Assembly: GCA_905193755.1 (NCBI GenBank)
Contig: CAJJPX010000004.1
Coordinates: forward strand, 105-64,104
Length of the DNA stretch: 64,000 nt
Reading direction: 5' to 3'
From: an uncultured Clostridium sp.
GTDB lineage: Bacteria > Bacillota_I > Bacilli_A > RF39 > UBA660
Program-made: the position numbers and the translations under genes
Part shown: positions 1-64,000 of the stretch, piece by piece
How positions within the stretch are numbered: position 1 is the first letter of the stretch
Layout of the letters: each line of letters starts with the position of its first letter
The notes under the pieces: generated by a model
What the model was told of the DNA's origin: nothing
The model's input: the letters and a program-made list of their open reading frames with translations, nothing else
Database searches by the model: none

Positions 1-321
1 ATAAAAGGAATTAATTACTCCACAACTTTGCATAGTGATCAAGGAGTAGTTTATTCCTCTCAGGCATTTACTAATGCACATAAAGATTATAACATTATTC
101 GTTCAATGAGTCGAGCAGGAACTCCAACAGATAACCCTAAAATGGAATCTATTAATGGATGGATAAAAGACGAAATCATGAGTGATTGGAATATTGATAG
201 CTACGATTCATTTGACGAATTTATTAATACATATATTTATTATTATAACAATGAACGTTTAGCATGTTCATTAGATTATAAAACCCCAATTCAATATAAA
301 ATTGAACTAGGGTTTCAATAA
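1..321 (+). CDS. IS3-family transposase (OrfB / integrase core) C-terminal fragment, cut by the window edge
   Basis: The frame is open from nt 1 (IKGINYSTTLHSDQGVVYSS...). HSDQG and SRAGTPTDNPKMESINGWIK...YNNERLACSLDYKTP match the DDE/rve core and C-terminal tail typical of IS3/IS150-type OrfB. The track start at 28 is a TTG inside the frame. Confidence 0.8.
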   Translation: MKGINYSTTLHSDQGVVYSSQAFTNAHKDYNIIRSMSRAGTPTDNPKMESINGWIKDEIMSDWNIDSYDSFDEFINTYIYYYNNERLACSLDYKTPIQYKIELGFQ

Positions 322-361
322 ATTCTTTTTTAGTGTCCACTTTTTATTGACTTATTCAGAA

Positions 362-1108
362 TTATTTCCCATCACATTCTAGTTTTTTAACTAATGTATC
401 TAATGATACTTTTTCTTTTGCTTCTTTTAATAAAGCTTCTAGTGAAGTTTCATTTGAGTTTAAATCTTGTCTTAATATATTGATTATTGTGTTTTTAATA
501 TCATCATCCATTTTTTCTGGGAGTCTATCATAATTTAAATAATCTTGAATTATGAGATTAGCTTCTAATAATCTTTTTACTTTATATGGATCTTCTTTTA
601 TATTCTCAACTCTTCTTTTACTCGCTTCTTTTAGTCTTTTGATGATAAATGTTTGATTATTTTCAATGTTAGTCATAATTCCTGTTACTTTGTGAAATAT
701 ATCTAGCATTTCTTTTTCAAAAGAACCATTTTTCTTTTTTTCTAAGCTTTTCTTTATTTCTTTATATGCGATAGTAATGTATGCTAATGATACAATTATT
801 CCTATTTCAGCAGGTGCTATTATTGATGTTGCTATACTAATTGCTCCTAATAACATTATTCTAAATTTCTTTTTTCTATCTGCTCTTATCTCTTCTCCTA
901 ATCCTTTATTGATAACTTCAAATGCTTTAGGTACTCTTGACTTTAAATATTCATTTTTTTGAGCTAGTTCATATAAATAATATTCATTGTTATTTTTATC
1001 ATCTAATGCTTCTTTATAAAGTTCAAATGCTTCTTTTTCAATGTTTTCTAGCATTTTATTTCCTATTTGTTTTGTAGTTAATGTTTTTTCTCTTGTTTCT
1101 TCTATCAT
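362..1108 (-). CDS. hypothetical membrane protein, paralog of 1128..1856
   Basis: Central hydrophobic hairpin (IMLLGAISIATSIIAPAEIGIIVSLAYITIAY) flanked by charged helical regions. The C-terminus (ILRQDLNSNETSLEALLKEAKEKVS) aligns with the neighbour. SD AAGGGG lies upstream of the ATG. Confidence 0.6.
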   Translation of the reverse strand: MIEETREKTLTTKQIGNKMLENIEKEAFELYKEALDDKNNNEYYLYELAQKNEYLKSRVPKAFEVINKGLGEEIRADRKKKFRIMLLGAISIATSIIAPAEIGIIVSLAYITIAYKEIKKSLEKKKNGSFEKEMLDIFHKVTGIMTNIENNQTFIIKRLKEASKRRVENIKEDPYKVKRLLEANLIIQDYLNYDRLPEKMDDDIKNTIINILRQDLNSNETSLEALLKEAKEKVSLDTLVKKLECDGK

Positions 1109-1127
1109 AATGTACCCCTTTTAATAT

Positions 1128-1856
1128 TTATTTTAACTTCTTTATAATTGTATCTTCTGATACTTTATCTTTTGTTTCTTTTAATAGTATTTCTAAGTTT
1201 GTTTCATTAGTATTTAAATCGCGTTGTAATAAATCTATTATTGTTTTTCTTGTTTCTTCATCTAAGTTTTTAGGTACTATACCAGTACTTACATATTCTT
1301 GAATTCTATAGTTTGCTTCCATATATGCATTTACTTTTGCTTCTGTTTTTTCTTCTACTAATAGTCTCTCACTTCTCATTTTCGTTATTTTTTTAACAAT
1401 ACATTGTTCATTATCAGATATAGTTTCTATTACATTATCTGCCTTTTTAAGTGTTTCTTCTAATTCTTTTTTTAATGATTCATTATCTTCTTTACTTAGT
1501 TTTTTTAATCTTTTATAAAGGCCACCCGCATAAACTATAGATGTTATTATACCTACCATGGGAATTATAAATAATAGTGCTACATTTGCTAAACCTAAAG
1601 TTACCATTGCACCACATTCTATATAAGATTTCTTTAAGTCTTTCTTTAATGATTTTTCTATAATATCTAATGCTGCATATGCTTCGACTCTTAAGTCTTC
1701 ATTTCTTCTAAATAAGCTCGTTATATAGTATTCAGGTAATTCTTCTTCACTTTTTATTTTTTCATTTATTTTGATTGCTTCATCATTTGCCTTATTTAAG
1801 AATGAAGTACCTATTTTTCTTGTATATATAGGTTTTTCTTTTTTTAAACCAGTCAT
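1128..1856 (-). CDS. hypothetical membrane protein, paralog of 362..1108
   Basis: Same architecture as the neighbour, with C-terminus LLQRDLNTNETNLEILLKETKDKVS. The likely start is the ATG at 1856 (SD TGGGGG, 5-nt spacer). The track start at 1868 is a TTG. Confidence 0.6.
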   Translation of the reverse strand: MTGLKKEKPIYTRKIGTSFLNKANDEAIKINEKIKSEEELPEYYITSLFRRNEDLRVEAYAALDIIEKSLKKDLKKSYIECGAMVTLGLANVALLFIIPMVGIITSIVYAGGLYKRLKKLSKEDNESLKKELEETLKKADNVIETISDNEQCIVKKITKMRSERLLVEEKTEAKVNAYMEANYRIQEYVSTGIVPKNLDEETRKTIIDLLQRDLNTNETNLEILLKETKDKVSEDTIIKKLK

Positions 1857-1905
1857 ATTAACCCCCAAATAAAAAAGTGTTTATATTATAACACTTTTTC
1901 TATAA

Positions 1906-2694
1906 CTAATCAATATTTACTCCAGATTCTACTGTTTTAAGTCCAACTATATATTCTATGATTATTAATACAGTGTATGTTATCATTACAATTAAAAGTA
2001 TGCTTTTAAATGTTGTTAGTGTGAAAGTTGTACTTGTAAATATATTCATTATGTCACTATTAAATAAACCTGAAACATAGACAACTAAAAGTATAATTAT
2101 GGATAAAGCCATATATGTTAAGAATCCATATAAGCAACTTTTTAACATTTTATTGTTATTTGATTTATGACCTAGTATTATACCTATATAACCTGTTAGT
2201 AAAATAAATGTAAATTCTAAGAATAGTAATGTAAATACTTGTAAAAGTAAATTTGTTATACTGCTTTCATAGAGATTAGCTACTATATTTAAGCTATTTT
2301 TTAATAGTTCAATATTTTCTTTTGAGTAATAACATATTAATAGTGATGCGGCAATCACTATAGTTGATGTTAACATAGTTATTAACCCACATAACACTTT
2401 TGATAAATATAATGTACTCTTTTTAACTGGTAATGTGTGTGTTAAGTAAGACTCATCTTTATAGAAGTTTAGAACAAGTCTTGCCCATACTCTCATTAGA
2501 TTATTAATAAGTACACTTACTAACATTGAAACAGCAATTCCATTATTTATTTTTGAAAGTATTAACATTATTCCTGAATTATCAAATAATCCACATATTC
2601 TTCCAAGTAAAGCAAAGAATAATGATAAACTATAGAATATTATTAAGTTCTTGTATGTAAATTTTAAATCATATTTTAGTACTTTTAAGAGCAT
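1906..2694 (-). CDS. ABC-2-type transporter membrane component
   Basis: Multi-pass hydrophobic protein. It overlaps the 3' end of the upstream ABC ATPase gene by 10 nt, giving the operon order GntR-ATPase-permease. Confidence 0.6.
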   Translation of the reverse strand: MLLKVLKYDLKFTYKNLIIFYSLSLFFALLGRICGLFDNSGIMLILSKINNGIAVSMLVSVLINNLMRVWARLVLNFYKDESYLTHTLPVKKSTLYLSKVLCGLITMLTSTIVIAASLLICYYSKENIELLKNSLNIVANLYESSITNLLLQVFTLLFLEFTFILLTGYIGIILGHKSNNNKMLKSCLYGFLTYMALSIIILLVVYVSGLFNSDIMNIFTSTTFTLTTFKSILLIVMITYTVLIIIEYIVGLKTVESGVNID

Positions 2695-3383
2695 TTGAAT
2701 GTCCTCCTAAAGATCTCATCTATTGATGATTTTTCTTTTTTACGAAGTTCATCTGCAGAAGCTGTTAATATTATTTTACCTTTGTCTATGAATATAACTT
2801 CGTCTAATATTCTTTCTATATCTGAAATTAAGTGTGTTGATATTATTACACTACTTCCTTCTTTGAAGTTAGAAAGTATTGTGTCTAATATATAATCTCT
2901 AGTAGCTGGGTCTACTCCACCTAATGGTTCATCTAAAATATAAAGATCAGCTTCTCTACTCATAACAAGAATAAGTTGTAGCTTTTCTTGCATACCTTTA
3001 GACATCTTAGATATTTTAGAGTTTATATCTAAATCTAAATCTTTAAGTAATTTTTTTGCTTTTTCAATATTAAAGTTAACATAGAATTCATTAAAGTAAT
3101 TTAGTGTATCTATTACTTTCATTTCTTTATCTAAGTAAGTTCTTTCTGGTAAGTAAGAAATAATCTTTTTTGATTCTACTCCTGGATGTAGTCCTTCTAT
3201 AAGTACTTCACCACTAGTTGGAGTAAGTAAATCATTAATAAGTTTTATTAGTGTTGTTTTTCCTTGCCCATTTTTACCTAGAAGACCTACTATTTTACCT
3301 CTAGGTATTATTAGGTTTACATCTTTTAGAATTTTTTTATTATCAAAACTCTTTGATAGGTTCTTGCACTCTAAAAGTTCCAT
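2685..3383 (-). CDS. ABC transporter ATP-binding protein
   Basis: Walker A GKNGQGKTT, signature MSKGMQEKL, Walker B LYILDEPLGGVD, H-loop ISTH. The likely start is MELLECKNL at 3383, directly after the GntR stop. Confidence 0.9.
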   Translation of the reverse strand: MELLECKNLSKSFDNKKILKDVNLIIPRGKIVGLLGKNGQGKTTLIKLINDLLTPTSGEVLIEGLHPGVESKKIISYLPERTYLDKEMKVIDTLNYFNEFYVNFNIEKAKKLLKDLDLDINSKISKMSKGMQEKLQLILVMSREADLYILDEPLGGVDPATRDYILDTILSNFKEGSSVIISTHLISDIERILDEVIFIDKGKIILTASADELRKKEKSSIDEIFRRTFKCS

Positions 3384-3384
3384 A

Positions 3385-3747
3385 TTATTTTCCTCCAAAT
3401 TCTTGCAAGTACTTAATAGATTCTTCATATGTTATACCTATACTATTCATAGAACTTAAATATTCATTTACTTTTTCTTTAGCTAGTTTTTCTTTAGCTT
3501 TGTTTATTACTTTTGAATCATTAGTAACATATTTACCATTTGTTCTTTCAGTATAAATTAGTTTTTCATTTTCTAGTTCTACTAAAGCTTTTTGCATAGT
3601 ATTTGGATTAACTTTGTAGTAAAATGCTAGCTCTCTTACAGAAGGTAATCTACTTCCTACACTTAATTTACCTGATACTATATCCAATTTAATAATATCT
3701 ACTAGTTGAATATAGATTGGTATATTGTTATCAAATGTATAACTCAT
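3385..3747 (-). CDS. GntR-family (YtrA-like) transcriptional regulator
   Basis: Winged-HTH region IYIQLVDIIKLDIVSGKLSVGSRLPSVRELAFYYKVNPNTMQKALVELE. Small size and linkage to an ABC pair fit the YtrA subfamily. The ATG at 3747 is preceded by AAGGAG. Confidence 0.85.
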   Translation of the reverse strand: MSYTFDNNIPIYIQLVDIIKLDIVSGKLSVGSRLPSVRELAFYYKVNPNTMQKALVELENEKLIYTERTNGKYVTNDSKVINKAKEKLAKEKVNEYLSSMNSIGITYEESIKYLQEFGGK

Positions 3748-3833
3748 ATGAACTCCTTTCACTGTATTACTTGCATAATACAATAATACTATTATATATA
3801 TTTTATGTCAATAGAAAAAGCCAATTAAATTGA

Positions 3834-4325
3834 CTATATTTTTATAAAACTATAACTTACGTTATTAAGTTTTAATATACGCTCTATGTCTTCTAATTTT
3901 AACCAGATAGATGATGTATTTTCATTTGGGTGCATCCCTATTTCTTTGAAACTTTTTATGTCTTCATCTATTAATACTTTTACTTTGTGTTCTCTGTCAT
4001 TAAGTATTCCAAGTACTGTTACTGAGCCTTTTTTAAGACCTAAATATTTTTCTAAATCTTCTTCGTTTGCAAATGTTAGAGGTCTAAGTCCTAGAGTATT
4101 TCTTAATTCTTTTAGATTTACTCTTTTTTCTCCAGCAACTAGTATTAAATAATAATTTTGTTTTTTATCGTCTCTGATGAATAGATTTTTAACTACTTCA
4201 ACTTCGTCATCTAATTTTAATTCTGACATTTCTTCCATGGTGAATACTGCTTTATGATCTATTCTTTTATATTTAATATTTAAGTTATCTAGGTATTTAA
4301 ATATTTCTTCTTTACTTGTATACAT
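3834..4325 (-). CDS. YbaK/ProX-type aminoacyl-tRNA editing-domain protein
   Basis: KNLFIRDDKKQNYYLILVAGEKRVNLKELRNTLG...GSVTVLGILND resembles the prolyl-tRNA-synthetase-associated (YbaK/ProX) domain. The start is taken at MYTSKEE (4325). Confidence 0.7.
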   Translation of the reverse strand: MYTSKEEIFKYLDNLNIKYKRIDHKAVFTMEEMSELKLDDEVEVVKNLFIRDDKKQNYYLILVAGEKRVNLKELRNTLGLRPLTFANEEDLEKYLGLKKGSVTVLGILNDREHKVKVLIDEDIKSFKEIGMHPNENTSSIWLKLEDIERILKLNNVSYSFIKI

Positions 4326-4382
4326 AATTAGCTCTCTTTCACTTTTATAATAAATATTTTTTAGCATTTAAAAATGCAATGA

Positions 4383-5045
4383 TTATTTCTTTTTCATTGC
4401 ATTTATTATATCAAAGTTCTTTATAAAGTTAAATAATTTTACATCTTTGTATTTGTCTAGTATCTTGTAAATTAATATTGTTATGAGGTATGCAACAGTT
4501 GCTCCGATTAGTCCTGATAACATACCACCTATTACATCTGATGGATAGTGAACCATAAGATAATTTCTTGATATACCCATAAGTATTATAAATAGAAAAC
4601 ACCAATATTTATTTTTTGTTTTAGCCATGAATACTAAAGACATCATTGCTGCTGTCATAGCTGTTGTGTGTCCACTTGGGAATGAGAAATCACTTTCGGT
4701 AACACTTCCTGCATATTTCCACCATTCGTTATATTCTAAGACACTACTCATATATGGTCTAGGTCTAGCTACCATATCTTTTAATATAAAATTAGTTATA
4801 ATAGCACCTGCTCCTATTGCTCCAAACATACATATTCCAAACTTTCTTGTTTTCTTAAATAGCATTAAGAATATACTTAACAAAATTAAGAATAGACCTT
4901 TTTCAGCAAATAAACTTATAAACTTAAATAACCAGTTTAGATTACTATGTGTTAGAAGTGCTAGTTCATGTAAAATATTTAGTATAGTATGATCAAATCC
5001 ACTAAATGTAGTATTTAACCATTCAGCTGCTGCTGTTAGTTCCAT
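4383..5045 (-). CDS. PAP2-family phosphatase (membrane)
   Basis: All three PAP2 motifs are present: KDMVARPRP, SFPSGHT, SRNYLMVHYPSDVIGG. Several TM segments. Confidence 0.85.
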   Translation of the reverse strand: MELTAAAEWLNTTFSGFDHTILNILHELALLTHSNLNWLFKFISLFAEKGLFLILLSIFLMLFKKTRKFGICMFGAIGAGAIITNFILKDMVARPRPYMSSVLEYNEWWKYAGSVTESDFSFPSGHTTAMTAAMMSLVFMAKTKNKYWCFLFIILMGISRNYLMVHYPSDVIGGMLSGLIGATVAYLITILIYKILDKYKDVKLFNFIKNFDIINAMKKK

Positions 5046-5101
5046 ATCTACCTCCTACTACATTATCATTTTACATTCATAATAAATTTAAAACAATAAC
5101 A

Positions 5102-8020
5102 TTACTTATTCTTTACATTTTTGTTATCAATTATAGCTAGTAAACTTCTAAGTCTTATGGTAATTGCTCCCATATTAGATATTTCATCTATCTTTATTTG
5201 TGTATAGACTTTGTCTTTACTTTCAATAATTCTTCTTACTTCATCAGTTGTTACTGCATCTACTCCACAACCAAAAGATACTAATTGAACTAAATTAATA
5301 TTATCTTTAGATTCACTTATGTATTTAGCAGCAGCATATAGTCTTGAATGATAAGTCCATTGATTCATTACTTTAGTTTTAAATGGTTTTACTTTATGAC
5401 TAATACTGTCTTCAGTTATAACTACTGCTCCAAGTGAAGTTATAAGTTTATTAATACCATGATTTATTTCAGGATCTAAATGATATGGACGACCGCATAA
5501 TACAATTATAGGCATATTTTTAGATGAAGCAATTCCCATAAATTCTTCTGCCTTAGTTCTTATTTTTGATAAGTAATCATTATATGCTTCATAAGATTTT
5601 TCTACAGCTTTTTTAAGACCAGATTCAGTAGTTTCAATATTATAATATTTAATTATAGTTTTTATTCTTTTTAAGAATTGTTTTTTATCTGCTAAACTTA
5701 TAAAATCATCTATAAAAGTATCTTTGTTTAGATTATTTATATTGCCTCTTATAACTTGAGGATAGTATGCTACTACTGGACAATTATAATGATTAGTACC
5801 AAGTTTTTCATCAACATTGTAGCTCATACTAGGATAGAATATATAGTCTACTTTAGAATCTAATAAATACTCTATATGGCCATGAACTAGTTTTGCTGGA
5901 TAACAAATTGTATCTGATGGTATTGTGTGTTGTCCTTTTAAATAGAGACTTCTTGATGAAAATGGAGACACTACTACATTAAGTCCTAAAGTTTTAAATA
6001 AAGTATACCAAAATGGTAATAGTTCATACATATTAAGTACTAGAGGTATACCAATAGTAGTCTTAGATTCATCTATTTCATTATTCATGAATTCTTTTAA
6101 TAAAGATTGTTTATATTCATATAAGTCATAGTGTTCTTGAAGATTGCCTTTGTTAAGAGGTTTTGAACATCTATTACCTGCGATGAATCTTCTTTTCTTA
6201 TCGAATGTATTTATAACCAAGTTACAATGATTAGTGCATCCATTACAATTTATATTTCTTGTTTCGTAGTTAAAGTTTTTAAGTTCTTCTAAAGTTAATA
6301 CTTTACTTTTATCACTTTCTTTTTCTTTACTATAAAGTGCACTTCCGTATGCTCCCATAAGTCCTGAATATTTTGGTCTTATTACATTGTGACCAATTTC
6401 CATTTCAAAGGATCTTAGTACTGAGTCATTTAAGAATGTTCCACCTTGAACAATTATGTTTTCACCTAAGTCTTTTGGACTAGCGCATCTTATAACTTTA
6501 TATAATGCGTTTTTAACTACACTCATTGAAAGGCCTGCTGCTATACTTTCTACTGAAGCACCATCTTTTTGAGCTTGTTTAACTGCACTATTCATAAATA
6601 CTGTGCATCTTGAACCTAAACTAACTGGACTTTTAGCATAAAGACCTAAATGTGAGAATTCTTCTGTTGTGTATCCTAAAGCTTTAGCAAATGTTTGTAA
6701 GAAAGAACCACATCCTGAAGAACATGCTTCATTTAAATATAAACTATCTATTGAACCATTTTTTATCTTAAAACATTTTATATCTTGACCACCTATATCA
6801 AGTATAAAATCTACTTTAGGATTTATTTTCTTTGCTGCCGTGTAGTGAGCAATTGTTTCAACTACACCATAATCTATATTAAATGCATTTTTAATTAATT
6901 CTTCTCCATAACCAGTTACTGCGCTAGATTTAATGTTAATATTTGGATACTTGTTATATAAATCTATTAAATATTTTTTAACTATTTCTACTGGACTTCC
7001 TTCGTTTGGTGAATAATATGAATTAAATATGTTACCATCATCATCACAAAGAACCATCTTTATTGTTGTGCTTCCTGCATCTATTCCTAGATACATATTT
7101 TTACTTGGTTTATCTAATTCTTTTATAGTTGTGTCGTTATGTCTTTTCAAGAATTCTTCATATTCTTTTTTATCTTTGAAAAGTGGTTTAGTTTTTACAT
7201 AGTTATTTTGCTCTTTGAACTTTTTAAATTTGTTTTCTAGTGATAGAAGAGTTGTTTCTTCTTTTACATTTGCTAGTACTGAGCCTATTGCTACAAAGTA
7301 AAGGGAATCATCAGGAAGTACTCCTTTAGTATTTAATACTTCATCAAAACTATTTCTAAGTTCGCTATAGAAGTATAATGGTCCACCTAAATATAAAACA
7401 TTATTACCTATTTCTCTTCCTTGAGATAATCCTGATATTGTTTGATTTACTACTGCTCTAAATATACCAGCAGCTATATCTTCTTTTCTAACACCTTGAT
7501 TAAGTAATGGCTGTACATCTGATTTAGCAAATACTCCACAACGAGATGCAATATTACATATCTTATCATGATGACTTGATAATTCATTTAATTCTTCACC
7601 ATTAACATTTAATAATGAAGCCATTTGGTCTATAAATGCACCTGTTCCACCTGCACAACTACCATTCATTCTCATTTCAAATCCACCAGTAAGAAACAAC
7701 ATTTTAGCGTCTTCTCCGCCTAGTTCTATAACTGTATCAGTATTTGGGTAATACTTTTTAACTGCTATTTTTTCTGCAAATACTTCTTGAACAAATGGAA
7801 TTTTTAGACTTTCTGCATAACCAAGCCCCGCTGAACCTGAAATAGTTACTGTTATCTTGTCTTTCTTTATTACTTGTTTTAAATCATTTATTATTTTTAA
7901 TATAGCACTTCTTATCTCAGAATAGTGACGTTCATATTTCTTAAATATTATATTTTCTTTTTCATCAATTACTACACATTTTATAGTAGTAGATCCTATA
8001 TCAAAACCTACTCTTTTCAT
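5102..8020 (-). CDS. CoA-substrate-specific enzyme activase family protein (double BcrAD/BadFG ATPase plus C-terminal YjiL-like domain)
   Basis: Two actin-like ATPase modules begin VGFDIGSTTIKCV and LGIDAGSTTIKMV, each with a cluster-helix Cys (ASRCGVFAKSD, GSRCTVFMNS). The ATG at 8020 is preceded by GAAGGTGA. Confidence 0.8.
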   Translation of the reverse strand: MKRVGFDIGSTTIKCVVIDEKENIIFKKYERHYSEIRSAILKIINDLKQVIKKDKITVTISGSAGLGYAESLKIPFVQEVFAEKIAVKKYYPNTDTVIELGGEDAKMLFLTGGFEMRMNGSCAGGTGAFIDQMASLLNVNGEELNELSSHHDKICNIASRCGVFAKSDVQPLLNQGVRKEDIAAGIFRAVVNQTISGLSQGREIGNNVLYLGGPLYFYSELRNSFDEVLNTKGVLPDDSLYFVAIGSVLANVKEETTLLSLENKFKKFKEQNNYVKTKPLFKDKKEYEEFLKRHNDTTIKELDKPSKNMYLGIDAGSTTIKMVLCDDDGNIFNSYYSPNEGSPVEIVKKYLIDLYNKYPNINIKSSAVTGYGEELIKNAFNIDYGVVETIAHYTAAKKINPKVDFILDIGGQDIKCFKIKNGSIDSLYLNEACSSGCGSFLQTFAKALGYTTEEFSHLGLYAKSPVSLGSRCTVFMNSAVKQAQKDGASVESIAAGLSMSVVKNALYKVIRCASPKDLGENIIVQGGTFLNDSVLRSFEMEIGHNVIRPKYSGLMGAYGSALYSKEKESDKSKVLTLEELKNFNYETRNINCNGCTNHCNLVINTFDKKRRFIAGNRCSKPLNKGNLQEHYDLYEYKQSLLKEFMNNEIDESKTTIGIPLVLNMYELLPFWYTLFKTLGLNVVVSPFSSRSLYLKGQHTIPSDTICYPAKLVHGHIEYLLDSKVDYIFYPSMSYNVDEKLGTNHYNCPVVAYYPQVIRGNINNLNKDTFIDDFISLADKKQFLKRIKTIIKYYNIETTESGLKKAVEKSYEAYNDYLSKIRTKAEEFMGIASSKNMPIIVLCGRPYHLDPEINHGINKLITSLGAVVITEDSISHKVKPFKTKVMNQWTYHSRLYAAAKYISESKDNINLVQLVSFGCGVDAVTTDEVRRIIESKDKVYTQIKIDEISNMGAITIRLRSLLAIIDNKNVKNK

Positions 8021-8021
8021 A

Positions 8022-9260
8022 TTACTTATCACCTTCTTCTGCAATAGCTAGCATTAATTTAATTCTATTTTCTTGATTTACTTTTGAAGCTCCTGCATCA
8101 TAATCTATTGGAAATATATTAGCATTTGGATATAACATTCTAAGTGTTCTAATTGTACCTTTACCTACTATGTGATTAGGAAGACATCCAAATGGTTGAG
8201 CACATATAATATTGTTATATCCTTTTTCTATTAACTCAGATACTTCTCCTGGTAAAAGCCATCCTTCTCCCATATTTACTCCTCTATCTATTACTCGATC
8301 TGCAAGTTTCTTTATTTTTTTAAATGGAGTTGGACATACAAATTCAGGATATGGTTTTAATGCTTCTTCCATGTCTTTTTCCCAAGAAGATGCAATTGAT
8401 TCTACAGTCTTTCCTGCATACATACTTACTCTATTTTTTCCATAATATTTATGATTTATTTCTCCATCAGAAAAACAAAATTCAAAGAATGCTAGTACTC
8501 CTGGTACCATGTACTCACATCCTTCTTTAAGTAAGAATTCTTCTAAATTGTTGTTACCAAATGGAGAATATTTAACATATATTTCTCCTACGATACCAAC
8601 TTTCTTTAATTTTCTATCTGCTCTTTTAATCTCATGGAAGCTTTTAGCAATACTTTTTAGATTTTTTTTCATACTTCTATTATTTAAACTTTTCTTAGAA
8701 GCAAAATCAGTAGATAATTTATTTATCCAATAATCTACTAATTTATCAGTTTCACCTTTTTTCTTTTCATAAGGTTTTACTTGATTCTTTAAAAGCATTA
8801 TAAAGTCTCCATAGATAATAGTTCTAAGAGACATATACATCATCATTGGTGTTAGTTTAAATCCACTACATTTTTCTATGTTACTTGTACTTACTGAAAT
8901 AACTGGTATATAGTCATATCCCATACTTTCTAAAGCTTTTCTAAGTAAACAAATATAATTAGATGCTCTACATCCACCACCAGTTTGAAATTGTATTAAA
9001 GCTACTTTATGTGTATCATAATCTCCGCTTTTAAGTGCATAAAGTTGTTGTCCTATCGCACATATAGCTGGATAACAAATATCATTATGTAAGTAACTAA
9101 GTCCGGTATCTATAACATCTTTTCCTTCATAATGAAGTACTTCTACATTATATCCATATAATTTAAATACTTTTTTTAGAAGTCTCATATGTACTGGAAA
9201 TATATCTGGTGCTAGTATAGTATGAGTTTTTTTCATATCTTTAGTAAATTCTGCTGTCAT
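8022..9260 (-). CDS. 2-hydroxyacyl-CoA dehydratase-family protein (YjiM-like partner of the activase)
   Basis: Cys-rich N-terminal half (NDICYPAICAIGQ, FQTGGGCRASNY, AQPFGCLPNH) is typical of the HgdB/YjiM-like family. The gene sits immediately upstream of the activase. Confidence 0.65.
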   Translation of the reverse strand: MTAEFTKDMKKTHTILAPDIFPVHMRLLKKVFKLYGYNVEVLHYEGKDVIDTGLSYLHNDICYPAICAIGQQLYALKSGDYDTHKVALIQFQTGGGCRASNYICLLRKALESMGYDYIPVISVSTSNIEKCSGFKLTPMMMYMSLRTIIYGDFIMLLKNQVKPYEKKKGETDKLVDYWINKLSTDFASKKSLNNRSMKKNLKSIAKSFHEIKRADRKLKKVGIVGEIYVKYSPFGNNNLEEFLLKEGCEYMVPGVLAFFEFCFSDGEINHKYYGKNRVSMYAGKTVESIASSWEKDMEEALKPYPEFVCPTPFKKIKKLADRVIDRGVNMGEGWLLPGEVSELIEKGYNNIICAQPFGCLPNHIVGKGTIRTLRMLYPNANIFPIDYDAGASKVNQENRIKLMLAIAEEGDK

Positions 9261-9278
9261 ATATATGTCTCCTTTAAA

Positions 9279-9830
9279 CTATTTTTTCTTTTCTTTGAAT
9301 ATTTTAACTGATGTAATAACTGTTATTAAACTAAGAATACCTTCTACTAAAAGGTTAGCTCCAAGTAATATAGTTAATACCATAGCACTCTCACTAGGCT
9401 TTATCATTAGTGTTATACCACAGATACAAGCAAGTATTGCAAATATTAGAATTAAATACCATTCACGAATACCAAACTTATGTGCTTCATTAGCAATATG
9501 TATTTTAAACATACTATCAGTAAATATTGATAAACCTAATGCTATGCATATAAAGTTAATAAATCCTTCAGGATGTATTAGAATAATAATACCAAGTACT
9601 AGAAGTAAAATACCAAATGGCAAGTCATATTGAAATGCTAAACGATATAGGTCATTTGAGAAATAACCAAATAATTTAATCATACCAAATGCTATTAAAA
9701 GTATTGCACATATTACAACTAACATTGTTTGTGAAAATGCTGGATTTATCATAAGTACTAATCCTAGAATACATAATATGATAGACATAACTATGTAACT
9801 TGTTTTAGCTATACGTATAAATTTACTCAT
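9279..9830 (-). CDS. HdeD/DUF308-type membrane protein
   Basis: Six hydrophobic helices arranged in repeated pairs, of HdeD-like length. The ATG at 9830 is preceded by GGAGGAA. Its stop lies 18 nt upstream of the next gene. Confidence 0.55.
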   Translation of the reverse strand: MSKFIRIAKTSYIVMSIILCILGLVLMINPAFSQTMLVVICAILLIAFGMIKLFGYFSNDLYRLAFQYDLPFGILLLVLGIIILIHPEGFINFICIALGLSIFTDSMFKIHIANEAHKFGIREWYLILIFAILACICGITLMIKPSESAMVLTILLGANLLVEGILSLITVITSVKIFKEKKK

Positions 9831-9950
9831 CTTAGTTCCTCCTTTCATTATATAAATAGTATAACCTCATAATACATTTTTTTAAATGGACAGTTTTTTT
9901 ATGATGTTTAATTTTTAGACAAAATGGTTTTAATGCATAAAAAAAGAATA

Positions 9951-10505
9951 TTAATTAGAATGTTTACTTATAAATTCTAATAATATTTCTTTACTTATTT
10001 TAGTATATGTTACATACTCTTTTACATATTCTTCATCTAAGTTTCTTGATAACCAGTCAATACAGAATCCAAAGAATTGGCACTTTATAAAACTAATTAA
10101 GAACTTCTTATCTTTTTCATTTATGTTCATATTTTTAGTAATTGAGTTTATTAGTGTTCTAACTGTATATTCACAAGTGTCCATTATGAATCTCTCATAT
10201 ATATTTTTATCTAAGTGATTATAAATATTTAGAATAGTCTTTTTATTTTCAAGTACATATTTAATAGCTACTTCTACTGCCATGTCTATTGAATCTATAG
10301 TTGGATAATTTTTAATTAAAATGTCTGTTTCTTCAGTAATAACATTTTCAAGTAAATCATTTATGTCTTCGTAATGATAATAAAATGTATTTCTATTTAC
10401 TCCACATTCATCTACTATATCTTTTACTGTTATTTGATTAAAAGGTTTTTCTTTTAGTAATGTTATAAATGTGTCCTTGATTGCTTTTTTAGTAAAGTTT
10501 GCCAT
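9951..10505 (-). CDS. TetR/AcrR-family transcriptional regulator
   Basis: N-terminal HTH ITVKDIVDECGVNRNTFYYHYEDINDLL. Confidence 0.85.
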   Translation of the reverse strand: MANFTKKAIKDTFITLLKEKPFNQITVKDIVDECGVNRNTFYYHYEDINDLLENVITEETDILIKNYPTIDSIDMAVEVAIKYVLENKKTILNIYNHLDKNIYERFIMDTCEYTVRTLINSITKNMNINEKDKKFLISFIKCQFFGFCIDWLSRNLDEEYVKEYVTYTKISKEILLEFISKHSN

Positions 10506-10581
10506 AATATACCTCTTTAGGTATTATACAATAAATTTATGTTTTTTCAAAATTATGATATACTTTTATAGAGGTATTACT

Positions 10582-11058
10582 ATGGAAATGTATAACTATG
10601 ATAAAATTATTAGGAAACTTAAACTTGATGAATTAGATGATGAAACTAAGTTAAAAAAAGTTATAAAATGCTCTGCTGATTGTTATGATACTTTAATTAG
10701 ATTTTATAATTATTATTTAACATTAATAGAAAACAATAATGACTTAGATGATTTTGATGAAGATATTAAAGGTATTAAGAATAGTAAAGCAAAAACTATT
10801 AAGGGATATTTAGATTTAATAGAAAGAATCGTTGATACTACTAATGAGATAGCTAATGAAACTATTGAATTAAATACTAAAATACATAAGAAAGAAAAAG
10901 AAATAAAAAAGAATAAGCATAGTTTATTAAAAACATTATTTATTGGGTCTTTATTTGGTACTAAAAAGAAACAAAGTAAAGTTAAAGATAATGAGTCATA
11001 TAGATTCGAAGAAACTGAACTCGAAGATGATGACTTTCATTTTGAAGATCCAGATTAA
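10582..11058 (+). CDS. hypothetical protein (charged, acidic C-terminus)
   Basis: ATG at 10582 (MEMYNYDK) preceded by AGAGGT. The track start at 10471 overlaps the TetR gene and looks spurious. Confidence 0.5.
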   Translation: MEMYNYDKIIRKLKLDELDDETKLKKVIKCSADCYDTLIRFYNYYLTLIENNNDLDDFDEDIKGIKNSKAKTIKGYLDLIERIVDTTNEIANETIELNTKIHKKEKEIKKNKHSLLKTLFIGSLFGTKKKQSKVKDNESYRFEETELEDDDFHFEDPD

Positions 11059-11066
11059 AAAGAGAT

Positions 11067-11531
11067 TTAAAACTCTTTTATTTTGTTTACATATACTCTT
11101 TCATTATTAGTATTATCACAATAATATGTGTAATTATTTTTTTCTAATAGATTTATTAAATCTTTATGATTAGTGTAAAGTGTTATATATATCTCATTTA
11201 CATTATTATTTATAGCTTCGTTAAAAGCAATTTCTAAATATTTAGTACCTAGTCTTTTATATTTATCTATTACTTTTAAAGTACATATTTTTAATCTTTT
11301 AGATGGCTTAAATTTTTTAGTAAAATTATTATTTATTTCTAGTTCATCTTCTGTTTTTAGTACTAAAATAGATGTTATTTTATTGTTTTGATATGTTACA
11401 TATGCTTTTCTATCTAAGTGATTATTAAACCAAATAATAAAGTCTTTATAATCACTTTTTAGTGAATCAAAGAATGTATCATTTATATCTAAATCTTTTA
11501 ATTGTTTTGATTCTATAACTATGTTTTTCAT
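11067..11531 (-). CDS. putative GNAT-like acetyltransferase
   Basis: TFFDSLKSDYKDFIIWF...LKICTLKVIDKYKRLGTKYLEIAFNEA resembles a GNAT core (beta4-alpha3 region). Weak call. Confidence 0.4.
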   Translation of the reverse strand: MKNIVIESKQLKDLDINDTFFDSLKSDYKDFIIWFNNHLDRKAYVTYQNNKITSILVLKTEDELEINNNFTKKFKPSKRLKICTLKVIDKYKRLGTKYLEIAFNEAINNNVNEIYITLYTNHKDLINLLEKNNYTYYCDNTNNERVYVNKIKEF

Positions 11532-11556
11532 TATATTATTTATACATATTGTAAAT

Positions 11557-12240
11557 TTACTTTAGGTTTACAATTTCTTTAATATCACTATACTCTTTAC
11601 CATTTATAATCATAACACTATTTTTAACATTATAATAATTTCCAAAGTACTCTAAGTTTCCATTTTCACATCTAATAAATGATTCATTTGGAAGAGCAAT
11701 TAGTGGCCTATCATTACTTACAGTAAATATTTCTTTTAGAAATTCTTCATTTTTAAAATCTAGATGTGGATATATATTAAAATCTACTAAACCTAAACCT
11801 TCATATTTAACTAATTTATAATCTTGATATTCATCTAAATAAATAACATTTTTACTTTGATTTAGACTGCCTGCTGAAACGCCTATTATTAAATCTCTAC
11901 TTATAATATTATCTTTAATCTTGTATTCATTTATACTTTGCATTTCTTTATATGTATCTCCGCCCATAAGAAAGACTATATTAGATTTATTTAATAATTC
12001 TTTTGCTTCTTTTTTAGATACTCTTTTATCAATAAGATATTCACATTTAAAATTAATACCTGCTTTATTAAATGCATCTACTAACAAGTTTTTATGCTTA
12101 TCTATTTTTTCAGTATTATCAAAGTCCGATGCTATAAAAGTAATAACACTATTATCTTTTATATCTTTTTTTAAAGATTCTATTTGTTCTTTAGTGAATC
12201 CATTTTCTTTGTCTATTCCACTCATTAAATAATTAATCAT
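11557..12240 (-). CDS. peptidase S51 / type-1 glutamine-amidotransferase-like protein
   Basis: VFLMGGDTYKEM ... IIGVSAGSLN (nucleophile-elbow Ser) pattern of the peptidase E family. Confidence 0.65.
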   Translation of the reverse strand: MINYLMSGIDKENGFTKEQIESLKKDIKDNSVITFIASDFDNTEKIDKHKNLLVDAFNKAGINFKCEYLIDKRVSKKEAKELLNKSNIVFLMGGDTYKEMQSINEYKIKDNIISRDLIIGVSAGSLNQSKNVIYLDEYQDYKLVKYEGLGLVDFNIYPHLDFKNEEFLKEIFTVSNDRPLIALPNESFIRCENGNLEYFGNYYNVKNSVMIINGKEYSDIKEIVNLK

Positions 12241-12746
12241 TATATACCTTCTTTCTTATCTTCATCAATCTTTTTTATTAATGTTTTCATTCTTGTATGA
12301 TATCCTTTTTTATTATAGAAGTTTTCTGCATTATGATTGTATGCGAATACATCTACTATTACATATTCACAGCCTAGACTTTTAAAGTATTCTTCCATCT
12401 TGTCCATTAATTCTTTACCAACACCTTTGCTTCTTATTTTCTTACTTACAATAAGTTCTGTTATTTCTCCTCTTCTTGGACATTTATAATCTAAATAATC
12501 ATATTCATCATATGGAAATATACATCCAATTACTAGTCCAACTACTTTATTGTTATCTAATGCTAAAAAGCATTTACCTTCGTTTTCATATGCTTCTTTT
12601 AAATCAATTACTGCCATTTTATCTCTATAGTCTTTATGTAATTGGTCTAAGTCGTCTTCATCGATTGTAAGAATATATTCTTCTAATTCAACTAGTAAGT
12701 CTTTTACATCTTCTAAATATTTTTCTTCATATTCTATAATAGTCAT
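12240..12746 (-). CDS. GNAT-family N-acetyltransferase
   Basis: Acetyl-CoA motif IRSKGVGKELMDKMEEYFKSLG ... NAENFYNKKGY. Confidence 0.85.
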   Translation of the reverse strand: MTIIEYEEKYLEDVKDLLVELEEYILTIDEDDLDQLHKDYRDKMAVIDLKEAYENEGKCFLALDNNKVVGLVIGCIFPYDEYDYLDYKCPRRGEITELIVSKKIRSKGVGKELMDKMEEYFKSLGCEYVIVDVFAYNHNAENFYNKKGYHTRMKTLIKKIDEDKKEGI

Positions 12747-12797
12747 ATTATCACCTAAAAATATTATAACATAATTAAAAAGATTACCGAAGTAATC

Positions 12798-13547
12798 TTA
12801 ATTCTCTTTATCATTTTCTGTTATTCCATTTGGAAAATTTAATAAATTATTTTTATTCTTAAAAAATTCTATTACAAGGTCTGTTGCTTGAGCTTTTTTA
12901 TTTTCTCTAAATACATCATGTGTAGTTTTTTCTAACATTACTAGTTTCTTTAAATTATTTTGTACACAACTATATACGTATTCTACTGATTCTTGGGGAA
13001 CTATAAAATCTGATGTACCTCTTAGTATTAATGTTGGTATTTTGACTTCTTTAATACAATCTTGTAGTTCTTTTACTATTTTAAAGAATTCTATATAACA
13101 ATTAGCTGGTAGTTTTAATAATCTATTTGTTACTAGTTGTGCTCCATATTCTTCAAATATTTTTGGAGTTGAAGTTAGGGCAGTATTGATATTAAACTTA
13201 GTATTTTCAAAACCACTTATTCTAAAAGCAGGTGCTACTAAGACTAGCTTTTTAACTTGTGGATATTTTGATGCCACATATGAAGCTAATACTCCACCCA
13301 TGGAATGTCCTACAACATATATTTTTTTATAGCCATTAGATATTAAAAATTCCATTTCACTATCTACTTTTTTAATCCAATCTTTATAAGTTATTTTCTT
13401 TTTAAAATCACCATCATGTCCTGGTAAAGTAAAAGTAAAAACATCATAGTTACTAACTAGTTCTAATCTATGTGTTAAATATTCTTGATCATATACTCCA
13501 CCTGCAAAACCATGTATAACTAATATTGCTTTTCTAAATAATTCCAT
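12798..13547 (-). CDS. alpha/beta hydrolase (carboxylesterase/lipase type)
   Basis: ILVIHGFAGG and the nucleophile elbow GHSMGG. The ATG at 13547 is preceded by AGGAAGTGA; the track start is a GTG inside the SD. Confidence 0.85.
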   Translation of the reverse strand: MELFRKAILVIHGFAGGVYDQEYLTHRLELVSNYDVFTFTLPGHDGDFKKKITYKDWIKKVDSEMEFLISNGYKKIYVVGHSMGGVLASYVASKYPQVKKLVLVAPAFRISGFENTKFNINTALTSTPKIFEEYGAQLVTNRLLKLPANCYIEFFKIVKELQDCIKEVKIPTLILRGTSDFIVPQESVEYVYSCVQNNLKKLVMLEKTTHDVFRENKKAQATDLVIEFFKNKNNLLNFPNGITENDKEN

Positions 13548-13600
13548 ACTACTCACTTCCTATGGTATTATTTTAGCATAATTAGTTTTATCTTGCTATA

Positions 13601-14197
13601 TTATTCTAATTCTTCTTTCCAACTTGCATCTAATTCTTCATCATCGTAGAAAATACAACTTAATTTACTTACTGCTTTATATAGTTTTCCTACGCCTTTT
13701 TCACTCTTTTCATAGTTTGCAATGAATGCATCATCTATTCCTAGACTTCTTCCTTCACTATACGAATCTATATCAGCTCCAATATATGTAAATTTCCAAT
13801 CTTTATGAGCTTGTATTAATTCTTTTATTTGTGACTTGTTATATTTTGTTGACGAATTTTCATAACCATCTGTTGTAATAACAAATATTACTTTATTAGG
13901 ATCTTTATCTTCCATTTCTCTTATAGTTTTACCTATTGCATCTAATAATGCAGTGCATCCTCTAACATAATATTCTTTATTAGTTAGTTTTTTTACATTA
14001 TCAATATCTTCCCTATTATGTAACACTTCATACTTATCATCAAATAATATTGTTGTTACTTTTACGTTCTTTCCCCTTTGTGAATTGATATAACTATTAT
14101 ATCCTCCGATTGTGTCCTTTTCTATCCCACTCATAGAACCACTTCTATCAAGTAAAAACACTATATCCATTTCGTTATCTCTCATTTTATTTTTCAT
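13601..14197 (-). CDS. small cytoplasmic VWA-domain protein
   Basis: MIDAS motif DRSGSMSG, then GCTALLDAI and ITTDGYENSS. No signal peptide. Confidence 0.8.
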   Translation of the reverse strand: MKNKMRDNEMDIVFLLDRSGSMSGIEKDTIGGYNSYINSQRGKNVKVTTILFDDKYEVLHNREDIDNVKKLTNKEYYVRGCTALLDAIGKTIREMEDKDPNKVIFVITTDGYENSSTKYNKSQIKELIQAHKDWKFTYIGADIDSYSEGRSLGIDDAFIANYEKSEKGVGKLYKAVSKLSCIFYDDEELDASWKEELE

Positions 14198-14269
14198 ACT
14201 CTCTCCCTCTTTTCTCTTTAATAATAATATTTTCTATTATTTATTTGGTCGCTTTAAAAGTGACATTTA

Positions 14270-14278
14270 TGTTATAAT
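14270..14278 (+). promoter_or_regulatory. extended -10 element (TGTTATAAT) upstream of 14296
   Basis: TG-N-TATAAT lies 18 nt upstream of the ATG, followed by SD AAGAGGAAA. Confidence 0.45.
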
Positions 14279-14295
14279 TACCTAAAGAGGAAATT

Positions 14296-14847
14296 ATGAA
14301 AGAAGAATTAAAAAAATATATTAATTTAAATTTAGAAAAAGAAGATAAAACTGAACATAAGAAAAGTGAATTTATATTTAGGGGAAAACTTAAAAATATT
14401 TTTTATGATGAGTATTATAGTGAAGATGATGATTTAGAAATTTGCGAGGAACCACAATATAAAAAAAGTATTAATCCAGTTGAACAATATTTAAAAGATA
14501 ATGATAAATATAATGATTTTCAAACAATGTTATTTAAAATGATTGATGAAAGAAATCTTAAAGATAGTGATGTTTATAATAAAGTACATATTGATAGAAG
14601 ATTATTTTCTAAGATAAGAAGTGATAAAAATTATCATCCTTCTAAAGAAACTATTATATTACTTGGTCTTTCATTAGAACTTAATGAACTTGAGATAGTT
14701 GAATTACTAGATAGTGCCTCTTATTCACTTCCTAAAAATAATTATTTTGATTTAATAATTAGATTTTGCTTTATTAATAAAGTATATAATATAAATAATG
14801 TTAATGAATTATTATATGATTATGATTGTAAGTTATTAAATGCATAG
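14296..14847 (+). CDS. hypothetical protein with probable HTH-like C-terminal domain
   Basis: MIDERNLKDSDVYNKVHIDRRLFSKIRSDKNYHPSKETIILLGLSLELN has an XRE-like helix pattern. The gene is divergent from the VWA gene. Confidence 0.45.
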   Translation: MKEELKKYINLNLEKEDKTEHKKSEFIFRGKLKNIFYDEYYSEDDDLEICEEPQYKKSINPVEQYLKDNDKYNDFQTMLFKMIDERNLKDSDVYNKVHIDRRLFSKIRSDKNYHPSKETIILLGLSLELNELEIVELLDSASYSLPKNNYFDLIIRFCFINKVYNINNVNELLYDYDCKLLNA

Positions 14848-14848
14848 T

Positions 14849-14880
14849 AAAAGAGTTAATTAATTTAACTCTTTTTTTCT
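14849..14880. terminator. bidirectional intrinsic terminator between convergent genes
   Basis: 9-bp stem AAGAGTTAA / TTAACTCTT with loop TTAAT. T6 follows on the plus strand and A4 (T4 on minus) precedes it. The right arm contains the stop codon of the minus-strand gene. Confidence 0.6.
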
Positions 14881-15902
14881 TTTATGATATTTTCTATTTC
14901 TTTAGTTAGTGATTCATTTTCATCATCTTCTAGTATATCCCATATAGGATTGTTATTTTCATCAACTACTGGTACTATTTCTATATTGCCTTCATTATTC
15001 ACTACTTCAAGTTCATCTTCTACTACACCAACGCATAGATAATAATCAAAACTCAATACTTTTTCTAATAAATCTTTAGTGTTATTTTTATGAGTTATTT
15101 TATAGAATCTACGCATATCTTTATTTCTAATAGATTCTAAAACTGCATACATATGCTTACAAAAATATTCACATGGGCAATTACAATATAGTTGTAGTTT
15201 CTTTTCATCTTCGTTATATTTGACAACAACTAGGTAATCTTTAGTTCCTTCGACTACTGCAAAATATCTATCATCTATTTTTTCTAAGAATAATACACTA
15301 CCATCATCATAATATTCCATACCACGTTCTATAATTCTATCATCAAATATTTCATCTATATCATCATTAAATAAATCAAAATTAAATTCTTTTTTATATT
15401 CATATTTATTTGATTCACCTGTTAAACTAGATATCATTTCATAAAGAAATCCTTCTAACTTTTTAGGAAGACTTTGAAATGTAAAATTAAGTATATTGTA
15501 AATATAAGTTATCTCTTTTGGTATATATTTATTAAACTTAACACTTATCTTTTCTTTATTAGATGTTTCAATATTTACATTTAGAGTAACTAATCTTTCA
15601 TCACTAAGATTATCTTCTATAAAAGTAGTTTCTATATTCTCTAAGTTATTAACATTATTTATAAATTCAATTATTCTATCATTTGGTATATATTCATAAC
15701 TAACATATTTTTCTATATCTTTAGTTTGCATAAGAGCTAAGTCTATCCAACTAAGTTTATATGTCTTAGTACTTTTAAGTTCATCTAGTCTAATATAAAT
15801 ATAATAACCTTCATAATTAAATAAAGTTAATTCTAAAATATTTTTATCTTTCTTGAAATGTTTTTGTACTTGTTCTATCTTTTTAGTTATTTCTTCTTTC
15901 AT
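14865..15902 (-). CDS. SWIM zinc-finger protein
   Basis: CNCPCEYFCKHMYAVL fits the CxCxnCxH SWIM signature. The N-terminal half is unassigned. The likely start is the ATG at 15902, after GGATGTGA. Confidence 0.75.
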   Translation of the reverse strand: MKEEITKKIEQVQKHFKKDKNILELTLFNYEGYYIYIRLDELKSTKTYKLSWIDLALMQTKDIEKYVSYEYIPNDRIIEFINNVNNLENIETTFIEDNLSDERLVTLNVNIETSNKEKISVKFNKYIPKEITYIYNILNFTFQSLPKKLEGFLYEMISSLTGESNKYEYKKEFNFDLFNDDIDEIFDDRIIERGMEYYDDGSVLFLEKIDDRYFAVVEGTKDYLVVVKYNEDEKKLQLYCNCPCEYFCKHMYAVLESIRNKDMRRFYKITHKNNTKDLLEKVLSFDYYLCVGVVEDELEVVNNEGNIEIVPVVDENNNPIWDILEDDENESLTKEIENIIKEKKS

Positions 15903-15918
15903 AGTAATCACATCCATA

Positions 15919-16671
15919 TCATTTGTTTTTTAATATAAATTTGCATTTTGGGTAATTTGAACAACCAATAAATTCTCCATATTTACCATTTCTTTTAACT
16001 AGATTTCCACCACATTTAGGACATCTTTTTTTATCTTCTTGTGATATATTTTTTACATGCTTTATATGTTCTTTTCTTTTTTCTTTGTCTATTATATTTG
16101 ATTTATTAATTATATCTACTATCTCTTGTATGTTATCTATTGTGTTTTCTTCATAGCTCTGTATTCTTGTTAATAAATCATTTATATATATTATTTCGTT
16201 TGAATTTACTTTGAATGTTCCTCTTCCAGATACGCAAACTAAAGGTATTATCTGTTTGTCTTCTAAGTTTAATAATTTTTTTAATGTTTCTTTATGACCA
16301 TAATTTTGTCTTAATGGATTATTTATATATACTTTTTTGTTACCTGCTTTATAAATCCAATTATGTTCTTCTTTTTTACCATATACATATCCATTCCACT
16401 GTTTTGTTTCAATAACAAATAAACCATGCTTAGAAATTACCAAATGATCAATTTGAGTTGTTTTATTTTCGTCTATTTGTAACATTAAATCATTATATAC
16501 TATATATTCATCTTTTGGAAGTTTATTAACTTCTCTTTTTACCCAAAATTCTCCTGCTTTACCTGTTATCTTTTTTGAGAATATTGCACAAAATAATCCA
16601 CTTAAAACTACTATCCAATAAAATGGATTTGATAAAATAGTTTTTATAAGTGTATTTGCAAACTGATTCAT
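15919..16671 (-). CDS. NERD-domain protein with C-terminal topoisomerase-type C4 zinc ribbon
   Basis: NERD core GEFWVKREVNKL...QIDHLVISKHGLFVIETKQWNG...NNPLRQNYGH. The C-terminus is CPKCGGNLVKRNGKYGEFIGCSNYPKCKF. An N-terminal TM helix is present. Confidence 0.85.
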   Translation of the reverse strand: MNQFANTLIKTILSNPFYWIVVLSGLFCAIFSKKITGKAGEFWVKREVNKLPKDEYIVYNDLMLQIDENKTTQIDHLVISKHGLFVIETKQWNGYVYGKKEEHNWIYKAGNKKVYINNPLRQNYGHKETLKKLLNLEDKQIIPLVCVSGRGTFKVNSNEIIYINDLLTRIQSYEENTIDNIQEIVDIINKSNIIDKEKRKEHIKHVKNISQEDKKRCPKCGGNLVKRNGKYGEFIGCSNYPKCKFILKNK

Positions 16672-16732
16672 AATAATCACATCCACTTTTATTTTAACAT
16701 AAAAACTATGTAATTTCTTACATAGTCTTATA

Positions 16733-17773
16733 TTATTTACCTAGTTTTTCTAGTTCTTTTATATCATTTTTATAAGTTTCTAGATCTTTGTTCCATCTTG
16801 CAATTAGTTTTTCATCATGTTTATCAAATTTATAATTATCATTTATATATTTACCTAAGTAATTTGATACTTTAGTAGCACCATATACATTTAAGTGATC
16901 TCCTTCATCACAAGTATCTTCTTTGAAGTCTAATTTAAAGTCTTTATAGTTTAAATTTAAGTCAGTAAATTTAATACCATTTTCTTTAGCGTAATCACTT
17001 ACTGTATTACTTCTTTCTCTTTTCCATGAATCTGGTGAAGGAATCCATATAAACTCTATATCAATACCCTCTTCTTTTGCTGTTTTAACTATTAGGTCTA
17101 TATATTTTTTATTGGTATCATTTAGTTTAGCTCTCTTATCACTATCATAGATATAATCTTTAGTATATCCTTTTTTTACTGTTGTTATATCCATTCCTTT
17201 ATGTGGATTATAATAGTCACTTAAAGCATATTTAAAGTCATTTTTATTTAATTCATTATATCTTGAATGATATCCTAGTATTGGCATAATCATAGATGCT
17301 TTTTGTCCATAACTAAAGTTAAATGTTTTGTCTGTTAGAGCATCTATTTTATTCTTACTTAGTTTCATATTATCAAATACTTTTTTATAGTTACCAGTAG
17401 ATGATTGATTATTAAAGAAGAAGTTATCAACATTTAAGAATATTACTTTTGGTTTTTGAGTTTTTAATGCTTCAATTAGCATATAGTAACAAGTCCATAT
17501 TCTTTGTCCAGCTGATACGTAACTATAACTTGTAATATTATAGTCTTCCCATATTTTCATAGGTGAAACTCCCCTATAAGTATCAGAGTTTCCTAAGAAA
17601 AGAACATCTATTGTATTTTTTGGTTCTGCATAGTACCCTCTTGTTATAAAACTATGAGAGTTATCATCATTAGTAATCCATTTAGGAATAAATAATCTAT
17701 CTAGGAAGTATATTGTTGTTAATGATAATATGATGAATGCTACTATACTTAATATTTCATTTCTTACTTTCAT
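16733..17773 (-). CDS. membrane-anchored SGNH/DltD-like extracytoplasmic acyl-transfer protein
   Basis: N-terminal TM anchor. SGNH block I-like VLFLGNSDTYRG and block V-like GDHLNVYGA. It is the last gene of the dltA-dltC-MBOAT cluster. Confidence 0.55.
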   Translation of the reverse strand: MKVRNEILSIVAFIILSLTTIYFLDRLFIPKWITNDDNSHSFITRGYYAEPKNTIDVLFLGNSDTYRGVSPMKIWEDYNITSYSYVSAGQRIWTCYYMLIEALKTQKPKVIFLNVDNFFFNNQSSTGNYKKVFDNMKLSKNKIDALTDKTFNFSYGQKASMIMPILGYHSRYNELNKNDFKYALSDYYNPHKGMDITTVKKGYTKDYIYDSDKRAKLNDTNKKYIDLIVKTAKEEGIDIEFIWIPSPDSWKRERSNTVSDYAKENGIKFTDLNLNYKDFKLDFKEDTCDEGDHLNVYGATKVSNYLGKYINDNYKFDKHDEKLIARWNKDLETYKNDIKELEKLGK

Positions 17774-17782
17774 GTTGCCCTC

Positions 17783-19318
17783 CTAAAACTGTCCATATAT
17801 AAAGTCACTAGCATTATAACCTGGACCATATATTCCAAATACTAAAATCATAACTATTAATATATAATAAACTAAATACTTATTAAATGGGAAACTATTA
17901 ACAATTTCTTCATTTACTTTTTTACCTTTTTCTTCTCTAAATGCTATAAAGAATAATAATGCTATGAATAAAATTATTATTATGAAATCTATTATAGAAA
18001 GTCCATAACTCATTATACCTTTACTTGTACCTGTAAAGATTCTGCCAATCATTTTGAAAGCTTCTGTAAATGTGGATGCTCTAAATATTGTCATACCTAT
18101 TACTACGAATATCCACGTTCTAAGTACTTTAAGAGAGTCTAATACTTTTTTATTTATCTTATCAGTTTTAATCTTATTAAATAGTGGTTCTAGAAGTAAA
18201 CCTATCATCATTATAACGTAATAGTAAAGTCCATATAGTATGTATTTACTACTAGCTCCATGCCATAGTCCATTTAAGAACCATACGAAGAATAATGGTA
18301 CTGCACTCATAAAGAATTTACATAGATATTTAGATAAATGCTTGTTGTTAAATGCAGATAATTTCATATTGAATTTTGATAAACTTACTGGATAGAATAC
18401 ATAATCTTTTAAGAATGTTCCTAGTGTTATATGCCAACGTCTCCAAAATTCTTCTACGCTTTTTGATAAGAATGGTCTATTAAAGTTACTAGGTAGGTCT
18501 ATTCCAAATAGTTTAGCTCCACCTATGGCCATATCCATAAATCCACTAAATTCAGCATATATTTGTATAGTATAAAGTATCATTGCTAATAATACAGAGA
18601 ATCCACCTATATCTGTACCAAATATATTGTTAACAAATATACCTGCTCTATCTGCTATTACCATTTTCTTAAATAAACCGAATAAGATTAACATGCATCC
18701 AGAGTGTATCATATTATAATTAAAGTCATTACCATTATATATTTTATCCCCTACATCATCAAATCTAGCAATAGGTCCTTCTTGTACACTTGGGAAAAAT
18801 ATAATATAAAGTATTACTTTGAATGGGTTAGTTGAAGCTTTATATTTACCTCTATAAACATCTGTTATATAAGATATAGCCATTAATGTATAATAAGATA
18901 TACCTAATGGTAAAACAATCTTACTAAATGGTTCTGATAGTTTTAAACCAAATATACTATTAACACTACTAACTAAGAAGTTAGAGTATTTTAAATATAC
19001 AAGTAATCCAATATTAATTAGTAAACATAAAGATAATATTAGTTTCTTATAAGTTTTATTCTTACGTTTGAATTCTTTTTTTAATTCTTTATCTTCACTA
19101 TCACATTTTCTATCATTTATTTTATTAATTATAAGTCCAAAACCATATATACTTAGTGCACCTATTAATGCATATATTATTAGGCTTTTACTCATTAAAT
19201 AGTAGTAAGCTATACTACATATAAATATTGCTATCCATCTATATTTTTTAGGTATTATATAATAAAGTATTAAGCATACAAAAAGTAAAACAAAATACTT
19301 AAGTAAATTTGCTAACAT
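17783..19318 (-). CDS. MBOAT-family membrane O-acyltransferase (DltB/AlgI-like)
   Basis: FWRRWHITLGTFLKDYVFYP and the catalytic-His region LNGLWHGAS. Polytopic. Confidence 0.85.
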   Translation of the reverse strand: MLANLLKYFVLLFVCLILYYIIPKKYRWIAIFICSIAYYYLMSKSLIIYALIGALSIYGFGLIINKINDRKCDSEDKELKKEFKRKNKTYKKLILSLCLLINIGLLVYLKYSNFLVSSVNSIFGLKLSEPFSKIVLPLGISYYTLMAISYITDVYRGKYKASTNPFKVILYIIFFPSVQEGPIARFDDVGDKIYNGNDFNYNMIHSGCMLILFGLFKKMVIADRAGIFVNNIFGTDIGGFSVLLAMILYTIQIYAEFSGFMDMAIGGAKLFGIDLPSNFNRPFLSKSVEEFWRRWHITLGTFLKDYVFYPVSLSKFNMKLSAFNNKHLSKYLCKFFMSAVPLFFVWFLNGLWHGASSKYILYGLYYYVIMMIGLLLEPLFNKIKTDKINKKVLDSLKVLRTWIFVVIGMTIFRASTFTEAFKMIGRIFTGTSKGIMSYGLSIIDFIIIILFIALLFFIAFREEKGKKVNEEIVNSFPFNKYLVYYILIVMILVFGIYGPGYNASDFIYGQF

Positions 19319-19319
19319 A

Positions 19320-19547
19320 CTAATCTTCCTTTAATTTACTAACTGTTTTCCATAATGCTTCTGCGCTATTGAAGTTTTCAGGTATTACTTCGTTAACAGT
19401 AAATTTTATATCGAATTCTTCACTTAATTTTGAAATAATAGCTATGATATCAAATGATTCTAAGATACCATCATCTATTAAAGATTTTTCTTTTTTAAAG
19501 TCTACTCCTGGTTTAACGCTTTCTAAAATTTCAATTACTTTTTCCAT
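19320..19547 (-). CDS. dltC: D-alanyl carrier protein-like acyl carrier protein
   Basis: 75 aa with the phosphopantetheine-Ser context DDGILESFDIIAIISKL. It sits between the ligase and the MBOAT gene with 1-2 nt gaps. Confidence 0.7.
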   Translation of the reverse strand: MEKVIEILESVKPGVDFKKEKSLIDDGILESFDIIAIISKLSEEFDIKFTVNEVIPENFNSAEALWKTVSKLKED

Positions 19548-19549
19548 TA

Positions 19550-21049
19550 TTACATCTCCTCATACATTTCTTTTAATTTTACTCTATCTATTTTACCATT
19601 TGCATTATATGGCATTTTACTTACTTTTATTATTTTGTTTGGTCTCATATAACTAACAAGTTTTTCACAAGCAAATTTGTTAACATCTTCTTCTTTAAGT
19701 TTGTTTCCTTCATAGAATAATACTATTTGTTTATTGTTAGAATCGTATATACAAGCACATAGTGTTATACCATCTAATGCATTTATGTTAGTTTCTATTT
19801 CTCCTAGTTCTATTCTATAACCCATATGTTTTATTTGAAAGTCTTTTCTTGATAGATATATAAGTTCATTATATTCATTGTATTTAACTATGTCACCTGT
19901 TCTATAGATATATTCAATGAATGATTTATTAAGTGGATTTTGGATAAATGTTGTATCTGTTTTTTCTTTGTTGTTATAGTATCCTAGTCCTAGAATTGAA
20001 CCTTTTATGCAAAGTTCTCCTTCTTCACTTTCATTATTGTTTTCATCTAGTATTATTGCTTCACAGTTATTACATGGTTTTCCGATTGGTAGAGTTTCAT
20101 TATCTTTGAAGTCTCTATTTACTACATAGTATGTACATATATCAGTAAGTTCAGTTGGTCCATATAGGTTAGCGTACATTAACTTTGGTAATGCTTTTCT
20201 CCATATATTTAATGGTTTCATAGGCATTACTTCTCCTGCAAATAATACTTTACGTAGATATCTTGGTTTTATCGCATCAAATGTCTTTAAGTTAGCTACG
20301 ATTGATAATGCTGAAGGAACCCAATATATTGTGTTTACTTTATGTTCATCCATAAACTTTATTAGGTTTAGTGGGAATGAGAAGTAACTCTTTGGAATTA
20401 TTACAAACGTGCTTCCATTCATTATAGTACTAAATATATCTGATACTGACATACTGAAGTAAAATGGTGTTTGACTACCAAATATAGTTTTTGATGTTAT
20501 ATCAAATGTTTCAGAAAACCACTTACTGTAAGATATAACTGATTTATGTGATATAACACTACCTTTAGGTACTCCAGTTGAACCACTTGTGAATAATATA
20601 TACATAGGATTAATATCTATGATACGAGAATTTATATTATCTAATAGTTCTTCATCAATATTGTTAGATTCTTCTATATTCATTAATTCATAATTCAAGT
20701 TATAACTTTTAAATTTGTCTATATTTTTATTATCAGATATAACTAGTGATGGATTTAATGTTTCTAGAATACTAGTTACTCTATTAAGAGGCATATTTAC
20801 ATCTAATACAGTATAAAAGTTTCCACTATAAGTTACACCTATCATAGAACTTAAGCAATTAATAGTTTTATCTATGAATATAGCAATAGGCTTATTATAA
20901 AGATTATACTTTGATATAGATGTAGCTATTTTTCTAGAATAATCTCTAAAGTCAATATATGTAATGCTCTTATCTTTTTCAACAAAAGCTACTTTGTCAC
21001 CATTCTTTTTACATATTTCATCTAAATAGTTTGTTATGCATTTTTTCAT
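19550..21049 (-). CDS. dltA: D-alanine--carrier protein ligase-like adenylating enzyme
   Basis: ANL motifs LFTSGSTGVPKG, YGPTE, YRTGDIV and NANGKIDRVKL. The 499-aa length is typical of DltA. Substrate is not proven. Confidence 0.7.
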   Translation of the reverse strand: MKKCITNYLDEICKKNGDKVAFVEKDKSITYIDFRDYSRKIATSISKYNLYNKPIAIFIDKTINCLSSMIGVTYSGNFYTVLDVNMPLNRVTSILETLNPSLVISDNKNIDKFKSYNLNYELMNIEESNNIDEELLDNINSRIIDINPMYILFTSGSTGVPKGSVISHKSVISYSKWFSETFDITSKTIFGSQTPFYFSMSVSDIFSTIMNGSTFVIIPKSYFSFPLNLIKFMDEHKVNTIYWVPSALSIVANLKTFDAIKPRYLRKVLFAGEVMPMKPLNIWRKALPKLMYANLYGPTELTDICTYYVVNRDFKDNETLPIGKPCNNCEAIILDENNNESEEGELCIKGSILGLGYYNNKEKTDTTFIQNPLNKSFIEYIYRTGDIVKYNEYNELIYLSRKDFQIKHMGYRIELGEIETNINALDGITLCACIYDSNNKQIVLFYEGNKLKEEDVNKFACEKLVSYMRPNKIIKVSKMPYNANGKIDRVKLKEMYEEM

Positions 21050-21094
21050 AAAATTTTCACACCCATTGTAAGTATATCATAATTAAATAGTAAA

Positions 21095-21117
21095 TAAAAA
21101 CTAGTTTTCACTAGTTT
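21095..21117 (-). terminator. intrinsic terminator of the DUF2130 gene
   Basis: 8-bp stem AAACTAGT / ACTAGTTT with a 4-nt loop, followed on the minus strand by TTATTTA. It overlaps the stop codon. Confidence 0.5.
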
Positions 21118-22423
21118 CTATGATTGATTCTTTTGATTTTGGTTTTTCTTCTTTTAGTTTGTCAAACATTTCAGTCATTGTCTTGTTGTTATGAGTTAAT
21201 CTTTTTATAGATAAATCTTCTGCTTTATTGTTAGCAAGACGTAGGTTATCATCTGTCTTAAGTAGATGTTCTTTTGTTTTTTGTAGGTGATCAATAGTTT
21301 TATCAATCTCTTCGATTGCTTTAGCAAATCTTTCACTAGCAAGTCTATAGTTTCTACCGAATCCTTCTTTGAATGCATTAATGTTTTCTTCAAAGTGTGT
21401 TATATCAATATTTTGATTCTTTATAAGTTCTAGTTCTTTTCTATATTCTAGAGATTTATTAGCTAAATTTCTTATTAAAGTAATTAGCGGTATAAAGAAT
21501 TGAGGTCTTATAACATACATTTTGTCATAAAGATGAGAAACATCTACGATACCATCATTATAGTAGTCATTATCTACTTCAAGAAGTGTTACTAGTACTG
21601 CATATTCACATTTCTTTTCCCTTCTATCTTTATCTAGTTCTTTAAAGAAGTCTTCATTTTTATGCTTAGTAGATGTTGTATCAGCTTCGTTTTTCATTTC
21701 AAACATAATAGATACTATTTCATTACCATCATCATCGTAATCTCTAAATATAAAGTCACCTTTAGAACCCGTTCTAGCATCATTATCTTTTTCAAAATAA
21801 GCATTTTTAAATAGTGGTCTTAATCTATTAAATTCAATGTTACAATGTTGTTCTAAAGATTCTCCTATCATTTTAGTAGATTGTTTTGCTTTGAAATCTT
21901 TATAGTATGCAATTTGTTCATCTTTATCTTTAAGTTTAGATTCATAAGAATCCTTAATAGTATTTTCTTTTAATTCGTGTTCTTTAGCTATAATAGTAAG
22001 TTCACTACTTAAGTCAGATATTTTTTTATCTTTCTCAGTTATTGCTTTTTGAATTTCAAGTTCACTCTTAGACGCTTGTAATTCTATTTTACTTTTAAGC
22101 TCGGATATTTCTAAATCACGTTTAGATAATTCTTCTTGATATTGTTTTTCTAGTTTTGATAGAGTTTGTTCTTCTTTAGTTTTAAGTTCACTCTTTAGAG
22201 TAGTTATTTCTAAATCTTTTTCATTTAATGATTTAGTTAGTTCTTCTTTGATATGTGCTTCAGCAAGTTTAATACTACTTTCTTTATCTCTTTTGTGTTC
22301 TTGTTCTCTTAGTTCTAACTCTTTTTCAAATTCTTTATCTCTTATTTGTTTTACTACTTTGTCATAATCACTTTCATCTATTTGAAAGACTGTTCCACAG
22401 TTTGGACATTTTATTTCGTTCAT
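21101..22423 (-). CDS. DUF2130-family protein (zinc ribbon, coiled coil, nuclease-like C-terminus)
   Basis: MNEIKCPNCGTVFQIDESDY start, a long E/K-rich coiled coil, and a C-terminal block GDFIFRDYDDDGNEIVSIMFEMKNE (D...E.K-like). Confidence 0.65.
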   Translation of the reverse strand: MNEIKCPNCGTVFQIDESDYDKVVKQIRDKEFEKELELREQEHKRDKESSIKLAEAHIKEELTKSLNEKDLEITTLKSELKTKEEQTLSKLEKQYQEELSKRDLEISELKSKIELQASKSELEIQKAITEKDKKISDLSSELTIIAKEHELKENTIKDSYESKLKDKDEQIAYYKDFKAKQSTKMIGESLEQHCNIEFNRLRPLFKNAYFEKDNDARTGSKGDFIFRDYDDDGNEIVSIMFEMKNEADTTSTKHKNEDFFKELDKDRREKKCEYAVLVTLLEVDNDYYNDGIVDVSHLYDKMYVIRPQFFIPLITLIRNLANKSLEYRKELELIKNQNIDITHFEENINAFKEGFGRNYRLASERFAKAIEEIDKTIDHLQKTKEHLLKTDDNLRLANNKAEDLSIKRLTHNNKTMTEMFDKLKEEKPKSKESIIETSEN

Positions 22424-22432
22424 TGTTCCTCC

Positions 22433-22636
22433 TTATAAATATAGACTTTTTCCTACTACATAGTCATTGATATCAAATCCATTATTTTGTGCGATATTTA
22501 TGAGTTCACTTGGACTAGCATTTTCTACTCTTGATAGTTCAATCATTGCTTGTGGTGAACCATTAAACATAGCTGTACCAAAATAATCTATTAAGTCTCT
22601 TCTGAGTCTTTCTATATCAATTTCATAATTATTCAT
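22433..22636 (-). CDS. small hypothetical protein (67 aa)
   Basis: ATG at 22636 preceded by GAGGTG. Its stop lies 9 nt upstream of the DUF2130 start. Confidence 0.5.
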   Translation of the reverse strand: MNNYEIDIERLRRDLIDYFGTAMFNGSPQAMIELSRVENASPSELINIAQNNGFDINDYVVGKSLYL

Positions 22637-22676
22637 TTCACACCTCACACGTACATTATAACATACAAAAAGAAGT

Positions 22677-23765
22677 TTATTTCTTTAAACTTCTTACATG
22701 TCTTTCAATTCTTGATTTGTCTTCAATTGTTAAAAATGCATGAGGATATATTGTTGGATAAATTTCATTTGAATATGGTTTATAACCTGCTCTATCTACA
22801 TTTCCAAACATTCCTTGCATTGTTAAACATACTTGATATAATTCATCATTTACTACTACTCCAGTCCACATATGGCTTTCTCCTGTTGGAATCGAACCCG
22901 AAATCAATTGACAATTAACATCTAAATATGGGTTAAATAACATTGATCTATATAATCTTGACTGTCCTTCACATACACCTGATTTATGTGTTAGAGTTCC
23001 ATATGGTTTTGATTCATAACGTGATTCAGATGGTTTTAAAACAATACATCCACGTTCTCTAGAGCTCATTGTTCTATCACCTGCAAATCTTATTGTGTTA
23101 TGTATATCATTATAGACCAAAAACATTTTATCAAATTCAGTTAGTCTTTGAAAATGATATTTACTTTCTAATATATTAGCATAATTTACTATAAATCTTT
23201 TTAATCTTATAGCATCTTCTAAGTCACTATTATTTGCTTTTCCATAATTGAAATATAACTTTTCACTTAGTGTTCTTATTACGTTATCCGATAACCATAT
23301 TAAGTCATCTTGACCTAAACCAATAATTTTACCTTGTGCTTCATCAAGTCTTAAACTAGTTAATTGACTTGGATTTCTATTAATTGTTAATATTAAAGAT
23401 GTTGCATCTTTATATCTCCAGTTCATACGTTTCATTAATTCATTATATAATCTAAAAGAATCATCTGATGTATAAAATATAATTTGCCTTACATTTGGCA
23501 TTGAATTAATTTTTTCAAGTAAATATAATCTTTTTAATTTTTCATCTATAGTGTTTGGTACTGTTTCATCAAATATAACAAAGTCTTTTTCATATGAATC
23601 ATTAGGCTTTGCTTCACTAATGAATTTATCAAATTTATCATAAGTTATATGGTAAGTAATCTTTCCATTAAGTATTCTTATATTTCCTCTTATATTTGCT
23701 TTTTTTGGTTGAGATACTCTTACATCATATTGATTAGTTCTAACATAACTTGCAAATCTATCCAT
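22677..23765 (-). CDS. hypothetical protein with transglutaminase-like Cys/His core (putative)
   Basis: SGVCEGQSRLYRSMLF ... GESHMWTGVVVNDELY resembles the papain-like transglutaminase fold Cys...His spacing. Confidence 0.4.
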   Translation of the reverse strand: MDRFASYVRTNQYDVRVSQPKKANIRGNIRILNGKITYHITYDKFDKFISEAKPNDSYEKDFVIFDETVPNTIDEKLKRLYLLEKINSMPNVRQIIFYTSDDSFRLYNELMKRMNWRYKDATSLILTINRNPSQLTSLRLDEAQGKIIGLGQDDLIWLSDNVIRTLSEKLYFNYGKANNSDLEDAIRLKRFIVNYANILESKYHFQRLTEFDKMFLVYNDIHNTIRFAGDRTMSSRERGCIVLKPSESRYESKPYGTLTHKSGVCEGQSRLYRSMLFNPYLDVNCQLISGSIPTGESHMWTGVVVNDELYQVCLTMQGMFGNVDRAGYKPYSNEIYPTIYPHAFLTIEDKSRIERHVRSLKK

Positions 23766-23882
23766 GATGTCCCCCTTTTAAATGTTTTGTATTATATCAT
23801 AAATGATACTACTAGTCAATTAAGTGTAAATTTCATTTGGTTTACAAAATTAAAAATAGTATTTACTTTTTGGGGGTAAATA

Positions 23883-25535
23883 CTATTTATTTTTAAGATA
23901 TTTTGCTGCATTTTTAGCAGAATCTTTACCTACTTGAGATAGAGATGCTGCTGTTAAGTGAATACTATTATTAATGGTTTTATCATCTTTAGGTACTTCT
24001 TCTAATGCAAATATTTCTTTATATTCTTTATCATATGCAATATATCCTAAATCTGAACCAAGTATTATATCATTATTATTTCTTATTAGTTTTTCTTGTT
24101 CTTCATGTATTTTCTTAACATATTCATCAACATCTTTCTTTTCATTTAATTGCCATGATGTTTCTACTAATACACCGAAAGATAATCCTAAATCTTTCTT
24201 TAAATAATTATGTACTTTCATATATGTATCGTAGTATTTGTTTTCTTTTGATAACTCTTCTGTAGCATCAGAGCATCCTTGATACATAACATAGAATCTA
24301 TTAACTACTCTATATCCATTATTTTCTAAATATTCTACTGCGCGTAAGTATTTTTCTTTAGTAGCTTCATATATATGTTGATTATCTTTATATTCTTGGT
24401 CAGTACTTGGTAAGAAGTTTGCTATTGGTTCTCCTCCATTAGATGCCATAATTGATACCATTTTATTACCTGTTTCATCATAATATGTTTTAGCAAACTG
24501 TGGAATCATATTTGTTCCATATGATGGTAAGAGTGAATAATACTCATCACCTTTTTTAGAATGTCTAAATTTATTATCTATGTATATTGATTTTTCACCA
24601 AGTGTTTTAGTTTTAGATGTTATCATTTCTAGAACACTTTTATTCTTTTCATCTATTCTAAAATCATATGCTGTATTTTCTGGTATTTGTACGCTAACAT
24701 AACTAAATGTTTTATATTCTTTTAATATATCTTCATCTATAAATTTAGTTAAGTCTCTTGTATCTTTTGTTTCTTGTTCATATTTGTACATTCCAGTGTA
24801 CCCAACCATATTAGATTGACCAAAGAATAATACTAAATCTATATCTTCTGCCCATATAGCATATAAGTCTATTACTTTTTTATCTTTTTGAGTATCTATT
24901 TTTTTATTATAAACATCATTAATCCAGTCATCAGATACAACATCATATATTTCGTATTCAGGTACTCTTGTGTCTTTCTTTATTGACCAACCAAGTAACT
25001 TATGACTAGTGTCCCATAATTCAAAATCATATTTTTTGTTATTAATGATTCCATAAGTATTTTTATTTCCTTCAACTAAAGTTTGTCTTAATTCAATAGT
25101 ATCTTTATTATTTAGATTTCTATGATATATAACAGTTATTGACTCTTTTACTTTAATTCTTACTTCAGCTATTTTATTATCAAATGTTTTAGCTGTTATT
25201 TTAGTAATACCAGGCTTTTTGGCCGTTACTTTTCCATTTTTATCTACTTCAGCTATATCTTTATTATCACTTAACCAAATAACATTTTTAGCCACTGAAT
25301 TCTTATTAAAATTGATTTTAATAGTAATGGATTCATTTTCTACTAAAGTGGCTTCTTTTATATCTGAGTTTATATCATCTGAAACTGTTAATACTGATGA
25401 TATATTATTTTTGTCTATGTTTAAATCTACTTTACAACTATCTTTATATTTAAAACTTAAAAAAAGTATTGAACTTAAAACTGATAATATAAATACTGTT
25501 AAAATTGTAATTGTTGTTTTAATTCTATTATTCAT
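23883..25535 (-). CDS. secreted/anchored BIG2-domain protein with SASA-type (sialate O-acetylesterase-like) esterase domain
   Basis: N-terminal TM/signal, Ig-like BIG2 repeat (WLSDNKDIAEVDKNGKVTAKKPGITKITAK), and the FFGQSNMVGYTG esterase signature. Confidence 0.65.
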   Translation of the reverse strand: MNNRIKTTITILTVFILSVLSSILFLSFKYKDSCKVDLNIDKNNISSVLTVSDDINSDIKEATLVENESITIKINFNKNSVAKNVIWLSDNKDIAEVDKNGKVTAKKPGITKITAKTFDNKIAEVRIKVKESITVIYHRNLNNKDTIELRQTLVEGNKNTYGIINNKKYDFELWDTSHKLLGWSIKKDTRVPEYEIYDVVSDDWINDVYNKKIDTQKDKKVIDLYAIWAEDIDLVLFFGQSNMVGYTGMYKYEQETKDTRDLTKFIDEDILKEYKTFSYVSVQIPENTAYDFRIDEKNKSVLEMITSKTKTLGEKSIYIDNKFRHSKKGDEYYSLLPSYGTNMIPQFAKTYYDETGNKMVSIMASNGGEPIANFLPSTDQEYKDNQHIYEATKEKYLRAVEYLENNGYRVVNRFYVMYQGCSDATEELSKENKYYDTYMKVHNYLKKDLGLSFGVLVETSWQLNEKKDVDEYVKKIHEEQEKLIRNNNDIILGSDLGYIAYDKEYKEIFALEEVPKDDKTINNSIHLTAASLSQVGKDSAKNAAKYLKNK

Positions 25536-25607
25536 TTTCTACACCTTAACATTTAAAATTTTAACATAATTAAGATGTGTAAGCAATAAAGTATAAAGTT
25601 ATTGACA

Positions 25608-25632
25608 AATAAAAAGTAGAAAAAATTCTACT
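25608..25632 (-). terminator. intrinsic terminator after 25646..25987
   Basis: On the minus strand, AGTAGAA-TTTT-TTCTACT followed by TTTTATTTG. Confidence 0.55.
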
Positions 25633-25645
25633 TAGTATATTTTTA

Positions 25646-25987
25646 TTATCTAATGATTATAGATTCAAAATATTTTTCTTGAAATTCAGTTAAAGCTCTT
25701 ATAGCATCATCACTATAGTCTTTTCCTTCTTTTGAAACTATTAGTTTGTCATCGTCATCATTAGTTCTATGAATTATAGCTATTACTTTTCCTTTGCTTT
25801 CTTTTACTGGTTCAAATTCTCCTAGTAAATAGGCATCTAACTCTTCACCATCACCACTTATTGTGTTTGGAATGTAGCCATAGTTTATCATATACATAAA
25901 CCCATGTTTAGGATGACGTGTACCGAGTGGTCTATCTATTTCAATAGATACTTCTTTGCCTAAATAATCTTTAGCGTTTGTTTTCAT
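25646..25987 (-). CDS. minimal inorganic-pyrophosphatase-like protein (113 aa)
   Basis: DRPLGTRHP...NYGYIPNTISGDGEELDAYLLG matches the family I PPase metal-binding core (DGDPLD-type). The protein is about two thirds of canonical length. Confidence 0.6.
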   Translation of the reverse strand: MKTNAKDYLGKEVSIEIDRPLGTRHPKHGFMYMINYGYIPNTISGDGEELDAYLLGEFEPVKESKGKVIAIIHRTNDDDDKLIVSKEGKDYSDDAIRALTEFQEKYFESIIIR

Positions 25988-25990
25988 TTG

Positions 25991-26332
25991 TTACTCCTCA
26001 CGTAAAAAGTTCATTAACATAAATAAACTTATCTTACAATCACAATATTTTTGTAGATTTTCATAGGCTTTCTCTAATTTTTCATCATAACTATATTCTT
26101 TAATTGTATAGTATATTAATCCAAAGAAATATGTTGGCTTATATTGAACCATTTGAAGAAATTTTTGGTGTACTTCAGGTGATAATGATTTAATTATTTT
26201 ATTTAGATTATCAAAAAATTCATATATGTCGAACTTTTCTACTTTCATTATACTTTCAATTGTTTCATTAAATTCACTGCGAATTTCTCCTTTATCATTC
26301 TTATAACTTAAATAAAATTGTTTATTATTCAT
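25991..26332 (-). CDS. hypothetical protein (113 aa)
   Basis: Strong SD AAGGAGGAG. Its stop lies 3 nt from the next start. No recognisable motif. Confidence 0.55.
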   Translation of the reverse strand: MNNKQFYLSYKNDKGEIRSEFNETIESIMKVEKFDIYEFFDNLNKIIKSLSPEVHQKFLQMVQYKPTYFFGLIYYTIKEYSYDEKLEKAYENLQKYCDCKISLFMLMNFLREE

Positions 26333-26469
26333 AATATTTTCTCCTCCTTAAATATATTTTAACATACACTTTTGTTCTCACTTCACTTTTTTATTAATTT
26401 TTAATTTTTTCGTTACTAATATATAAAAAGAATACTATAAACATAATATTATTTGAATAGTTTTACATA

Positions 26470-27120
26470 TTAACCTAATAATTTTCTAATATTATTTAAT
26501 ATACATTCATCAATTTTATCATCTGATGATAATTTTATTTTTTTGTTATTTCTAGGATATCCATTAATACTTTTTAATATTAATATCCATCTATAATCTA
26601 TTGTATTTAACAATTCACTCTTATTATTATTTATTTCATTTAATAAATTTGTATCAATTTCTATATATTCGTTACCTTTTGCATAATTGTATATTTCAGT
26701 ATCTTTGCCATTAATTATTTTGAATCTCCAAGATACATCATTTTTTAAAATTTCAACTATTTTTTCAATTGTTTGTTGATATGTTGCTTTAATCTTTGTG
26801 TTTTCAAAATTTATTTTTGATATTTCTTTTAATTCATAATTTTTTTCAATATAAATGTTAATTAGTTCTTTTATATATTTTATTATTATAGGCATCTTTA
26901 ATATATTAGTTGACTGTTTTAAATCAAAGAATATAATTTGATTCCAATAATACTTTATATATTTTTCTGCAATTTCATCAAATTTTATAATTACTTTTTC
27001 TTTGCTTAAATCATGTTTTAATGATAGTTCAACAATTGATTTTCCCCATGCCATTTTATAAGTATTATCATAATTACATTCTCTAATTATTTGTTTAAAT
27101 AATTCATATTTATTTTTCAT
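26470..27120 (-). CDS. hypothetical protein (216 aa), third gene of the AIPR-ARH cassette
   Basis: SD AGGAAG overlaps the stop codon of the ARH gene. Only an N-terminal NTYKMAWGKSIVELS helix motif is notable; no catalytic motif was recognised. Confidence 0.6.
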   Translation of the reverse strand: MKNKYELFKQIIRECNYDNTYKMAWGKSIVELSLKHDLSKEKVIIKFDEIAEKYIKYYWNQIIFFDLKQSTNILKMPIIIKYIKELINIYIEKNYELKEISKINFENTKIKATYQQTIEKIVEILKNDVSWRFKIINGKDTEIYNYAKGNEYIEIDTNLLNEINNNKSELLNTIDYRWILILKSINGYPRNNKKIKLSSDDKIDECILNNIRKLLG

Positions 27121-27128
27121 TATACTTC

Positions 27129-28370
27129 CTAACTATATTTTTCTATAAATTTACTATGTATATCTTTTAAGTATTCATCTAAATATGTCATGCCTTTATT
27201 ATAAATATTTTTTGGTATTCCATAGTATGCTGCTGCAATACCTCCTACTACTGCTGCTATAGTATCGCTATCTCCGCCTATTGATATAGCATTTCTTATT
27301 GAATCTTCATAATTTGTTGATTCTAAGAAACATACTATTGCCATTATCACTGTATCTATACATTTTATACTTCCCTTTATGCCTGATTTCTTTATATCAT
27401 CAAGTGATTTATCTAGTTTAATGTAATTGTTTTCAATATAGTATTTTATATATCCTTTTGTTTTATTTTGAAGAGCTAGATGTATGGCCATGCATACAAT
27501 TTCAGCACCCATCAAACTTTCTTCGTGATTATGAGAAACATTAGTTACGATTTTGCATACTTCTTTTATAGTTTCTTCATCTTTAAATGCTACTGGTATA
27601 GCGCTTACTCTCATAGCTGCTCCATTAGCATAACTACCATATGGTTTATGATCAGTAGTTAGCCATCTTAGAAAACCTGAACCATATCCACAATTTGGAT
27701 ATTTAAGACCTACATTAACCATATCGTTTATAACTAATTCTTCGAAAGTATCAATACTCTTATATTCTAATAATGCTTTTGCTACTGCAAATGTCATAAC
27801 TGTATCATCAGTAAATTCATCTCTAGGATCAAAGAATTCAAATTTTTTACTTTTAAAACCACTAAATTCATATATAGAACCTACTATGTCTCCTATAGCA
27901 GTTCCCATTACAACATCTCTTATGTTTTTATCTATTTTATCATCATCATTTATCATATCAGCTAATGCTTTTTTCCAGTTAGTAAATATTTCTATTGGTT
28001 TTCTTTCACTTGTTAAATATTTTTCTAGATATGGTTTATACTTATCATATAATCTTTTATCAACTGAAAGTCCATTACCAAATCCCATATAAATATATTG
28101 ATATTTTCCTTGATAGTTTTCATTTTTACAATTTTTCCTGGTTTCATACCATTTAGGAAAAACTTTTATAGCATCCTTTAACAATATTGAATCTTCTGTT
28201 CTTTCACCATACATCCAGCCATCTACTCTATAAAGAATGAATGTATTATTTTCTTTCATAACAAATGATATTCCATCTTCATCCCACATTCTTCCGGGAT
28301 TAGTTATGAACATTAAATTATCTTCATTTAATTTTAAAAATTCTTCTTTTGTTATTGTATTTGCTATCAT
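27129..28370 (-). CDS. ADP-ribosylglycohydrolase (ARH/DraG family) with an unassigned N-terminal domain of about 150 aa
   Basis: ARH signatures VMGTAIGDIVGSIYEF, FTDDTVMT and GGDSDTIAAVVGGIAAAYYGIP. Residues 1 to about 150 have no match I can name. Confidence 0.85.
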   Translation of the reverse strand: MIANTITKEEFLKLNEDNLMFITNPGRMWDEDGISFVMKENNTFILYRVDGWMYGERTEDSILLKDAIKVFPKWYETRKNCKNENYQGKYQYIYMGFGNGLSVDKRLYDKYKPYLEKYLTSERKPIEIFTNWKKALADMINDDDKIDKNIRDVVMGTAIGDIVGSIYEFSGFKSKKFEFFDPRDEFTDDTVMTFAVAKALLEYKSIDTFEELVINDMVNVGLKYPNCGYGSGFLRWLTTDHKPYGSYANGAAMRVSAIPVAFKDEETIKEVCKIVTNVSHNHEESLMGAEIVCMAIHLALQNKTKGYIKYYIENNYIKLDKSLDDIKKSGIKGSIKCIDTVIMAIVCFLESTNYEDSIRNAISIGGDSDTIAAVVGGIAAAYYGIPKNIYNKGMTYLDEYLKDIHSKFIEKYS

Positions 28371-28405
28371 TATTTATTCTCCTTTAGAATGTAATCTGTG
28401 ATTTT

Positions 28406-30154
28406 TTAATCTGCTGTCCATCTAGCTTCGAAATCAGATACGTCACATTTTAGATTTGACATTAAATTATTATATGTTTCCATTCCACCTGGTAGCATTT
28501 TCATTGCATTTAATGTTAATGATACACTACTTCTAATATCAGTTAAGCTCTTTTTTGCTTTAATCCAGTTTTGTGGACTAAATACTTTATTACCAGTTTG
28601 TGGTTCACTTGCTGCGGTTTGAAGTGCAATATTTAAACAATTGCCTGCCATATTGACAACATTTTCTAAAGACCCACTATTTTGTAATTTTTCTAAAGCA
28701 ACTACTGGATTGATAACTACTTCTCCAGGCACTCCATTAGCTACACTGAAAAACAATGAAATTGCATATAAATGATGGTATGGTGCATATGCTTTCATAG
28801 CCAGTAACGATTCATTTAAATCTAAAGGATTTGCTTTTGTCCATTTACTAATAACTTTTTTCCATAAAGTATTTAATGCCATTATTTTTTCAGGTTCATA
28901 ATCTTTTTTAAATAATTGATCAAAATATTTATCAAATATTTTAGTTGGACTATATGCAATATTTGGTCTTTGTGAATGCCATGTCATCAAATATTTTCCT
29001 AGTGCTTCTAGATCAATTGTGTAGTCTTCATCTTTTGATGGCAATCTTGTTTCACCACGTTTAGTCATTAATTGTCCATTGCTATATTTTTGTTCATATG
29101 CTTTTTTCATAGCAAGAACTCTTTTATCATTACTTCTTAAATCTCTTGCTTTAACTGTACTTTGTGAATTAGTATTTGTACTAATCTTATCTCCTGTTGC
29201 TCTATCTGGAACTTCATAGAATCTAAACATTACATAAGCATTGTTTTCTTCTTTTACTTTTTCACTACAAGATAAGATTGTATTTAATGATTGACATCCA
29301 TTGACTACATTAAGCTCTTTTAATGTCAATTTATTATCATTTAATTCCATTTTAGAACATATTGCAGTTATTCCATTATGATAAAAGAAAAAGTTATTAG
29401 GTTCTTCATATATTGATTCTTTAATTCCTTTATTTACTGGATTACTAATTCCAAGAGATTGTCTAACATTTTTCTTAAATAATGTTTGATCCTTTATTCC
29501 GGGAATATTAATGCATTCTTTTAATGGAATTGCAGCCATAATTACTTTAACACCACCAATATTCATTGATATACATTTATCAAGTTCTAAAGTCATTGTA
29601 TGAACTATATTTGGATTTTCTTGGCCAAGTGCTACATCATATCTTCTTTCTAATTCATCTTTATTTATTAGACTAAGTGTTGCTGAAAAATCATCTGATT
29701 TTGCTAATTGTTCTTGAAATACTTTAAGATCTTTTTGGGCGCTTTCTGTTAATTGTGATGGGATAAGTAGTTCAAACTCTATGTCATAATCATCTTCTAA
29801 TCCTCTTGCGACTTCTGATAGTTTTTGTCTTAGTTTCTCATTTGCATTTTCTTGTAATTTAACTATATTTTTTAATTGTATCCATGATGATAATACTTCT
29901 CTCAATGGTTCTGCATCTATCAGTTTTTCTCTATAAAATTTTCCTTGAATAATATGTATTATTGAATTAATTTCATCAATATAAATAGCATCGAATTGTT
30001 TGTCATTTGGGCCATCTGTAATACAATATTTTGCTTCATTTTCATCTAAATTATAAATATTTCTTAAATACCATGCAACGAACCTTTGCCCATCGTTTGG
30101 ATAATTATTTATATAATAATTATTTTTTATTTCATTTTCTATTTTTTCTATCAT
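28406..30154 (-). CDS. AIPR-family (abortive-infection phage-resistance) protein
   Basis: N-terminal nuclease-like block DGPNDKQFDAIYIDE...IIHIIQGKF, central YHNGITAI...VVNGCQSLNT, and a long helical C-terminus, as in the AIPR family. Confidence 0.8.
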   Translation of the reverse strand: MIEKIENEIKNNYYINNYPNDGQRFVAWYLRNIYNLDENEAKYCITDGPNDKQFDAIYIDEINSIIHIIQGKFYREKLIDAEPLREVLSSWIQLKNIVKLQENANEKLRQKLSEVARGLEDDYDIEFELLIPSQLTESAQKDLKVFQEQLAKSDDFSATLSLINKDELERRYDVALGQENPNIVHTMTLELDKCISMNIGGVKVIMAAIPLKECINIPGIKDQTLFKKNVRQSLGISNPVNKGIKESIYEEPNNFFFYHNGITAICSKMELNDNKLTLKELNVVNGCQSLNTILSCSEKVKEENNAYVMFRFYEVPDRATGDKISTNTNSQSTVKARDLRSNDKRVLAMKKAYEQKYSNGQLMTKRGETRLPSKDEDYTIDLEALGKYLMTWHSQRPNIAYSPTKIFDKYFDQLFKKDYEPEKIMALNTLWKKVISKWTKANPLDLNESLLAMKAYAPYHHLYAISLFFSVANGVPGEVVINPVVALEKLQNSGSLENVVNMAGNCLNIALQTAASEPQTGNKVFSPQNWIKAKKSLTDIRSSVSLTLNAMKMLPGGMETYNNLMSNLKCDVSDFEARWTAD

Positions 30155-30186
30155 TCTTGATACTCCTTTTTTCTTTTATATATATT

Positions 30187-30195
30187 ATTATATCA
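30187..30195 (-). promoter_or_regulatory. extended -10 element (TGATATAAT) upstream of the AIPR gene
   Basis: On the minus strand, TG-N-TATAAT lies about 33 nt upstream of the ATG, followed by SD AAGGAG. Confidence 0.45.
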
Positions 30196-30236
30196 CAATT
30201 AATTTAGTAAATATTTTTATTACTAAACTGAGCGAG

Positions 30237-30650
30237 TTATTTACTAATTATCTCAATCGTTGTTTTATCTCTTTTGCCATTATAAAATTTATCTATTACT
30301 TTTGAAAATATTTTTTCTTCTGGAAATGCATATTCAAATAGAGTCATACTTGAATTTAATTTTAAATAATCTGGATATCCCATTATATATTTAATATCTC
30401 CATCTTGTTTTAGTAGTTCATCACATATTTCTAACATATTATTTTTTAGATAAGAGTTACTCATATATTCTTTTGCTTCTTCTATTCCATCTAAACCATA
30501 GAATTTTGAAGTTAAACTTCTACCTAATTCTTTTAATTGTGGGAATATATACCACATCCAATGGCTTCTTTTATAACCATTTTTTATTTCTTGTAATGCA
30601 GTTTCATAGTATTCTTTATGCATTTCTATAAATCTATCTATATTATACAT
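30237..30650 (-). CDS. DUF1810-family protein
   Basis: Signature KRSHWMWYIFPQLKELGRS...GIEEAKEYM. The start is taken at MYNIDRF (30650). Confidence 0.8.
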   Translation of the reverse strand: MYNIDRFIEMHKEYYETALQEIKNGYKRSHWMWYIFPQLKELGRSLTSKFYGLDGIEEAKEYMSNSYLKNNMLEICDELLKQDGDIKYIMGYPDYLKLNSSMTLFEYAFPEEKIFSKVIDKFYNGKRDKTTIEIISK

Positions 30651-30652
30651 AA

Positions 30653-30826
30653 CTACCACCCATACCATTGATCAACGTCTGGATCTTCTGGACTATATTT
30701 ATTAACACATACTTCTTCCCCGTCATCACCATAATAACATTCTTGGTATGTTCTTCCACCTGCTGATGTTGAAGTGCATCCAATACATAACATCATAACT
30801 AATAAAAGTATAAATAGCTTTTTCAT
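30653..30826 (-). CDS. small putative lipoprotein (57 aa), absent from the ORF track
   Basis: My translation is MKKLFILLLVMMLCIGCTSTSAGGRTYQECYYGDDGEEVCVNKYSPEDPDVDQWYGW. SD GAGAGG lies 7 nt upstream. It has a K-K n-region, a hydrophobic core and a lipobox-like LCIGC. Its stop is 2 nt before the DUF1810 ATG. Confidence 0.5.
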   Translation of the reverse strand: MKKLFILLLVMMLCIGCTSTSAGGRTYQECYYGDDGEEVCVNKYSPEDPDVDQWYGW

Positions 30827-30844
30827 ATATTAACCTCTCACTTA

Positions 30845-33082
30845 TTACTGTTTATTATAACATATTTCTTTTATTTCATTAATAAAAACACTTTGCTTAG
30901 TTTCATCTTTATTAACAAGTAAATATACTTTATTCTTAGTTCTAGTAAGCGCTACATAGAATAATCTTCTTTCTTCAGCATAAGGTATTTTTTCTATAAC
31001 ACTCGGATATTTAAATAATGAATTAATCCAGTATGTGTCTTTATCACTAGATGGAAAACTTTTGTTAAGACCTATTACTATTACTTCATCAAATGTTAGT
31101 CCTTTAGATTTATGAATAGTCATTCCTTCTAATTCTATATCTTCATAACCAACAAATGATATTTTAGTACCAAGTTCATCTGTTAGATAATCAGTATCAA
31201 AGCATTTATTTATAATAGCATTCGTTCTTCCTAAAACTAGTATGTTATGATTAGGATTGTTCTTATAAATATCAAGTATTATTTCTTTTAGTTTGTCATA
31301 TTCGTGATCATTATCAAAGTATATGAATTCTATAGGCTTATCTATATGTTTATTTGAAATTAAATATTTCTTTATTTGATCTGGATTTCTCATTACAAAC
31401 TCACCAGATACATTTAGAAGTTCTTGACTATTTCTATAGGTTCTACTGATTCTAAATATTACTGCATCTTTAAAATATTTTTTAAAGTTGTATGTATATT
31501 CTATTCTTGAACCACTAAATGAATATATACTTTGCCAATCATCTCCAACTGCATATATCTTTGCATGATTTCTTTCGAGTGTCTTTCTTGCTAATTCATA
31601 TTTATATTGAGATATATCTTGATACTCATCAATTATTATATATTCAAAATTCAAATCATTATTTATGCCTATATTTTCTATATATTTATTTGCATAATAA
31701 AGTAAGTCAGAATAATCAAATTTATATACTTCAGAACCATATAACACACTTTGATAATAAACATAAAATTCATTAAAATAAATATATTCTTTTTTAGCTT
31801 CTTCTTTTTCATCAGTTAATGTTTCTATATAATTTTTAATAATGCTTTTATAATTTTCTCTGTTAACTGATTCTTTTATTACGTTCACTATTTCATAGAA
31901 GAAGTTCTTAAATGGATACATTATTGATAGTTTGTTATTATCAAGTATTCTTTCATATATTTCTTCATCAGTTCTAGGTTTATACTTAATACCAAATTCT
32001 TTCAATTTTTTATCTAATTCATTTTCTATATTTTCTAGTGGTACTTTATCTAATTCTATAAATTTATTATTATGTTCTTTATGAAATTTTATTTTTTGTT
32101 CTTTATTTTTATTATATTTTTCATCATCTAATCCAAAGTATTCTATATATATTTCTTCTCCGCCTATATCTATGGTAAAGTCTGGCTTATATATTTTTTT
32201 GTCATCCATAAGTTCAGTATATATTTTTTCATATGAATAGATTATTCCTATTTTATATAGAAAATTTGCAATTACTGCTTCTGATGCAGACTTTACATAT
32301 TCACCTTGTATAGTGATTATATCTTCATTATTGATTTTTCTCTCTATCCAATTATCTATGAATTCTTTGAGACCGATTGAAGTGTTTCTTGCTTCTTCTA
32401 TTTTATATTTTTTATATTCTTTTATTAGTTGTTCAAATGTATCATATTTTTCATAGTTTTGTAAGAACCATTTACTAAATACCCAAGACATACCTGTCCT
32501 ATTTATGTTAAATGTATTTATTATATCTTTTAACTTATTTTTGTCTTTAAAAATCATGCTAAAATAATTAAAGAATATTTCTTCTTTGTCATTATAATCT
32601 ATTACAGTGCATTTTCTATTACTGAATATGTTTCTAATGTATTCATATCCTAAGGAATGAAATGTTGTTATGTGTGCTGGTATATTGAAATCTACTAGTA
32701 TTCTCTTTTCTAGTTCCTCAGTAGCCTTTTTAGTATAACTCATTACTAATATTTTTGAAGGTTCTACTTTTTTAATGTCAACTAAATATTTTACTTTAGC
32801 TGTCATTGTTGTCGTCTTTCCTGTTCCAGCCCCTGCAATTATTAAAGCACTATCTTCATCACTTAGTATTGCTTTTATTTGTTCATCATCAAGTAATATG
32901 TTATCATCTATTCCCTTAAACATATTTTGAAAATAATCTTTGTATTTTTCTTTTATAGTTTCTAATACTTTATTGTTATGTTCTTCTATATTAAAACTTT
33001 GATATTCAGCTTTTACTAATTCATATATTCTATTTGATATATATTCATTATTCTTTATTTTATTTAAAAATTCCTCTCTCAT
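30845..33082 (-). CDS. UvrD/Rep (helicase IV-like) SF1 helicase with embedded PD-(D/E)xK-like module
   Basis: Walker A AGAGTGKTTT, motif II IIIDEYQDIS, then RTYRNSQE, TIHKSKGLTFDEV and FYVALTRTKNKVYLL. The insert at about aa 255-345 reads SASEAVIANFLYKIGIIYSYE...YKPDFTIDIGGEEIYIEYFG. Confidence 0.85.
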   Translation of the reverse strand: MREEFLNKIKNNEYISNRIYELVKAEYQSFNIEEHNNKVLETIKEKYKDYFQNMFKGIDDNILLDDEQIKAILSDEDSALIIAGAGTGKTTTMTAKVKYLVDIKKVEPSKILVMSYTKKATEELEKRILVDFNIPAHITTFHSLGYEYIRNIFSNRKCTVIDYNDKEEIFFNYFSMIFKDKNKLKDIINTFNINRTGMSWVFSKWFLQNYEKYDTFEQLIKEYKKYKIEEARNTSIGLKEFIDNWIERKINNEDIITIQGEYVKSASEAVIANFLYKIGIIYSYEKIYTELMDDKKIYKPDFTIDIGGEEIYIEYFGLDDEKYNKNKEQKIKFHKEHNNKFIELDKVPLENIENELDKKLKEFGIKYKPRTDEEIYERILDNNKLSIMYPFKNFFYEIVNVIKESVNRENYKSIIKNYIETLTDEKEEAKKEYIYFNEFYVYYQSVLYGSEVYKFDYSDLLYYANKYIENIGINNDLNFEYIIIDEYQDISQYKYELARKTLERNHAKIYAVGDDWQSIYSFSGSRIEYTYNFKKYFKDAVIFRISRTYRNSQELLNVSGEFVMRNPDQIKKYLISNKHIDKPIEFIYFDNDHEYDKLKEIILDIYKNNPNHNILVLGRTNAIINKCFDTDYLTDELGTKISFVGYEDIELEGMTIHKSKGLTFDEVIVIGLNKSFPSSDKDTYWINSLFKYPSVIEKIPYAEERRLFYVALTRTKNKVYLLVNKDETKQSVFINEIKEICYNKQ

Positions 33083-33204
33083 AACAGCACCCTACTATAA
33101 ATAGATTATAACAAAATCATAGTTTGTTTACCAGTACTATAAATAAAAATATAATGGATATAAAAACACTAATATATGATTTTATACTATTGTTCCTTTT
33201 AATT

Positions 33205-34047
33205 TTATTTTTTAAATAGTTCTTCTACAATTAAATCTTTTGAATGTAAGTTATTATTTTTTCCTAACAATAAATTTTCATAAAATTTAATTAAGAAACT
33301 ATTATCTTCTTTTATATTTAAATCATTATTAAAGTAGTTACTTCTTACTAAAGCGTTTCTAAAATATACCGATTTTTCTTTGAACATTGTGTTGTTAACA
33401 GAATATCCTAGTGATACTAAATATTTTTCTATGAATAATGCCGTAGTTCTAGTATTGCCTTCTCTAAAAGGGTGGATTTGCCATATGTTTGAAGAAAAGT
33501 TAGCTATATTATTAATTACATCAACTATATTCATTTCTTCATATTTTTTACTTTTTTCTAATGATATATCATAATCTAGTGATTGTTCTAATAACTTGTA
33601 ATCTCCATATGCTACTGAATCATTATTTAAAATTATTTCAGACTTTGAAAAATTTATTTTTCTAAACTCACCTGCAAACTCATAAACATCTTGAAATAAA
33701 AACTTATGAACATATTTTAAAAAGTCAATTGATAAATTAAAATTATCTTTATTTAATAGTTCAACTATTCTAGTGGATACAAAATCACATTCTAATTCAT
33801 TATGATCCACATTATTTTTACTTTCTTTCTCTGAATAATATTCTTTCAATTCTTTTTCAACTTCTTCAATTGTTAAATTGCCTTCCACTTCTTTTTCTAT
33901 TAGTTTTTCAAGATATTTAGATGGCTTTAAATTATCAACTTCTTGAAGTCCAATAGCCATATCCCATTGCAATTGTTTAACATAATTACTAGAATTATAT
34001 TCTTCTTTGTATTCATTAACACTTGAATCTAATTCTTCTTCGTACAC
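33205..34047 (-). CDS. Fic-family protein
   Basis: Fic motif HPFREGNTRTTA, a variant of HxFx(D/E)GNGRxxR. Confidence 0.85.
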   Translation of the reverse strand: MYEEELDSSVNEYKEEYNSSNYVKQLQWDMAIGLQEVDNLKPSKYLEKLIEKEVEGNLTIEEVEKELKEYYSEKESKNNVDHNELECDFVSTRIVELLNKDNFNLSIDFLKYVHKFLFQDVYEFAGEFRKINFSKSEIILNNDSVAYGDYKLLEQSLDYDISLEKSKKYEEMNIVDVINNIANFSSNIWQIHPFREGNTRTTALFIEKYLVSLGYSVNNTMFKEKSVYFRNALVRSNYFNNDLNIKEDNSFLIKFYENLLLGKNNNLHSKDLIVEELFKK

Positions 34048-34250
34048 TTTGTCACCTCCGTTGATAATATTATAACTTATTTTTTTTTGCTTGTCAGTAT
34101 TACTGACATAAAATATAACTTCGTTGTAAGCCGAAAAATATTTTTATTTTTGCTTCAAAGATATGATACATTTAAAATATTTGTAAAATACCACTTACTA
34201 TATTTTTATTATCTATTAATAATGTTATAATGCAGTTAGAGGAGATAGCT

Positions 34251-35063
34251 ATGAAAAAGAAAAAATATTTATTAATGTTAATTGTTTCATGTTTGTTATT
34301 ATCAGGATGTGGAAAAGAAAATACTAAAATGCTTGAAGGAATCAGTATTGAAGAAGGATGTTATGTTAATGAGAAAGATTCAGAACATCTAATGTGTTTC
34401 ACTGATAGTTCTTCAATGGATAGCGTTCTTTATAAAGATGGTATTTATTATAACGATAAATATTATCATACAACAATGCCTACTGAAAAAGAAAATTATT
34501 CTTATACTTTTAAAGTAGATGAAGGCGTAATCACTGTAACTTATTATAAAGACTCTAGTATACTTTATGGACAAGTTTGTACAGCAGCTTCTAATGATTC
34601 TATGAACTGTAATGAAATTGCTAATGTAACTGGAGAAACTGAAAATAATGAAGTCACTTATAAAAAGGTAGATAAAGAATTTAATAAAGACATTATTAAT
34701 AATTTACCTATTTATGAAAGAGATAGAGAATTTGAATTAAACTTCAATGGAACAAAAATAACTTGTAATATCACTAGAAATTACTCTATACTTGAAAAAG
34801 CTAGTGGTTCAGTAATTCAAGATTGTTTAAGTAATTATTATAATGAATTATATACTTGTACGCAATTAGATAAAACTGATAAATGGCAAATATATTCAGT
34901 AAGTGAAGTTAAGCAATATAGTGCTTCTGACTATACAAGTTATGTGATAAATAACTATAGCTATAATGTAACAGTGAATGAAACTAAATTTAGATATGTA
35001 GATGCTTTTCCTATAAATCCAATTACTTCTAAAGATAAAATGATTGTAAATATAACTAAGTAA
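34251..35063 (+). CDS. lipoprotein, function unknown
   Basis: MKKKKYLLMLIVSCLLLSGCGKEN has a lipobox LLSGC. SD GAGGAG and an extended -10 TGTTATAAT (34223-34231) lie upstream. Confidence 0.7.
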   Translation: MKKKKYLLMLIVSCLLLSGCGKENTKMLEGISIEEGCYVNEKDSEHLMCFTDSSSMDSVLYKDGIYYNDKYYHTTMPTEKENYSYTFKVDEGVITVTYYKDSSILYGQVCTAASNDSMNCNEIANVTGETENNEVTYKKVDKEFNKDIINNLPIYERDREFELNFNGTKITCNITRNYSILEKASGSVIQDCLSNYYNELYTCTQLDKTDKWQIYSVSEVKQYSASDYTSYVINNYSYNVTVNETKFRYVDAFPINPITSKDKMIVNITK

Positions 35064-35531
35064 TAAACACTAAATTATTCCCTTAACAATTTTTTCAATG
35101 CATTTCATTATTTCTTTACATGTTTATTTGAATAACTTCTATATTTCTTTCATTTTTAATCATAAAATTCATAATTTCACTTCTTTGTACATTCATACGG
35201 ACATTTTATGATTTATCCGTATGATAGTCAATGACATATAAACTGAAAAGTTAAAGATTTTTAGTTTAATTGTTAGAAATCAAATATTTTTAATTTAAGA
35301 ATTTTTAAGACTTCTTCTTAATAAGATTTGAAAAAAAAGAGAATTTGTGCTCGCTTAATAAAACTATTAATATTATTTTTATTTATTTATTTAAATACTG
35401 CTTCAAAATTAATTAATCTATTTTTGTAAAGTCCCCTAATGATGAAAAAGTATCCAAGAGAATTTACTATATTCCGATTCATAAATGTCATCTTTAATTC
35501 TTACATTAATGTGATATGTGTCCATGGTAAT

Positions 35532-35556
35532 TGTGCAACTGGTTGCACATTTTTTT
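35532..35556 (+). terminator. orphan terminator-like hairpin in the 613-nt gap
   Basis: TGTGCAA-CTGG-TTGCACA followed by T7. No convincing plus-strand gene or promoter lies upstream. Confidence 0.35.
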
Positions 35557-35676
35557 ATGATTAACATTAAAACTCATAAAAAATCCTGCCTCTATTGATT
35601 GTGTTTCATCTGATAAATATGAAATTATTTTTGTTAAGCAATATGTTAATTGTTCTGATGTACTCATTTAAATCTT

Positions 35677-36519
35677 CTATACTGCTACTGGCATTAATAT
35701 TTCTATAAATTCTTCTAAACATTTTATAGTTTCTTCGAATTCAAGATTTTTAGCATAGCTATTCTTTCTAGAATAGTTTGTCCATTTATCTCTTAATATC
35801 TTACTATTTTTAACTACATTTAAGTTCGTAATTAGATCTGCATTAAACTCTCTTTTTTTAAAAGTTTTTTCAACTGCACCTCTAAATTTAGTTTTATTAA
35901 TTTTATTAAATTTGAATTTATGAATTAAGTAAATATCATAATAATCTTTCATTCTACTGCTTGCATCTAACTTACTTAGTATACTTTCCATTTTTTCAGC
36001 AAGTACTGTTTCTAAATTATATGACCATACATTATATACTTCGTTTCCTATTAACGATTCATATTTATAATCATCTGGACCTGGATATATTGGATCCCCT
36101 GTTGCTATATCGATATGAAAACTATCTCTCATATTTTCTAACATAAATTTTATCGTAATTCTTAATCCACCATACTCATCTTCATCACGAATTGGTTCTG
36201 TTTTTTTAATTTCAAATTTAACATTATCATCTACATCTATATTTAAAATTTTTGTTATCATTTTAATAATATTTTCTTCAGTAAATTTTGTTTTTCTTAT
36301 TGCAGTATCAATATCCATGGTACTTCTATTGTCTAGGCCAAATAATTTACTCAAATAGAAACCACCTTTTAATATAAAGTTATCTCTATATTTACTTTTT
36401 GATAAGCGCTCAATAAATCTATCATACATGTAGAACCTCATAATAGAGTTAAAATCTATATTTTTTTCTTTAGAAATATTTCTAAGTTTATCCTTTACTG
36501 CTTGTGCGGAATTACTCAT
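35677..36519 (-). CDS. AbiEii/AbiGii-family nucleotidyltransferase toxin (type IV TA)
   Basis: N-terminus AVKDKLRNISKEKNIDFNSIMRFYMYDRFIERL and NTase motif LKGGFYLSKLFGLDNRSTMDIDTAI. It overlaps the upstream AbiEi gene by 8 nt. Confidence 0.8.
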   Translation of the reverse strand: MSNSAQAVKDKLRNISKEKNIDFNSIMRFYMYDRFIERLSKSKYRDNFILKGGFYLSKLFGLDNRSTMDIDTAIRKTKFTEENIIKMITKILNIDVDDNVKFEIKKTEPIRDEDEYGGLRITIKFMLENMRDSFHIDIATGDPIYPGPDDYKYESLIGNEVYNVWSYNLETVLAEKMESILSKLDASSRMKDYYDIYLIHKFKFNKINKTKFRGAVEKTFKKREFNADLITNLNVVKNSKILRDKWTNYSRKNSYAKNLEFEETIKCLEEFIEILMPVAV

Positions 36520-37441
36520 AATATATACCTACCATTTCCATTACTTTTTCACTTATTCCCATTCTCATTGCATAATCAGATAGCTTCGCAATATTTTTAT
36601 CACTTCTTTTAGTATATTGTTTAATGGATTTTTTTACTTGTTCAGGATCCATTCTACTTTTTGACCTTATAATATCACAAATACATCTTTCTTTATCATA
36701 TGCTCTGACTTTATTTCCACTTGGCGTCTCAATTTCAACAATACCTATTTCATATATATCTTCTGAAACATAAAATACATTGCATTTTTCATTTACAGTG
36801 TCAACATGATAATTTTGAGGAACTGTTACTGTATAGTTATATGGATACTCTTCAGTCATCCCATAAAAATATAGTGCATTCATATGTGAAAAAATCGCTT
36901 TTTTATATTTTTGTTGGAAAGAAAAATAACTATCTTCAAATGCATTTGGTGAAATATAAATACCTCTTGAAACTTTTTCAATATCATTATTATTTTCCAT
37001 AATTGAAAGATATTGTCTACTTATATTTAGTGGTTCTATCATTCTCGTAGAAAGCATTCCATTATTTGTATTCATTATTTGCTTTATAGTATCTGTATAT
37101 ATTTTTGCTTGTTTGTTTGGATATTTAATTGATAGGTCTTTTATTGCATTTGACATGACAGCAATATTTTTTAGTTCTTCTTGCATTGGCTTTGCAAGTT
37201 GACTAAGTTGTTCGCCTAGTTGTCTAACTGGTTTAAATGATTCAGAAATGGCTTTACTAGCTTCTGCAAGTGGTTTCATAGTCTCTTTAAGCGTTTTACT
37301 TAGTTCATTCACTGGTATTGTTATTTGACTAAGTTGTTCCTTAATTTGATTCATTGGTTCTTTCATTGAATTAATTGCTTCTACATAATTTTTAAGAACA
37401 TCATCATCAATTTTATAACTTATTTTTTTCTCTTCTTTCAT
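36512..37441 (-). CDS. AbiEi-family antitoxin/transcriptional regulator with a repeat-containing N-terminal extension of about 115 aa
   Basis: AbiEi-like wHTH region LSTRMIEPLNISRQYLSIMENNNDIEKVSRGIYISPN plus the C-terminal domain. Positioned upstream of AbiEii. The extension is described in the findings. Confidence 0.7.
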   Translation of the reverse strand: MKEEKKISYKIDDDVLKNYVEAINSMKEPMNQIKEQLSQITIPVNELSKTLKETMKPLAEASKAISESFKPVRQLGEQLSQLAKPMQEELKNIAVMSNAIKDLSIKYPNKQAKIYTDTIKQIMNTNNGMLSTRMIEPLNISRQYLSIMENNNDIEKVSRGIYISPNAFEDSYFSFQQKYKKAIFSHMNALYFYGMTEEYPYNYTVTVPQNYHVDTVNEKCNVFYVSEDIYEIGIVEIETPSGNKVRAYDKERCICDIIRSKSRMDPEQVKKSIKQYTKRSDKNIAKLSDYAMRMGISEKVMEMVGIYYE

Positions 37442-37461
37442 ATTAAATCTCTTTTCCTTCC

Positions 37462-37509
37462 TTTGACAATTACACCGAGATTATAACATTTTTCAGTTTT
37501 ATTGTCAAA
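37462..37509 (-). promoter_or_regulatory. consensus sigma-A promoter of the abiE operon bracketed by a 9-bp inverted repeat (probable operator)
   Basis: On the minus strand: TTGACA (37508-37503), 17 nt, TGTTATAAT (-10 at 37485-37480). The perfect inverted repeat TTTGACAAT / ATTGTCAAA occupies 37462-37470 and 37501-37509. Confidence 0.65.
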
Positions 37510-37570
37510 TATTAATTTCAATTTATTTTTATTTTAATATCTAACTAACTATTATTACATTTCTATGTAT

Positions 37571-37596
37571 AAAAAAAAACGAGAGCTCACGCTCTC
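37571..37596 (-). terminator. strong intrinsic terminator
   Basis: On the minus strand, GAGAGC-GTGA-GCTCTC followed by G plus T9. Confidence 0.8.
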
Positions 37597-37663
37597 TTCA
37601 GGGGGTTTTGGTTGAACATCCATATTTTGAATCGTATGGATATTCTTGACATATTTCTATGTC
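37571..37663 (-). ncRNA. candidate small RNA of about 90 nt (or the 3'UTR of the HAD gene)
   Basis: TTGACA-18 nt-TATAAT (37699-37670) upstream, a 7-bp hairpin (37641-37618), an unpaired CAAAACCCCCUGAAG tract (37610-37596), then a GC-rich terminator. No SD-preceded ORF. Confidence 0.35.
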
Positions 37664-37717
37664 ATTATCATTATATAATGTTTTAGACTTTTTTGTCAAT
37701 TGAATATTTTTAAATTT

Positions 37718-38281
37718 TTAATTTTTACTATTATTTTGGATATAATTATAAAGTTCATTCCAAGAGTTTACCCTGTCTGAAGAAGTTTCTCTTTCTTTAT
37801 TTAATCTTGATGTAAAGACAGCTCCTTTGATGTTGCTTTTATTTAAGGATTCTATTGTATCTATGCCATCATCAAACATAAAATTTATTCCTTCATCTTT
37901 ACATATTTGAAGTTTATATGTTTGTGCTGTTATGATTTTATCATAGTTTATATCATTCTTTTTTAAGAAATCTTCTACATATTTATGTGCATCTTCGAAG
38001 TATGTATTACTTCTAGCAGTTATAAAATATATTTTATTTCCTTCACTTCTTAGTTTGTCTATTATTTCTTTAGCATCTTCTTTAATAGTAGCGTTATCAC
38101 AAATATTTCTTGCATTCTTACCGAAAAAATCTTTTAGTTCAGGTGTATCTAATGTACCTCTTATTAGTTTGTAATGATCTATTTTTGTTTCTGGATGTTC
38201 ACTCTCATATTTAATAACATACTCTTCACTAGCTTCATTTGTATTAGTAAGAGTATCATCTATATCTATACCTATATTCAC
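37718..38281 (-). CDS. HAD-superfamily hydrolase (nucleotidase-like)
   Basis: Motif I IGIDIDDTLT, motif II ITARS, and the C-terminal Asp pair FMFDDG. Confidence 0.7.
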   Translation of the reverse strand: MNIGIDIDDTLTNTNEASEEYVIKYESEHPETKIDHYKLIRGTLDTPELKDFFGKNARNICDNATIKEDAKEIIDKLRSEGNKIYFITARSNTYFEDAHKYVEDFLKKNDINYDKIITAQTYKLQICKDEGINFMFDDGIDTIESLNKSNIKGAVFTSRLNKERETSSDRVNSWNELYNYIQNNSKN

Positions 38282-38337
38282 ACTATCACTCCTTTTGGGT
38301 TATGATTATATCATAATTATATTCTTTTTTCAATTTT

Positions 38338-39042
38338 TTATTTTTTTAATAGCCTTAATGCTTGCTTAAATTCCCCTACTGTTTCGACTGGTTCTTTTAT
38401 TTCTTTTTCTGCTTCTTCTGCTAAAATCTCTAATAGACTACTGCTTCTAAGTCTTCCATATGCGCCACATCTTCTTACATATTCAGTTAATTGTTCATTT
38501 TTAAAGTTATCATTACCTACGAACTGTGCGATTATAGTAGCCGCTAACTCTTTTAGATTTCTTTTATACATACTACTAAAATCATCATCTGATGTTACAT
38601 CATAAAGATCAGTATCTACTGCTTTAATTTTTTTATCAGGTGTATATATTAAATTTTCTTGATTCAAATCATTAAATAATAAACCTTGTGTAGTTAAATT
38701 TAACATTTCTCTTTCAAATTCATTTAATGCTCTTACGAAGTCTCTTAACATAGTAGCATCTTCCAAGGTTTTAATAGGTGTTCCTTCTATATATTTCATT
38801 AAGTATCCTCTTAATGATTTTCTTTCTTCTTCAAGTAAGAATATAAACTCTTCAGGGAATGCAAAATGTTCACTTTGATAATAAGCTAGTGCATCAAGTT
38901 CTATTATATATTTATATTCTTCTGGATATTCTTTAAATACTTTTCCAAAATCAGTTAAATAACAAGTTGCACTACACCCATTATTTAATCTTCTATGATA
39001 ATAACCTTCTGGTATTTGTGTAAATATTCTCTCTTTTCTCAT
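38338..39042 (-). CDS. putative protein-kinase-like fold protein (APH/Kdo-kinase-like)
   Basis: GCSATCYLTDFGKVFKEY (Gly-loop/Lys-like), catalytic-loop-like LLFNDLNQENLIY and DFG-like KAVDTDL. Weak call. Confidence 0.4.
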   Translation of the reverse strand: MRKERIFTQIPEGYYHRRLNNGCSATCYLTDFGKVFKEYPEEYKYIIELDALAYYQSEHFAFPEEFIFLLEEERKSLRGYLMKYIEGTPIKTLEDATMLRDFVRALNEFEREMLNLTTQGLLFNDLNQENLIYTPDKKIKAVDTDLYDVTSDDDFSSMYKRNLKELAATIIAQFVGNDNFKNEQLTEYVRRCGAYGRLRSSSLLEILAEEAEKEIKEPVETVGEFKQALRLLKK

Positions 39043-39112
39043 AGTAACCTCTTGAGTATATATACTATCACAAATGATACCTCCTGTAAAACTAAAGTTA
39101 ATTTTAATGTAA

Positions 39113-39140
39113 AGAAAAATGTTAACATGTTGTTAACATT
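39113..39140 (-). terminator. intrinsic terminator after the ABC permease gene
   Basis: Perfect 10-bp inverted repeat AATGTTAACA-TGT-TGTTAACATT, followed on the minus strand by T5. It overlaps the stop codon. Confidence 0.6.
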
Positions 39141-40494
39141 AATTTTTATTTTTTAAAGATTTAAACATCTTTTTCCATAGTTTACTTGATGAATAATTTA
39201 GTATTCCTTCTTTATATATTCTAAGTCCATATTTATATAATAAGAAGCAAGTTATTATCATAAGAAGTATAGCTATTACTAGATCTATTATTGTCATTTC
39301 ACCAAGTGTATACATTACTGGTGCTAGTATTCCTGATATGAATGGTATAAACGCAGCTACTTTTATAAATACTGCTCCTTGGTAAACTGATGCGTAAAGA
39401 GCTAAATAATAACCTAGCATTAAGAATATCATTACTGGTGTTTGTATTTGATTATAGTCTTCCATACTTGTTGTCATACTAGCAAGTACTCCTATAAATA
39501 ATGAGTATGCTAAGAAACTAAGTATTATTAATATTAAGAAGAATGGTATACCTGCAAGTAGTTTAGATGCCATATCACTTTGTAAGAACATTGTTATGTA
39601 TGAACTTATTTTACCTGTAGCTTCTGCGCCTACTACTCCTGTACTAACGCTACCTGCAGTTGTAAAGAATCTAATACCACTACCAATGAATGCATATAAT
39701 AGAAGTAAGAATCCTTGGAATAAAGCAAATACATTTGATGCGACTAACTTAGACATAAAATGTGCTTCAGGAGTTACACTTGATATGATTATTTCCATAC
39801 TCTTAGTACTTTTCTCTTCATTAATTTCAGCACCTATCATTTGAACCATAAGTACTATTAATATAAAGAATGGAACTATAAATACTATTATAATTACACT
39901 ACCTATTAATTTAATAAGTTCTTCGTTTTCATTTAGATTTTCATCTAAATATATTCTATTTATTTCTACATTTTTATAAATACTACTTAATACTTCTTCA
40001 CTAATATTAGCACTCTTCATAGCCATATTTACTTTAGTAGTATTAAGAGCATTAAGTAAGTCTTGATATAATATATTATCAATATAATCATAAGATATCA
40101 TATCCACATCAAACATTTTATCAAGTGATGTAGTATCTATCTTTTTAACATTTATTATTATATCTTTTGTTTCATCTTTAATAATCTCTTCTTTTAACTC
40201 ATCTATAGATTTATCTGTCTTAGTAAGACTTGCGTTATAGTTATTAAGTATATCTTTGTATCCAGTTTTCATAGTTTCTTCTAAGTCATTATAGATACCT
40301 ACTTCATCAATAACATACACATTTATTTCTTTGTCAAAGTCTCCACCAAATAATTTAACTACACTATCTAGGTTAATCAAACAAATTGTTATTAAGAATA
40401 TTACTATGTTTACTATCAAGAAAGATTTAGTACATATTTTTTTCTTAAGACTATCTTTTGTTAAAAACTTGAATTTATTTTTCATATACTTCAC
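39139..40494 (-). CDS. ABC-2-type permease (NatB/YhaP-like)
   Basis: N-terminal TM, a large extracytoplasmic loop, then five C-terminal TM segments. It overlaps the ATPase gene by 20 nt. Confidence 0.7.
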   Translation of the reverse strand: MKYMKNKFKFLTKDSLKKKICTKSFLIVNIVIFLITICLINLDSVVKLFGGDFDKEINVYVIDEVGIYNDLEETMKTGYKDILNNYNASLTKTDKSIDELKEEIIKDETKDIIINVKKIDTTSLDKMFDVDMISYDYIDNILYQDLLNALNTTKVNMAMKSANISEEVLSSIYKNVEINRIYLDENLNENEELIKLIGSVIIIVFIVPFFILIVLMVQMIGAEINEEKSTKSMEIIISSVTPEAHFMSKLVASNVFALFQGFLLLLYAFIGSGIRFFTTAGSVSTGVVGAEATGKISSYITMFLQSDMASKLLAGIPFFLILIILSFLAYSLFIGVLASMTTSMEDYNQIQTPVMIFLMLGYYLALYASVYQGAVFIKVAAFIPFISGILAPVMYTLGEMTIIDLVIAILLMIITCFLLYKYGLRIYKEGILNYSSSKLWKKMFKSLKNKN

Positions 40495-41374
40495 CTACTT
40501 TACTAACAAATATTTCATTTAAAGTTGGTTCTTCAACAACGAATTTAGTTACATTATTATACTTAGATATTGCTTTAAATAAATTATTAACATAAGATTC
40601 ATCTTCTAATCTAATAGTGTACTCATCTTTATTTTTTTCTATTCCTTCTACACCTTTTACTTTAAGTATTTCTTTTTCATCTAAAGATGCTTGTACTTTT
40701 ACATTTTTCTTTCTGAAGTCTTTCTTTATTTTAGTTAGTTTACCTTCTAAGACTGTATTTCCTTTTACAAGAATTATTAATGAGTCACAGAAGTATTCTA
40801 TGTGTTCCATCATATGTGATGAGAATATAATCATAGTACCTTTCTTTTTAAGTCTTAGTATTTCTTTTTTGAACATTTCTACGTTTATTGGATCTAATCC
40901 ACTAAACGGTTCATCTAGTATAAGAAGTTTTGGTTCATGAATTATACTTATTATGAATTGTATTTTTTGTTGATTACCTTTTGATAGTTCTTTTATCTTT
41001 TTATTTTTATAATCTGTTATACCAAATTCTTCTAAGTATTTATCTAATCTTTCTTCTACTTCTTTTTCAGTTAGTCCTTTTAGTACTCCATAGAATATAG
41101 CTTGTTCTAATACTGTTTTTGATGGTAATAAACTTCTTTCTTCTGTTAAGAAACCTATTTCATCTGATACGCTATAGTCTATTTTTTTACCATTAAGTGT
41201 AATATTTCCTTCTGTTTTATCAAGAAGTCCCATAATCATTCTGAATGTTGTTGTTTTACCAGCACCATTAACACCTAATAGACCAAATATTTCTCCTTCT
41301 TTTACTTCAAATGAAAGGTCGTTTACTGCTCTAAAGTCATCATAGTATTTTGTTACGTGTTCTACTTTTAACAT
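40475..41374 (-). CDS. ABC transporter ATP-binding protein (NatA-like)
   Basis: Walker A GVNGAGKTTT, signature LSKGNQQKI, Walker B LLILDEPFSGLD, H-loop SSHMM. Confidence 0.9.
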   Translation of the reverse strand: MLKVEHVTKYYDDFRAVNDLSFEVKEGEIFGLLGVNGAGKTTTFRMIMGLLDKTEGNITLNGKKIDYSVSDEIGFLTEERSLLPSKTVLEQAIFYGVLKGLTEKEVEERLDKYLEEFGITDYKNKKIKELSKGNQQKIQFIISIIHEPKLLILDEPFSGLDPINVEMFKKEILRLKKKGTMIIFSSHMMEHIEYFCDSLIILVKGNTVLEGKLTKIKKDFRKKNVKVQASLDEKEILKVKGVEGIEKNKDEYTIRLEDESYVNNLFKAISKYNNVTKFVVEEPTLNEIFVSKVGEVYEK

Positions 41375-41925
41375 ATTTTCACTTCCATTCCTGTTTCAAT
41401 ATCAAGTTTTTCTGCTTCATCTTTATTCATATGCATCTCAAGTACACAAGTTTCATCTGATTTGATATGTACATCATCTAAAGTAACACCATTTTCTACA
41501 TTTACTTTCACTACTTCATCATTATGTCTTTTAAATGTTTCTAAGTCTTCCTTACTCATATGAATATGTCTATCTGCAATAATAGTTGATTCTACTGCTT
41601 CGTATTCACCTTTAGGGCCAACTATAGTAATATTTTCACTACCTACTAAGTCGCCACTCTTTCTAACTGGGCAGTCTAGTCCAAAGAAGCTATTATCAGT
41701 CTCTAATAATTCTACTTGAGTATACTTTCTACATGGACCAATAATTCTTACATGTTCTAATACTTTTTTTCCTTTTTTAAGAGTTACTGTTTCTTCACAC
41801 GCATATTGACCTTTTTGAGTTAAATATCTTTTAGGAGTTAACTTATATCCCTTACCAAATAATATTTCTAATACTTCTTTAGTCAAATGAATGTGATGGT
41901 TTGATACACCAATTTTTATGTTCAT
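41368..41925 (-). CDS. pduL: PduL-type phosphate acyltransferase
   Basis: Duplicated PduL motifs IKIGVSNHHIHLTKE and IIADRHIHMSKED. The ATG at 41925 is preceded by GGAGGT. Confidence 0.8.
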   Translation of the reverse strand: MNIKIGVSNHHIHLTKEVLEILFGKGYKLTPKRYLTQKGQYACEETVTLKKGKKVLEHVRIIGPCRKYTQVELLETDNSFFGLDCPVRKSGDLVGSENITIVGPKGEYEAVESTIIADRHIHMSKEDLETFKRHNDEVVKVNVENGVTLDDVHIKSDETCVLEMHMNKDEAEKLDIETGMEVKIC

Positions 41926-42011
41926 TCTAACCTCCAAGTTAATTATACTATAAATTATATAATTATTTATCACAAACTTACTATTTTTGTCATTTAATAC
42001 TTATAAAGGAA

Positions 42012-42359
42012 GTGATTCAAGTGAATGGTAGTTATTATCAAAGCCCAGTATTTATAAATGATATAGAACGTGAGAATAATGAATATTATGAAAAGAAGCC
42101 TGTTGATGATTACGCTCTTACTAGTGAACAAAGTTATATAGAAAATATTCTTAGAAATAATATTGGTAAAAAAGTAAGAGTTCATGCATCTTTTTCAGAT
42201 TCTGTTGAATGGAGAGATAGAGTTTTTACAGGTTATATAGAGCATGCTGGTCGTGATAACTTAGTAATAAATGATAAAGATAATGGTAAAAACTATTTAA
42301 TACTTATGATATATTTAGATTTTGTTGAGTTTGATGAAGAAATAACTTACGCTAAATAA
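42012..42359 (+). CDS. gerQ: spore coat protein GerQ-like
   Basis: SYIENILRNNIGKKVRVHASFSDSVEWRDRVFTGYIEHAGRDNLVINDKDNGKNYLILMIYLDFVEFDEEI follows the GerQ/YwdL pattern. The start is ambiguous (GTG at 42012 or 42021). Confidence 0.75.
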   Translation: MIQVNGSYYQSPVFINDIERENNEYYEKKPVDDYALTSEQSYIENILRNNIGKKVRVHASFSDSVEWRDRVFTGYIEHAGRDNLVINDKDNGKNYLILMIYLDFVEFDEEITYAK

Positions 42360-42409
42360 CTTTAAAAAATATTCAATATTTGATATAATACTTTATAGGA
42401 TGTGATTAC

Positions 42410-42976
42410 ATGAAAACTCTAAATATAATTGCTTTAGTATTAGTTATTTTAATAGTATTATTTATACTTTCAAATATTCTTTTGAAGTTCTTTAAAGAAA
42501 GAATAGATAATTTATATAAGATGCTTAATAATGCTGAAAATGACATGTTAGAGAAAATGAAGAATAAAAAAGAGTTATTACTTAAGATGATTAGTTATAT
42601 CACTAAGAAATTAAAAATAGAAAGTAGTACTTTTGAAGAAGTTAAAAATATTGAAGTTAATGATTTAGTTAATTTTAAAGATGAAAGTGTCTTTGATAAA
42701 TGTTATAGTGAAATATTAGAGATTCGTGAAGATAATAAGAAAACTAAAGAGAATAAAGATATTAAAGAGTTTAATCAAAATATTGATGAATTTGAAGATA
42801 ATGAATTACATATAATATCTCTTAGAACTTTTTATAATAAATATACTTTAGAATATAATAATTTGATCAAAAAAATACCTTTTAATCTAGTTGCTAAATT
42901 AAAAGGTTATAAGATAAAAACTTTACTTGAAGGAAGAGAAATTGACGATAGTTTTAATAATGATTTGGAAGTGTAA
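42410..42976 (+). CDS. lemA: LemA-family membrane protein
   Basis: N-terminal TM and the C-terminal LRTFYNKYTLEYNNLIKKIPFNLVAKLKGYK motif. Confidence 0.7.
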   Translation: MKTLNIIALVLVILIVLFILSNILLKFFKERIDNLYKMLNNAENDMLEKMKNKKELLLKMISYITKKLKIESSTFEEVKNIEVNDLVNFKDESVFDKCYSEILEIREDNKKTKENKDIKEFNQNIDEFEDNELHIISLRTFYNKYTLEYNNLIKKIPFNLVAKLKGYKIKTLLEGREIDDSFNNDLEV

Positions 42977-43625
42977 AATTCACTTCTTTTATATTGTTCT
43001 TTTTTAGGAAGTTGTTTGCTTTTGAGAATGGTTTACTTCCAAAGAATCCATTTCTAGCTGAGAATGGACTTGGATGTGTGCTTTCTATTACTAGGTGTTT
43101 AGGATTTGTTATAAATACTTTTTTGCTTCTTGCGAAGTTTCCCCACAGTATGAATACTACTGGTTCTTTTTTAAGATTTATTAGTTTTATTATATGATCT
43201 GTTAAAAGTTGCCAACCTAGATCTTTATGTGATGCTGGCATGTCTTTTCTAACAGTTAAAACGCTATTTAATAAAAGTACTCCTTCTTTAGTCCATGGCG
43301 TTAAGTCTCCACTTGGTCCATTTTTGATTCCTAAGTCATCATATAATTCTTTATATATATTTTGAAGACTTGGTGGAAGTTTAATTCCTTCTTGTACACT
43401 AAATGAAAGACCATGAGCTTCACCTTCTCCGTGGTATGGATCTTGTCCTAAAATAACTATTTTAACTTTACTATAAGGTGTACTCTTTAATGCATTAAAT
43501 ATATTTTCATATGCTGGATAACAAGTATAATTCTTATATTCTTCTTTTACTTTATCCATAAATTTATGAAAGCCTGGACTTTCCCATACACTCTTTAATA
43601 CTATATCCCAATCATTGCCTATCAT
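42954..43625 (-). CDS. ung: uracil-DNA glycosylase
   Basis: GQDPYHGEGEAHGLSFSV, LLLNSVLTV and HPSPFSA. Confidence 0.95.
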   Translation of the reverse strand: MIGNDWDIVLKSVWESPGFHKFMDKVKEEYKNYTCYPAYENIFNALKSTPYSKVKIVILGQDPYHGEGEAHGLSFSVQEGIKLPPSLQNIYKELYDDLGIKNGPSGDLTPWTKEGVLLLNSVLTVRKDMPASHKDLGWQLLTDHIIKLINLKKEPVVFILWGNFARSKKVFITNPKHLVIESTHPSPFSARNGFFGSKPFSKANNFLKKNNIKEVNFTLPNHY

Positions 43626-43633
43626 AACTACTC

Positions 43634-44011
43634 CTAAAAATTACTTATATAGTTCCATACATTCCATAAGTATATACCTTGATCTCCTAAAATACCAGCT
43701 ATACCTCCAGAATATGTATCAGCACCTATTCTAACTAAAAACATAAGTCCAATTATTATACACATAAATAACCATTTAATCTTTAGTTTATTCTTTTTAC
43801 TTATGGTTATAATTATTGTTAATAAAAAGAAGAAAGCAACAAAAATAATATTAAATGTTGATAAACTAACATCTCCCATATATCCATCTATTATTCCAGT
43901 ATCTGCATCATTATATGAATACATCATTAGATTAGATGGAAATCCTTTTGTTATGATTATTATTAATGTTAGTATTGTTACAACTATATAATATATTTTA
44001 TACTTCTTCAT
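43634..44011 (-). CDS. hypothetical membrane protein
   Basis: Three hydrophobic helices. It lies 2 nt downstream of the XRE regulator gene. Confidence 0.5.
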   Translation of the reverse strand: MKKYKIYYIVVTILTLIIIITKGFPSNLMMYSYNDADTGIIDGYMGDVSLSTFNIIFVAFFFLLTIIITISKKNKLKIKWLFMCIIIGLMFLVRIGADTYSGGIAGILGDQGIYLWNVWNYISNF

Positions 44012-44013
44012 TT

Positions 44014-44595
44014 TTAACTCCTTTTTAATTTAATTTTACCACAGTTTCTAAATACATTTTTTTCATAAGTTATTTTTTTATCGTTTGTGTCACTTGGTAA
44101 TTCTATTATTTTAAGCTCATAGTTTTTTATGTTTACTAGTAGTTTTAAATTGTCTTTCTTAACTAGATAGTAAGGTGATAAATCGCTTAATGCATCTGCG
44201 GTAGATACCGGTCCAATTTCTGGAACTGTAAATGTATCTATAACAAGATCTACTACATTTAATTTTTTACTTCTTGAAAGAACATATATTTCATATGACT
44301 CATCAAAGTATTCTTTTAATACTTCTTCATACATAGAAAGTTTACTTTTATATTTATTTTTATCTAATTCTATTTTTAAAGTAAGTGCTGGTAAATTATT
44401 GTTTTTATCTAATAAATAGTCTATTGTCAAACCAAATAATTTTGATAGATGTTGTAAATTAGTTATATCAGGTAGTCCTTCATCACTCTCCCATTTAGTT
44501 ATTGCTTGCCTTGAAACGTTTATGAGAAGAGATAATTCTTCTTGTGTAAGACCAAATCTTTTCCTTATCTCTTTTAATTTATTTCCAAATGTCAT
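44014..44595 (-). CDS. XRE-family HTH transcriptional regulator with C-terminal domain
   Basis: FGNKLKEIRKRFGLTQEELSLLINVSRQAITKWESDEGLPDITNL. Confidence 0.85.
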   Translation of the reverse strand: MTFGNKLKEIRKRFGLTQEELSLLINVSRQAITKWESDEGLPDITNLQHLSKLFGLTIDYLLDKNNNLPALTLKIELDKNKYKSKLSMYEEVLKEYFDESYEIYVLSRSKKLNVVDLVIDTFTVPEIGPVSTADALSDLSPYYLVKKDNLKLLVNIKNYELKIIELPSDTNDKKITYEKNVFRNCGKIKLKRS

Positions 44596-44681
44596 AAGTT
44601 CCTCCTTTCATAACTAATTTTACATATAATCATATATTTTTAAAGAGATTTTAGTTTACATTAATGCTACTTATCATGTCA

Positions 44682-45128
44682 TTACTTAATTGTGAATTCA
44701 GAGGCTACATAGAATAACTCTAATGTATCTGGTACAGTTACTTCTTTTATAAGTCTATATTCTCCTTTTGGTAATTTTAAATAACTATCTTTCCAATCAA
44801 CAGTTATTTGATCAGTTGACTTTGGATCTACTTCATATGTTTCATCTACAAATTCATTAATGATATTTATTTCATGCCATACATTATCTCTTTTAACTTC
44901 TATTGTGTATGCTGCATTATAGTTAATAACTTCTTTTCTATTATTTTCAAGTACGAATGTAGCTCCATTCTTTGTTAAAGTGTCTTCTTTTACTTTTAAA
45001 GTTATTTCGTCAGTTTCAATATTTATTGATGACTCTGCTCCAATAAGTTTATCAAGTTTAGTTGTACATCCAGTTAAAGTAAATAATAATGCTGTGCTTA
45101 TTATTAAAGCAATAATAGTTTTTTTCAT
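44682..45128 (-). CDS. lipoprotein, function unknown
   Basis: Signal peptide with lipobox LTGC. Confidence 0.6.
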   Translation of the reverse strand: MKKTIIALIISTALLFTLTGCTTKLDKLIGAESSINIETDEITLKVKEDTLTKNGATFVLENNRKEVINYNAAYTIEVKRDNVWHEINIINEFVDETYEVDPKSTDQITVDWKDSYLKLPKGEYRLIKEVTVPDTLELFYVASEFTIK

Positions 45129-46309
45129 AATCTCTCCTTTTCTATTAATTTTATTATACTATAACTATTGATTATAATCATTATGAAAATTAAATTATCT
45201 ACTAAATTCCATAAAAATTTACTTTTAAATATTATTCCACTTACTGCGAAAAGTATAAAGATGAACTTAAATATAATTAGTATTTTCTTATTATTTATTA
45301 AGTATTCTATATTATTCTTTCCTATATAATAACCACTAAGTATAGTTGTAAACCCAAATAGTATATAAAGTGTTAATAAAAAGTAAAGTCCAAATTTACC
45401 TAGTACTTGTGTATATACTCCAGTAAGTAGCAAGTTATAGTTATCAACTACTTCATTTGTACTCATAAATATCAACAAGAGTAATGTTATTATAGTAGTT
45501 ATAAATATACCTATAAAATAAACACTAAGTATTTGATAATTTATTGAAGTCTTTATATCGTTTTTATCACTTGCACTTCCTGTACTAGTTGTTCCTATTA
45601 ATAGTTCATTCATAAATATACTTCTTTTTATACCAATAACTAAACCTGTTAATATTGATTTAACACTTGTGATATCATTCAAGAATAAACTAATGTTTAT
45701 TAAATTAAAATTTTTTATTATTCCGTAGATGCTCACTATTAAAAATAGTATACACATTAGAGGTACTATTTTATTTAGTGAAGATAATACTTCGTCTATT
45801 GAAAGACTAAATGTAATTATAAGTATAAGAATTGAAACTAAAATAATAATTATTTTATTTATATTAAGTAGTTCTAGTAAGTATCCTATTGAGTTCATTT
45901 GAATCATTTGAAATAGAAATGAATAGATAACTATTAAAAGTATTAGTGAAATGATAGAAAGTACTCGTTTATTAAGTCCATATTTAAGTATAAAGTATGG
46001 CCCACCTACATAATTATTTTTATATTCTTTTTTGTATTTGTTTCCAAAATAACTTTCTATATAAATAATGGAAGTAGAAAGTAATGAAAAAAGGATCATC
46101 CATATAACTGATGAGAAACCTCCTATAATTATTGATGAAGTTGTACCTATTAGAGAACCTACTCCTATCTTAGTACCTAGTGTTAGAAATAGTGATGTTT
46201 TATCTTTTGAGATAAGTTCTTTTAAATTAATTTTATAATTTTTTAGTCTTAGTTTTATACTTAGTAAAATAGAGATACTAAATAAAAATATAATTAGCAA
46301 AGTCCACAT
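45125..46309 (-). CDS. divergent alanine/glycine:cation symporter (AGCS)-like membrane protein
   Basis: LGTKIGVGSLIGTTSSIIIGGFSSVIWMILFSLLSTS...YVGGPYFILKYGL parallels the AGCS N-terminal signature (VGTGNIAGV...GGPGAVFWMW...GGPMYY) with many substitutions. At 394 aa it is shorter than the family members I recall. Confidence 0.5.
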   Translation of the reverse strand: MWTLLIIFLFSISILLSIKLRLKNYKINLKELISKDKTSLFLTLGTKIGVGSLIGTTSSIIIGGFSSVIWMILFSLLSTSIIYIESYFGNKYKKEYKNNYVGGPYFILKYGLNKRVLSIISLILLIVIYSFLFQMIQMNSIGYLLELLNINKIIIILVSILILIITFSLSIDEVLSSLNKIVPLMCILFLIVSIYGIIKNFNLINISLFLNDITSVKSILTGLVIGIKRSIFMNELLIGTTSTGSASDKNDIKTSINYQILSVYFIGIFITTIITLLLLIFMSTNEVVDNYNLLLTGVYTQVLGKFGLYFLLTLYILFGFTTILSGYYIGKNNIEYLINNKKILIIFKFIFILFAVSGIIFKSKFLWNLVDNLIFIMIIINSYSIIKLIEKERL

Positions 46310-46342
46310 ACTAATTATATTTACGTATATAAAAAGTTATCA

Positions 46343-46780
46343 CTATTTATGATAACTTTCATTGTTTAATATTTTAAAACTTCTATATATTTGTTCTAGT
46401 AATATGCCTCTAAATAGTCCATGAGGAAATGTTAGTTTTGAAAAAGATAGTCTAAGATTGCATTTATTCTTTACTTCATCATTTATCCCATCACTTCCAC
46501 CTATTATAAATGTTATAGTTCCATGTCTACTTGTGAATGCATTATCTATTATGTTTGATAGTTCTACTGATGTATATTCTTTACCATTTATATCCATACA
46601 TATATTAAAGTCTTTATCATTTATAGATCCTAATATTTCATTTGATTCTTTATTTATGTTAGTATCTTTAAGTTCTATAATTTCTATTTTATGATATTTA
46701 GTTATTCTTGTTTTATAGTCTTGTATTAAATCACTTAGGTATTTTTCTTTTATTTTGCCTACACATAATATTCTTATCAT
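46343..46780 (-). CDS. rlmH: 23S rRNA (pseudouridine1915-N3)-methyltransferase
   Basis: SPOUT RlmH pattern: CVGKIKEKYL, ITFIIGGSDG, LSFSKLTFPHGLFRGILLEQIYRSFKI, YHK end. Confidence 0.9.
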   Translation of the reverse strand: MIRILCVGKIKEKYLSDLIQDYKTRITKYHKIEIIELKDTNINKESNEILGSINDKDFNICMDINGKEYTSVELSNIIDNAFTSRHGTITFIIGGSDGINDEVKNKCNLRLSFSKLTFPHGLFRGILLEQIYRSFKILNNESYHK

Positions 46781-48237
46781 TATTTATATATTAACATTGG
46801 ATTCATGTATTGGCCATTTTTCTTGATAGCTAAGTGAAGGTGTTTACCAGTTGATTTACCTGTTGAACCCATCATACCTATTAGTTGACCTTTATCCACT
46901 TTATCTCCTTTGTCTACTAGTCTTGATCTTAAGTGCATGTAAATTGAAGTATACCCATTGCCATGGTCTATATCTACATGATTACCCATTGAACTACTAT
47001 ACCCTGAAGCTACTACTGTACCACTTTGTATAGCATATATATTGTCTACTTTAGTACCAACTATATCTACTCCTCTATGCATTGAGCCTGCGGCTCCTGT
47101 TACTGGATCTCTTCGGTATCCATACATAGATGAGAATCTAAATGGTTTTGATGTAGGCCATGCCCAATATGTAGTATTTCCATAGTATGAAACATTTTTA
47201 GCTCCGATTACTACTATTTCATCTATTGCTTCGTTAATGATTTCTTCTGAAACTAGTTCAGATTTCATGATAACACCATTTTTTTCTTGTGTTGCGAATA
47301 CTACCTTAGATAGACCATTTACTCCTTTTTGTTTTGTATATTTTGTTGATGCATCTAAATTCTTATCTAGTACTACTTTTGTTTCATGTTTAATAGTTTG
47401 TGTTTCTGTTTCGAATGAATCTACCATTATCTTAGCTACTGGATCTATGGTTGCTACGATTACTTCTTGTCCTACTGCTAATAAGGCATTTTCTCCTGCT
47501 ATATCAGGGTTTGCTATTAAGAAATCTTGTACTCCAAGTTTATTCTTTTCAGCTATTGTTTCTATAGTATCACTAGCTTTAACTGTGTATTTGTGTGTTA
47601 AATTAGTTGTCCCAAATAAGAAGTACATACTTAAATCATCTGCGTTTGTCATTATATCATTTTCTGTAGATATAAGTGTTTTCTTGATAGTAACGTCATC
47701 GCCGAAGTATACATCTGTTACTTCAGTTCCTTCTTCATCTGTTTCTTTAGTTTTACCATCTAAGTAATCTTGATAGTCTTTCTTACTTAAGAATGCTGTT
47801 ACTGTGTTTTCTACTGCTTTATCTAAATCTTCTTTATTTAAAACATAAAACTTTTTATTAGTATTATCTTCTAATGTAACTGTTACTTCATATCCTTCAA
47901 TAGTGAATGAATCTAAGTCTTTTATATCATCGTATACTTCTTGCGCTGTCATTATGTTTGTTCTATAAGTTTTAATATTTTGTACTTCTAATCCTGATGG
48001 TGGATATACTTTATTAACCTTATATTTTTCTTTTAATTCAGTTTGTTCTTGATCTATTAAGTTATAAAGTTCATCTCTTGATTTAATAAGACCTATTCTT
48101 TCTCCACCTAATGATATTTGATAATAATTATTAACTGTTCTTTCTACTGGTTTGAATGTTAAACACATATAAAGAACTATTGATATTACGAATATACCAA
48201 ATAATATATTCGCAGTTGTTAACTCTTTTTTATTCAT
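46780..48237 (-). CDS. M23-family metallopeptidase with LysM domain
   Basis: LysM YTVKASDTIETIAEKNKLGVQDFLIANP. M23 motifs HRGVDI, DHGNGYTSIYMHL and GKHLHLAI. The ATG at 48237 lies 6 nt after AAGGAAG. Confidence 0.85.
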   Translation of the reverse strand: MNKKELTTANILFGIFVISIVLYMCLTFKPVERTVNNYYQISLGGERIGLIKSRDELYNLIDQEQTELKEKYKVNKVYPPSGLEVQNIKTYRTNIMTAQEVYDDIKDLDSFTIEGYEVTVTLEDNTNKKFYVLNKEDLDKAVENTVTAFLSKKDYQDYLDGKTKETDEEGTEVTDVYFGDDVTIKKTLISTENDIMTNADDLSMYFLFGTTNLTHKYTVKASDTIETIAEKNKLGVQDFLIANPDIAGENALLAVGQEVIVATIDPVAKIMVDSFETETQTIKHETKVVLDKNLDASTKYTKQKGVNGLSKVVFATQEKNGVIMKSELVSEEIINEAIDEIVVIGAKNVSYYGNTTYWAWPTSKPFRFSSMYGYRRDPVTGAAGSMHRGVDIVGTKVDNIYAIQSGTVVASGYSSSMGNHVDIDHGNGYTSIYMHLRSRLVDKGDKVDKGQLIGMMGSTGKSTGKHLHLAIKKNGQYMNPMLIYK

Positions 48238-49573
48238 TTCCATCTTCCTTATTTGAATAATTATCAAATTTACCTGTGTTCATCTTGAATAATAAGTTTA
48301 CTGTTCCAGTTGAACCTGCTCTGTGTTTTGCAACTAGTAGTTCTATTTTTCTATTTACATTTCCATCGTATTTTCCATATTCATCACTATGAAGGAAAAG
48401 TACTATGTCGGCATCTTGTTCTATAGAACCTGATTCTCTTAAATCTGATAATTTAGGTTTATTGTCACCGCCTTTTCTTTGTTCAACGCTTCTTGATAGT
48501 TGCGCTAGCGCTATTACTGGAATATCTAATTCCATTGCTAATTTTTTTATATCACGGCTTATTTCACTTACTTCTTGAACTCTTTGTCCAGCGTATTTAC
48601 TTGATGAAGAAAGTAATTGTAAGTAATCTATTATTATTAGGTCTAAACCATCATCTGAGTTTTTAAGTTTTCTACATTTTCTTCTTATTTCACTTACTGT
48701 TAAACCACCTGAATCGTCTACATAGAATTTAGTATCAGATAGTTCACTCATGGCTTCGTTCCATTTTTTCCAATCAGTGTTTTTAAGTTTACCTGTTTTT
48801 AGGACGTCTCCATCGAGTCTACCTACTACTCCAAACATTCTTTTTGCTATTTCTTCTACACCCATTTCTAGTGAGAATAATGCTACACTTTTTTTATCAT
48901 GTATTGCTGCATTAAGTCCAACATTTAGTGAGAATGCACTTTTACCACAACCTGGACGACCAGCTATAATTATAACTTGTTTCTTTTGAAGTCCTCTTGT
49001 CATCGCATCAAAGTCATAATATCCTGTTCTAAGACCAGTATATTCATCTCCTGAGTCAGCTAGAGCTTCTAAATTCTTTTGTACTTCAGGAAGTACATCT
49101 TGTATCTTTTGAATATCACGTCCTAGTTTATCATTGTAAACACTAAGAATATTTCTTTCAGCATTTTCTACTATATCTACGACTGAATCTTTTTCATCAT
49201 AGCATTCTTCTTGTATTTTAGTACTCTTTTCTATTAAATTGCGAAGTACACTTTTTTCAAATATAATCTTTATATAGTATCCTAAGTTTGCTGTTGATGG
49301 TACTGAATCTATAATCTTAGTAATGTACTCTACTCCACCAACTTTAGATAATGATTTTGTTTTGTCTAACTCATTACATACTGTTTGAACATCTACTGGT
49401 ATATTATTTATATGAAGATTTTTCATAGTTTTGAATATTATTCTATTTTCTTCATAATAAAACATCTCTTCAGTTACTTCATCAAGTATTCTATCTAACG
49501 CTGATTTTTCTAAGAATCCACAACCAAGAACTGATATTTCTGCATCTTTATTTTGAGGTTCTTGTCTTGCCAT
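48230..49573 (-). CDS. dnaB: replicative DNA helicase
   Basis: PQNKDAEISVLG N-terminus, Walker A GRPGCGKSAF, IIIDYLQLL, ALAQLSRSVEQR. Confidence 0.95.
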   Translation of the reverse strand: MARQEPQNKDAEISVLGCGFLEKSALDRILDEVTEEMFYYEENRIIFKTMKNLHINNIPVDVQTVCNELDKTKSLSKVGGVEYITKIIDSVPSTANLGYYIKIIFEKSVLRNLIEKSTKIQEECYDEKDSVVDIVENAERNILSVYNDKLGRDIQKIQDVLPEVQKNLEALADSGDEYTGLRTGYYDFDAMTRGLQKKQVIIIAGRPGCGKSAFSLNVGLNAAIHDKKSVALFSLEMGVEEIAKRMFGVVGRLDGDVLKTGKLKNTDWKKWNEAMSELSDTKFYVDDSGGLTVSEIRRKCRKLKNSDDGLDLIIIDYLQLLSSSSKYAGQRVQEVSEISRDIKKLAMELDIPVIALAQLSRSVEQRKGGDNKPKLSDLRESGSIEQDADIVLFLHSDEYGKYDGNVNRKIELLVAKHRAGSTGTVNLLFKMNTGKFDNYSNKEDGNE

Positions 49574-49581
49574 AAAAACTC

Positions 49582-50019
49582 CTACTTAACTAAAACTACA
49601 TTCACTGTAAAACTAACTTGTTTATGTAAATTAATAGTTACTATGTGAGTTCCTAGTGAATTTATTTCTCCATCTATAATTATTTTTTTCTTATCTATTT
49701 TATATCCTAATTTAGATAATTCTTCACTAATTTGTTTAGCTGTTATAGTACCAAATACTTTATCATTAGTACCTGTTTTAACCTTGAATTCAATTTTTTT
49801 ATCTTTAAGTTTATTCTTAATATCATTGCATTCTTTTATAAGTTCTTGTTCTTTTTCATTTCTTTCATCTATTTCGCCTTGAAGAACATTCATACTTTTT
49901 GATGTGTATGGTACTGCTAACTTTTTAGAAATTAAGAATTTAGCATATCCATCTTTAACTTCTTTGATTTCATCTTTCTTTGCTTGCTTTTTTACATCTT
50001 CAATAAATATAACTTTCAT
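49582..50019 (-). CDS. rplI: 50S ribosomal protein L9
   Basis: MKVIFIEDVKKQAKKDEIKEVKDGYAKFLI. 145 aa, immediately upstream of dnaB. Confidence 0.95.
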   Translation of the reverse strand: MKVIFIEDVKKQAKKDEIKEVKDGYAKFLISKKLAVPYTSKSMNVLQGEIDERNEKEQELIKECNDIKNKLKDKKIEFKVKTGTNDKVFGTITAKQISEELSKLGYKIDKKKIIIDGEINSLGTHIVTINLHKQVSFTVNVVLVK

Positions 50020-50080
50020 AAGTCACCTCCATACAAATTAATGTATAAATATTATATCATACCTAATACTAAAAAAAAAG

Positions 50081-50109
50081 TTGTAAAAACTCTTAAAATA
50101 GTATATACT
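50081..50109 (+). promoter_or_regulatory. sigma-A-type promoter of 50139..51548
   Basis: TTGTAA, 17 nt, TATACT, followed by SD GGAGGT and the ATG. Confidence 0.55.
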
Positions 50110-50138
50110 TATTTTAGAATAATAATGGAGGTAAACGA

Positions 50139-51548
50139 ATGATAGTAACTTTAGAAATGGCTAAGTCTTTTGAAGCTCAAGTCAAACTTATTCTTATGAA
50201 TTTATATGGTAAAATGTTACCTTCTGATAAAGTAGCTTTACTTAATAATACTGAATATATAGATGAAGAGATTATTAAAGGAAATGCTCGTGATGTATGT
50301 AATAATATAGTTAGAAAAGTAACTGGAAGTTTAATTGATGTGACTTGTACTAAAGAACTTCCTATATCTGAGGATGATTATAGAAGTGTATTATATGGTG
50401 AATATTTAAATAAAGGGCTTGTTGAATATTATTCACAAAAGGTTGCTGAAAAGTTAAAACTTAATTTAGATGATAAACCTGAATTAGCTGAAAATTTAGA
50501 GGTTATTAGAGCTTTATATGATAAATTAGGTGATGGTCTTGATGAAAAGGTATTTACTGAAGATGCTGTTGCATTATTAGATGCTGCTAAACTTGAAGAA
50601 TTAGTTACAAAATGTGATAATGAGGCTATAGAAGATTATTTAAAGAGTTTGAGTACTGCTAAAGATATTGATGAACCTACTGTTGATATCACACCTCAAA
50701 ATGGTGCTGGTGAAAAACTTGATGAAGAAGGAAGAGTTCAAATTGTTTATTTAGATGGAAAACAATATATAAAATATGTTGATAAAAATGATGAAACACA
50801 TTTAGTAGAAAGTAATGATTCTAGACACGTTTCAGAAATATATAGAAGAACTATGTTGAATTTAAGACCAGGTGATAAATTAGACCCTGAAGCTTTCTTT
50901 AATGAACTTACTTCTTATATTCCAGAGACTGATTTAAATGTTAAAGAAGATATTAAAACTGATAGCTTAAATAACGAAGAAGTTAATATGATGAATTATA
51001 TTCATGGTAAAGAGGATTTTAGATTAGATGCTCAAGAAGATGTTATAACTCATAGTAGTGATCAAAAGATTCATGTTATTGAAAATACAAATGATATAGT
51101 TGTAACTAATGACGATGATGGTCGTGTTGAATCTGTTGTTATAAGTGATGATGAAGAAGCTAAAATAAATGATGAAGTTAAGCAAGATAAACCTCAAGAA
51201 GAGGAGATAGATGATGAAAAAGTATTAACTCCAGAAGAGTATGAAGAACTATGTATGAAGTTTGCTAATAATGAAGAATTAACTATAGAAGAATTAAGAG
51301 CGCTTAGAAGAAGTACTCCTGAAGAGATGAAGAAAACTGAAGAAGCTCAAGAATTCCAAGAAGAATTGCAACAAGAAGAAAGTAAAATGATTGAAGAACA
51401 AAAAGGACCTGTTTTTAAATATCCTGGTTATAAATATGGAAGTGCTGCTTTTACTAATAAATATTTATTAATTTATATAGTTCTTATTACTATATGTATA
51501 GGTTTTATAGTTGGAGCATTACTATTTAAGACATTTGGAATGAAATAA
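50139..51548 (+). CDS. acidic, C-terminally membrane-anchored hypothetical protein
   Basis: D/E-rich over most of its length, with a single C-terminal TM (YLLIYIVLITICIGFIVGALLF). Confidence 0.6.
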   Translation: MIVTLEMAKSFEAQVKLILMNLYGKMLPSDKVALLNNTEYIDEEIIKGNARDVCNNIVRKVTGSLIDVTCTKELPISEDDYRSVLYGEYLNKGLVEYYSQKVAEKLKLNLDDKPELAENLEVIRALYDKLGDGLDEKVFTEDAVALLDAAKLEELVTKCDNEAIEDYLKSLSTAKDIDEPTVDITPQNGAGEKLDEEGRVQIVYLDGKQYIKYVDKNDETHLVESNDSRHVSEIYRRTMLNLRPGDKLDPEAFFNELTSYIPETDLNVKEDIKTDSLNNEEVNMMNYIHGKEDFRLDAQEDVITHSSDQKIHVIENTNDIVVTNDDDGRVESVVISDDEEAKINDEVKQDKPQEEEIDDEKVLTPEEYEELCMKFANNEELTIEELRALRRSTPEEMKKTEEAQEFQEELQQEESKMIEEQKGPVFKYPGYKYGSAAFTNKYLLIYIVLITICIGFIVGALLFKTFGMK

Positions 51549-51559
51549 AAATTAGATAA

Positions 51560-52189
51560 TTACTTATCTAATTTTTTTATACAGAACTCCCATAGTGTTT
51601 TAGGTTTTTCATATCTATCCATATGTTTTTCTTCTAAAGATATAATTTCAAAATCTTTGAATAATTCATTAAAATCTTCTTCTATAAAGAATCTTTTATA
51701 TATTTCTCCATCATAATAGAAATTCTTTTCTAATACTTTTGCATTTACCGGTATATGATATTTATCATTAGTTGAGTTTACTCTACCTATTAGGTATCCT
51801 CCACTTTTTAATACTCTATATATTTCACTTATTATATATTTTGTCTTTTCTGTATCAAAGTAATGAAGACTTAAGTCTGCGATAATAACATTTATTTCAT
51901 TATCTTTGAATGGAAGACTCTCACTCATATCAAATACGCTTGTATTTAATTCTTTATATTCAGTATTTAAAATACTAATTACTTCAGTTGAAAAGTCACA
52001 AGCGGTTACATCTTTAAAACCATTATCAAGTAAGTATAGACTTGTATATGCTCTTCCACAACCTAGTTCTATTATTTTGTCGTTTTTGTTAAGTAAATAT
52101 ATATATTTGTCAAACCAATTGTCATATGAAGAAGTATATTTTAAATGTATTCTATCCCAGTATTTATCTAAGTTATTCACAATTATCAC
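51560..52189 (-). CDS. class I SAM-dependent methyltransferase
   Basis: Motif I IIELGCGRAYTS, an acidic residue after beta2 (ACDFS), and IIADLSLHY. Confidence 0.8.
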   Translation of the reverse strand: MIIVNNLDKYWDRIHLKYTSSYDNWFDKYIYLLNKNDKIIELGCGRAYTSLYLLDNGFKDVTACDFSTEVISILNTEYKELNTSVFDMSESLPFKDNEINVIIADLSLHYFDTEKTKYIISEIYRVLKSGGYLIGRVNSTNDKYHIPVNAKVLEKNFYYDGEIYKRFFIEEDFNELFKDFEIISLEEKHMDRYEKPKTLWEFCIKKLDK

Positions 52190-52272
52190 CTAATATTATT
52201 TTATCAAATAGTTTATCAGTTATCAAATTAACTTTATAGCAAGTGTAAACAAAAAGATATAGGAAACTATAT

Positions 52273-53913
52273 CTAATTTTTCTTTTTAAGTCTTAGTTTT
52301 TTTAGTATGCTATCAACATATTCTTTTCCAAGTGAATCATAAAGTAAGTTATTTTTATATGCGATTACTCCGTAGATGATAGCACCTACTAAAGCACAAA
52401 TAAGACATGTTATGATTGATGTTAATCTTGTAGTGAAGAATGGACTTATTAAGTGTTCTAGTATTAGGACTACTACTATCATACTAAATAATGGTAATAT
52501 TGCTTTTTTAAGTGTTAGTAATAAATCATTATATTTAAAGTTCATATCTTTCTTTAATTTTCTAAGTGATATATTTAATGATAGTGTTGTACCTATCATG
52601 GTTGAAATAATAGCTCCATAGTAAGGGTATATACCTATTTTACTACATAGTATCATTAGTGGTATATCAAGTATAGCATTTGTTATAAGTCCTGTGAATG
52701 TACTTAAATAAATTGTTTTAAATTTATCTAAACTTTGAAGTGATGTGTTTACTACCATATTAATATTACCTAACATTATTGAGTATGGTAAGAGTCTTAA
52801 TATAATGCTTCCATATTCACTGTATCCATAGAATATATAGTATACTTCTTTTGCTAGTAAGGAAATACCTATACTCATTGGAAGTCCTATTACTATTACC
52901 ATAGCTATTGATTTTATAAATTGATTATTTATTGCTTTGTAATCTTTTTTTACATAGTATGATGACATATGAGGAATTATATTAATTGTAAGACCAAATG
53001 TTATAGCATTTACTATTAAGCATATTTTAGATGCCCATGTTGCCATTATACTGCCTATTGTTTCAGCTACTTTACCAGTGTATCCTAAGTATCCAAGCCC
53101 TCTTATGATAAGTGATAAGTCTGTCATATTATAAAGATCTGTTGTAATTGAAACTATCATTAATGGTATACTAAATGATACTATTTTCTTTAGTATTGTT
53201 TTATCTGATACAGCGTCTTTTTGATTCTTTGATGGCATATTAAATTCTTTTTTATTTTTACGAATTTTCACTTCTAAATAGATGTATGCTGAAAGGCCTG
53301 CTATGAATGCTCCAAAAACTGCTATTGCTACACCTACACTTGTTTTAGCGTGAAATACATTTATTGCTAAGTAAGAACCTACTAATATAAATGCGACTCT
53401 TACCACTTGCTCTATTACTTCTCCAGTAGTACTTACTGTTATAAATTTTTGTCCTTGTAAGTATCCACGTTTTACTGCTAAATATGGAACTATTAACAAA
53501 CAAAAAGAAATACTTCTTATAACAAGTACCACGTCTTCTATAGAATTGCCCGTAGAATCTATATCACCTATAAAAATATATGCTGCTTGTTTAGCAAAGA
53601 TAAACATAAGTAAAAATAATATAGTTGACAACACTACCATTATCTTATTACCTATTTTATAAGTTCGCTCTTTAGCTTCATACATTTCAAGTGTGTTATA
53701 TTCACTTATAATTTTACTTATAGCATGAGGAATACCAATTGTACATATATTAATTATTAAGCTATATACAGTATAAGCATAACTATATAAAGCGCCACCA
53801 AGTTCCCCTACTATTGCATAAAAAGGAATTACATATATAGCACCAAGAAACTTTATTATTAAAAATGAAAGTGATGCAAAGATAGTTCCCTCTATAAATG
53901 AATTTTTTTTCAT
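52273..53913 (-). CDS. MOP-superfamily flippase (SpoVB/YtgP/MurJ-like polysaccharide biosynthesis protein)
   Basis: About 14 TM segments, 546 aa, N-terminus FIEGTIFASLSFLIIKFLGAIYVIPF typical of this family. Confidence 0.75.
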   Translation of the reverse strand: MKKNSFIEGTIFASLSFLIIKFLGAIYVIPFYAIVGELGGALYSYAYTVYSLIINICTIGIPHAISKIISEYNTLEMYEAKERTYKIGNKIMVVLSTILFLLMFIFAKQAAYIFIGDIDSTGNSIEDVVLVIRSISFCLLIVPYLAVKRGYLQGQKFITVSTTGEVIEQVVRVAFILVGSYLAINVFHAKTSVGVAIAVFGAFIAGLSAYIYLEVKIRKNKKEFNMPSKNQKDAVSDKTILKKIVSFSIPLMIVSITTDLYNMTDLSLIIRGLGYLGYTGKVAETIGSIMATWASKICLIVNAITFGLTINIIPHMSSYYVKKDYKAINNQFIKSIAMVIVIGLPMSIGISLLAKEVYYIFYGYSEYGSIILRLLPYSIMLGNINMVVNTSLQSLDKFKTIYLSTFTGLITNAILDIPLMILCSKIGIYPYYGAIISTMIGTTLSLNISLRKLKKDMNFKYNDLLLTLKKAILPLFSMIVVVLILEHLISPFFTTRLTSIITCLICALVGAIIYGVIAYKNNLLYDSLGKEYVDSILKKLRLKKKN

Positions 53914-54089
53914 GACTTCTCCTTATACAGTATCATTGCTGAAAAACAATATATTTGTTCATCTCCAAATATTGAAACAGCAGTTCTAAACTGTATATCT
54001 ATTATATCATAAGTTCCAGATATTAAAAATGTATTTATACTCCTTTCTAAGTCTTTTTCATGATTTTCATCTATTATTTTAACTTTCAT
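53910..54089 (-). CDS. cse60: sporulation protein Cse60-like
   Basis: MKVKIIDENHEKDLERSINTFL...IDIQF...DEQIYCFSAMILY pattern. 59 aa from the ATG at 54089. Its stop overlaps the flippase start. Confidence 0.65.
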   Translation of the reverse strand: MKVKIIDENHEKDLERSINTFLISGTYDIIDIQFRTAVSIFGDEQIYCFSAMILYKEKS

Positions 54090-54149
54090 AATTTTATTCA
54101 CCAAGTATAATTTATCATAATCAAAATAAAAATAATGTCGAATTTGACA

Positions 54150-55037
54150 TTATTTCTTATTATTTTTATCTTTTGTTTTTTTAGTATCTTTTACTTTCTT
54201 TCTTATTTCTTCTAGTTTTATTGCATTTGTTTTTTCTATGCTTGTGTCTGTGTTGTGTTTGTTTAGATAAAGTCCTAAAACAAATACATAAGCTAGTCCA
54301 TAGAACCATAATAGTAATATAACTATATTTGTTAAGTTTCCATATATCATATCATATTTAGCTATGTTATTAATATAATATGAGAATACATTTGTAAGTA
54401 ATAACCAACTTATTGTTGTGAATATTGCTCCTTTAGTCATATATTTACTTGGTATACTTTCGTCTGGTGCGATTGTATAAACTAATTTTATAAAGAAATA
54501 TACAAAGATTAGTGATACTGGTACTTGTAATATAACATATACTGCTTTTACTAGTCTTTCATTCTTTGTTAAGAAGTCTGTGAATGTACCGATAAGTGCT
54601 AGTATTGATTTACCAAATAGTGGAACTATTACTATGAATGCAAATAGTAGAATTATACAGAATGTTAATATTATTGCTTTAATCATTCTTTTTAGGTATG
54701 AAGCATTTTCTACTTCGAATATTGTATTACTAGCTAATATTATAGCATGACAACCATTTGCTGAAATAATAAGTCCAAATGCTAATGTAATTACTGAACT
54801 AAGTGTTATTTGATCAGTAAATATTGGTTGAACTAGTTCTACTACTCCCGGTGGAAAAGTTTCTACTAAGAAGTTTTGAATAATATCTATTGGTAAATTG
54901 AATTGAGTAAGAAAAAAGAATATTAATGTTAATAATGGAATTAATGCTAAAAAGAATGAGAATGCCAGATTACCTGGTAGTACTCCCAATTCTTTTCCAA
55001 ATACTAAATTATATATTTCTTTTATCTTTTCTTTCAT
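54150..55037 (-). CDS. YihY/BrkB-family membrane protein
   Basis: LGVLPGNLAFSFFLALIPLLTLI and six TM segments. Basic C-tail. Confidence 0.75.
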   Translation of the reverse strand: MKEKIKEIYNLVFGKELGVLPGNLAFSFFLALIPLLTLIFFFLTQFNLPIDIIQNFLVETFPPGVVELVQPIFTDQITLSSVITLAFGLIISANGCHAIILASNTIFEVENASYLKRMIKAIILTFCIILLFAFIVIVPLFGKSILALIGTFTDFLTKNERLVKAVYVILQVPVSLIFVYFFIKLVYTIAPDESIPSKYMTKGAIFTTISWLLLTNVFSYYINNIAKYDMIYGNLTNIVILLLWFYGLAYVFVLGLYLNKHNTDTSIEKTNAIKLEEIRKKVKDTKKTKDKNNKK

Positions 55038-57061
55038 TACATTTTTCCTTTAGCTTTTTTAATCATTGCAAGTGAATCATTAATAGCATCATCTATAGTA
55101 GTTTGTTCATTTGTTATCATTGAATAACCAATTGATGCACTATAATCTTTATTTGGTAGTGATGAATTTAGTTCACGATTTAATTTATGTATGTAAGAAC
55201 CTACTTTCTTTTCATCATATCCTATTAAATATATAATAAATTCATCTCCATCAGTTCTCATTATTTCTGAATTGTCTCTTTGTGTTTTTATAAGTACACT
55301 TGCAACTGCTTTGATTTGATTATCTCCTGCTTCATGACCATATTTATCATTTAAAGTTTTTAATGCATTAATATCTATTACTATTATTGCTTGAGGATAT
55401 ACTTTATTTGAACTCCAAAAATCAATATTATCATTTAAGTAATTTCTATTTTTTAAGTTAGTCATCGCATCAAAGTAATATAATCTATCTTCTTTTTTAG
55501 TTTTTTTAGTATATAAAGCTTTTTTAACAACTCCATATATTATGAATGCTATTATTAGTATGGCTATTGTTATCCATATTAAATTACTCATTATAAAGTT
55601 AAATACTCTATTATTTTTAAGTGTTTCTATTACACCTACTACACTTTCATTTTTAACTTCACTTGAGCTTAATGTACTTAGATAGAAATCAAATAATTTA
55701 TTGAATGCTTTGTTATCACTATTAAGCAAGAATGAGTTATTTAATTTAACCTTATCAATATATCTTATACTATAATTTTTAAGTTCTCTATCTTTGTAGT
55801 AGTCGTACACTTCTTTTTCTATTATTATTACTGAAGACTTATCAATATTTTTAAGCATAGTTTTAACATTAACATAATCTTTTATTTCAAATAAATTTTT
55901 ACTAGCCATATTATATTTTAAATTCATATTTGATAACATAGTAACTTCAGTATTATTTAGTGTATAAAGTGAATTCACTACTAAATTATTATCTACATGA
56001 GCAATTACTACATATTCAGTTGGACCTAATGTTCTACTACTTGTATAGTTCTTATTTCCAAGTGAATAATAATTTAATGCTAAATCTATTTTTTTGTTTT
56101 CTAATGCTTCACCTAGTTTTTTAGTGTCACTATATTTAATATATTTATATGTTACACCTGTCATATCAGCGAATTTAGATAAATATGTATCTGTAAGTCC
56201 AGTGAAGTTTCTTCTAATCATACCTTCGTATGGAAGATTTTCAATGTATCCTACTATTAAATCATCATTTGTTATTGATTCTTTTTCTATTTCAGTATAA
56301 TTCTTCGTAGTATAATATATATCTAAAAAATATTCATTTAGTTTTTTAGTTGCAGTTTTTTCCCATCTATAATAAAATTTACTAAATATATTTGAAAGCA
56401 TTTCATTATTTTCAGGTAAATCCAAACAATAATATGAATATAATCCATCTACATGAAATATAATTTCATAGTCATTTTTAACTATTTCATCTAAATATTT
56501 ATACATTGGTATAATCATATAATCTAAAGAATTGCTTGTATAATCTGATTCTAGTTGTTCGAATGTTGTATAACTTTTTATATTAATATTTTGATATTCT
56601 GTTAGATATGTTTCAACTGTTTCTTTATCTTTACTAATAACGCCAATTGTTCTATTTGATAAGTCTGATAGTTTATTAACACTTTCTTTTTTTCCTATAA
56701 CGACATAATGATCTTTGTATATTACTATATCTTCTGGATCTGGTGAAGTTTTATTATTTAGTTTTACTTCTGTACTATCAGAAGTGGCTACTTCTATAGA
56801 TAGACCTGTTGTTTCTTTTAATGATTTTAAATATTCATAATATACACCTTTTCCATTATCTGAAAATACTGGTAAACCATTTTCTACGTATACATCTAGT
56901 GTTGTATCTTTATTATCATTTATCCATTTCTTTTCAGAATATGAATAGTTATTTACTGTGCTTGTTATATAGTATAGTGTTGCAAAGAACCCAACTACTA
57001 AAAATAATATTATAGTAAAGGCTATTATGATATTTTTTCTTTTTTTACTTCTATTCTTCAT
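55037..57061 (-). CDS. membrane sensor with two periplasmic SBP-like domains and a C-terminal GGDEF-family domain (motif DGDEF)
   Basis: FDAMTNLKNRNYL, IDINALKTLNDKYGHEAGDNQIK, RTDGDEFIIYL, SASIGYS. Confidence 0.8.
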   Translation of the reverse strand: MKNRSKKRKNIIIAFTIILFLVVGFFATLYYITSTVNNYSYSEKKWINDNKDTTLDVYVENGLPVFSDNGKGVYYEYLKSLKETTGLSIEVATSDSTEVKLNNKTSPDPEDIVIYKDHYVVIGKKESVNKLSDLSNRTIGVISKDKETVETYLTEYQNINIKSYTTFEQLESDYTSNSLDYMIIPMYKYLDEIVKNDYEIIFHVDGLYSYYCLDLPENNEMLSNIFSKFYYRWEKTATKKLNEYFLDIYYTTKNYTEIEKESITNDDLIVGYIENLPYEGMIRRNFTGLTDTYLSKFADMTGVTYKYIKYSDTKKLGEALENKKIDLALNYYSLGNKNYTSSRTLGPTEYVVIAHVDNNLVVNSLYTLNNTEVTMLSNMNLKYNMASKNLFEIKDYVNVKTMLKNIDKSSVIIIEKEVYDYYKDRELKNYSIRYIDKVKLNNSFLLNSDNKAFNKLFDFYLSTLSSSEVKNESVVGVIETLKNNRVFNFIMSNLIWITIAILIIAFIIYGVVKKALYTKKTKKEDRLYYFDAMTNLKNRNYLNDNIDFWSSNKVYPQAIIVIDINALKTLNDKYGHEAGDNQIKAVASVLIKTQRDNSEIMRTDGDEFIIYLIGYDEKKVGSYIHKLNRELNSSLPNKDYSASIGYSMITNEQTTIDDAINDSLAMIKKAKGKM

Positions 57062-57065
57062 TATA

Positions 57066-57524
57066 TCACCAAACTACCTTTAAGCTTTTAGCACTCTTAG
57101 AACCAAATACTGGGAAATTCTTGTTTTCCTCTGATCCTGAATAAGTTAATATGTATTGTACATCATAGAATGTTAAATTCTTTTCACCTATAGTATCTAA
57201 TGATTTGATTGCTAAGTCTTGTGCTGTTGCGACTTTTATAGATTCTTTGAAGTCAATTGTAATATATATAATTTTTCCTTCAACAGTTACTGTTACATCT
57301 CCAATTTGAGAATTTCCTTTATATACTTCTTTAATTTTTTCTTCAAATTTGTCTTCTAATGGATAGCTTTCTATTCCATCTAATCTTTCACCATATTTTG
57401 ATGAGCTTGTTCCTGCGTAGAAATATCTATAGAATAGAATTCCTATTGCTAGAAAACACACTACTAAAATTCCTAGTAAAACCCATAATACTTTATTATC
57501 TTGATTACGTCTTACTTTTCCCAT
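57066..57524 (-). CDS. membrane-anchored hypothetical protein
   Basis: Single N-terminal TM. The ATG at 57524 follows GAAGGTG; the track start is a GTG inside the SD. Confidence 0.55.
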   Translation of the reverse strand: MGKVRRNQDNKVLWVLLGILVVCFLAIGILFYRYFYAGTSSSKYGERLDGIESYPLEDKFEEKIKEVYKGNSQIGDVTVTVEGKIIYITIDFKESIKVATAQDLAIKSLDTIGEKNLTFYDVQYILTYSGSEENKNFPVFGSKSAKSLKVVW

Positions 57525-57571
57525 AATTTTTAACACCTTCCCTTGGCTTTTTAATTATACTATATTTTATT

Positions 57572-59560
<1,989 letters not shown>

Positions 59561-59632
59561 CTAATATTATTATATAACAATTAAGAAATTATATAAAGAA
59601 AAATGTTTTTTGATAAATAAAAACGACTATTA

Positions 59633-60202
59633 CTAGTCATTCTTAGGTTTTAAAATTAATTTTGAATTTTCTGGTTCATTTAAAGTTATCATAGGAGTTA
59701 CTTCCATATGTTTAGTCTGTTCTGTTATAAATGTTTCATAGCAAGAGCAAACTCCTAATCTGGTTTTATGTTCTAGTAGTGCTCTTTTATGTTTTGCTTT
59801 CCAATCATCATCTAGTAAAGACAAATTCATTAATTCAGTTTTCCATATATTACTATTAGCTATTTCTGCTTCTTTTTTAGCTTCTTCGAATGTGTCAAAT
59901 AGTTTATCTACCGTTTGTGCATAAGATGCATTTCCACTGGCATTTCTTCTTGGTGTAATAGGTGTTTCGTGATATTTAACACCACTACCTAAATCAAATT
60001 TAAATTTTTCGTATTTTCTAAATGGAAATACTACTTCATGTGTAATTCTTGGTTCCATACCAGTGTAGTAACTTATATTAGTATCAGTTACATAACATTT
60101 AGACACAATATATCCTTCAACAATATCATCATAACCATTTTTATAACCACTACTTATTGTTAATTCTTCTACCGCATATTTAATTGGATAACCTTTTTCC
60201 AT
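59633..60202 (-). CDS. hypothetical protein
   Basis: Intact 189-aa ORF with SD GGGAGGAAA. No motif recognised. Confidence 0.5.
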   Translation of the reverse strand: MEKGYPIKYAVEELTISSGYKNGYDDIVEGYIVSKCYVTDTNISYYTGMEPRITHEVVFPFRKYEKFKFDLGSGVKYHETPITPRRNASGNASYAQTVDKLFDTFEEAKKEAEIANSNIWKTELMNLSLLDDDWKAKHKRALLEHKTRLGVCSCYETFITEQTKHMEVTPMITLNEPENSKLILKPKND

Positions 60203-60258
60203 AATTTTCCTCCCTGTAAATATATAGTTATTATAACATATATTTAAATATTATGCTT

Positions 60259-60868
60259 TTATATTGCTTTTATCCATTCTTCTATTTCACTAAGTAGTGT
60301 TACTAATTCATCACTATAACTTTTAAATACTATATTTTTTTATTTTACACTTTAGAGTTTGGACACATCTTTTTAATTTCTATAAATGTTTTGCCAAGCC
60401 ATCCAGCATTAGTTGCGAATGGTATTATTCTTTTATTTGATAAATTATTGTTAGTTAGAAATGTTCTTATAACAGGACATTCTCTATACCACCATACAAG
60501 TAATCCTATAATTACATTTTTATAGTCATTAATATTCTCTAATTTTTTTTTACTTCTGGTATTGAGTTATCATCTTACATTTCAATAGTTGATCTACTTT
60601 GTTTATTAGTCCAATCTAAATCCTCAATTGTATATTTTTGTACAGGTTCAATTGCAAAAATATCTGCATTTAAATTGTTAGCAATCTGTTTAGCTACATT
60701 ATCAGTATGTCCTTGTGCTGAATAATATACTACTAAGACTTTACTATCTTTCTTAATTTCATTGTTTTCATTTTTAATATCAATTTGTCTTTTGATACAT
60801 ATTGCTTCCTAGACAATTAATAGTACTACAAAAACAATTATGATTCCTAACAAAATTTTCTTTTTCAT
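60259..60868 (-). pseudogene. disrupted membrane-anchored flavodoxin-like gene
   Basis: My translation from the ATG at 60868 is MKKKILLGIIIVFVVLLIV*EAICIK...KVLVVYYSAQGHTDNVAKQIANNL...DLDWTNKQSRSTIEM*DDNSIPEVKK, then a frameshift, then KLENINDYKNVIIGLLVWWYRECPVIRTFL...IIPFATNAGWLGK...KKMCPNSKV*. A further out-of-frame tail reads KSYSDELVTLLSEIEEWIKAI*. No ORF of 60 aa or more appears in the track here. Confidence 0.75.
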
Positions 60869-60970
60869 AATTTCATCCTTTTTGAACATTTTATACTTTA
60901 ATTATAAAACTCGTGTGTTACTTCCGATGAATACTTTTTTAGTAAATTTTATTGAATGTGTAAAATACAA

Positions 60971-60998
60971 AATAAAAAGCAAAACTTGATAGTCTTGC
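60971..60998 (-). terminator. intrinsic terminator after 61002..61454
   Basis: On the minus strand, GCAAGAC-TATCAA-GTTTTGC (one mismatch) followed by TTTTTATTTT. Confidence 0.45.
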
Positions 60999-61001
60999 GA
61001 T

Positions 61002-61454
61002 TTACTCATTATTAGAAATTTCTACGTATTTTTTTATCCATTCTTCAAGTTTATTAGCATCTTGATATTTATCTAAATCATCATCAGAGTTTGGATCTAG
61101 ATATGCTATTATATTTCCTTCTTTTATTATAATTATAGAAGGAGCATACTTTATCTTTTTATAATACTTAGTATTTTTAAATTCTTTAAATGATATTGAT
61201 AAGAAATCAATTTTATATTTACTCATAAATTCTTTGAATACATCTTCACATGGAACTTGAAATGCACAATAACTATTATATGAATATAAAATATAGTTTT
61301 CTTTATTTAATGTGGATAATTCATCACTAGTTACATTTACAAATTCTCCAGTATTATAATATTTCTTATCTAAAGTTATCTTTTCATTGGTTTTATTACA
61401 TCCAGTAGTAAAAATTATTAATATACAAATTATTAAATAGTATATTTTTTTCAT
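61002..61454 (-). CDS. lipoprotein with thioredoxin-like fold features (putative)
   Basis: Lipobox FTTGC. YSYNSYCAFQVPCEDVF has CX5C in place of CxxC. A cis-Pro-like KYAPSIIIIKEG is present. Confidence 0.4.
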   Translation of the reverse strand: MKKIYYLIICILIIFTTGCNKTNEKITLDKKYYNTGEFVNVTSDELSTLNKENYILYSYNSYCAFQVPCEDVFKEFMSKYKIDFLSISFKEFKNTKYYKKIKYAPSIIIIKEGNIIAYLDPNSDDDLDKYQDANKLEEWIKKYVEISNNE

Positions 61455-62140
61455 TATTTTATTTCTGTTAAATTATCGAAGTCTATATTATGATAATTTA
61501 CTTTCCAAAAGTCATATGTTGTTTTTCCATTTTCTTCTTTTTTGATTTGTATATTGTTTTTACCATTATAGAACCAATAACCACCTGTATTATAAATTTT
61601 ATTTTCATCCCATCCAAGTGATACTAGAAGATTTTTTGTCATTCCTGCGTATCCTCCACCACCACACATTAAGAATATAATTTTATCTTTTGGAAATAAA
61701 TATTCTAATATTTCCATAGATTCTTTGTAGTTAGCTTTATATGTACCATCTTTTTGTTCTGTAAATAATGTTTTTCCTTTATAAGAATCTCCAACTGCTT
61801 CAGGTAATCCTTTTACTTCAGTTAAATATGGATATGGAACTACTTCAAACCCTTTTATTATTCCAGAAAGGTGTGAGTCTCCTCCGATTGCTTCATAATT
61901 TCCTGGGTCAACAAGCATTCTCATATCTCTATAAACTGAGTCAATACGATTTAAATATTTATCGATTGTTTCTTCATTAACATTTTTATCTATTCCAAGT
62001 TGTCCTCTTTCTCCTCCAGTAACTTCAGGTGTTGGAAGTGGCTCGAGTTTTTCATATTTAATACTTACTAATACCCCAATTGTAATTCCTATAACTAAAC
62101 TAACTATTATAGCTATAATTAATTTTAAATTCTTTTTCAT
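61454..62140 (-). CDS. membrane-anchored rhodanese-like domain protein (putative)
   Basis: N-terminal TM, with an active-site-loop-like IIFLMCGGGGYAGMTKNLLVSLGW...NTGGYW. The ATG at 62140 follows GAGGAGGAAAAA. Confidence 0.45.
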   Translation of the reverse strand: MKKNLKLIIAIIVSLVIGITIGVLVSIKYEKLEPLPTPEVTGGERGQLGIDKNVNEETIDKYLNRIDSVYRDMRMLVDPGNYEAIGGDSHLSGIIKGFEVVPYPYLTEVKGLPEAVGDSYKGKTLFTEQKDGTYKANYKESMEILEYLFPKDKIIFLMCGGGGYAGMTKNLLVSLGWDENKIYNTGGYWFYNGKNNIQIKKEENGKTTYDFWKVNYHNIDFDNLTEIK

Positions 62141-62225
62141 TTTTTCCTCCTCATTGCATTTTAAATTTAACATATAAGGATTTTATTTACTATAACTTTA
62201 AAGTTGAGTTTACTAAAAAATTAGT

Positions 62226-62801
62226 TTAGTTATTAATTTCACATTTACCATTATGGTCTTTAAAATAATCTTCTATGTGAGCAATTGCTTTGTTAGCATC
62301 CCCCATTCCTTCAACGTCAGTGTGATTACTTATGAATGCGTCTCCTCCAGCACTTATTATTTGAAAGTTCTTGTTGTATTCTACTGAATATGCATAATTT
62401 TCATTGTCAAGAGTACAATTTAATTCATATTTACCAACTATAGTGTTATCTCTCAATCCATCATTATCTATACTAAAGATTACTACAAGGAATATCATTA
62501 AAAGAATAAATGCAATTGCTAATATACCAAATACTTTTAATGTTTTAATAATAATTCCAGCTAGTTTTTCTGTGTTGCTTACCTTTTCAACAATAATACT
62601 ATTTAAATCATTATTAACTAGTTCATCTAAACTTACTTTGAAAATATTTGATAAAGTTTTTGCTTGAGTTATATCTGGTGAAGTTTCTTCTAGTTCCCAC
62701 TTTGATATAGTTTGTCTAGTAACACCTACTTTCTCTGCTAATTCTTCTTGTGACATATTATTTTTCTTTCTTAATGTCATTATTTTATTTCCTAAATTCA
62801 T
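62226..62801 (-). CDS. XRE-family HTH regulator with TM segment and extracytoplasmic C-terminal domain
   Basis: LGNKIMTLRKKNNMSQEELAEKVGVTRQTISKWELEETSPDI followed by the TM AIAFILLMIFLVVIF. Confidence 0.8.
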   Translation of the reverse strand: MNLGNKIMTLRKKNNMSQEELAEKVGVTRQTISKWELEETSPDITQAKTLSNIFKVSLDELVNNDLNSIIVEKVSNTEKLAGIIIKTLKVFGILAIAFILLMIFLVVIFSIDNDGLRDNTIVGKYELNCTLDNENYAYSVEYNKNFQIISAGGDAFISNHTDVEGMGDANKAIAHIEDYFKDHNGKCEINN

Positions 62802-62890
62802 ATCATTTCTCCTTTTCGATATAATAATACTTTTTTATATTAGAAATATCTATCAATTATAGTTTGAACTTTCGCAATAAATGTTAACAT

Positions 62891-63802
62891 TTAACTAACA
62901 ATTGTTTCTTTTACTATTTTTCCTAATCTCATACATATTGTTGTTAGTTTTTCTCTCTTTATATTTAATATTTTATCTGTTTCGTTAGCTACATTTATAA
63001 ATTTACTTTTCATAAAGTGAGTAAAAATGTATTCTACGCTTTTTATGTCTTTTGAATATTTATAACAAAAATCTCTTATTGGAGCAGAAATATTAAATAC
63101 CCATATTGGAGTAACAATAATTATATGTTTGTAATCCTTAAGATTAATTTTTACGTCTTCAATAGGCATTCTCCATTTATGCATACCATATCTACCACAC
63201 CACCAAAATCCTAATGTACCTTCAGTTCTTTCTTTTGTTTTTAATTCTAATATAGTTGCTCCTAAATCATTTGCTTTTTCATATGCTATTTGTTTTGTAT
63301 AACCCATTCTTGAAAAATAAACTACTAAATTATCTTTATTTTTATTTGTATTTTTATACTTCTTTATATTAAATTTAAATTGTTCTTGAGTGTAAAATAA
63401 TAATGTTATATATCCTATTATTAGTTGTAATAAACCTATTATGAAGAATGTAGTTGATAACATATTAAATGGAAATATAATAAATTGAATTGTTATCCAT
63501 AGCATAAGTGTAAAACCAAATACAGTTCCTAAAATTATACCTATCTTTTTGTCTTTAAATAGTAAATAAGAAGCTGTTAAGTTTGAAATTCCATTTACTA
63601 TTAAAAGTGAAATACCTGAAAATATGTAATTTTTAAATAGAATATCGCTAAATGGTAACACTTCAAAATATGTAAGTAGTTCTTGCATATTTAGTAATCC
63701 TCCAGTTGGATCTATAAACATACAAACGCCCCCATATACTGCGCATATTCCTATAAATATACACCAAAACATAAGAATCTTTTTTGCTCTTTTATATCTC
63801 AT
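62891..63802 (-). CDS. fusion of a polytopic membrane domain and a C-terminal flavodoxin-like domain
   Basis: Five N-terminal TM helices, then NLVVYFSRMGYTKQIAYEKANDLGA...IIIVTPIWVFNISAPIRDF. The ATG at 63802 follows AGAGGT. Confidence 0.55.
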   Translation of the reverse strand: MRYKRAKKILMFWCIFIGICAVYGGVCMFIDPTGGLLNMQELLTYFEVLPFSDILFKNYIFSGISLLIVNGISNLTASYLLFKDKKIGIILGTVFGFTLMLWITIQFIIFPFNMLSTTFFIIGLLQLIIGYITLLFYTQEQFKFNIKKYKNTNKNKDNLVVYFSRMGYTKQIAYEKANDLGATILELKTKERTEGTLGFWWCGRYGMHKWRMPIEDVKINLKDYKHIIIVTPIWVFNISAPIRDFCYKYSKDIKSVEYIFTHFMKSKFINVANETDKILNIKREKLTTICMRLGKIVKETIVS

Positions 63803-63937
63803 AATATAACCTCTATTTCTGATTTTTATTATATCATAGTAAAAATTTTTTTGTTTATTTTTGTATAGGTATATTTGATACCATTGCTTAACCATAAATT
63901 ATTGGATATAATTTTATTAAGATATGGAGTTGTGGTT

Positions 63938-64000
63938 ATGGATATTAAAACTGAAAAAGCATATAAATTATCTAGATATGTTATGTCTATTATATCATTT
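63938..64000 (+). CDS. 5' end of an unidentified ORF running off the window
   Basis: ATG preceded by GGAG. Only 21 codons are visible (MDIKTEKAYKLSRYVMSIISF). Confidence 0.3.
   Translation, partial: MDIKTEKAYKLSRYVMSIISF

Follow-up and report, generated by a model that had tools for sequence, protein, structure and literature searches.

Organisation of the locus

The window (the whole stretch of 64,000 nucleotides analysed here) carries on its minus strand a gene for a 745-aa helicase, behind which lie a small ORF and a DUF1810 gene. The features referred to below are the following.

30845..33082 (-), stop codon included: helicase gene, whose 745-aa product is an SF1A helicase resembling helicase IV with a predicted nested nuclease domain (ORF, Pfam, NCBIfam, AF2 and Foldseek)
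32810..32836 (-): Walker A (motif I), AGAGTGKTT, residues 83-91, with K89 (sequence; nearly invariant in 40 homologues)
31733..32596 (-): module in the 1B slot, residues 163-450 (seen in the secondary structure of the whole-protein model and by comparison with HelD)
31988..32323 (-): predicted PD-(D/E)xK-fold nuclease core, residues 254-365 (Foldseek against PDB and BFVD, AF2, conservation)
32279-32281, 32180-32182, 32141-32143, 32093-32095 and 32081-32083 (-): codons of the putative active-site residues E268, D301, E314, K330 and H334, in this order (codons verified)
31616..31630 (-): motif II, DEYQD, residues 485-489 (invariant in 40 homologues; codons verified)
30653..30826 (-): small ORF of 57 aa, its product secreted or lipoprotein-like; it opens a cassette separate from the helicase (homologues, dN/dS, synteny)
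30237..30650 (-), in an ORF extending to 30668: DUF1810 gene, which follows the small ORF in the cassette and encodes 137 aa when counted from M7 (Pfam PF08837)

A helicase IV-like motor with an enlarged 1B slot

The ORF is as the sequence-only reading described it, an SF1 helicase of 745 aa with every UvrD/Rep motif in place: Walker A, TFHSLG, DEYQD, AVGDDWQSIY, TYRNS, TIHKSKGL and ERRLFYVALTRTK. These SF1 motifs are invariant across an alignment of 40 homologues. Pfam recognises UvrD-helicase (PF00580, 8.3e-39), AAA_19 and UvrD_C (2.6e-17), and the top NCBIfam match is helicase IV (NF008276), at 253.7 bits and hence below the cut-off of 543. The full-length AF2 model (pLDDT 89.7, pTM 0.85) retrieved UvrD/PcrA/Rep first in Foldseek (E 1e-19 to 1e-16), followed by AddA, HelD and RecB, with AdnB also matched. 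By its conserved motifs and its RecA-like 1A/2A fold, the protein is therefore an SF1A helicase of the UvrD/Rep/PcrA-like kind. We also considered Gabija (GajA+GajB) and rejected it: there is no adjacent GajA, the neighbours being Fic and the small ORF, and the GajB models match only through the generic UvrD core.

The motor is preceded by only 63 residues, and in the full-length model motif VI closes the protein at residue 745. In UvrD, Rep and PcrA a 2B accessory domain of about 170 aa separates motif IV from motif V; the full-length model holds no UvrD-type 2B domain, the roughly 100 aa from TYRNS (548-552) to motif V (655-667) being modelled as strands and helices of 2A. The distance between Walker A and DEYQD is about 190 aa in UvrD and about 400 aa in the window helicase. 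The model places in this interval a 1B-slot module made of a bundle of helices whose two parts (163-250 and 372-448) enclose the predicted nuclease domain.

The nested domain has a predicted restriction-endonuclease fold

An insert between Walker A and DEYQD had been proposed to carry a restriction-endonuclease fold, and a profile and structure comparison of it had been suggested. Once run, this comparison gave a PD-(D/E)xK fold. The AF2 model of the domain is confident (pLDDT 89.5) and consists of helices at 266-277 and 321-336 and strands at 282-284, 302-306, 309-316 and 340-345; the peptide quoted in the sequence-only reading (SASEAVIANF...IYIEYFG) corresponds to residues 265-317. The significant Foldseek matches of the insert in PDB and BFVD are exclusively PD-(D/E)xK nucleases. 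In PDB, Bax1 is the closest solved structure (6.7e-4) and is accompanied by R2 RLE, Can2, Hjc, RecU and VRR-Nuc, while the BFVD matches comprise DUF2726 proteins, Vsr homing endonucleases and restriction enzymes, with E values down to 2.4e-6. Since the phage DUF2726 proteins and Vsr-type homing endonucleases are among these matches (E 2e-5 to 5e-4), the original guess of a Vsr/restriction-endonuclease fold was sound.

Profile matches of the insert are weak: NCBIfam Bax1 at 5.2e-5, a PDB profile at 0.0024 and PADLOC HEAT_CxxC_PDDEXK at 2.2e-6, with T7 endonuclease I also among them. Searched alone against Pfam, the insert gives nothing above threshold (DUF790 only, E 0.0079), and neither DUF2726 nor Vsr matches it at E <= 10. 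The top phmmer matches in PDB were to spermidine acetyltransferase, with Bax1 scoring 0.088 in the same search; we judged the former spurious because they are confined to the helical region before the nuclease core. Together with the conserved acidic residues described below, the model and the structural matches support the assignment of the insert to the restriction-endonuclease fold, with a conserved active-site constellation.

A conserved putative active site

Conservation was assessed on 153 domains from 150 representative proteins, pairwise less than 50% identical. The putative E-PD-E site consists of E268 on helix 1 (149 of the 153 domains), D301 at the start of strand 2 (149) and E314 on strand 3 (151), P300 being conserved in 152 of 153. 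The canonical ExK lysine two residues after the glutamate is not present in the 153-domain alignment: residue 316 is F in 124 domains, Y in 23 and W in 4. A second conserved pair, K330 (151) and H334 (149), sits on the helix after strand 3, with K330 lying 16 residues past E314. In R2 RLE the catalytic lysine is carried by helix 2, some 17 residues past the D/E (D39, D/E52 and K69 in R2Bm; PMC4838377), and with this precedent K330 could possibly be a substitute for the missing lysine at E+2.

In the profile alignment, D301 and E314 fall onto the PDF and YIE motifs of Bax1. The published catalytic residues of AfBax1, D305 and E318 (PMC7293015), lie within the aligned stretch (286-326), and E268 is at the spacing expected for AfBax1 E275 (PMC7293015). 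Bax1 likewise has no lysine at E+2 (EIVG/EIAG). These observations point to the nested domain as a probable nuclease.

Comparison with known helicases and nucleases

The closest motor is that of E. coli DNA helicase IV (HelD, b0962; NF008276), which shares the SF1A 1A/2A core, all motifs and the absence of 2B. BLASTP aligns no more of the window helicase to it than residues 34-170 and 456-740, at 31% identity. Where the window helicase has 285 aa, E. coli helicase IV has 102, so that about 180 residues are extra in the 1B slot here; we ruled out that the insert is already present in the E. coli protein, the hhalign probability of the insert profile against HelD being 0.1. Conversely, the N-terminal domain of helicase IV (about 170 aa) is missing from the window helicase, whose first aligned residue, 34, stands opposite residue 172 of HelD. 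At the 1B and 2B positions, helicase IV and HelD are each known to depart from UvrD, and they are also unlike one another there (PMC8655204). The RNA-polymerase-recycling HelD of B. subtilis and mycobacteria also has a helicase IV-like scaffold with a lineage-specific 1B module and no 2B (PMC8655204), but HelD/HelR bear an N-terminal secondary-channel arm and a 1B clamp arm, whereas the window helicase lacks the arm and holds a nuclease fold in the 1B slot (NCBIfam HelR, 16.5 bits against a cut-off of 1100).

Archaeal XPB-Bax1 (Bax1 = Pfam DUF790; PDB 6P4O/6P4F/6P66) is nearest to the insert both among solved structures and among sequence profiles. Both share a PDF...Y(I/V)E(I/Y)xG(F/L) signature, an E-D-E acidic triad and the lack of lysine at E+2. 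Bax1 is, however, a separate protein of 370-480 aa that binds an SF2 helicase, while here a core of about 110 aa is covalently nested in an SF1 motor. The insert scores below the Bax1/DUF790 cut-offs (Pfam PF05626, 15.4 against 28.8 bits; NCBIfam NF053694, 22.4 against 500), and only the nuclease core aligns. The Bax1 nuclease is mechanically coupled to its helicase at the ss/ds junction (PMC7293015).

R2 RLE resembles the insert in fold, in D-13-E-16-K spacing and in the lysine on helix 2. Like the phage DUF2726 and Vsr-type homing endonucleases, it is a top structural match in PDB/BFVD, with an unrelated protein context and no sequence-level family membership. Domains homologous to the insert are found at the C-terminus of PADLOC PDC-S69 (3.5e-17), PDC-S68 (1.6e-15) and HEAT_CxxC_PDDEXK (2.2e-6), which differ in architecture (proteins of 289 aa and about 1200 aa) and are candidate systems only; our literature search found no paper naming PDC-S68, PDC-S69 or PDC-S72.

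AddA, RecB and AdnB also combine a UvrD-like SF1 motor and a PD-(D/E)xK nuclease in one polypeptide. In AddA/RecB-type enzymes the nuclease is terminal (C- or N-) and the proteins mostly form heteromeric complexes, the partner subunit being AddB or RecC; here it is internal (254-365), and no partner gene is conserved in 80 loci. Nhi and Dna2 are likewise single-polypeptide SF1 helicase-nucleases with a terminal nuclease domain.

Distribution and genomic context of the family

The family comprises 583 clusters (50% identity) at E <= 1e-30 and 7,546 at the looser E <= 1e-3, and spans Bacillota, Bacteroidota and Saccharibacteria. The presence of the helicase is sporadic (10 of 41 genomes of the genus, 18 of 101 of the family, 3 of 61 and 1 of 61 in two other families), and one copy within the genus is decayed to a pseudogene. 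Five copies were found on plasmids and two on phages; with so few, mobility of the gene is not obvious.

The helicase had been placed in a defence context, and defence genes are indeed found in the island, both in the window and in near relatives. Helicases of near relatives are flanked by ThsB-TIR, PLD-SNF2, AAA_15, Dnd, RloB/AAA_21, KAP, methylase+McrBC, GmrSD, AbiE, Fic (PDC-S72) and AIPR. Not counting the layout of the window, there are six near-relative layouts; in five of them, L127 being the exception, recognised defence genes adjoin the helicase on one or both sides. For 80 family members that are more distant, the immediate neighbours (130 proteins) show no enrichment in defence genes. 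Immediate neighbours in the wider family are mostly housekeeping genes, the commonest among distant members being RecQ and response regulators (5 of the 130 neighbour proteins each), and a role in repair or recombination therefore fits as well. PADLOC tallies of DpdF and PsyrT among the neighbours were read as cross-matches of RecQ-type helicases, because they coincide with the five RecQ-type neighbours in Pfam (RQC, HRDC, RecQ_Zn_bind). When all ORFs of 80 species-level loci outside the window were clustered, no conserved partner gene emerged for the window's subfamily.

The small ORF and DUF1810 form a separate cassette

The gaps of 18 nt and 2 nt between helicase, small ORF and DUF1810 reported by the sequence-only reading hold with the likely DUF1810 start at M7 (position 30650 of the minus-strand ORF 30237-30668). 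A GAGAGG lies upstream of the small ORF, and the DUF1810 Shine-Dalgarno sequence does reside in the last codons of the small ORF, as GGGTGG upstream of the DUF1810 ATG. No terminator is found between the three genes in the window; a promoter scan told little at the 25% GC of the sequence, giving 51 sites against 43 expected. The DUF1810 product matches Pfam PF08837 at 163.1 bits (cut-off 25; 4.3e-48) and PDB 2JEK (Rv1873) at 7e-25, and our literature search on DUF1810 returned nothing relevant.

The small ORF has 30 homologous clusters (65-93% identity), in which G16, C17, S19, T20, Y27, Q28, E29 and C30 are invariant. Its product has a K-rich N-terminus, a hydrophobic core and the invariant G-C, with C, F, I or T at position -3, which is atypical for the lipobox [LVI][ASTVI][GAS]C; a diverged relative has a TM anchor instead. 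The dN/dS ratio is 0.33-0.72 between diverged copies of the small ORF and 0.15-0.30 for DUF1810. DUF1810 lies 1-2 nt after the small ORF in every context with an intact copy, and the pair recurs without the helicase in four contexts: behind a 208-aa protein, AIPR, a Dnd cluster and, after an 800-nt gap, a restriction-type cluster. In the closest relative (L115) the DUF1810 stop overlaps the start of the ARH gene. The ancestral layout is one in which small ORF and DUF1810 head a DUF1810-ARH-orf216 operon, and the two genes are a separate cassette that merely abuts the helicase here.

A probable single-polypeptide nuclease-helicase

We consider it probable, if far from certain, that the helicase is a stand-alone single-polypeptide nuclease-helicase of a hypervariable defence island, separate from the small ORF and DUF1810. 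The 1B position is the fork or junction contact in UvrD-type helicases. ATP-driven 3'-to-5' translocation by the SF1A 1A/2A motor closest to E. coli helicase IV would feed DNA past this position, where the complete restriction-endonuclease-fold domain carried by the 1B-slot helical bundle would cut, coupling unwinding and cleavage within one chain in analogy to the two-protein archaeal XPB-Bax1 machine. We infer the 3'-to-5' polarity and the coupling, and likewise the role in defence, which would most likely be the degradation of invading phage or plasmid DNA.

It is rather unlikely that the protein is instead an accessory DNA-repair or recombination enzyme that processes stalled forks, flaps or bubbles on its own chromosome, be it as a bacterial single-chain counterpart of XPB-Bax1 or as an auxiliary of a helicase IV/RecQ pathway, its location in a defence island being incidental. 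Its nearest named helicase is a chromosomal 3'-5' helicase, its nearest solved nuclease is a helicase-coupled repair nuclease, the wider family has mostly housekeeping neighbours with RecQ jointly the commonest, and plasmid and phage collections are nearly without copies. Against this reading stand the patchiness within one genus, with a pseudogenised copy, and the one to three occurrences per 61 genomes in two other families, as well as the defence genes flanking near-relative copies and the nuclease domain shared with PADLOC defence candidates. We regard it as extremely improbable that the fold is catalytically dead and serves only to bind DNA, as a wedge or pin, or to interact with other proteins, like the clamp arm in the same slot of HelD. 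The E-x-K lysine is missing (F/Y316) and modules without catalytic function are known from the 1B slot in this clade of helicases (PMC8655204), but E268, D301, E314, K330 and H334 are 97-99% conserved among representatives less than 50% identical, which is hard to account for without catalysis, Bax1 lacks the same lysine, and the helix-2 lysine of R2 RLE is catalytic (PMC4838377).

The claim that helicase, micro-lipoprotein and DUF1810 make up one unit found no support in the comparison, and a co-transcribed defence system with interdependent parts is very unlikely. Such a system would fit the tight spacing without a terminator, the identical gene order in L115, an 86%-identity relative with DUF1810 directly behind the helicase, and an 80%-identity relative in which DUF1810, orf216 and helicase occur together in a different order. 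All of these cases, however, come from a single narrow lineage, and one ancestral layout that was later altered by insertions and deletions accounts for them. The search for this linkage in other genomes found it only with helicases of at least 80% identity, and repeatedly broken there: DUF1810 is not within 5 kb in relatives at 83-84% and 72% identity, and about 10 kb of cargo separates helicase and cassette in a 97% relative. Across 80 species-level loci, DUF1810 or the lipoprotein is absent beside the helicase except in the one 80%-identity relative; the 79 more distant loci hold neither, and no neighbour cluster is conserved. Among the 101 family genomes, 18 have the helicase domain, 6 have DUF1810 and 2 have both (about 1 expected), namely the window itself and a genome whose DUF1810 is a pseudogene and lies on another contig, so that co-occurrence is at chance level. 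The pair's recurrence behind four other upstream contexts shows that the cassette is independent of the helicase. The comparative data thus already largely refute the three-gene system. The three tightly packed genes may nevertheless be co-transcribed in the window and in L115, in both of which no terminator separates them, and co-transcription would entail some regulatory coupling.

Proteins that join a helicase to a nuclease play central parts in DNA repair (RecBCD/AddAB, Dna2) and phage defence (Nhi, Hna). To our knowledge, the nuclease is a terminal appendage in the characterised SF1 helicase-nucleases; a complete, strongly conserved endonuclease core inside the motor, at the DNA-junction contact, therefore predicts a different geometry of unwinding-cleavage coupling. 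Our literature search on helicase IV and nucleases found nothing describing a nested-nuclease architecture and no paper on this family, and database records annotate the family only as 'UvrD-helicase domain-containing protein', with no Pfam model for the insert. The helicase IV/HelD scaffold appears to diversify by exchanging what it holds in the 1B slot, which is a clamp arm in HelD and a predicted nuclease in the present family. Going further, we propose tentatively, and with more doubt than conviction, an uncharacterised class in which this scaffold has its 1B module swapped for a Bax1-like endonuclease, a bacterial one-polypeptide XPB-Bax1 analogue that would work on its own against phages or plasmids, unwinding the invading DNA and cutting it at forks. 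As a separate possibility, recombination at the conserved 5' part of the small ORF could serve to swap defence cargo into the island. Annotators should not take DUF1810 or the micro-lipoprotein for a partner of the helicase, as the two have a cassette of their own tied to an ADP-ribosylglycohydrolase and other small-molecule enzymes. ARH homologues do lie near the helicase in two of the 80 loci, both from Clostridia (L069 and L070), which we judged to be chance.

Gene organization at the helicase locus

The host genome is a metagenome-assembled genome of 1.34 Mb, with roughly 25% GC and 74% completeness. ORF calling places the three genes at the locus as follows:

30845-33082, minus strand: SF1 helicase, 745 aa
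30653-30826, minus strand: small lipoprotein-like ORF, 57 aa
30237-30668, minus strand: DUF1810 gene

DUF1810 homologues, 139-142 aa long, begin at the residue that corresponds to M7 (30650). With this start, we recover the gaps of 18 nt (helicase/small ORF) and 2 nt (small ORF/DUF1810) that a sequence-only reading had described. A GAGAGG lies 5' of the small ORF and a GGGTGG lies inside its last codons, 5' of the DUF1810 ATG, just where that reading had put the Shine-Dalgarno sequence. Since the gaps are short and no terminator was found between the three ORFs, their sequence makes co-transcription plausible in this genome.

A nuclease-fold domain nested in a helicase IV-type motor

Pfam recognizes UvrD-helicase, AAA_19 and UvrD_C in the helicase, and all the SF1 motifs ascribed to it are present, with the Walker A (residues 83-91) and DEYQD (485-489) motifs separated by about 400 residues, roughly twice the UvrD spacing. 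Among NCBIfam models DNA helicase IV scores best, with 253.7 bits, which falls well short of that model's cut-off of 543 bits. In BLASTP against E. coli K-12 HelD, residues 34-170 align with HelD 172-307 and residues 456-740 with HelD 410-676, both at about 30% identity. The limits of these alignments show that the N-terminal roughly 170 residues of E. coli HelD are missing from our helicase and that its middle is longer, with 285 residues between the aligned halves versus 102 in HelD.

In a confident full-length AlphaFold2 model (40 homologues; pLDDT 89.7, pTM 0.85), a short helical N-terminus (residues 1-63) precedes domain 1A, which is followed by a helical bundle (residues 163-250 and 372-448) in which an alpha/beta domain (about residues 254-365) is nested; the remainder of 1A and then 2A come after the bundle, and 2A of this model contains no 2B-sized insertion. 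The leading Foldseek matches were UvrD, PcrA and Rep (about 1e-19); AddA, AdnB, HelD and RecB came after them. The ATPase motor is intact. Helicase IV and HelD are like UvrD/PcrA in 1A and 2A only, the 1B position being a lineage-specific module that forms the clamp arm in HelD (PMC8655204). Our helicase is a third variation on this scaffold.

We modelled the insert separately (residues 232-412; 29 sequences at 28-72% identity; pLDDT 89.5) and obtained the element order helix, three strands, helix, strand. All significant matches of this model among solved structures are PD-(D/E)xK nucleases: Bax1 (6.7e-4, probability 1.0), the R2 retrotransposon endonuclease, Can2, Hjc, RecU, VRR-Nuc and Cas4. 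The best matches among predicted viral structures (2e-6 to 5e-4) include DUF2726, 'restriction enzymes' and Vsr-type group I intron homing endonucleases, and therefore the initial suggestion of a Vsr/restriction-endonuclease fold was sound. Sequence profiles are weak but mutually consistent: Pfam DUF790 (0.0079), Bax1 (0.0024) and T7 endonuclease I (0.17) in the PDB, NCBIfam Bax1 (5.2e-5), and in PADLOC HEAT_CxxC_PDDEXK (2.2e-6) and the candidates PDC-S69 (3.5e-17) and PDC-S68 (1.6e-15).

Profile alignment places P300-D301-F302 on the PDF motif of Bax1 and Y312-I-E314 on its Y(V/I)E motif. The catalytic acids of AfBax1 are E275, D305 and E318, superimposable on E5/D36/E50 of VRR-Nuc (PMC7293015); the AfBax1 stretch aligned to the insert, 286-326, contains D305 and E318, and E268, on the first helix of the insert, is spaced as the third acid should be. 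Two positions past the strand-3 acid, where a lysine is canonical, the insert has F316; Bax1 likewise lacks this lysine. In the insert, a K330...H334 pair is conserved on the next helix instead. The catalytic lysine of R2Bm was mapped to the corresponding helix, 17 residues past the D/E (PMC4838377). When 153 domains from the best 150 proteins (mutual identity <50%) were re-aligned, the following residues were conserved:

Conservation in the nested domain (domains of 153)
Before the PDF motif: S265, 146; E268, 149; A272, 152; N273, 151; Y282, 152; E285, 148
PDF motif: P300, 152; D301, 149; F302, 152
Strand-3 acid and after: E314, 151; Y323, 153; K330, 151; H334, 149

The nested nuclease fold hence carries a near-invariant E-D-E-K/H set. 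This pattern looks like that of an active enzyme, and the domain probably has nuclease activity; because its residues are so conserved, a catalytically dead nuclease is unlikely.

Nuclease-helicase fusions are of a known kind. What sets this one apart is its topology: a helicase IV-type motor without 2B holds a Bax1/DUF2726-like core in its 1B slot. We found no published description of this large family in the literature searched, and no Pfam model for the insert; in the PD-(D/E)xK census paper, 'UvrD' appears nowhere and DUF790 is given only as co-occurring with helicases.

Distribution and possible function

A search of 1.84 billion representatives with the domain profile yielded 7,546 clusters at E <= 1e-3, 2,474 at <= 1e-10 and 583 at <= 1e-30. 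Most matches are 750-1,300 aa long with the domain at about residues 250-480, that is, the same architecture; named records belong to Bacilli, Clostridia, Bacteroidales and Saccharibacteria. Within the window's genus the domain was found in 10 of 41 species sampled (one copy riddled with stops), and within its family in 18 of 101 genomes, or 14 of the 80 that are >=90% complete and <=5% contaminated. A Bacteroidales family had it in 3/61 genomes and a Clostridia family in 1/61. It is found on just 5 plasmids and 2 phage contigs, and records that annotate it read 'UvrD-helicase domain-containing protein'. The gene is accessory and patchily distributed, and seems to be exchanged horizontally. 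In one species of the genus (G230:C1:1324560-1325072) the nuclease region has decayed and contains 7-9 in-frame stops, which fits ongoing loss.

By analogy with its relatives, the helicase would move 3'-to-5'; it may cut DNA at or near the junction touched by the 1B region, with unwinding and cleavage coupled in a single chain. In the window's lineage the gene belongs to a defence island that is hypervariable. Its gain-and-loss pattern favours a role against invading DNA, as do the presence of Fic (PDC-S72), AIPR/AbiU and AbiEi/Eii in the same island, that of ThsB, Dnd, McrBC, RloB and GmrSD near the helicase in relatives, and the homology between the nuclease domain and PADLOC candidates. Against this role, distant members sit among ordinary genes, and the commonest of the 130 immediate-neighbour proteins at 80 loci are response regulators and RecQ-type helicases with RQC, HRDC and zinc-binding domains (5 each; for RecQ, L039:2613-4694, L075:4069-6216, L029:7545-9326 and others). 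An accessory repair or recombination enzyme is therefore a serious rival, albeit one we consider rather unlikely.

The helicase has no conserved partner

The sequence-only reading had joined helicase, small ORF and DUF1810 into one system. No neighbour cluster is conserved across 80 species-level helicase loci (31-80% identity), and in just one of them (L002, 80% identity) does DUF1810 lie near the helicase, 2.7 kb upstream and with the genes ordered differently. The family sample contains 18 genomes with the helicase domain, six with DUF1810 and two with both, against about one expected by chance; these two are the window's genome and another with a DUF1810 pseudogene on a separate contig. 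The three-gene system is thus largely refuted, and the helicase has no conserved partner. In near relatives, a single ancestral layout recurs in repeatedly disrupted forms:

Layouts at loci of near relatives (ARH, ADP-ribosylglycohydrolase; orf216, the gene after it)
L115 (small ORF 93% identical to the window's): NT5C-helicase-small ORF-DUF1810-ARH-orf216-type I methylase, tightly packed
Window: the L115 layout, with AbiE, a lipoprotein gene and Fic added upstream of the helicase and with AIPR (28406-30154) added between DUF1810 and ARH
L084 (helicase 86%): helicase-DUF1810, without the small ORF
L082/L083 (helicase 97%): helicase, 32-codon small-ORF stump, about 10 kb of cargo, full small ORF and DUF1810
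L087, L125 (helicase 83-84%): helicase-DNA methylase-McrBC
L127 (helicase 72%): different context

From helicase to orf216, the genes of L115 (1745-6496; compare window 26470-33082) have gaps of 1-15 nt or overlap, the DUF1810 stop overlapping the ARH start. The AIPR gene between DUF1810 and ARH, together with Fic and AbiE upstream of the helicase, therefore indicates insertions at several junctions of one island. As far as the proposed operon goes, we see the ordinary patchwork of an island.

Directly upstream of the helicase, window 33205-34047 (minus strand) encodes a 280-aa Fic-domain protein; nearly its whole length matches PDC-S72, a single-gene candidate in PADLOC (E 2e-80). Between AbiEii and Fic, the sole plus-strand gene within the island (34230-35063) is a 277-aa lipoprotein-like ORF with a signal peptide and LLSGC, and with no Pfam match.

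An unannotated 180-250-aa protein adjoins the helicase in about 9/80 loci from Clostridia and Bacteroidales (L017:3876-4592, L019:3848-4591, L031, L045, L047, L051:7492-8202, L069:8112-8729, L077:8012-8569, L079:7598-8128) and is absent from the window. It has the N-terminus MTELEKIERAKMYIDKLANGINP... and a weakly HTH-like C-terminus, and is likely a partner for this subfamily. Its domain also stands at the C-terminus of very long ORFs (L053:1713-7706, 1997 aa; L046:267-4442, 1391 aa), both of which fell into the helicase cluster.

The small ORF and DUF1810 form a separable cassette

Judging from its conservation, the small ORF is a real, conserved gene: its homologues form 30 clusters (65-93% identity) that share an invariant GC..ST......YQEC, and diverged copies, when compared, give a dN/dS of 0.33-0.72. 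In all contexts examined, the intact small ORF is followed by DUF1810 at 1-2 nt. Four contexts lack the helicase: after a 208-aa protein, after AIPR, after a Dnd cluster, and downstream of a restriction-type cluster with an 800-nt gap between. Because the pair holds across contexts, these four included, the unit is small ORF plus DUF1810, and the helicase is separable from it.

The genes 3' of DUF1810 vary (ARH; MazG-like and Schlafen-type helicase; GNAT and pyrophosphatase; unrelated genes). Small-molecule or nucleotide enzymes recur directly 3' of the pair (L110:5665-7692, L112:5680-7707, L118:4611-5937), which hints at a DUF1810 role in nucleotide or ADP-ribose chemistry.

The L083 stump (3539-3637) and a full small ORF (L119:4001-4189), counterparts of window 30653-30826, lie on one contig (logan SRR31240009_41388). 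The stump directly follows the 97%-identical helicase, and the full small ORF with DUF1810 stands about 10 kb downstream; they bracket PLD-SNF2, AAA_15 and DndCDEA. Both copies have in common an imperfect direct repeat of about 50 nt, from the putative lipobox to the YQEC codons. As the stump diverges exactly past YQEC, the small ORF seems to have, in its 5' part, a site where defence cargo recombines.

At L002, a TM-anchored peptide of about 80 aa (1406-1663) is encoded 212 nt 5' of DUF1810 (1876-2289), and a GmrSD gene separates DUF1810 from an orf216-helicase pair. The peptide has an acidic tail with two cysteines, CYDDEDGRIVCDEYY, of the pattern CY(D/G)D.DG..VC, which is similar to the mature part of the small lipoprotein-like ORF of the window.

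What the first reader, a model, noticed from the sequence alone, without database searches (positions are those of the whole stretch)
37571..37699. Promoter - hairpin - C-rich tract - terminator module: candidate small RNA next to the AbiE operon
On the minus strand, 19 nt after the HAD stop, there is TTGACA (37699-37694), 18 nt, then TATAAT (37675-37670). Downstream of the predicted start (about 37663) lie a 7-bp hairpin AUCCAUA-N10-UAUGGAU (37641-37618) and a single-stranded CAAAACCCCCUGAAG tract (37610-37596). The window's strongest intrinsic terminator follows (GAGAGC-GUGA-GCUCUC plus U9). Unpaired C-runs are how Firmicute sRNAs such as RsaE/RoxS pair with G-rich Shine-Dalgarno sequences. 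G-run SDs exist in this window, for example UGGGGGUU before the gene starting at 1856. The only coding potential is a 21-codon ORF without an SD. The module sits directly upstream of the abiE promoter. The alternative is that it is merely the 3'UTR and terminator of the HAD gene, with a chance promoter match in AT-rich DNA.
Basis: partly seen in the sequence, partly recalled or inferred. Interest (0 to 1): 0.6.

Follow-up and report, generated by a model that had tools for sequence, protein, structure and literature searches.

The report
Conserved small RNA doubling as island docking site
The flagged stretch is a real, previously undescribed ~93-nt non-coding RNA gene found in nearly all members of an uncultured order of small-genome gut bacteria, and mobile defence islands and prophages insert at its 3' end, much as they do at tRNA genes.

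Summary
Comparative data show it is a genuine gene, not a HAD 3'UTR with a chance promoter.

- **Distribution.** A covariance model finds one copy in 43/50 species of the genus and 244/301 genomes (111/127 genera) of the order. It finds none in about 220 genomes of other orders of the class. Rfam 15 and the literature search have nothing.
- **Conserved features.** The promoter TTGACN-17/18-TANNNT is kept in 71/76 unique loci. Two hairpins covary strongly. CAACCAAAACCCCCUGA is invariant and predicted unpaired. A terminator always follows, and no reading frame is conserved.
- **New result: attachment site.** The last ~31 nt (CCCCCUGAAG plus terminator) act as an attachment site. Five relatives repeat them 5-14 kb downstream. 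Tyrosine integrases lie only downstream and convergent. Identical terminators and island edges sit on divergent RNA bodies.
- **AbiE link.** The AbiE operon "next to" the RNA is cargo of such an island, now without an integrase.
- **Function.** The RsaE/RoxS-like idea (C-run pairing with G-rich Shine-Dalgarno sites) is plausible but unproven. I found no enrichment at start sites, no conserved target, and no rRNA, tmRNA, SRP or recG pairing.

The parts
37694..37699 (-). -35 hexamer TTGACA of the sRNA promoter
   Evidence: TTGAC is invariant in 20 genus loci. TTGACN-17/18-TANNNT is present in 71/76 unique loci from many genera.
37670..37675 (-). -10 hexamer TATAAT, 18-nt spacer; predicted +1 near 37663
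   Evidence: The start site is inferred from promoter geometry only. No transcript data could be obtained.
37571..37663 (-). predicted ~93-nt non-coding sRNA (HP1, HP2, single-stranded tract, terminator)
   Evidence: Fold z = -6.2. The covariance model matches at 86.9 bits. No reading frame is conserved. Homologues are 87-124 nt long.
37648..37663 (-). HP1: 6-bp stem with GNRA tetraloop (GACAUA-GAAA-UAUGUC)
   Evidence: Compensatory changes occur in 4/6 pairs within the genus and 6/6 across genera. The loop is GAAA, GAGA, GCGA or GCAA within the genus.
37614..37645 (-). HP2: 11-bp stem (GAAUAUCCAUA / UAUGGAUGUUC) with conserved apical UACGA...GUG motif
   Evidence: The stem is 97% paired in the genus, and 5/10 pairs show double changes.
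37598..37614 (-). invariant tract CAACCAAAACCCCCUGA, predicted single-stranded
   Evidence: It is identical in all 24 genus sequences and in all cross-genus model matches shown. The exact 17-mer occurs in 119+ named MAG records. Unpaired probability is a median 0.88 for the tract and 0.98 for the C-run in 68 homologues.
37571..37596 (-). intrinsic terminator (GAGAGC-GUGA-GCUCUC, G, U9)
   Evidence: A hairpin plus T-run follows in 66/66 loci. The stem sequence is highly variable and is shared between unrelated genera.
37571..37605 (-). att core region: CCCCCUGAAG + terminator + T-run (the part repeated at the far end of islands in relatives and supplied by the inserted element)
   Evidence: Direct repeats lie 5-14 kb downstream in G011, G007, G026, G002 and G010. 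Homology of relatives to the window stops at 37569-37573. Mosaic 3' ends are seen.
27129..37570 (-). variable DNA inserted downstream of the sRNA: AbiEi (36512-37441), AbiEii (35677-36519), Fic (33205-34047), UvrD-like helicase (30845-33082), DUF1810, AIPR (28406-30154), ADP-ribosylglycohydrolase (27129-28370). No integrase and no distal repeat are left.
Evidence: Pfam gives the gene identities. There is no PF00589 hit on this contig. There is no second att copy.

Best explanation
Window 37663-37571 (minus strand) is a stand-alone gene for a ~93-nt non-coding RNA.

**Anatomy.** A near-consensus sigma-70-type promoter drives it. The RNA forms two 5' hairpins: HP1 with a GNRA loop starting at +1, and HP2 with a conserved UACGA apex. 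It then exposes an invariant unpaired tract, CAACCAAAACCCCCUGA, and ends at an intrinsic terminator.

**Distribution.** It is a single-copy, lineage-specific RNA of one order of uncultured, small-genome gut Bacilli. Their records are labelled 'Bacilli', 'Tenericutes', 'Mollicutes' or 'Mycoplasma sp.', and they look RF39-like (the RF39 name is my inference).

**Shown by comparison.**
- The RNA-level structure, promoter and terminator are conserved.
- The last ~31 nt of the gene (from the C-run through the terminator) are the chromosomal attachment site for tyrosine-integrase elements: integrative mobilizable islands and at least one temperate phage.
- These elements insert there, bring their own copy of the 3' end, and so rebuild the gene.
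- In the window this has left a defence island (AbiE, Fic, AIPR and others) that has lost its integrase.

**Inferred, not shown.** The RNA acts in trans through the exposed C-rich tract by pairing with G-rich sequences. AGGGGG-type Shine-Dalgarno regions are the most likely targets. CCCCCU pairs with them better than the canonical 16S CCUCCU does, which would block translation as RsaE/RoxS and streptococcal csRNAs do. The 5' hairpin would protect the RNA from 5' exonucleases.
For: **Gene reality**
- The fold has z = -6.2.
- In the 24-species alignment, 95% of cells are paired against 29-47% when partners are slid. 12/20 pairs have compensatory changes, and 0/500 shuffles reach this.
- In the 70-sequence cross-genus alignment, 93% are paired and 15/17 pairs are compensatory.
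- The promoter is present in 71/76 loci and a T-run terminator in 66/66. No reading frame is conserved.
- The unit keeps its form whether recG or HAD lies upstream.

**Distribution**
- It is found in 43/50 species of the genus (20/22 high-quality genomes).
- It is found in 244/301 genomes of the order, 111/127 genera, nearly always as one copy.
- All 18 matches among 251 genomes sampled from the class lie in the window's own family; none of ~220 from other families matches.

**Attachment site**
- Direct repeats of CCCCCUGAAG plus terminator lie 5-14 kb downstream.
- Between the repeats lie tyrosine integrases, a Mob_Pre relaxase, an S24 repressor, and restriction-modification, AbiE, RT-protease, Fic and HEPN cargo.
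- Integrases occur only downstream, always convergent, often 90-270 nt from the tract.
- A phage arm directly follows the RNA in L243.
- Seven locus pairs have >= 93% identical terminator plus island edge on bodies only 52-71% alike.
- Homology to the window ends at 37569-37573.

**Tract exposure and pairing logic**
- The tract is predicted unpaired in 68/68 homologues.
- The 16S anti-SD is canonical CACCUCCUUUCU.
- 39 of 1350 ORFs have GGGGG-type SDs, and the top predicted duplexes (-19.5 to -20.3 kcal/mol) sit on such SDs.
- The host-derived half of the tract (CAACCAAAA, upstream of the att core) is also invariant, so element-driven homogenisation cannot explain it.
Against: The +1 site, the RNA's abundance and even its expression are therefore inferred.

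**No statistical support for the pairing mechanism**
- 36 start regions pair at <= -14 kcal/mol, against 7-32 for ten shuffled seeds and 34 for the reversed seed.
- No second conserved complementary site exists in 60 genera; counts equal the reversed-pattern control.
- The best sites in other genera precede non-orthologous genes or lie inside coding sequence.
- GGGGG-SD genes share no functional theme.

**Other cautions**
- An invariant 17-mer over more than 100 genera is more than a typical mRNA seed needs. It fits a protein or other fixed partner at least as well.
- Part of the tract (CCCCCUGA) lies in the att core, where integrase recognition and horizontal replacement also favour constancy.
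- In the window itself the att evidence is indirect: there is no integrase and no distal repeat.
Confidence: 0.55

Rival explanations
1. The RNA is real, but it works as the RNA part of a ribonucleoprotein or as a protein sponge. The invariant tract, together with the conserved HP2 apex, would be a sequence-specific protein-binding site. A KH-type or other C-rich-binding protein is one possibility. It would not be an antisense seed.
For: - The tract is 100% invariant across more than 100 genera while both stems drift.
- Its near-universal, single-copy, near-consensus-promoter profile resembles housekeeping RNAs.
- No conserved RNA target could be found.
- A second conserved element (UACGA...GUG at the HP2 apex) has no obvious pairing role.
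Against: No candidate protein was identified, and none is encoded in conserved linkage. recG upstream is the only syntenic gene, and it is unlinked in the window's genus. Unpaired C-runs next to a terminator are the classic layout of Firmicute base-pairing sRNAs (PMC6158497, PMC5419742).
Confidence: 0.28
2. The RNA is, or also serves as, a trans-acting antitoxin or regulator of small hydrophobic type-I-toxin-like peptides. Some of their 5' UTRs carry CUCUUCAGGGGG.
For: - CUUCAGGGGG occurs twice outside the gene against 0.1 expected. Both copies lie in the 5' UTRs of tiny hydrophobic ORFs, and one gives a perfect 16-nt duplex.
- The module is multi-copy in about half of the genus.
- The small RNAs of a related four-copy module family carry the same CCCCUGA motif in a hairpin loop.
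Against: - The G-run is one arm of a local hairpin that covaries away in paralogues (CUCU..GGGG to CUG..CAG). About half of the close homologues lack the complement.
- The two hits are paralogues, so they count as one event.
- The modules carry what looks like their own convergent RNA partner.
- The sRNA is present in many genomes without detectable modules.
Confidence: 0.07
3. Only the DNA matters. The conserved block would be an integration or recombination site maintained by the mobile elements, and the 'RNA' would be incidental.
For: The 3' part of the tract and the terminator lie in the att core and are supplied by the elements. Contigs of many MAGs break right there.
Against: - Compensatory changes in two helices upstream of the att core show selection on RNA pairing.
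- A near-consensus promoter sits at a fixed distance in 71/76 loci.
- The host-derived CAACCAAAA is invariant.
- Elements typically target functional RNA genes precisely because those genes are conserved (PMC4383910).
Confidence: 0.05
4. One reading: this is merely the 3' UTR and terminator of the HAD gene, with a chance promoter match in AT-rich DNA. A related version is a cis-regulatory leader of the downstream gene.
For: Only 18 nt separate the HAD stop from the -35, and no other terminator follows HAD. Promoter-like matches in general are at chance level here.
Against: - The unit is conserved with its promoter behind a different gene (recG) in most genera.
- Conservation of the unit is higher than that of the HAD 3' coding end.
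- The downstream DNA is unrelated between species, so it cannot be a leader.
Confidence: 0.03
5. It encodes a small protein, the 21-codon ORF at 37652-37587.
For: The ORF exists.
Against: It has no SD. Among 76 unique homologues the tract is read in frame 0, 1, 2 or not at all in roughly equal numbers (19, 20, 16 and 23 loci; four loci count in two frames). Substitutions follow base-pairing, not codons.
Confidence: 0.01

Closest known systems
RsaE / RoxS (Rfam RF01820), C-rich-seed sRNAs of Bacillales
   Same: Both are about 100 nt long, with several hairpins and a Rho-independent terminator. Both have an unpaired C-run that could pair with G-rich SD regions, and both are conserved over a wide group of low-GC Gram-positives (PMC6158497, PMC5419742).
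   Different: There is no sequence or structure match to the Rfam model, even at E <= 10. It has one C-run instead of several C-rich regions. It occurs only in a different order. No targets or regulators are known. Its 17-nt invariance is far stricter.
Streptococcal csRNAs (CiaR-dependent small RNAs)
   Same: Both have hairpins flanking an unpaired stretch that reads, 5' to 3', anti-start then anti-SD. Here CAA...CCCCCU would face AGGGGG-N6-UUG. The comparison rests on my own knowledge of the family.
   Different: No CiaR-type direct repeat is visible at the promoter. The anti-SD is CCCCCU rather than CCUCCU. There is one copy per genome, not a paralogous family.
tRNA / tmRNA genes as attB for genomic islands (Islander model, PMC4383910); ffs (4.5S RNA) as attB of phage phiEf11 (PMC12540744)
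   Same: A tyrosine integrase sits next to the 3' end of a conserved RNA gene. The island restores the gene's 3' end, and a displaced 3' fragment marks the far end. The site is a hotspot for defence cargo and prophages.
   Different: The target is neither a tRNA, a tmRNA nor the SRP RNA. It is a lineage-specific regulatory-type sRNA. The part replaced includes its whole terminator and part of its conserved single-stranded tract.

Membership tests
RsaE/RoxS (RF01820) or any Rfam 15 family | Significant match to the family covariance model | tested here: not met
   There are 0 matches at gathering score in the 64-kb window. There are 0 matches at E <= 10 in 37400-37800 with permissive filters.
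RsaE/RoxS (RF01820) | Several C-rich regions (CCCC) in loops and linkers | tested here: not met
   There is a single C5 run in the linker. The HP1 and HP2 loops are A/U-rich.
RsaE/RoxS (RF01820) | Experimentally shown pairing with SD regions of metabolic mRNAs | not testable with these tools
   In-silico scans gave no enrichment and no conserved target.
Independent bacterial sRNA gene (promoter-to-intrinsic-terminator unit) | Own promoter and terminator conserved at fixed positions, independent of flanking genes | tested here: met
   The promoter is present in 71/76 loci and the terminator in 66/66. The upstream gene differs between genera.
Independent bacterial sRNA gene | Conserved secondary structure with compensatory changes; no coding potential | tested here: met
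   Searches show the covariation. One search shows that no frame is conserved.
Independent bacterial sRNA gene | Detected primary transcript of the predicted size | not testable with these tools
RNA-gene attB of tyrosine-integrase elements (Islander type) | Tyrosine integrase gene adjacent to the 3' end of the target gene | tested here: met
   It is met in relatives. PF00589 proteins occur in L030, L031 and L032. About 19 loci have a convergent integrase downstream and none has one upstream. It is not met in the window itself.
RNA-gene attB of tyrosine-integrase elements (Islander type) | Displaced copy of the target's 3' fragment as a direct repeat at the far island end | tested here: met
   It is met in five relatives, with 31-35-nt repeats 5-14 kb away on the same strand. 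It is absent in the window.
RNA-gene attB of tyrosine-integrase elements (Islander type) | Element-borne sequence restores the 3' end of the gene | tested here: met
   Identical terminators and island edges sit on divergent RNA bodies in 7 locus pairs. All occupied sites keep an intact terminator.
RNA-gene attB of tyrosine-integrase elements (Islander type) | Target is a tRNA or tmRNA gene | tested here: not met
   ARAGORN finds no tRNA or tmRNA in the window. The tmRNA is on contig C3 and the SRP RNA on C7.
RNA-gene attB of tyrosine-integrase elements (Islander type) | Demonstrated integration and excision | not testable with these tools
   This needs a recombination assay.
Type I toxin-antitoxin antitoxin RNA | Encoded next to, or overlapping, a small hydrophobic toxin ORF and complementary to its mRNA | tested here: not met
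   No such ORF lies at the locus. Complementarity to distant toxin-like leaders is not conserved among paralogues.
csRNA (CiaR regulon) | CiaR binding repeat (TTTAAG-N5-TTTAAG, from my own knowledge) at the promoter | tested here: not met
   It is not visible upstream of or over the -35 in the window sequence.

The most novel reading that the evidence does not exclude
The RNA is a new lineage-specific housekeeping RNA of this gut order. Its invariant 17-mer would be read by a fixed cellular partner. That partner could be a dedicated protein. It could also be the translation machinery, with the RNA acting as an anti-SD look-alike that tunes the GGGGG-SD subset of mRNAs. Mobile elements would exploit it exactly as they exploit tRNA and tmRNA genes, continually re-supplying its terminator and part of its active tract.
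Probability: 0.2. Interest if true: 0.8.

Novelty: new member of a known kind. Interest (0 to 1): 0.6.

Why it matters
These bacteria are common in human and animal guts, have reduced genomes of about 0.6-1.8 Mb, and are essentially uncultured. Almost nothing is known about their RNA biology. The finding matters in three ways.

1. It adds a well-supported RNA family that is missing from Rfam, with a ready covariance model and a strikingly invariant 17-nt element to explain.
2. It gives a simple anchor for finding defence islands, mobilizable elements and prophages in these fragmented assemblies: look just 3' of this RNA. Many contigs break exactly there.
3. It extends the rule that islands dock at the 3' ends of conserved RNA genes from tRNA, tmRNA and 4.5S RNA to a regulatory-type small RNA. 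It also provides natural integrase/attB pairs that could serve as genetic tools for this lineage.

Tried and rejected
1. **Rfam.** Scans of the window and of the locus at E <= 10 found nothing.
2. **tRNA/tmRNA.** ARAGORN found none in the window.
3. **Divergent SRP RNA.** Rejected, because a normal SRP RNA is on contig C7 and in relatives. The tmRNA is also elsewhere.
5. **Single-genome target prediction.** I used a duplexfold scan of the whole genome and of 1350 start regions. There was no enrichment over shuffled or reversed seeds.
6. **Toxin-like leaders with CUUCAGGGGG.** The motif is not conserved among paralogues.
7. **Conserved complementary site.** A pattern allowing G-U pairs and 3 mismatches, run over 60 genera, hit only the gene itself above control level. 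Twenty of the best sites were fetched. They showed no orthology, and many lay inside coding sequence.
8. **rRNA pairing.** The best duplex in two closed genomes was -17.8 kcal/mol, weaker than the mean for shuffled seeds.
9. **Stable RNAs.** tmRNA and SRP RNA showed nothing. tRNA-Ala(UGC) gave -22 against about -16 for shuffles, but the site lies in a folded region, so I kept it only as a weak lead.
10. **recG start region.** recG is the syntenic neighbour, but its start region is no target: mean -6.5 against -7.5 for shuffles over 36 genera.
11. **Integrase remnant or distal att repeat in the window.** None was found. Flanks beyond attR in relatives have no match in the window, so the far island boundary could not be fixed by homology.
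12. **Viral-contig scan with the att core.** 25 of 28 hits were chance matches in unrelated phages, and 3 were true.
13. **Literature.** The sequence is in no searchable paper. No sRNA work on this lineage turned up.

Full report
**1. The observation**

- TTGACA lies at 37699-37694 and TATAAT at 37675-37670, 18 nt apart.
- The AUCCAUA/UAUGGAU hairpin, the C-rich tract, the GAGAGC-GUGA-GCUCUC + U9 terminator and a 21-codon ORF are all present.
- The G-run SD before the gene starting at 1856 is also real.

Two refinements apply. The hairpin is part of an 11-bp helix (HP2). A further 5' hairpin with a GAAA tetraloop (HP1, 37663-37648) begins at the predicted start site.

The 93-nt RNA folds at -29 kcal/mol, z = -6.2, and leaves the tract unpaired. 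Promoter-like matches as a class are at chance level in this AT-rich DNA: 28 found against 26.4 in shuffles. The hexamers alone therefore prove nothing.

**2. It is a conserved, structured, non-coding RNA gene**

*Copy number and spread in the genus.* The genome is a 1.34-Mb, 26.6% G+C MAG in 34 contigs, and the locus is single-copy in it. BLASTN finds the locus in about 29 of 36 sampled species of the genus at 72-92% identity.

*Pattern of conservation.* The -35 and -10 are fixed. HP1 and HP2 vary by compensated changes. CAACCAAAACCCCCUGA is identical in every sequence. The terminator stem varies. Similarity stops dead after the T-run. The HAD 3' coding end upstream is less conserved than the RNA.

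*Formal pair counts.* On 24 species, 95% of cells are paired against 29-47% when the 3' partners are slid. 12 of 20 pairs have double changes, and 0 of 500 shuffles reach this.

*Wider distribution.* A covariance model of HP1 + HP2 + tract (R1) gave the following.

| Search | Result |
|---|---|
| Genus | 43/50 species; 20/22 high-quality genomes |
| Order | 244/301 genomes; 111/127 genera; almost always one copy |
| Class (251 genomes) | 18 matches, all in the window's own family; none in ~220 genomes of other families |

*Cross-genus structure.* In a 70-sequence alignment, 93% of cells are paired and 15/17 pairs have compensatory changes. This alignment is model-fitted, which flatters the count somewhat.

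*Architecture over 76 unique loci.*
- TTGACN-17/18-TANNNT is present in 71.
- A hairpin plus T-run is present in 66/66.
- The tract is read in all three frames, or none, about equally, so there is no coding potential.

*Other properties.*
- Homologues are 87-124 nt long, and the tract is predicted unpaired in all 68 tested.
- Carriers of the exact 17-mer are uncultured gut 'Bacilli', 'Tenericutes', 'Mollicutes' or 'Mycoplasma sp.' MAGs from human, rabbit, goat, sheep and mouse.
- Rfam 15 has no match, and the sequence occurs in no searchable paper.

*Synteny.* In most genera the upstream gene is a recG-like helicase on the same strand (61/88 loci). In the window's genus recG lies on another contig and a HAD/NT5C gene is upstream. 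The unit therefore moves with its own promoter, which excludes the '3' UTR of HAD' reading.

**3. The unexpected part: the 3' end is an attachment site**

Many MAG contigs end at or just after the tract. The last ~31-35 nt of the RNA recur 5-14 kb downstream on the same strand in five species. These repeats start exactly at the C-run (CCCCCUGAAG + terminator + T-run).

*What lies between the repeats.*
- Tyrosine integrases (PF00589 with arm-binding domains)
- A Mob_Pre relaxase and an S24 repressor
- Defence cargo: LlaJI, type I and BpuSI restriction-modification systems, AbiEi/AbiEii, an RT-protease fusion, Fic and HEPN

*Further support.*
- Across about 85 loci from many genera, integrase homologues occur only downstream of the RNA. 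They are always convergent with it and often lie 90-270 nt from the tract. About a third of loci with >= 1.5 kb of downstream sequence have one.
- One IMG/VR contig shows a temperate-phage arm directly after the RNA, with integrase, CI-like repressor, SSB, exonuclease and RusA-type genes. Two others show decayed islands with Fic or AbiE and only integrase fragments.
- Seven locus pairs have >= 93% identical terminator plus island edge joined to RNA bodies that are only 52-71% alike. A shared edge motif (...TTTATTTATAAGGGTTTG...) follows the terminator in 34/66 loci.

This is the tRNA/tmRNA pattern. The element carries a copy of the target's 3' end, rebuilds the gene on insertion, and displaces the old fragment to the far end (PMC4383910). 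The ffs 4.5S RNA gene is a recent non-tRNA precedent (PMC12540744).

*The window itself.*
- Homology of relatives stops at 37569-37573.
- What follows is AbiEi/AbiEii, Fic, a UvrD-like helicase, DUF1810, AIPR and an ADP-ribosylglycohydrolase.
- No integrase and no distal repeat are left.

The adjacency to abiE is therefore a consequence of integration, not a regulatory link. Earlier notes of this scan independently called 25.6-37.7 kb a strain-variable defence island without mobility genes. A reader in another genome proposed a similar ~90-nt unit as an integration target. These notes were leads, not evidence.

**4. What the RNA does**

This remains inferred. The exposed CCCCCU would pair perfectly with AGGGGG-type SDs. 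The 16S anti-SD of this lineage is canonical CACCUCCUUUCU. 39 of 1350 ORFs have GGGGG SDs, and the best predicted duplexes sit on such sites. Read 5' to 3', the tract (CAA-CCAAAA-CCCCCU) mirrors SD-spacer-UUG.

None of my tests lifts this above plausibility.
- Start regions show no enrichment over shuffled or reversed seeds.
- No other conserved complementary site exists in 60 genera.
- The best sites in other genera are non-orthologous.
- rRNA, tmRNA and SRP RNA show nothing.
- The recG start region shows nothing.
- A tempting 16-nt match to the leader of a tiny hydrophobic ORF is not conserved among its paralogues.

The strict invariance fits a protein or other fixed partner about as well, so I keep that as a strong rival. 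The upstream half of the tract (CAACCAAAA) lies outside the att core. Its constancy therefore cannot be put down to the mobile elements.

**5. Comparison and verdict**

*How it may work.* It may work like RsaE/RoxS or csRNAs, but it is not a member of either family (see the membership table).

*How its locus behaves.* Its locus behaves like a tRNA/tmRNA attB, but the target is a different kind of RNA gene.

*Classification.* I class it as a new member of known kinds: a new sRNA family and a new RNA-gene attB.

*Confidence.*

| Claim | Confidence |
|---|---|
| The gene is real | about 0.9 |
| Its 3' end is an attachment site | about 0.85 |
| It pairs with G-rich SDs | about 0.35-0.4 |

Noticed in passing
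G000 contig C5:36603-36815 (-) and C1:248233-248446 (+) (loci L179, L204, L300, L301): Multi-copy type-I-toxin-like modules. Each has a structured ~70-nt leader with a sequestered SD, a 27-29-aa hydrophobic ORF (MSKKDLLISVLLIIILILLFIIVLLLF), a hairpin terminator, and a 3' segment complementary to the 5' UTR. There are up to 8 copies per genome, and 25/50 species of the genus have them. No Rfam match.
   Followed up: partly
G000 C1:~56330-56700, C2:~40780-41150, and copies on C15 and C18 (loci L298, L299): A four-copy family of convergent pairs. One partner is a small RNA with a consensus-like promoter and a 5' hairpin whose 7-nt loop reads CCCCUGA, the same motif as the sRNA tract. The other is an opposing tiny hydrophobic ORF (for example MNKKNVLIASLIFIIILLILVILIITIK). 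They share a bidirectional terminator. No Rfam match. Whether the shared motif means a shared partner is open.
   Followed up: partly
just 3' of the sRNA terminator in 34/66 loci (e.g. L069, L097, L134, L057, L089): A conserved island-edge motif (...CCCTTTATTTATAAGGGTTTGTGAG...) is shared across genera. It is probably an arm-type integrase binding site or the element's left end.
   Followed up: no
L028:1434-3125 (+), G011: A 563-aa fusion of a reverse transcriptase (RVT_1) with a trypsin-like protease lies directly downstream of the sRNA, next to a BpuSI-type restriction-modification system. It is a defence-type RT as island cargo, and this island has no integrase.
   Followed up: no
G328 and G241; G013:C4:53308-53354 (+) (L020): Some genomes carry many extra copies of the tract's 3' part. 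G328 has 8 copies of TCAGGGGGTTTTGG followed by AAA, TAA or TAC instead of TTG. G013 has an inverted partial copy 250 nt from the gene. These may be tandem or repeated integrations, or att remnants.
   Followed up: no
G000 C1:210513-210589 (tRNA-Ala UGC) and the tRNA-Val(UAC) called at 35220-35296 by ARAGORN (contig C14 by the site): The anticodon-stem/variable-loop segment CAGGGGGUC of these tRNAs is the best complement to the tract among stable RNAs: -22 kcal/mol against about -16 for shuffled seeds. It lies in a folded region, so its significance is doubtful.
   Followed up: partly
window 38338-39042 (-): A 234-aa protein without any Pfam match lies between the HAD gene and an ABC-2 permease. 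Homologues sit upstream of the sRNA in four related loci (e.g. L100).
   Followed up: no
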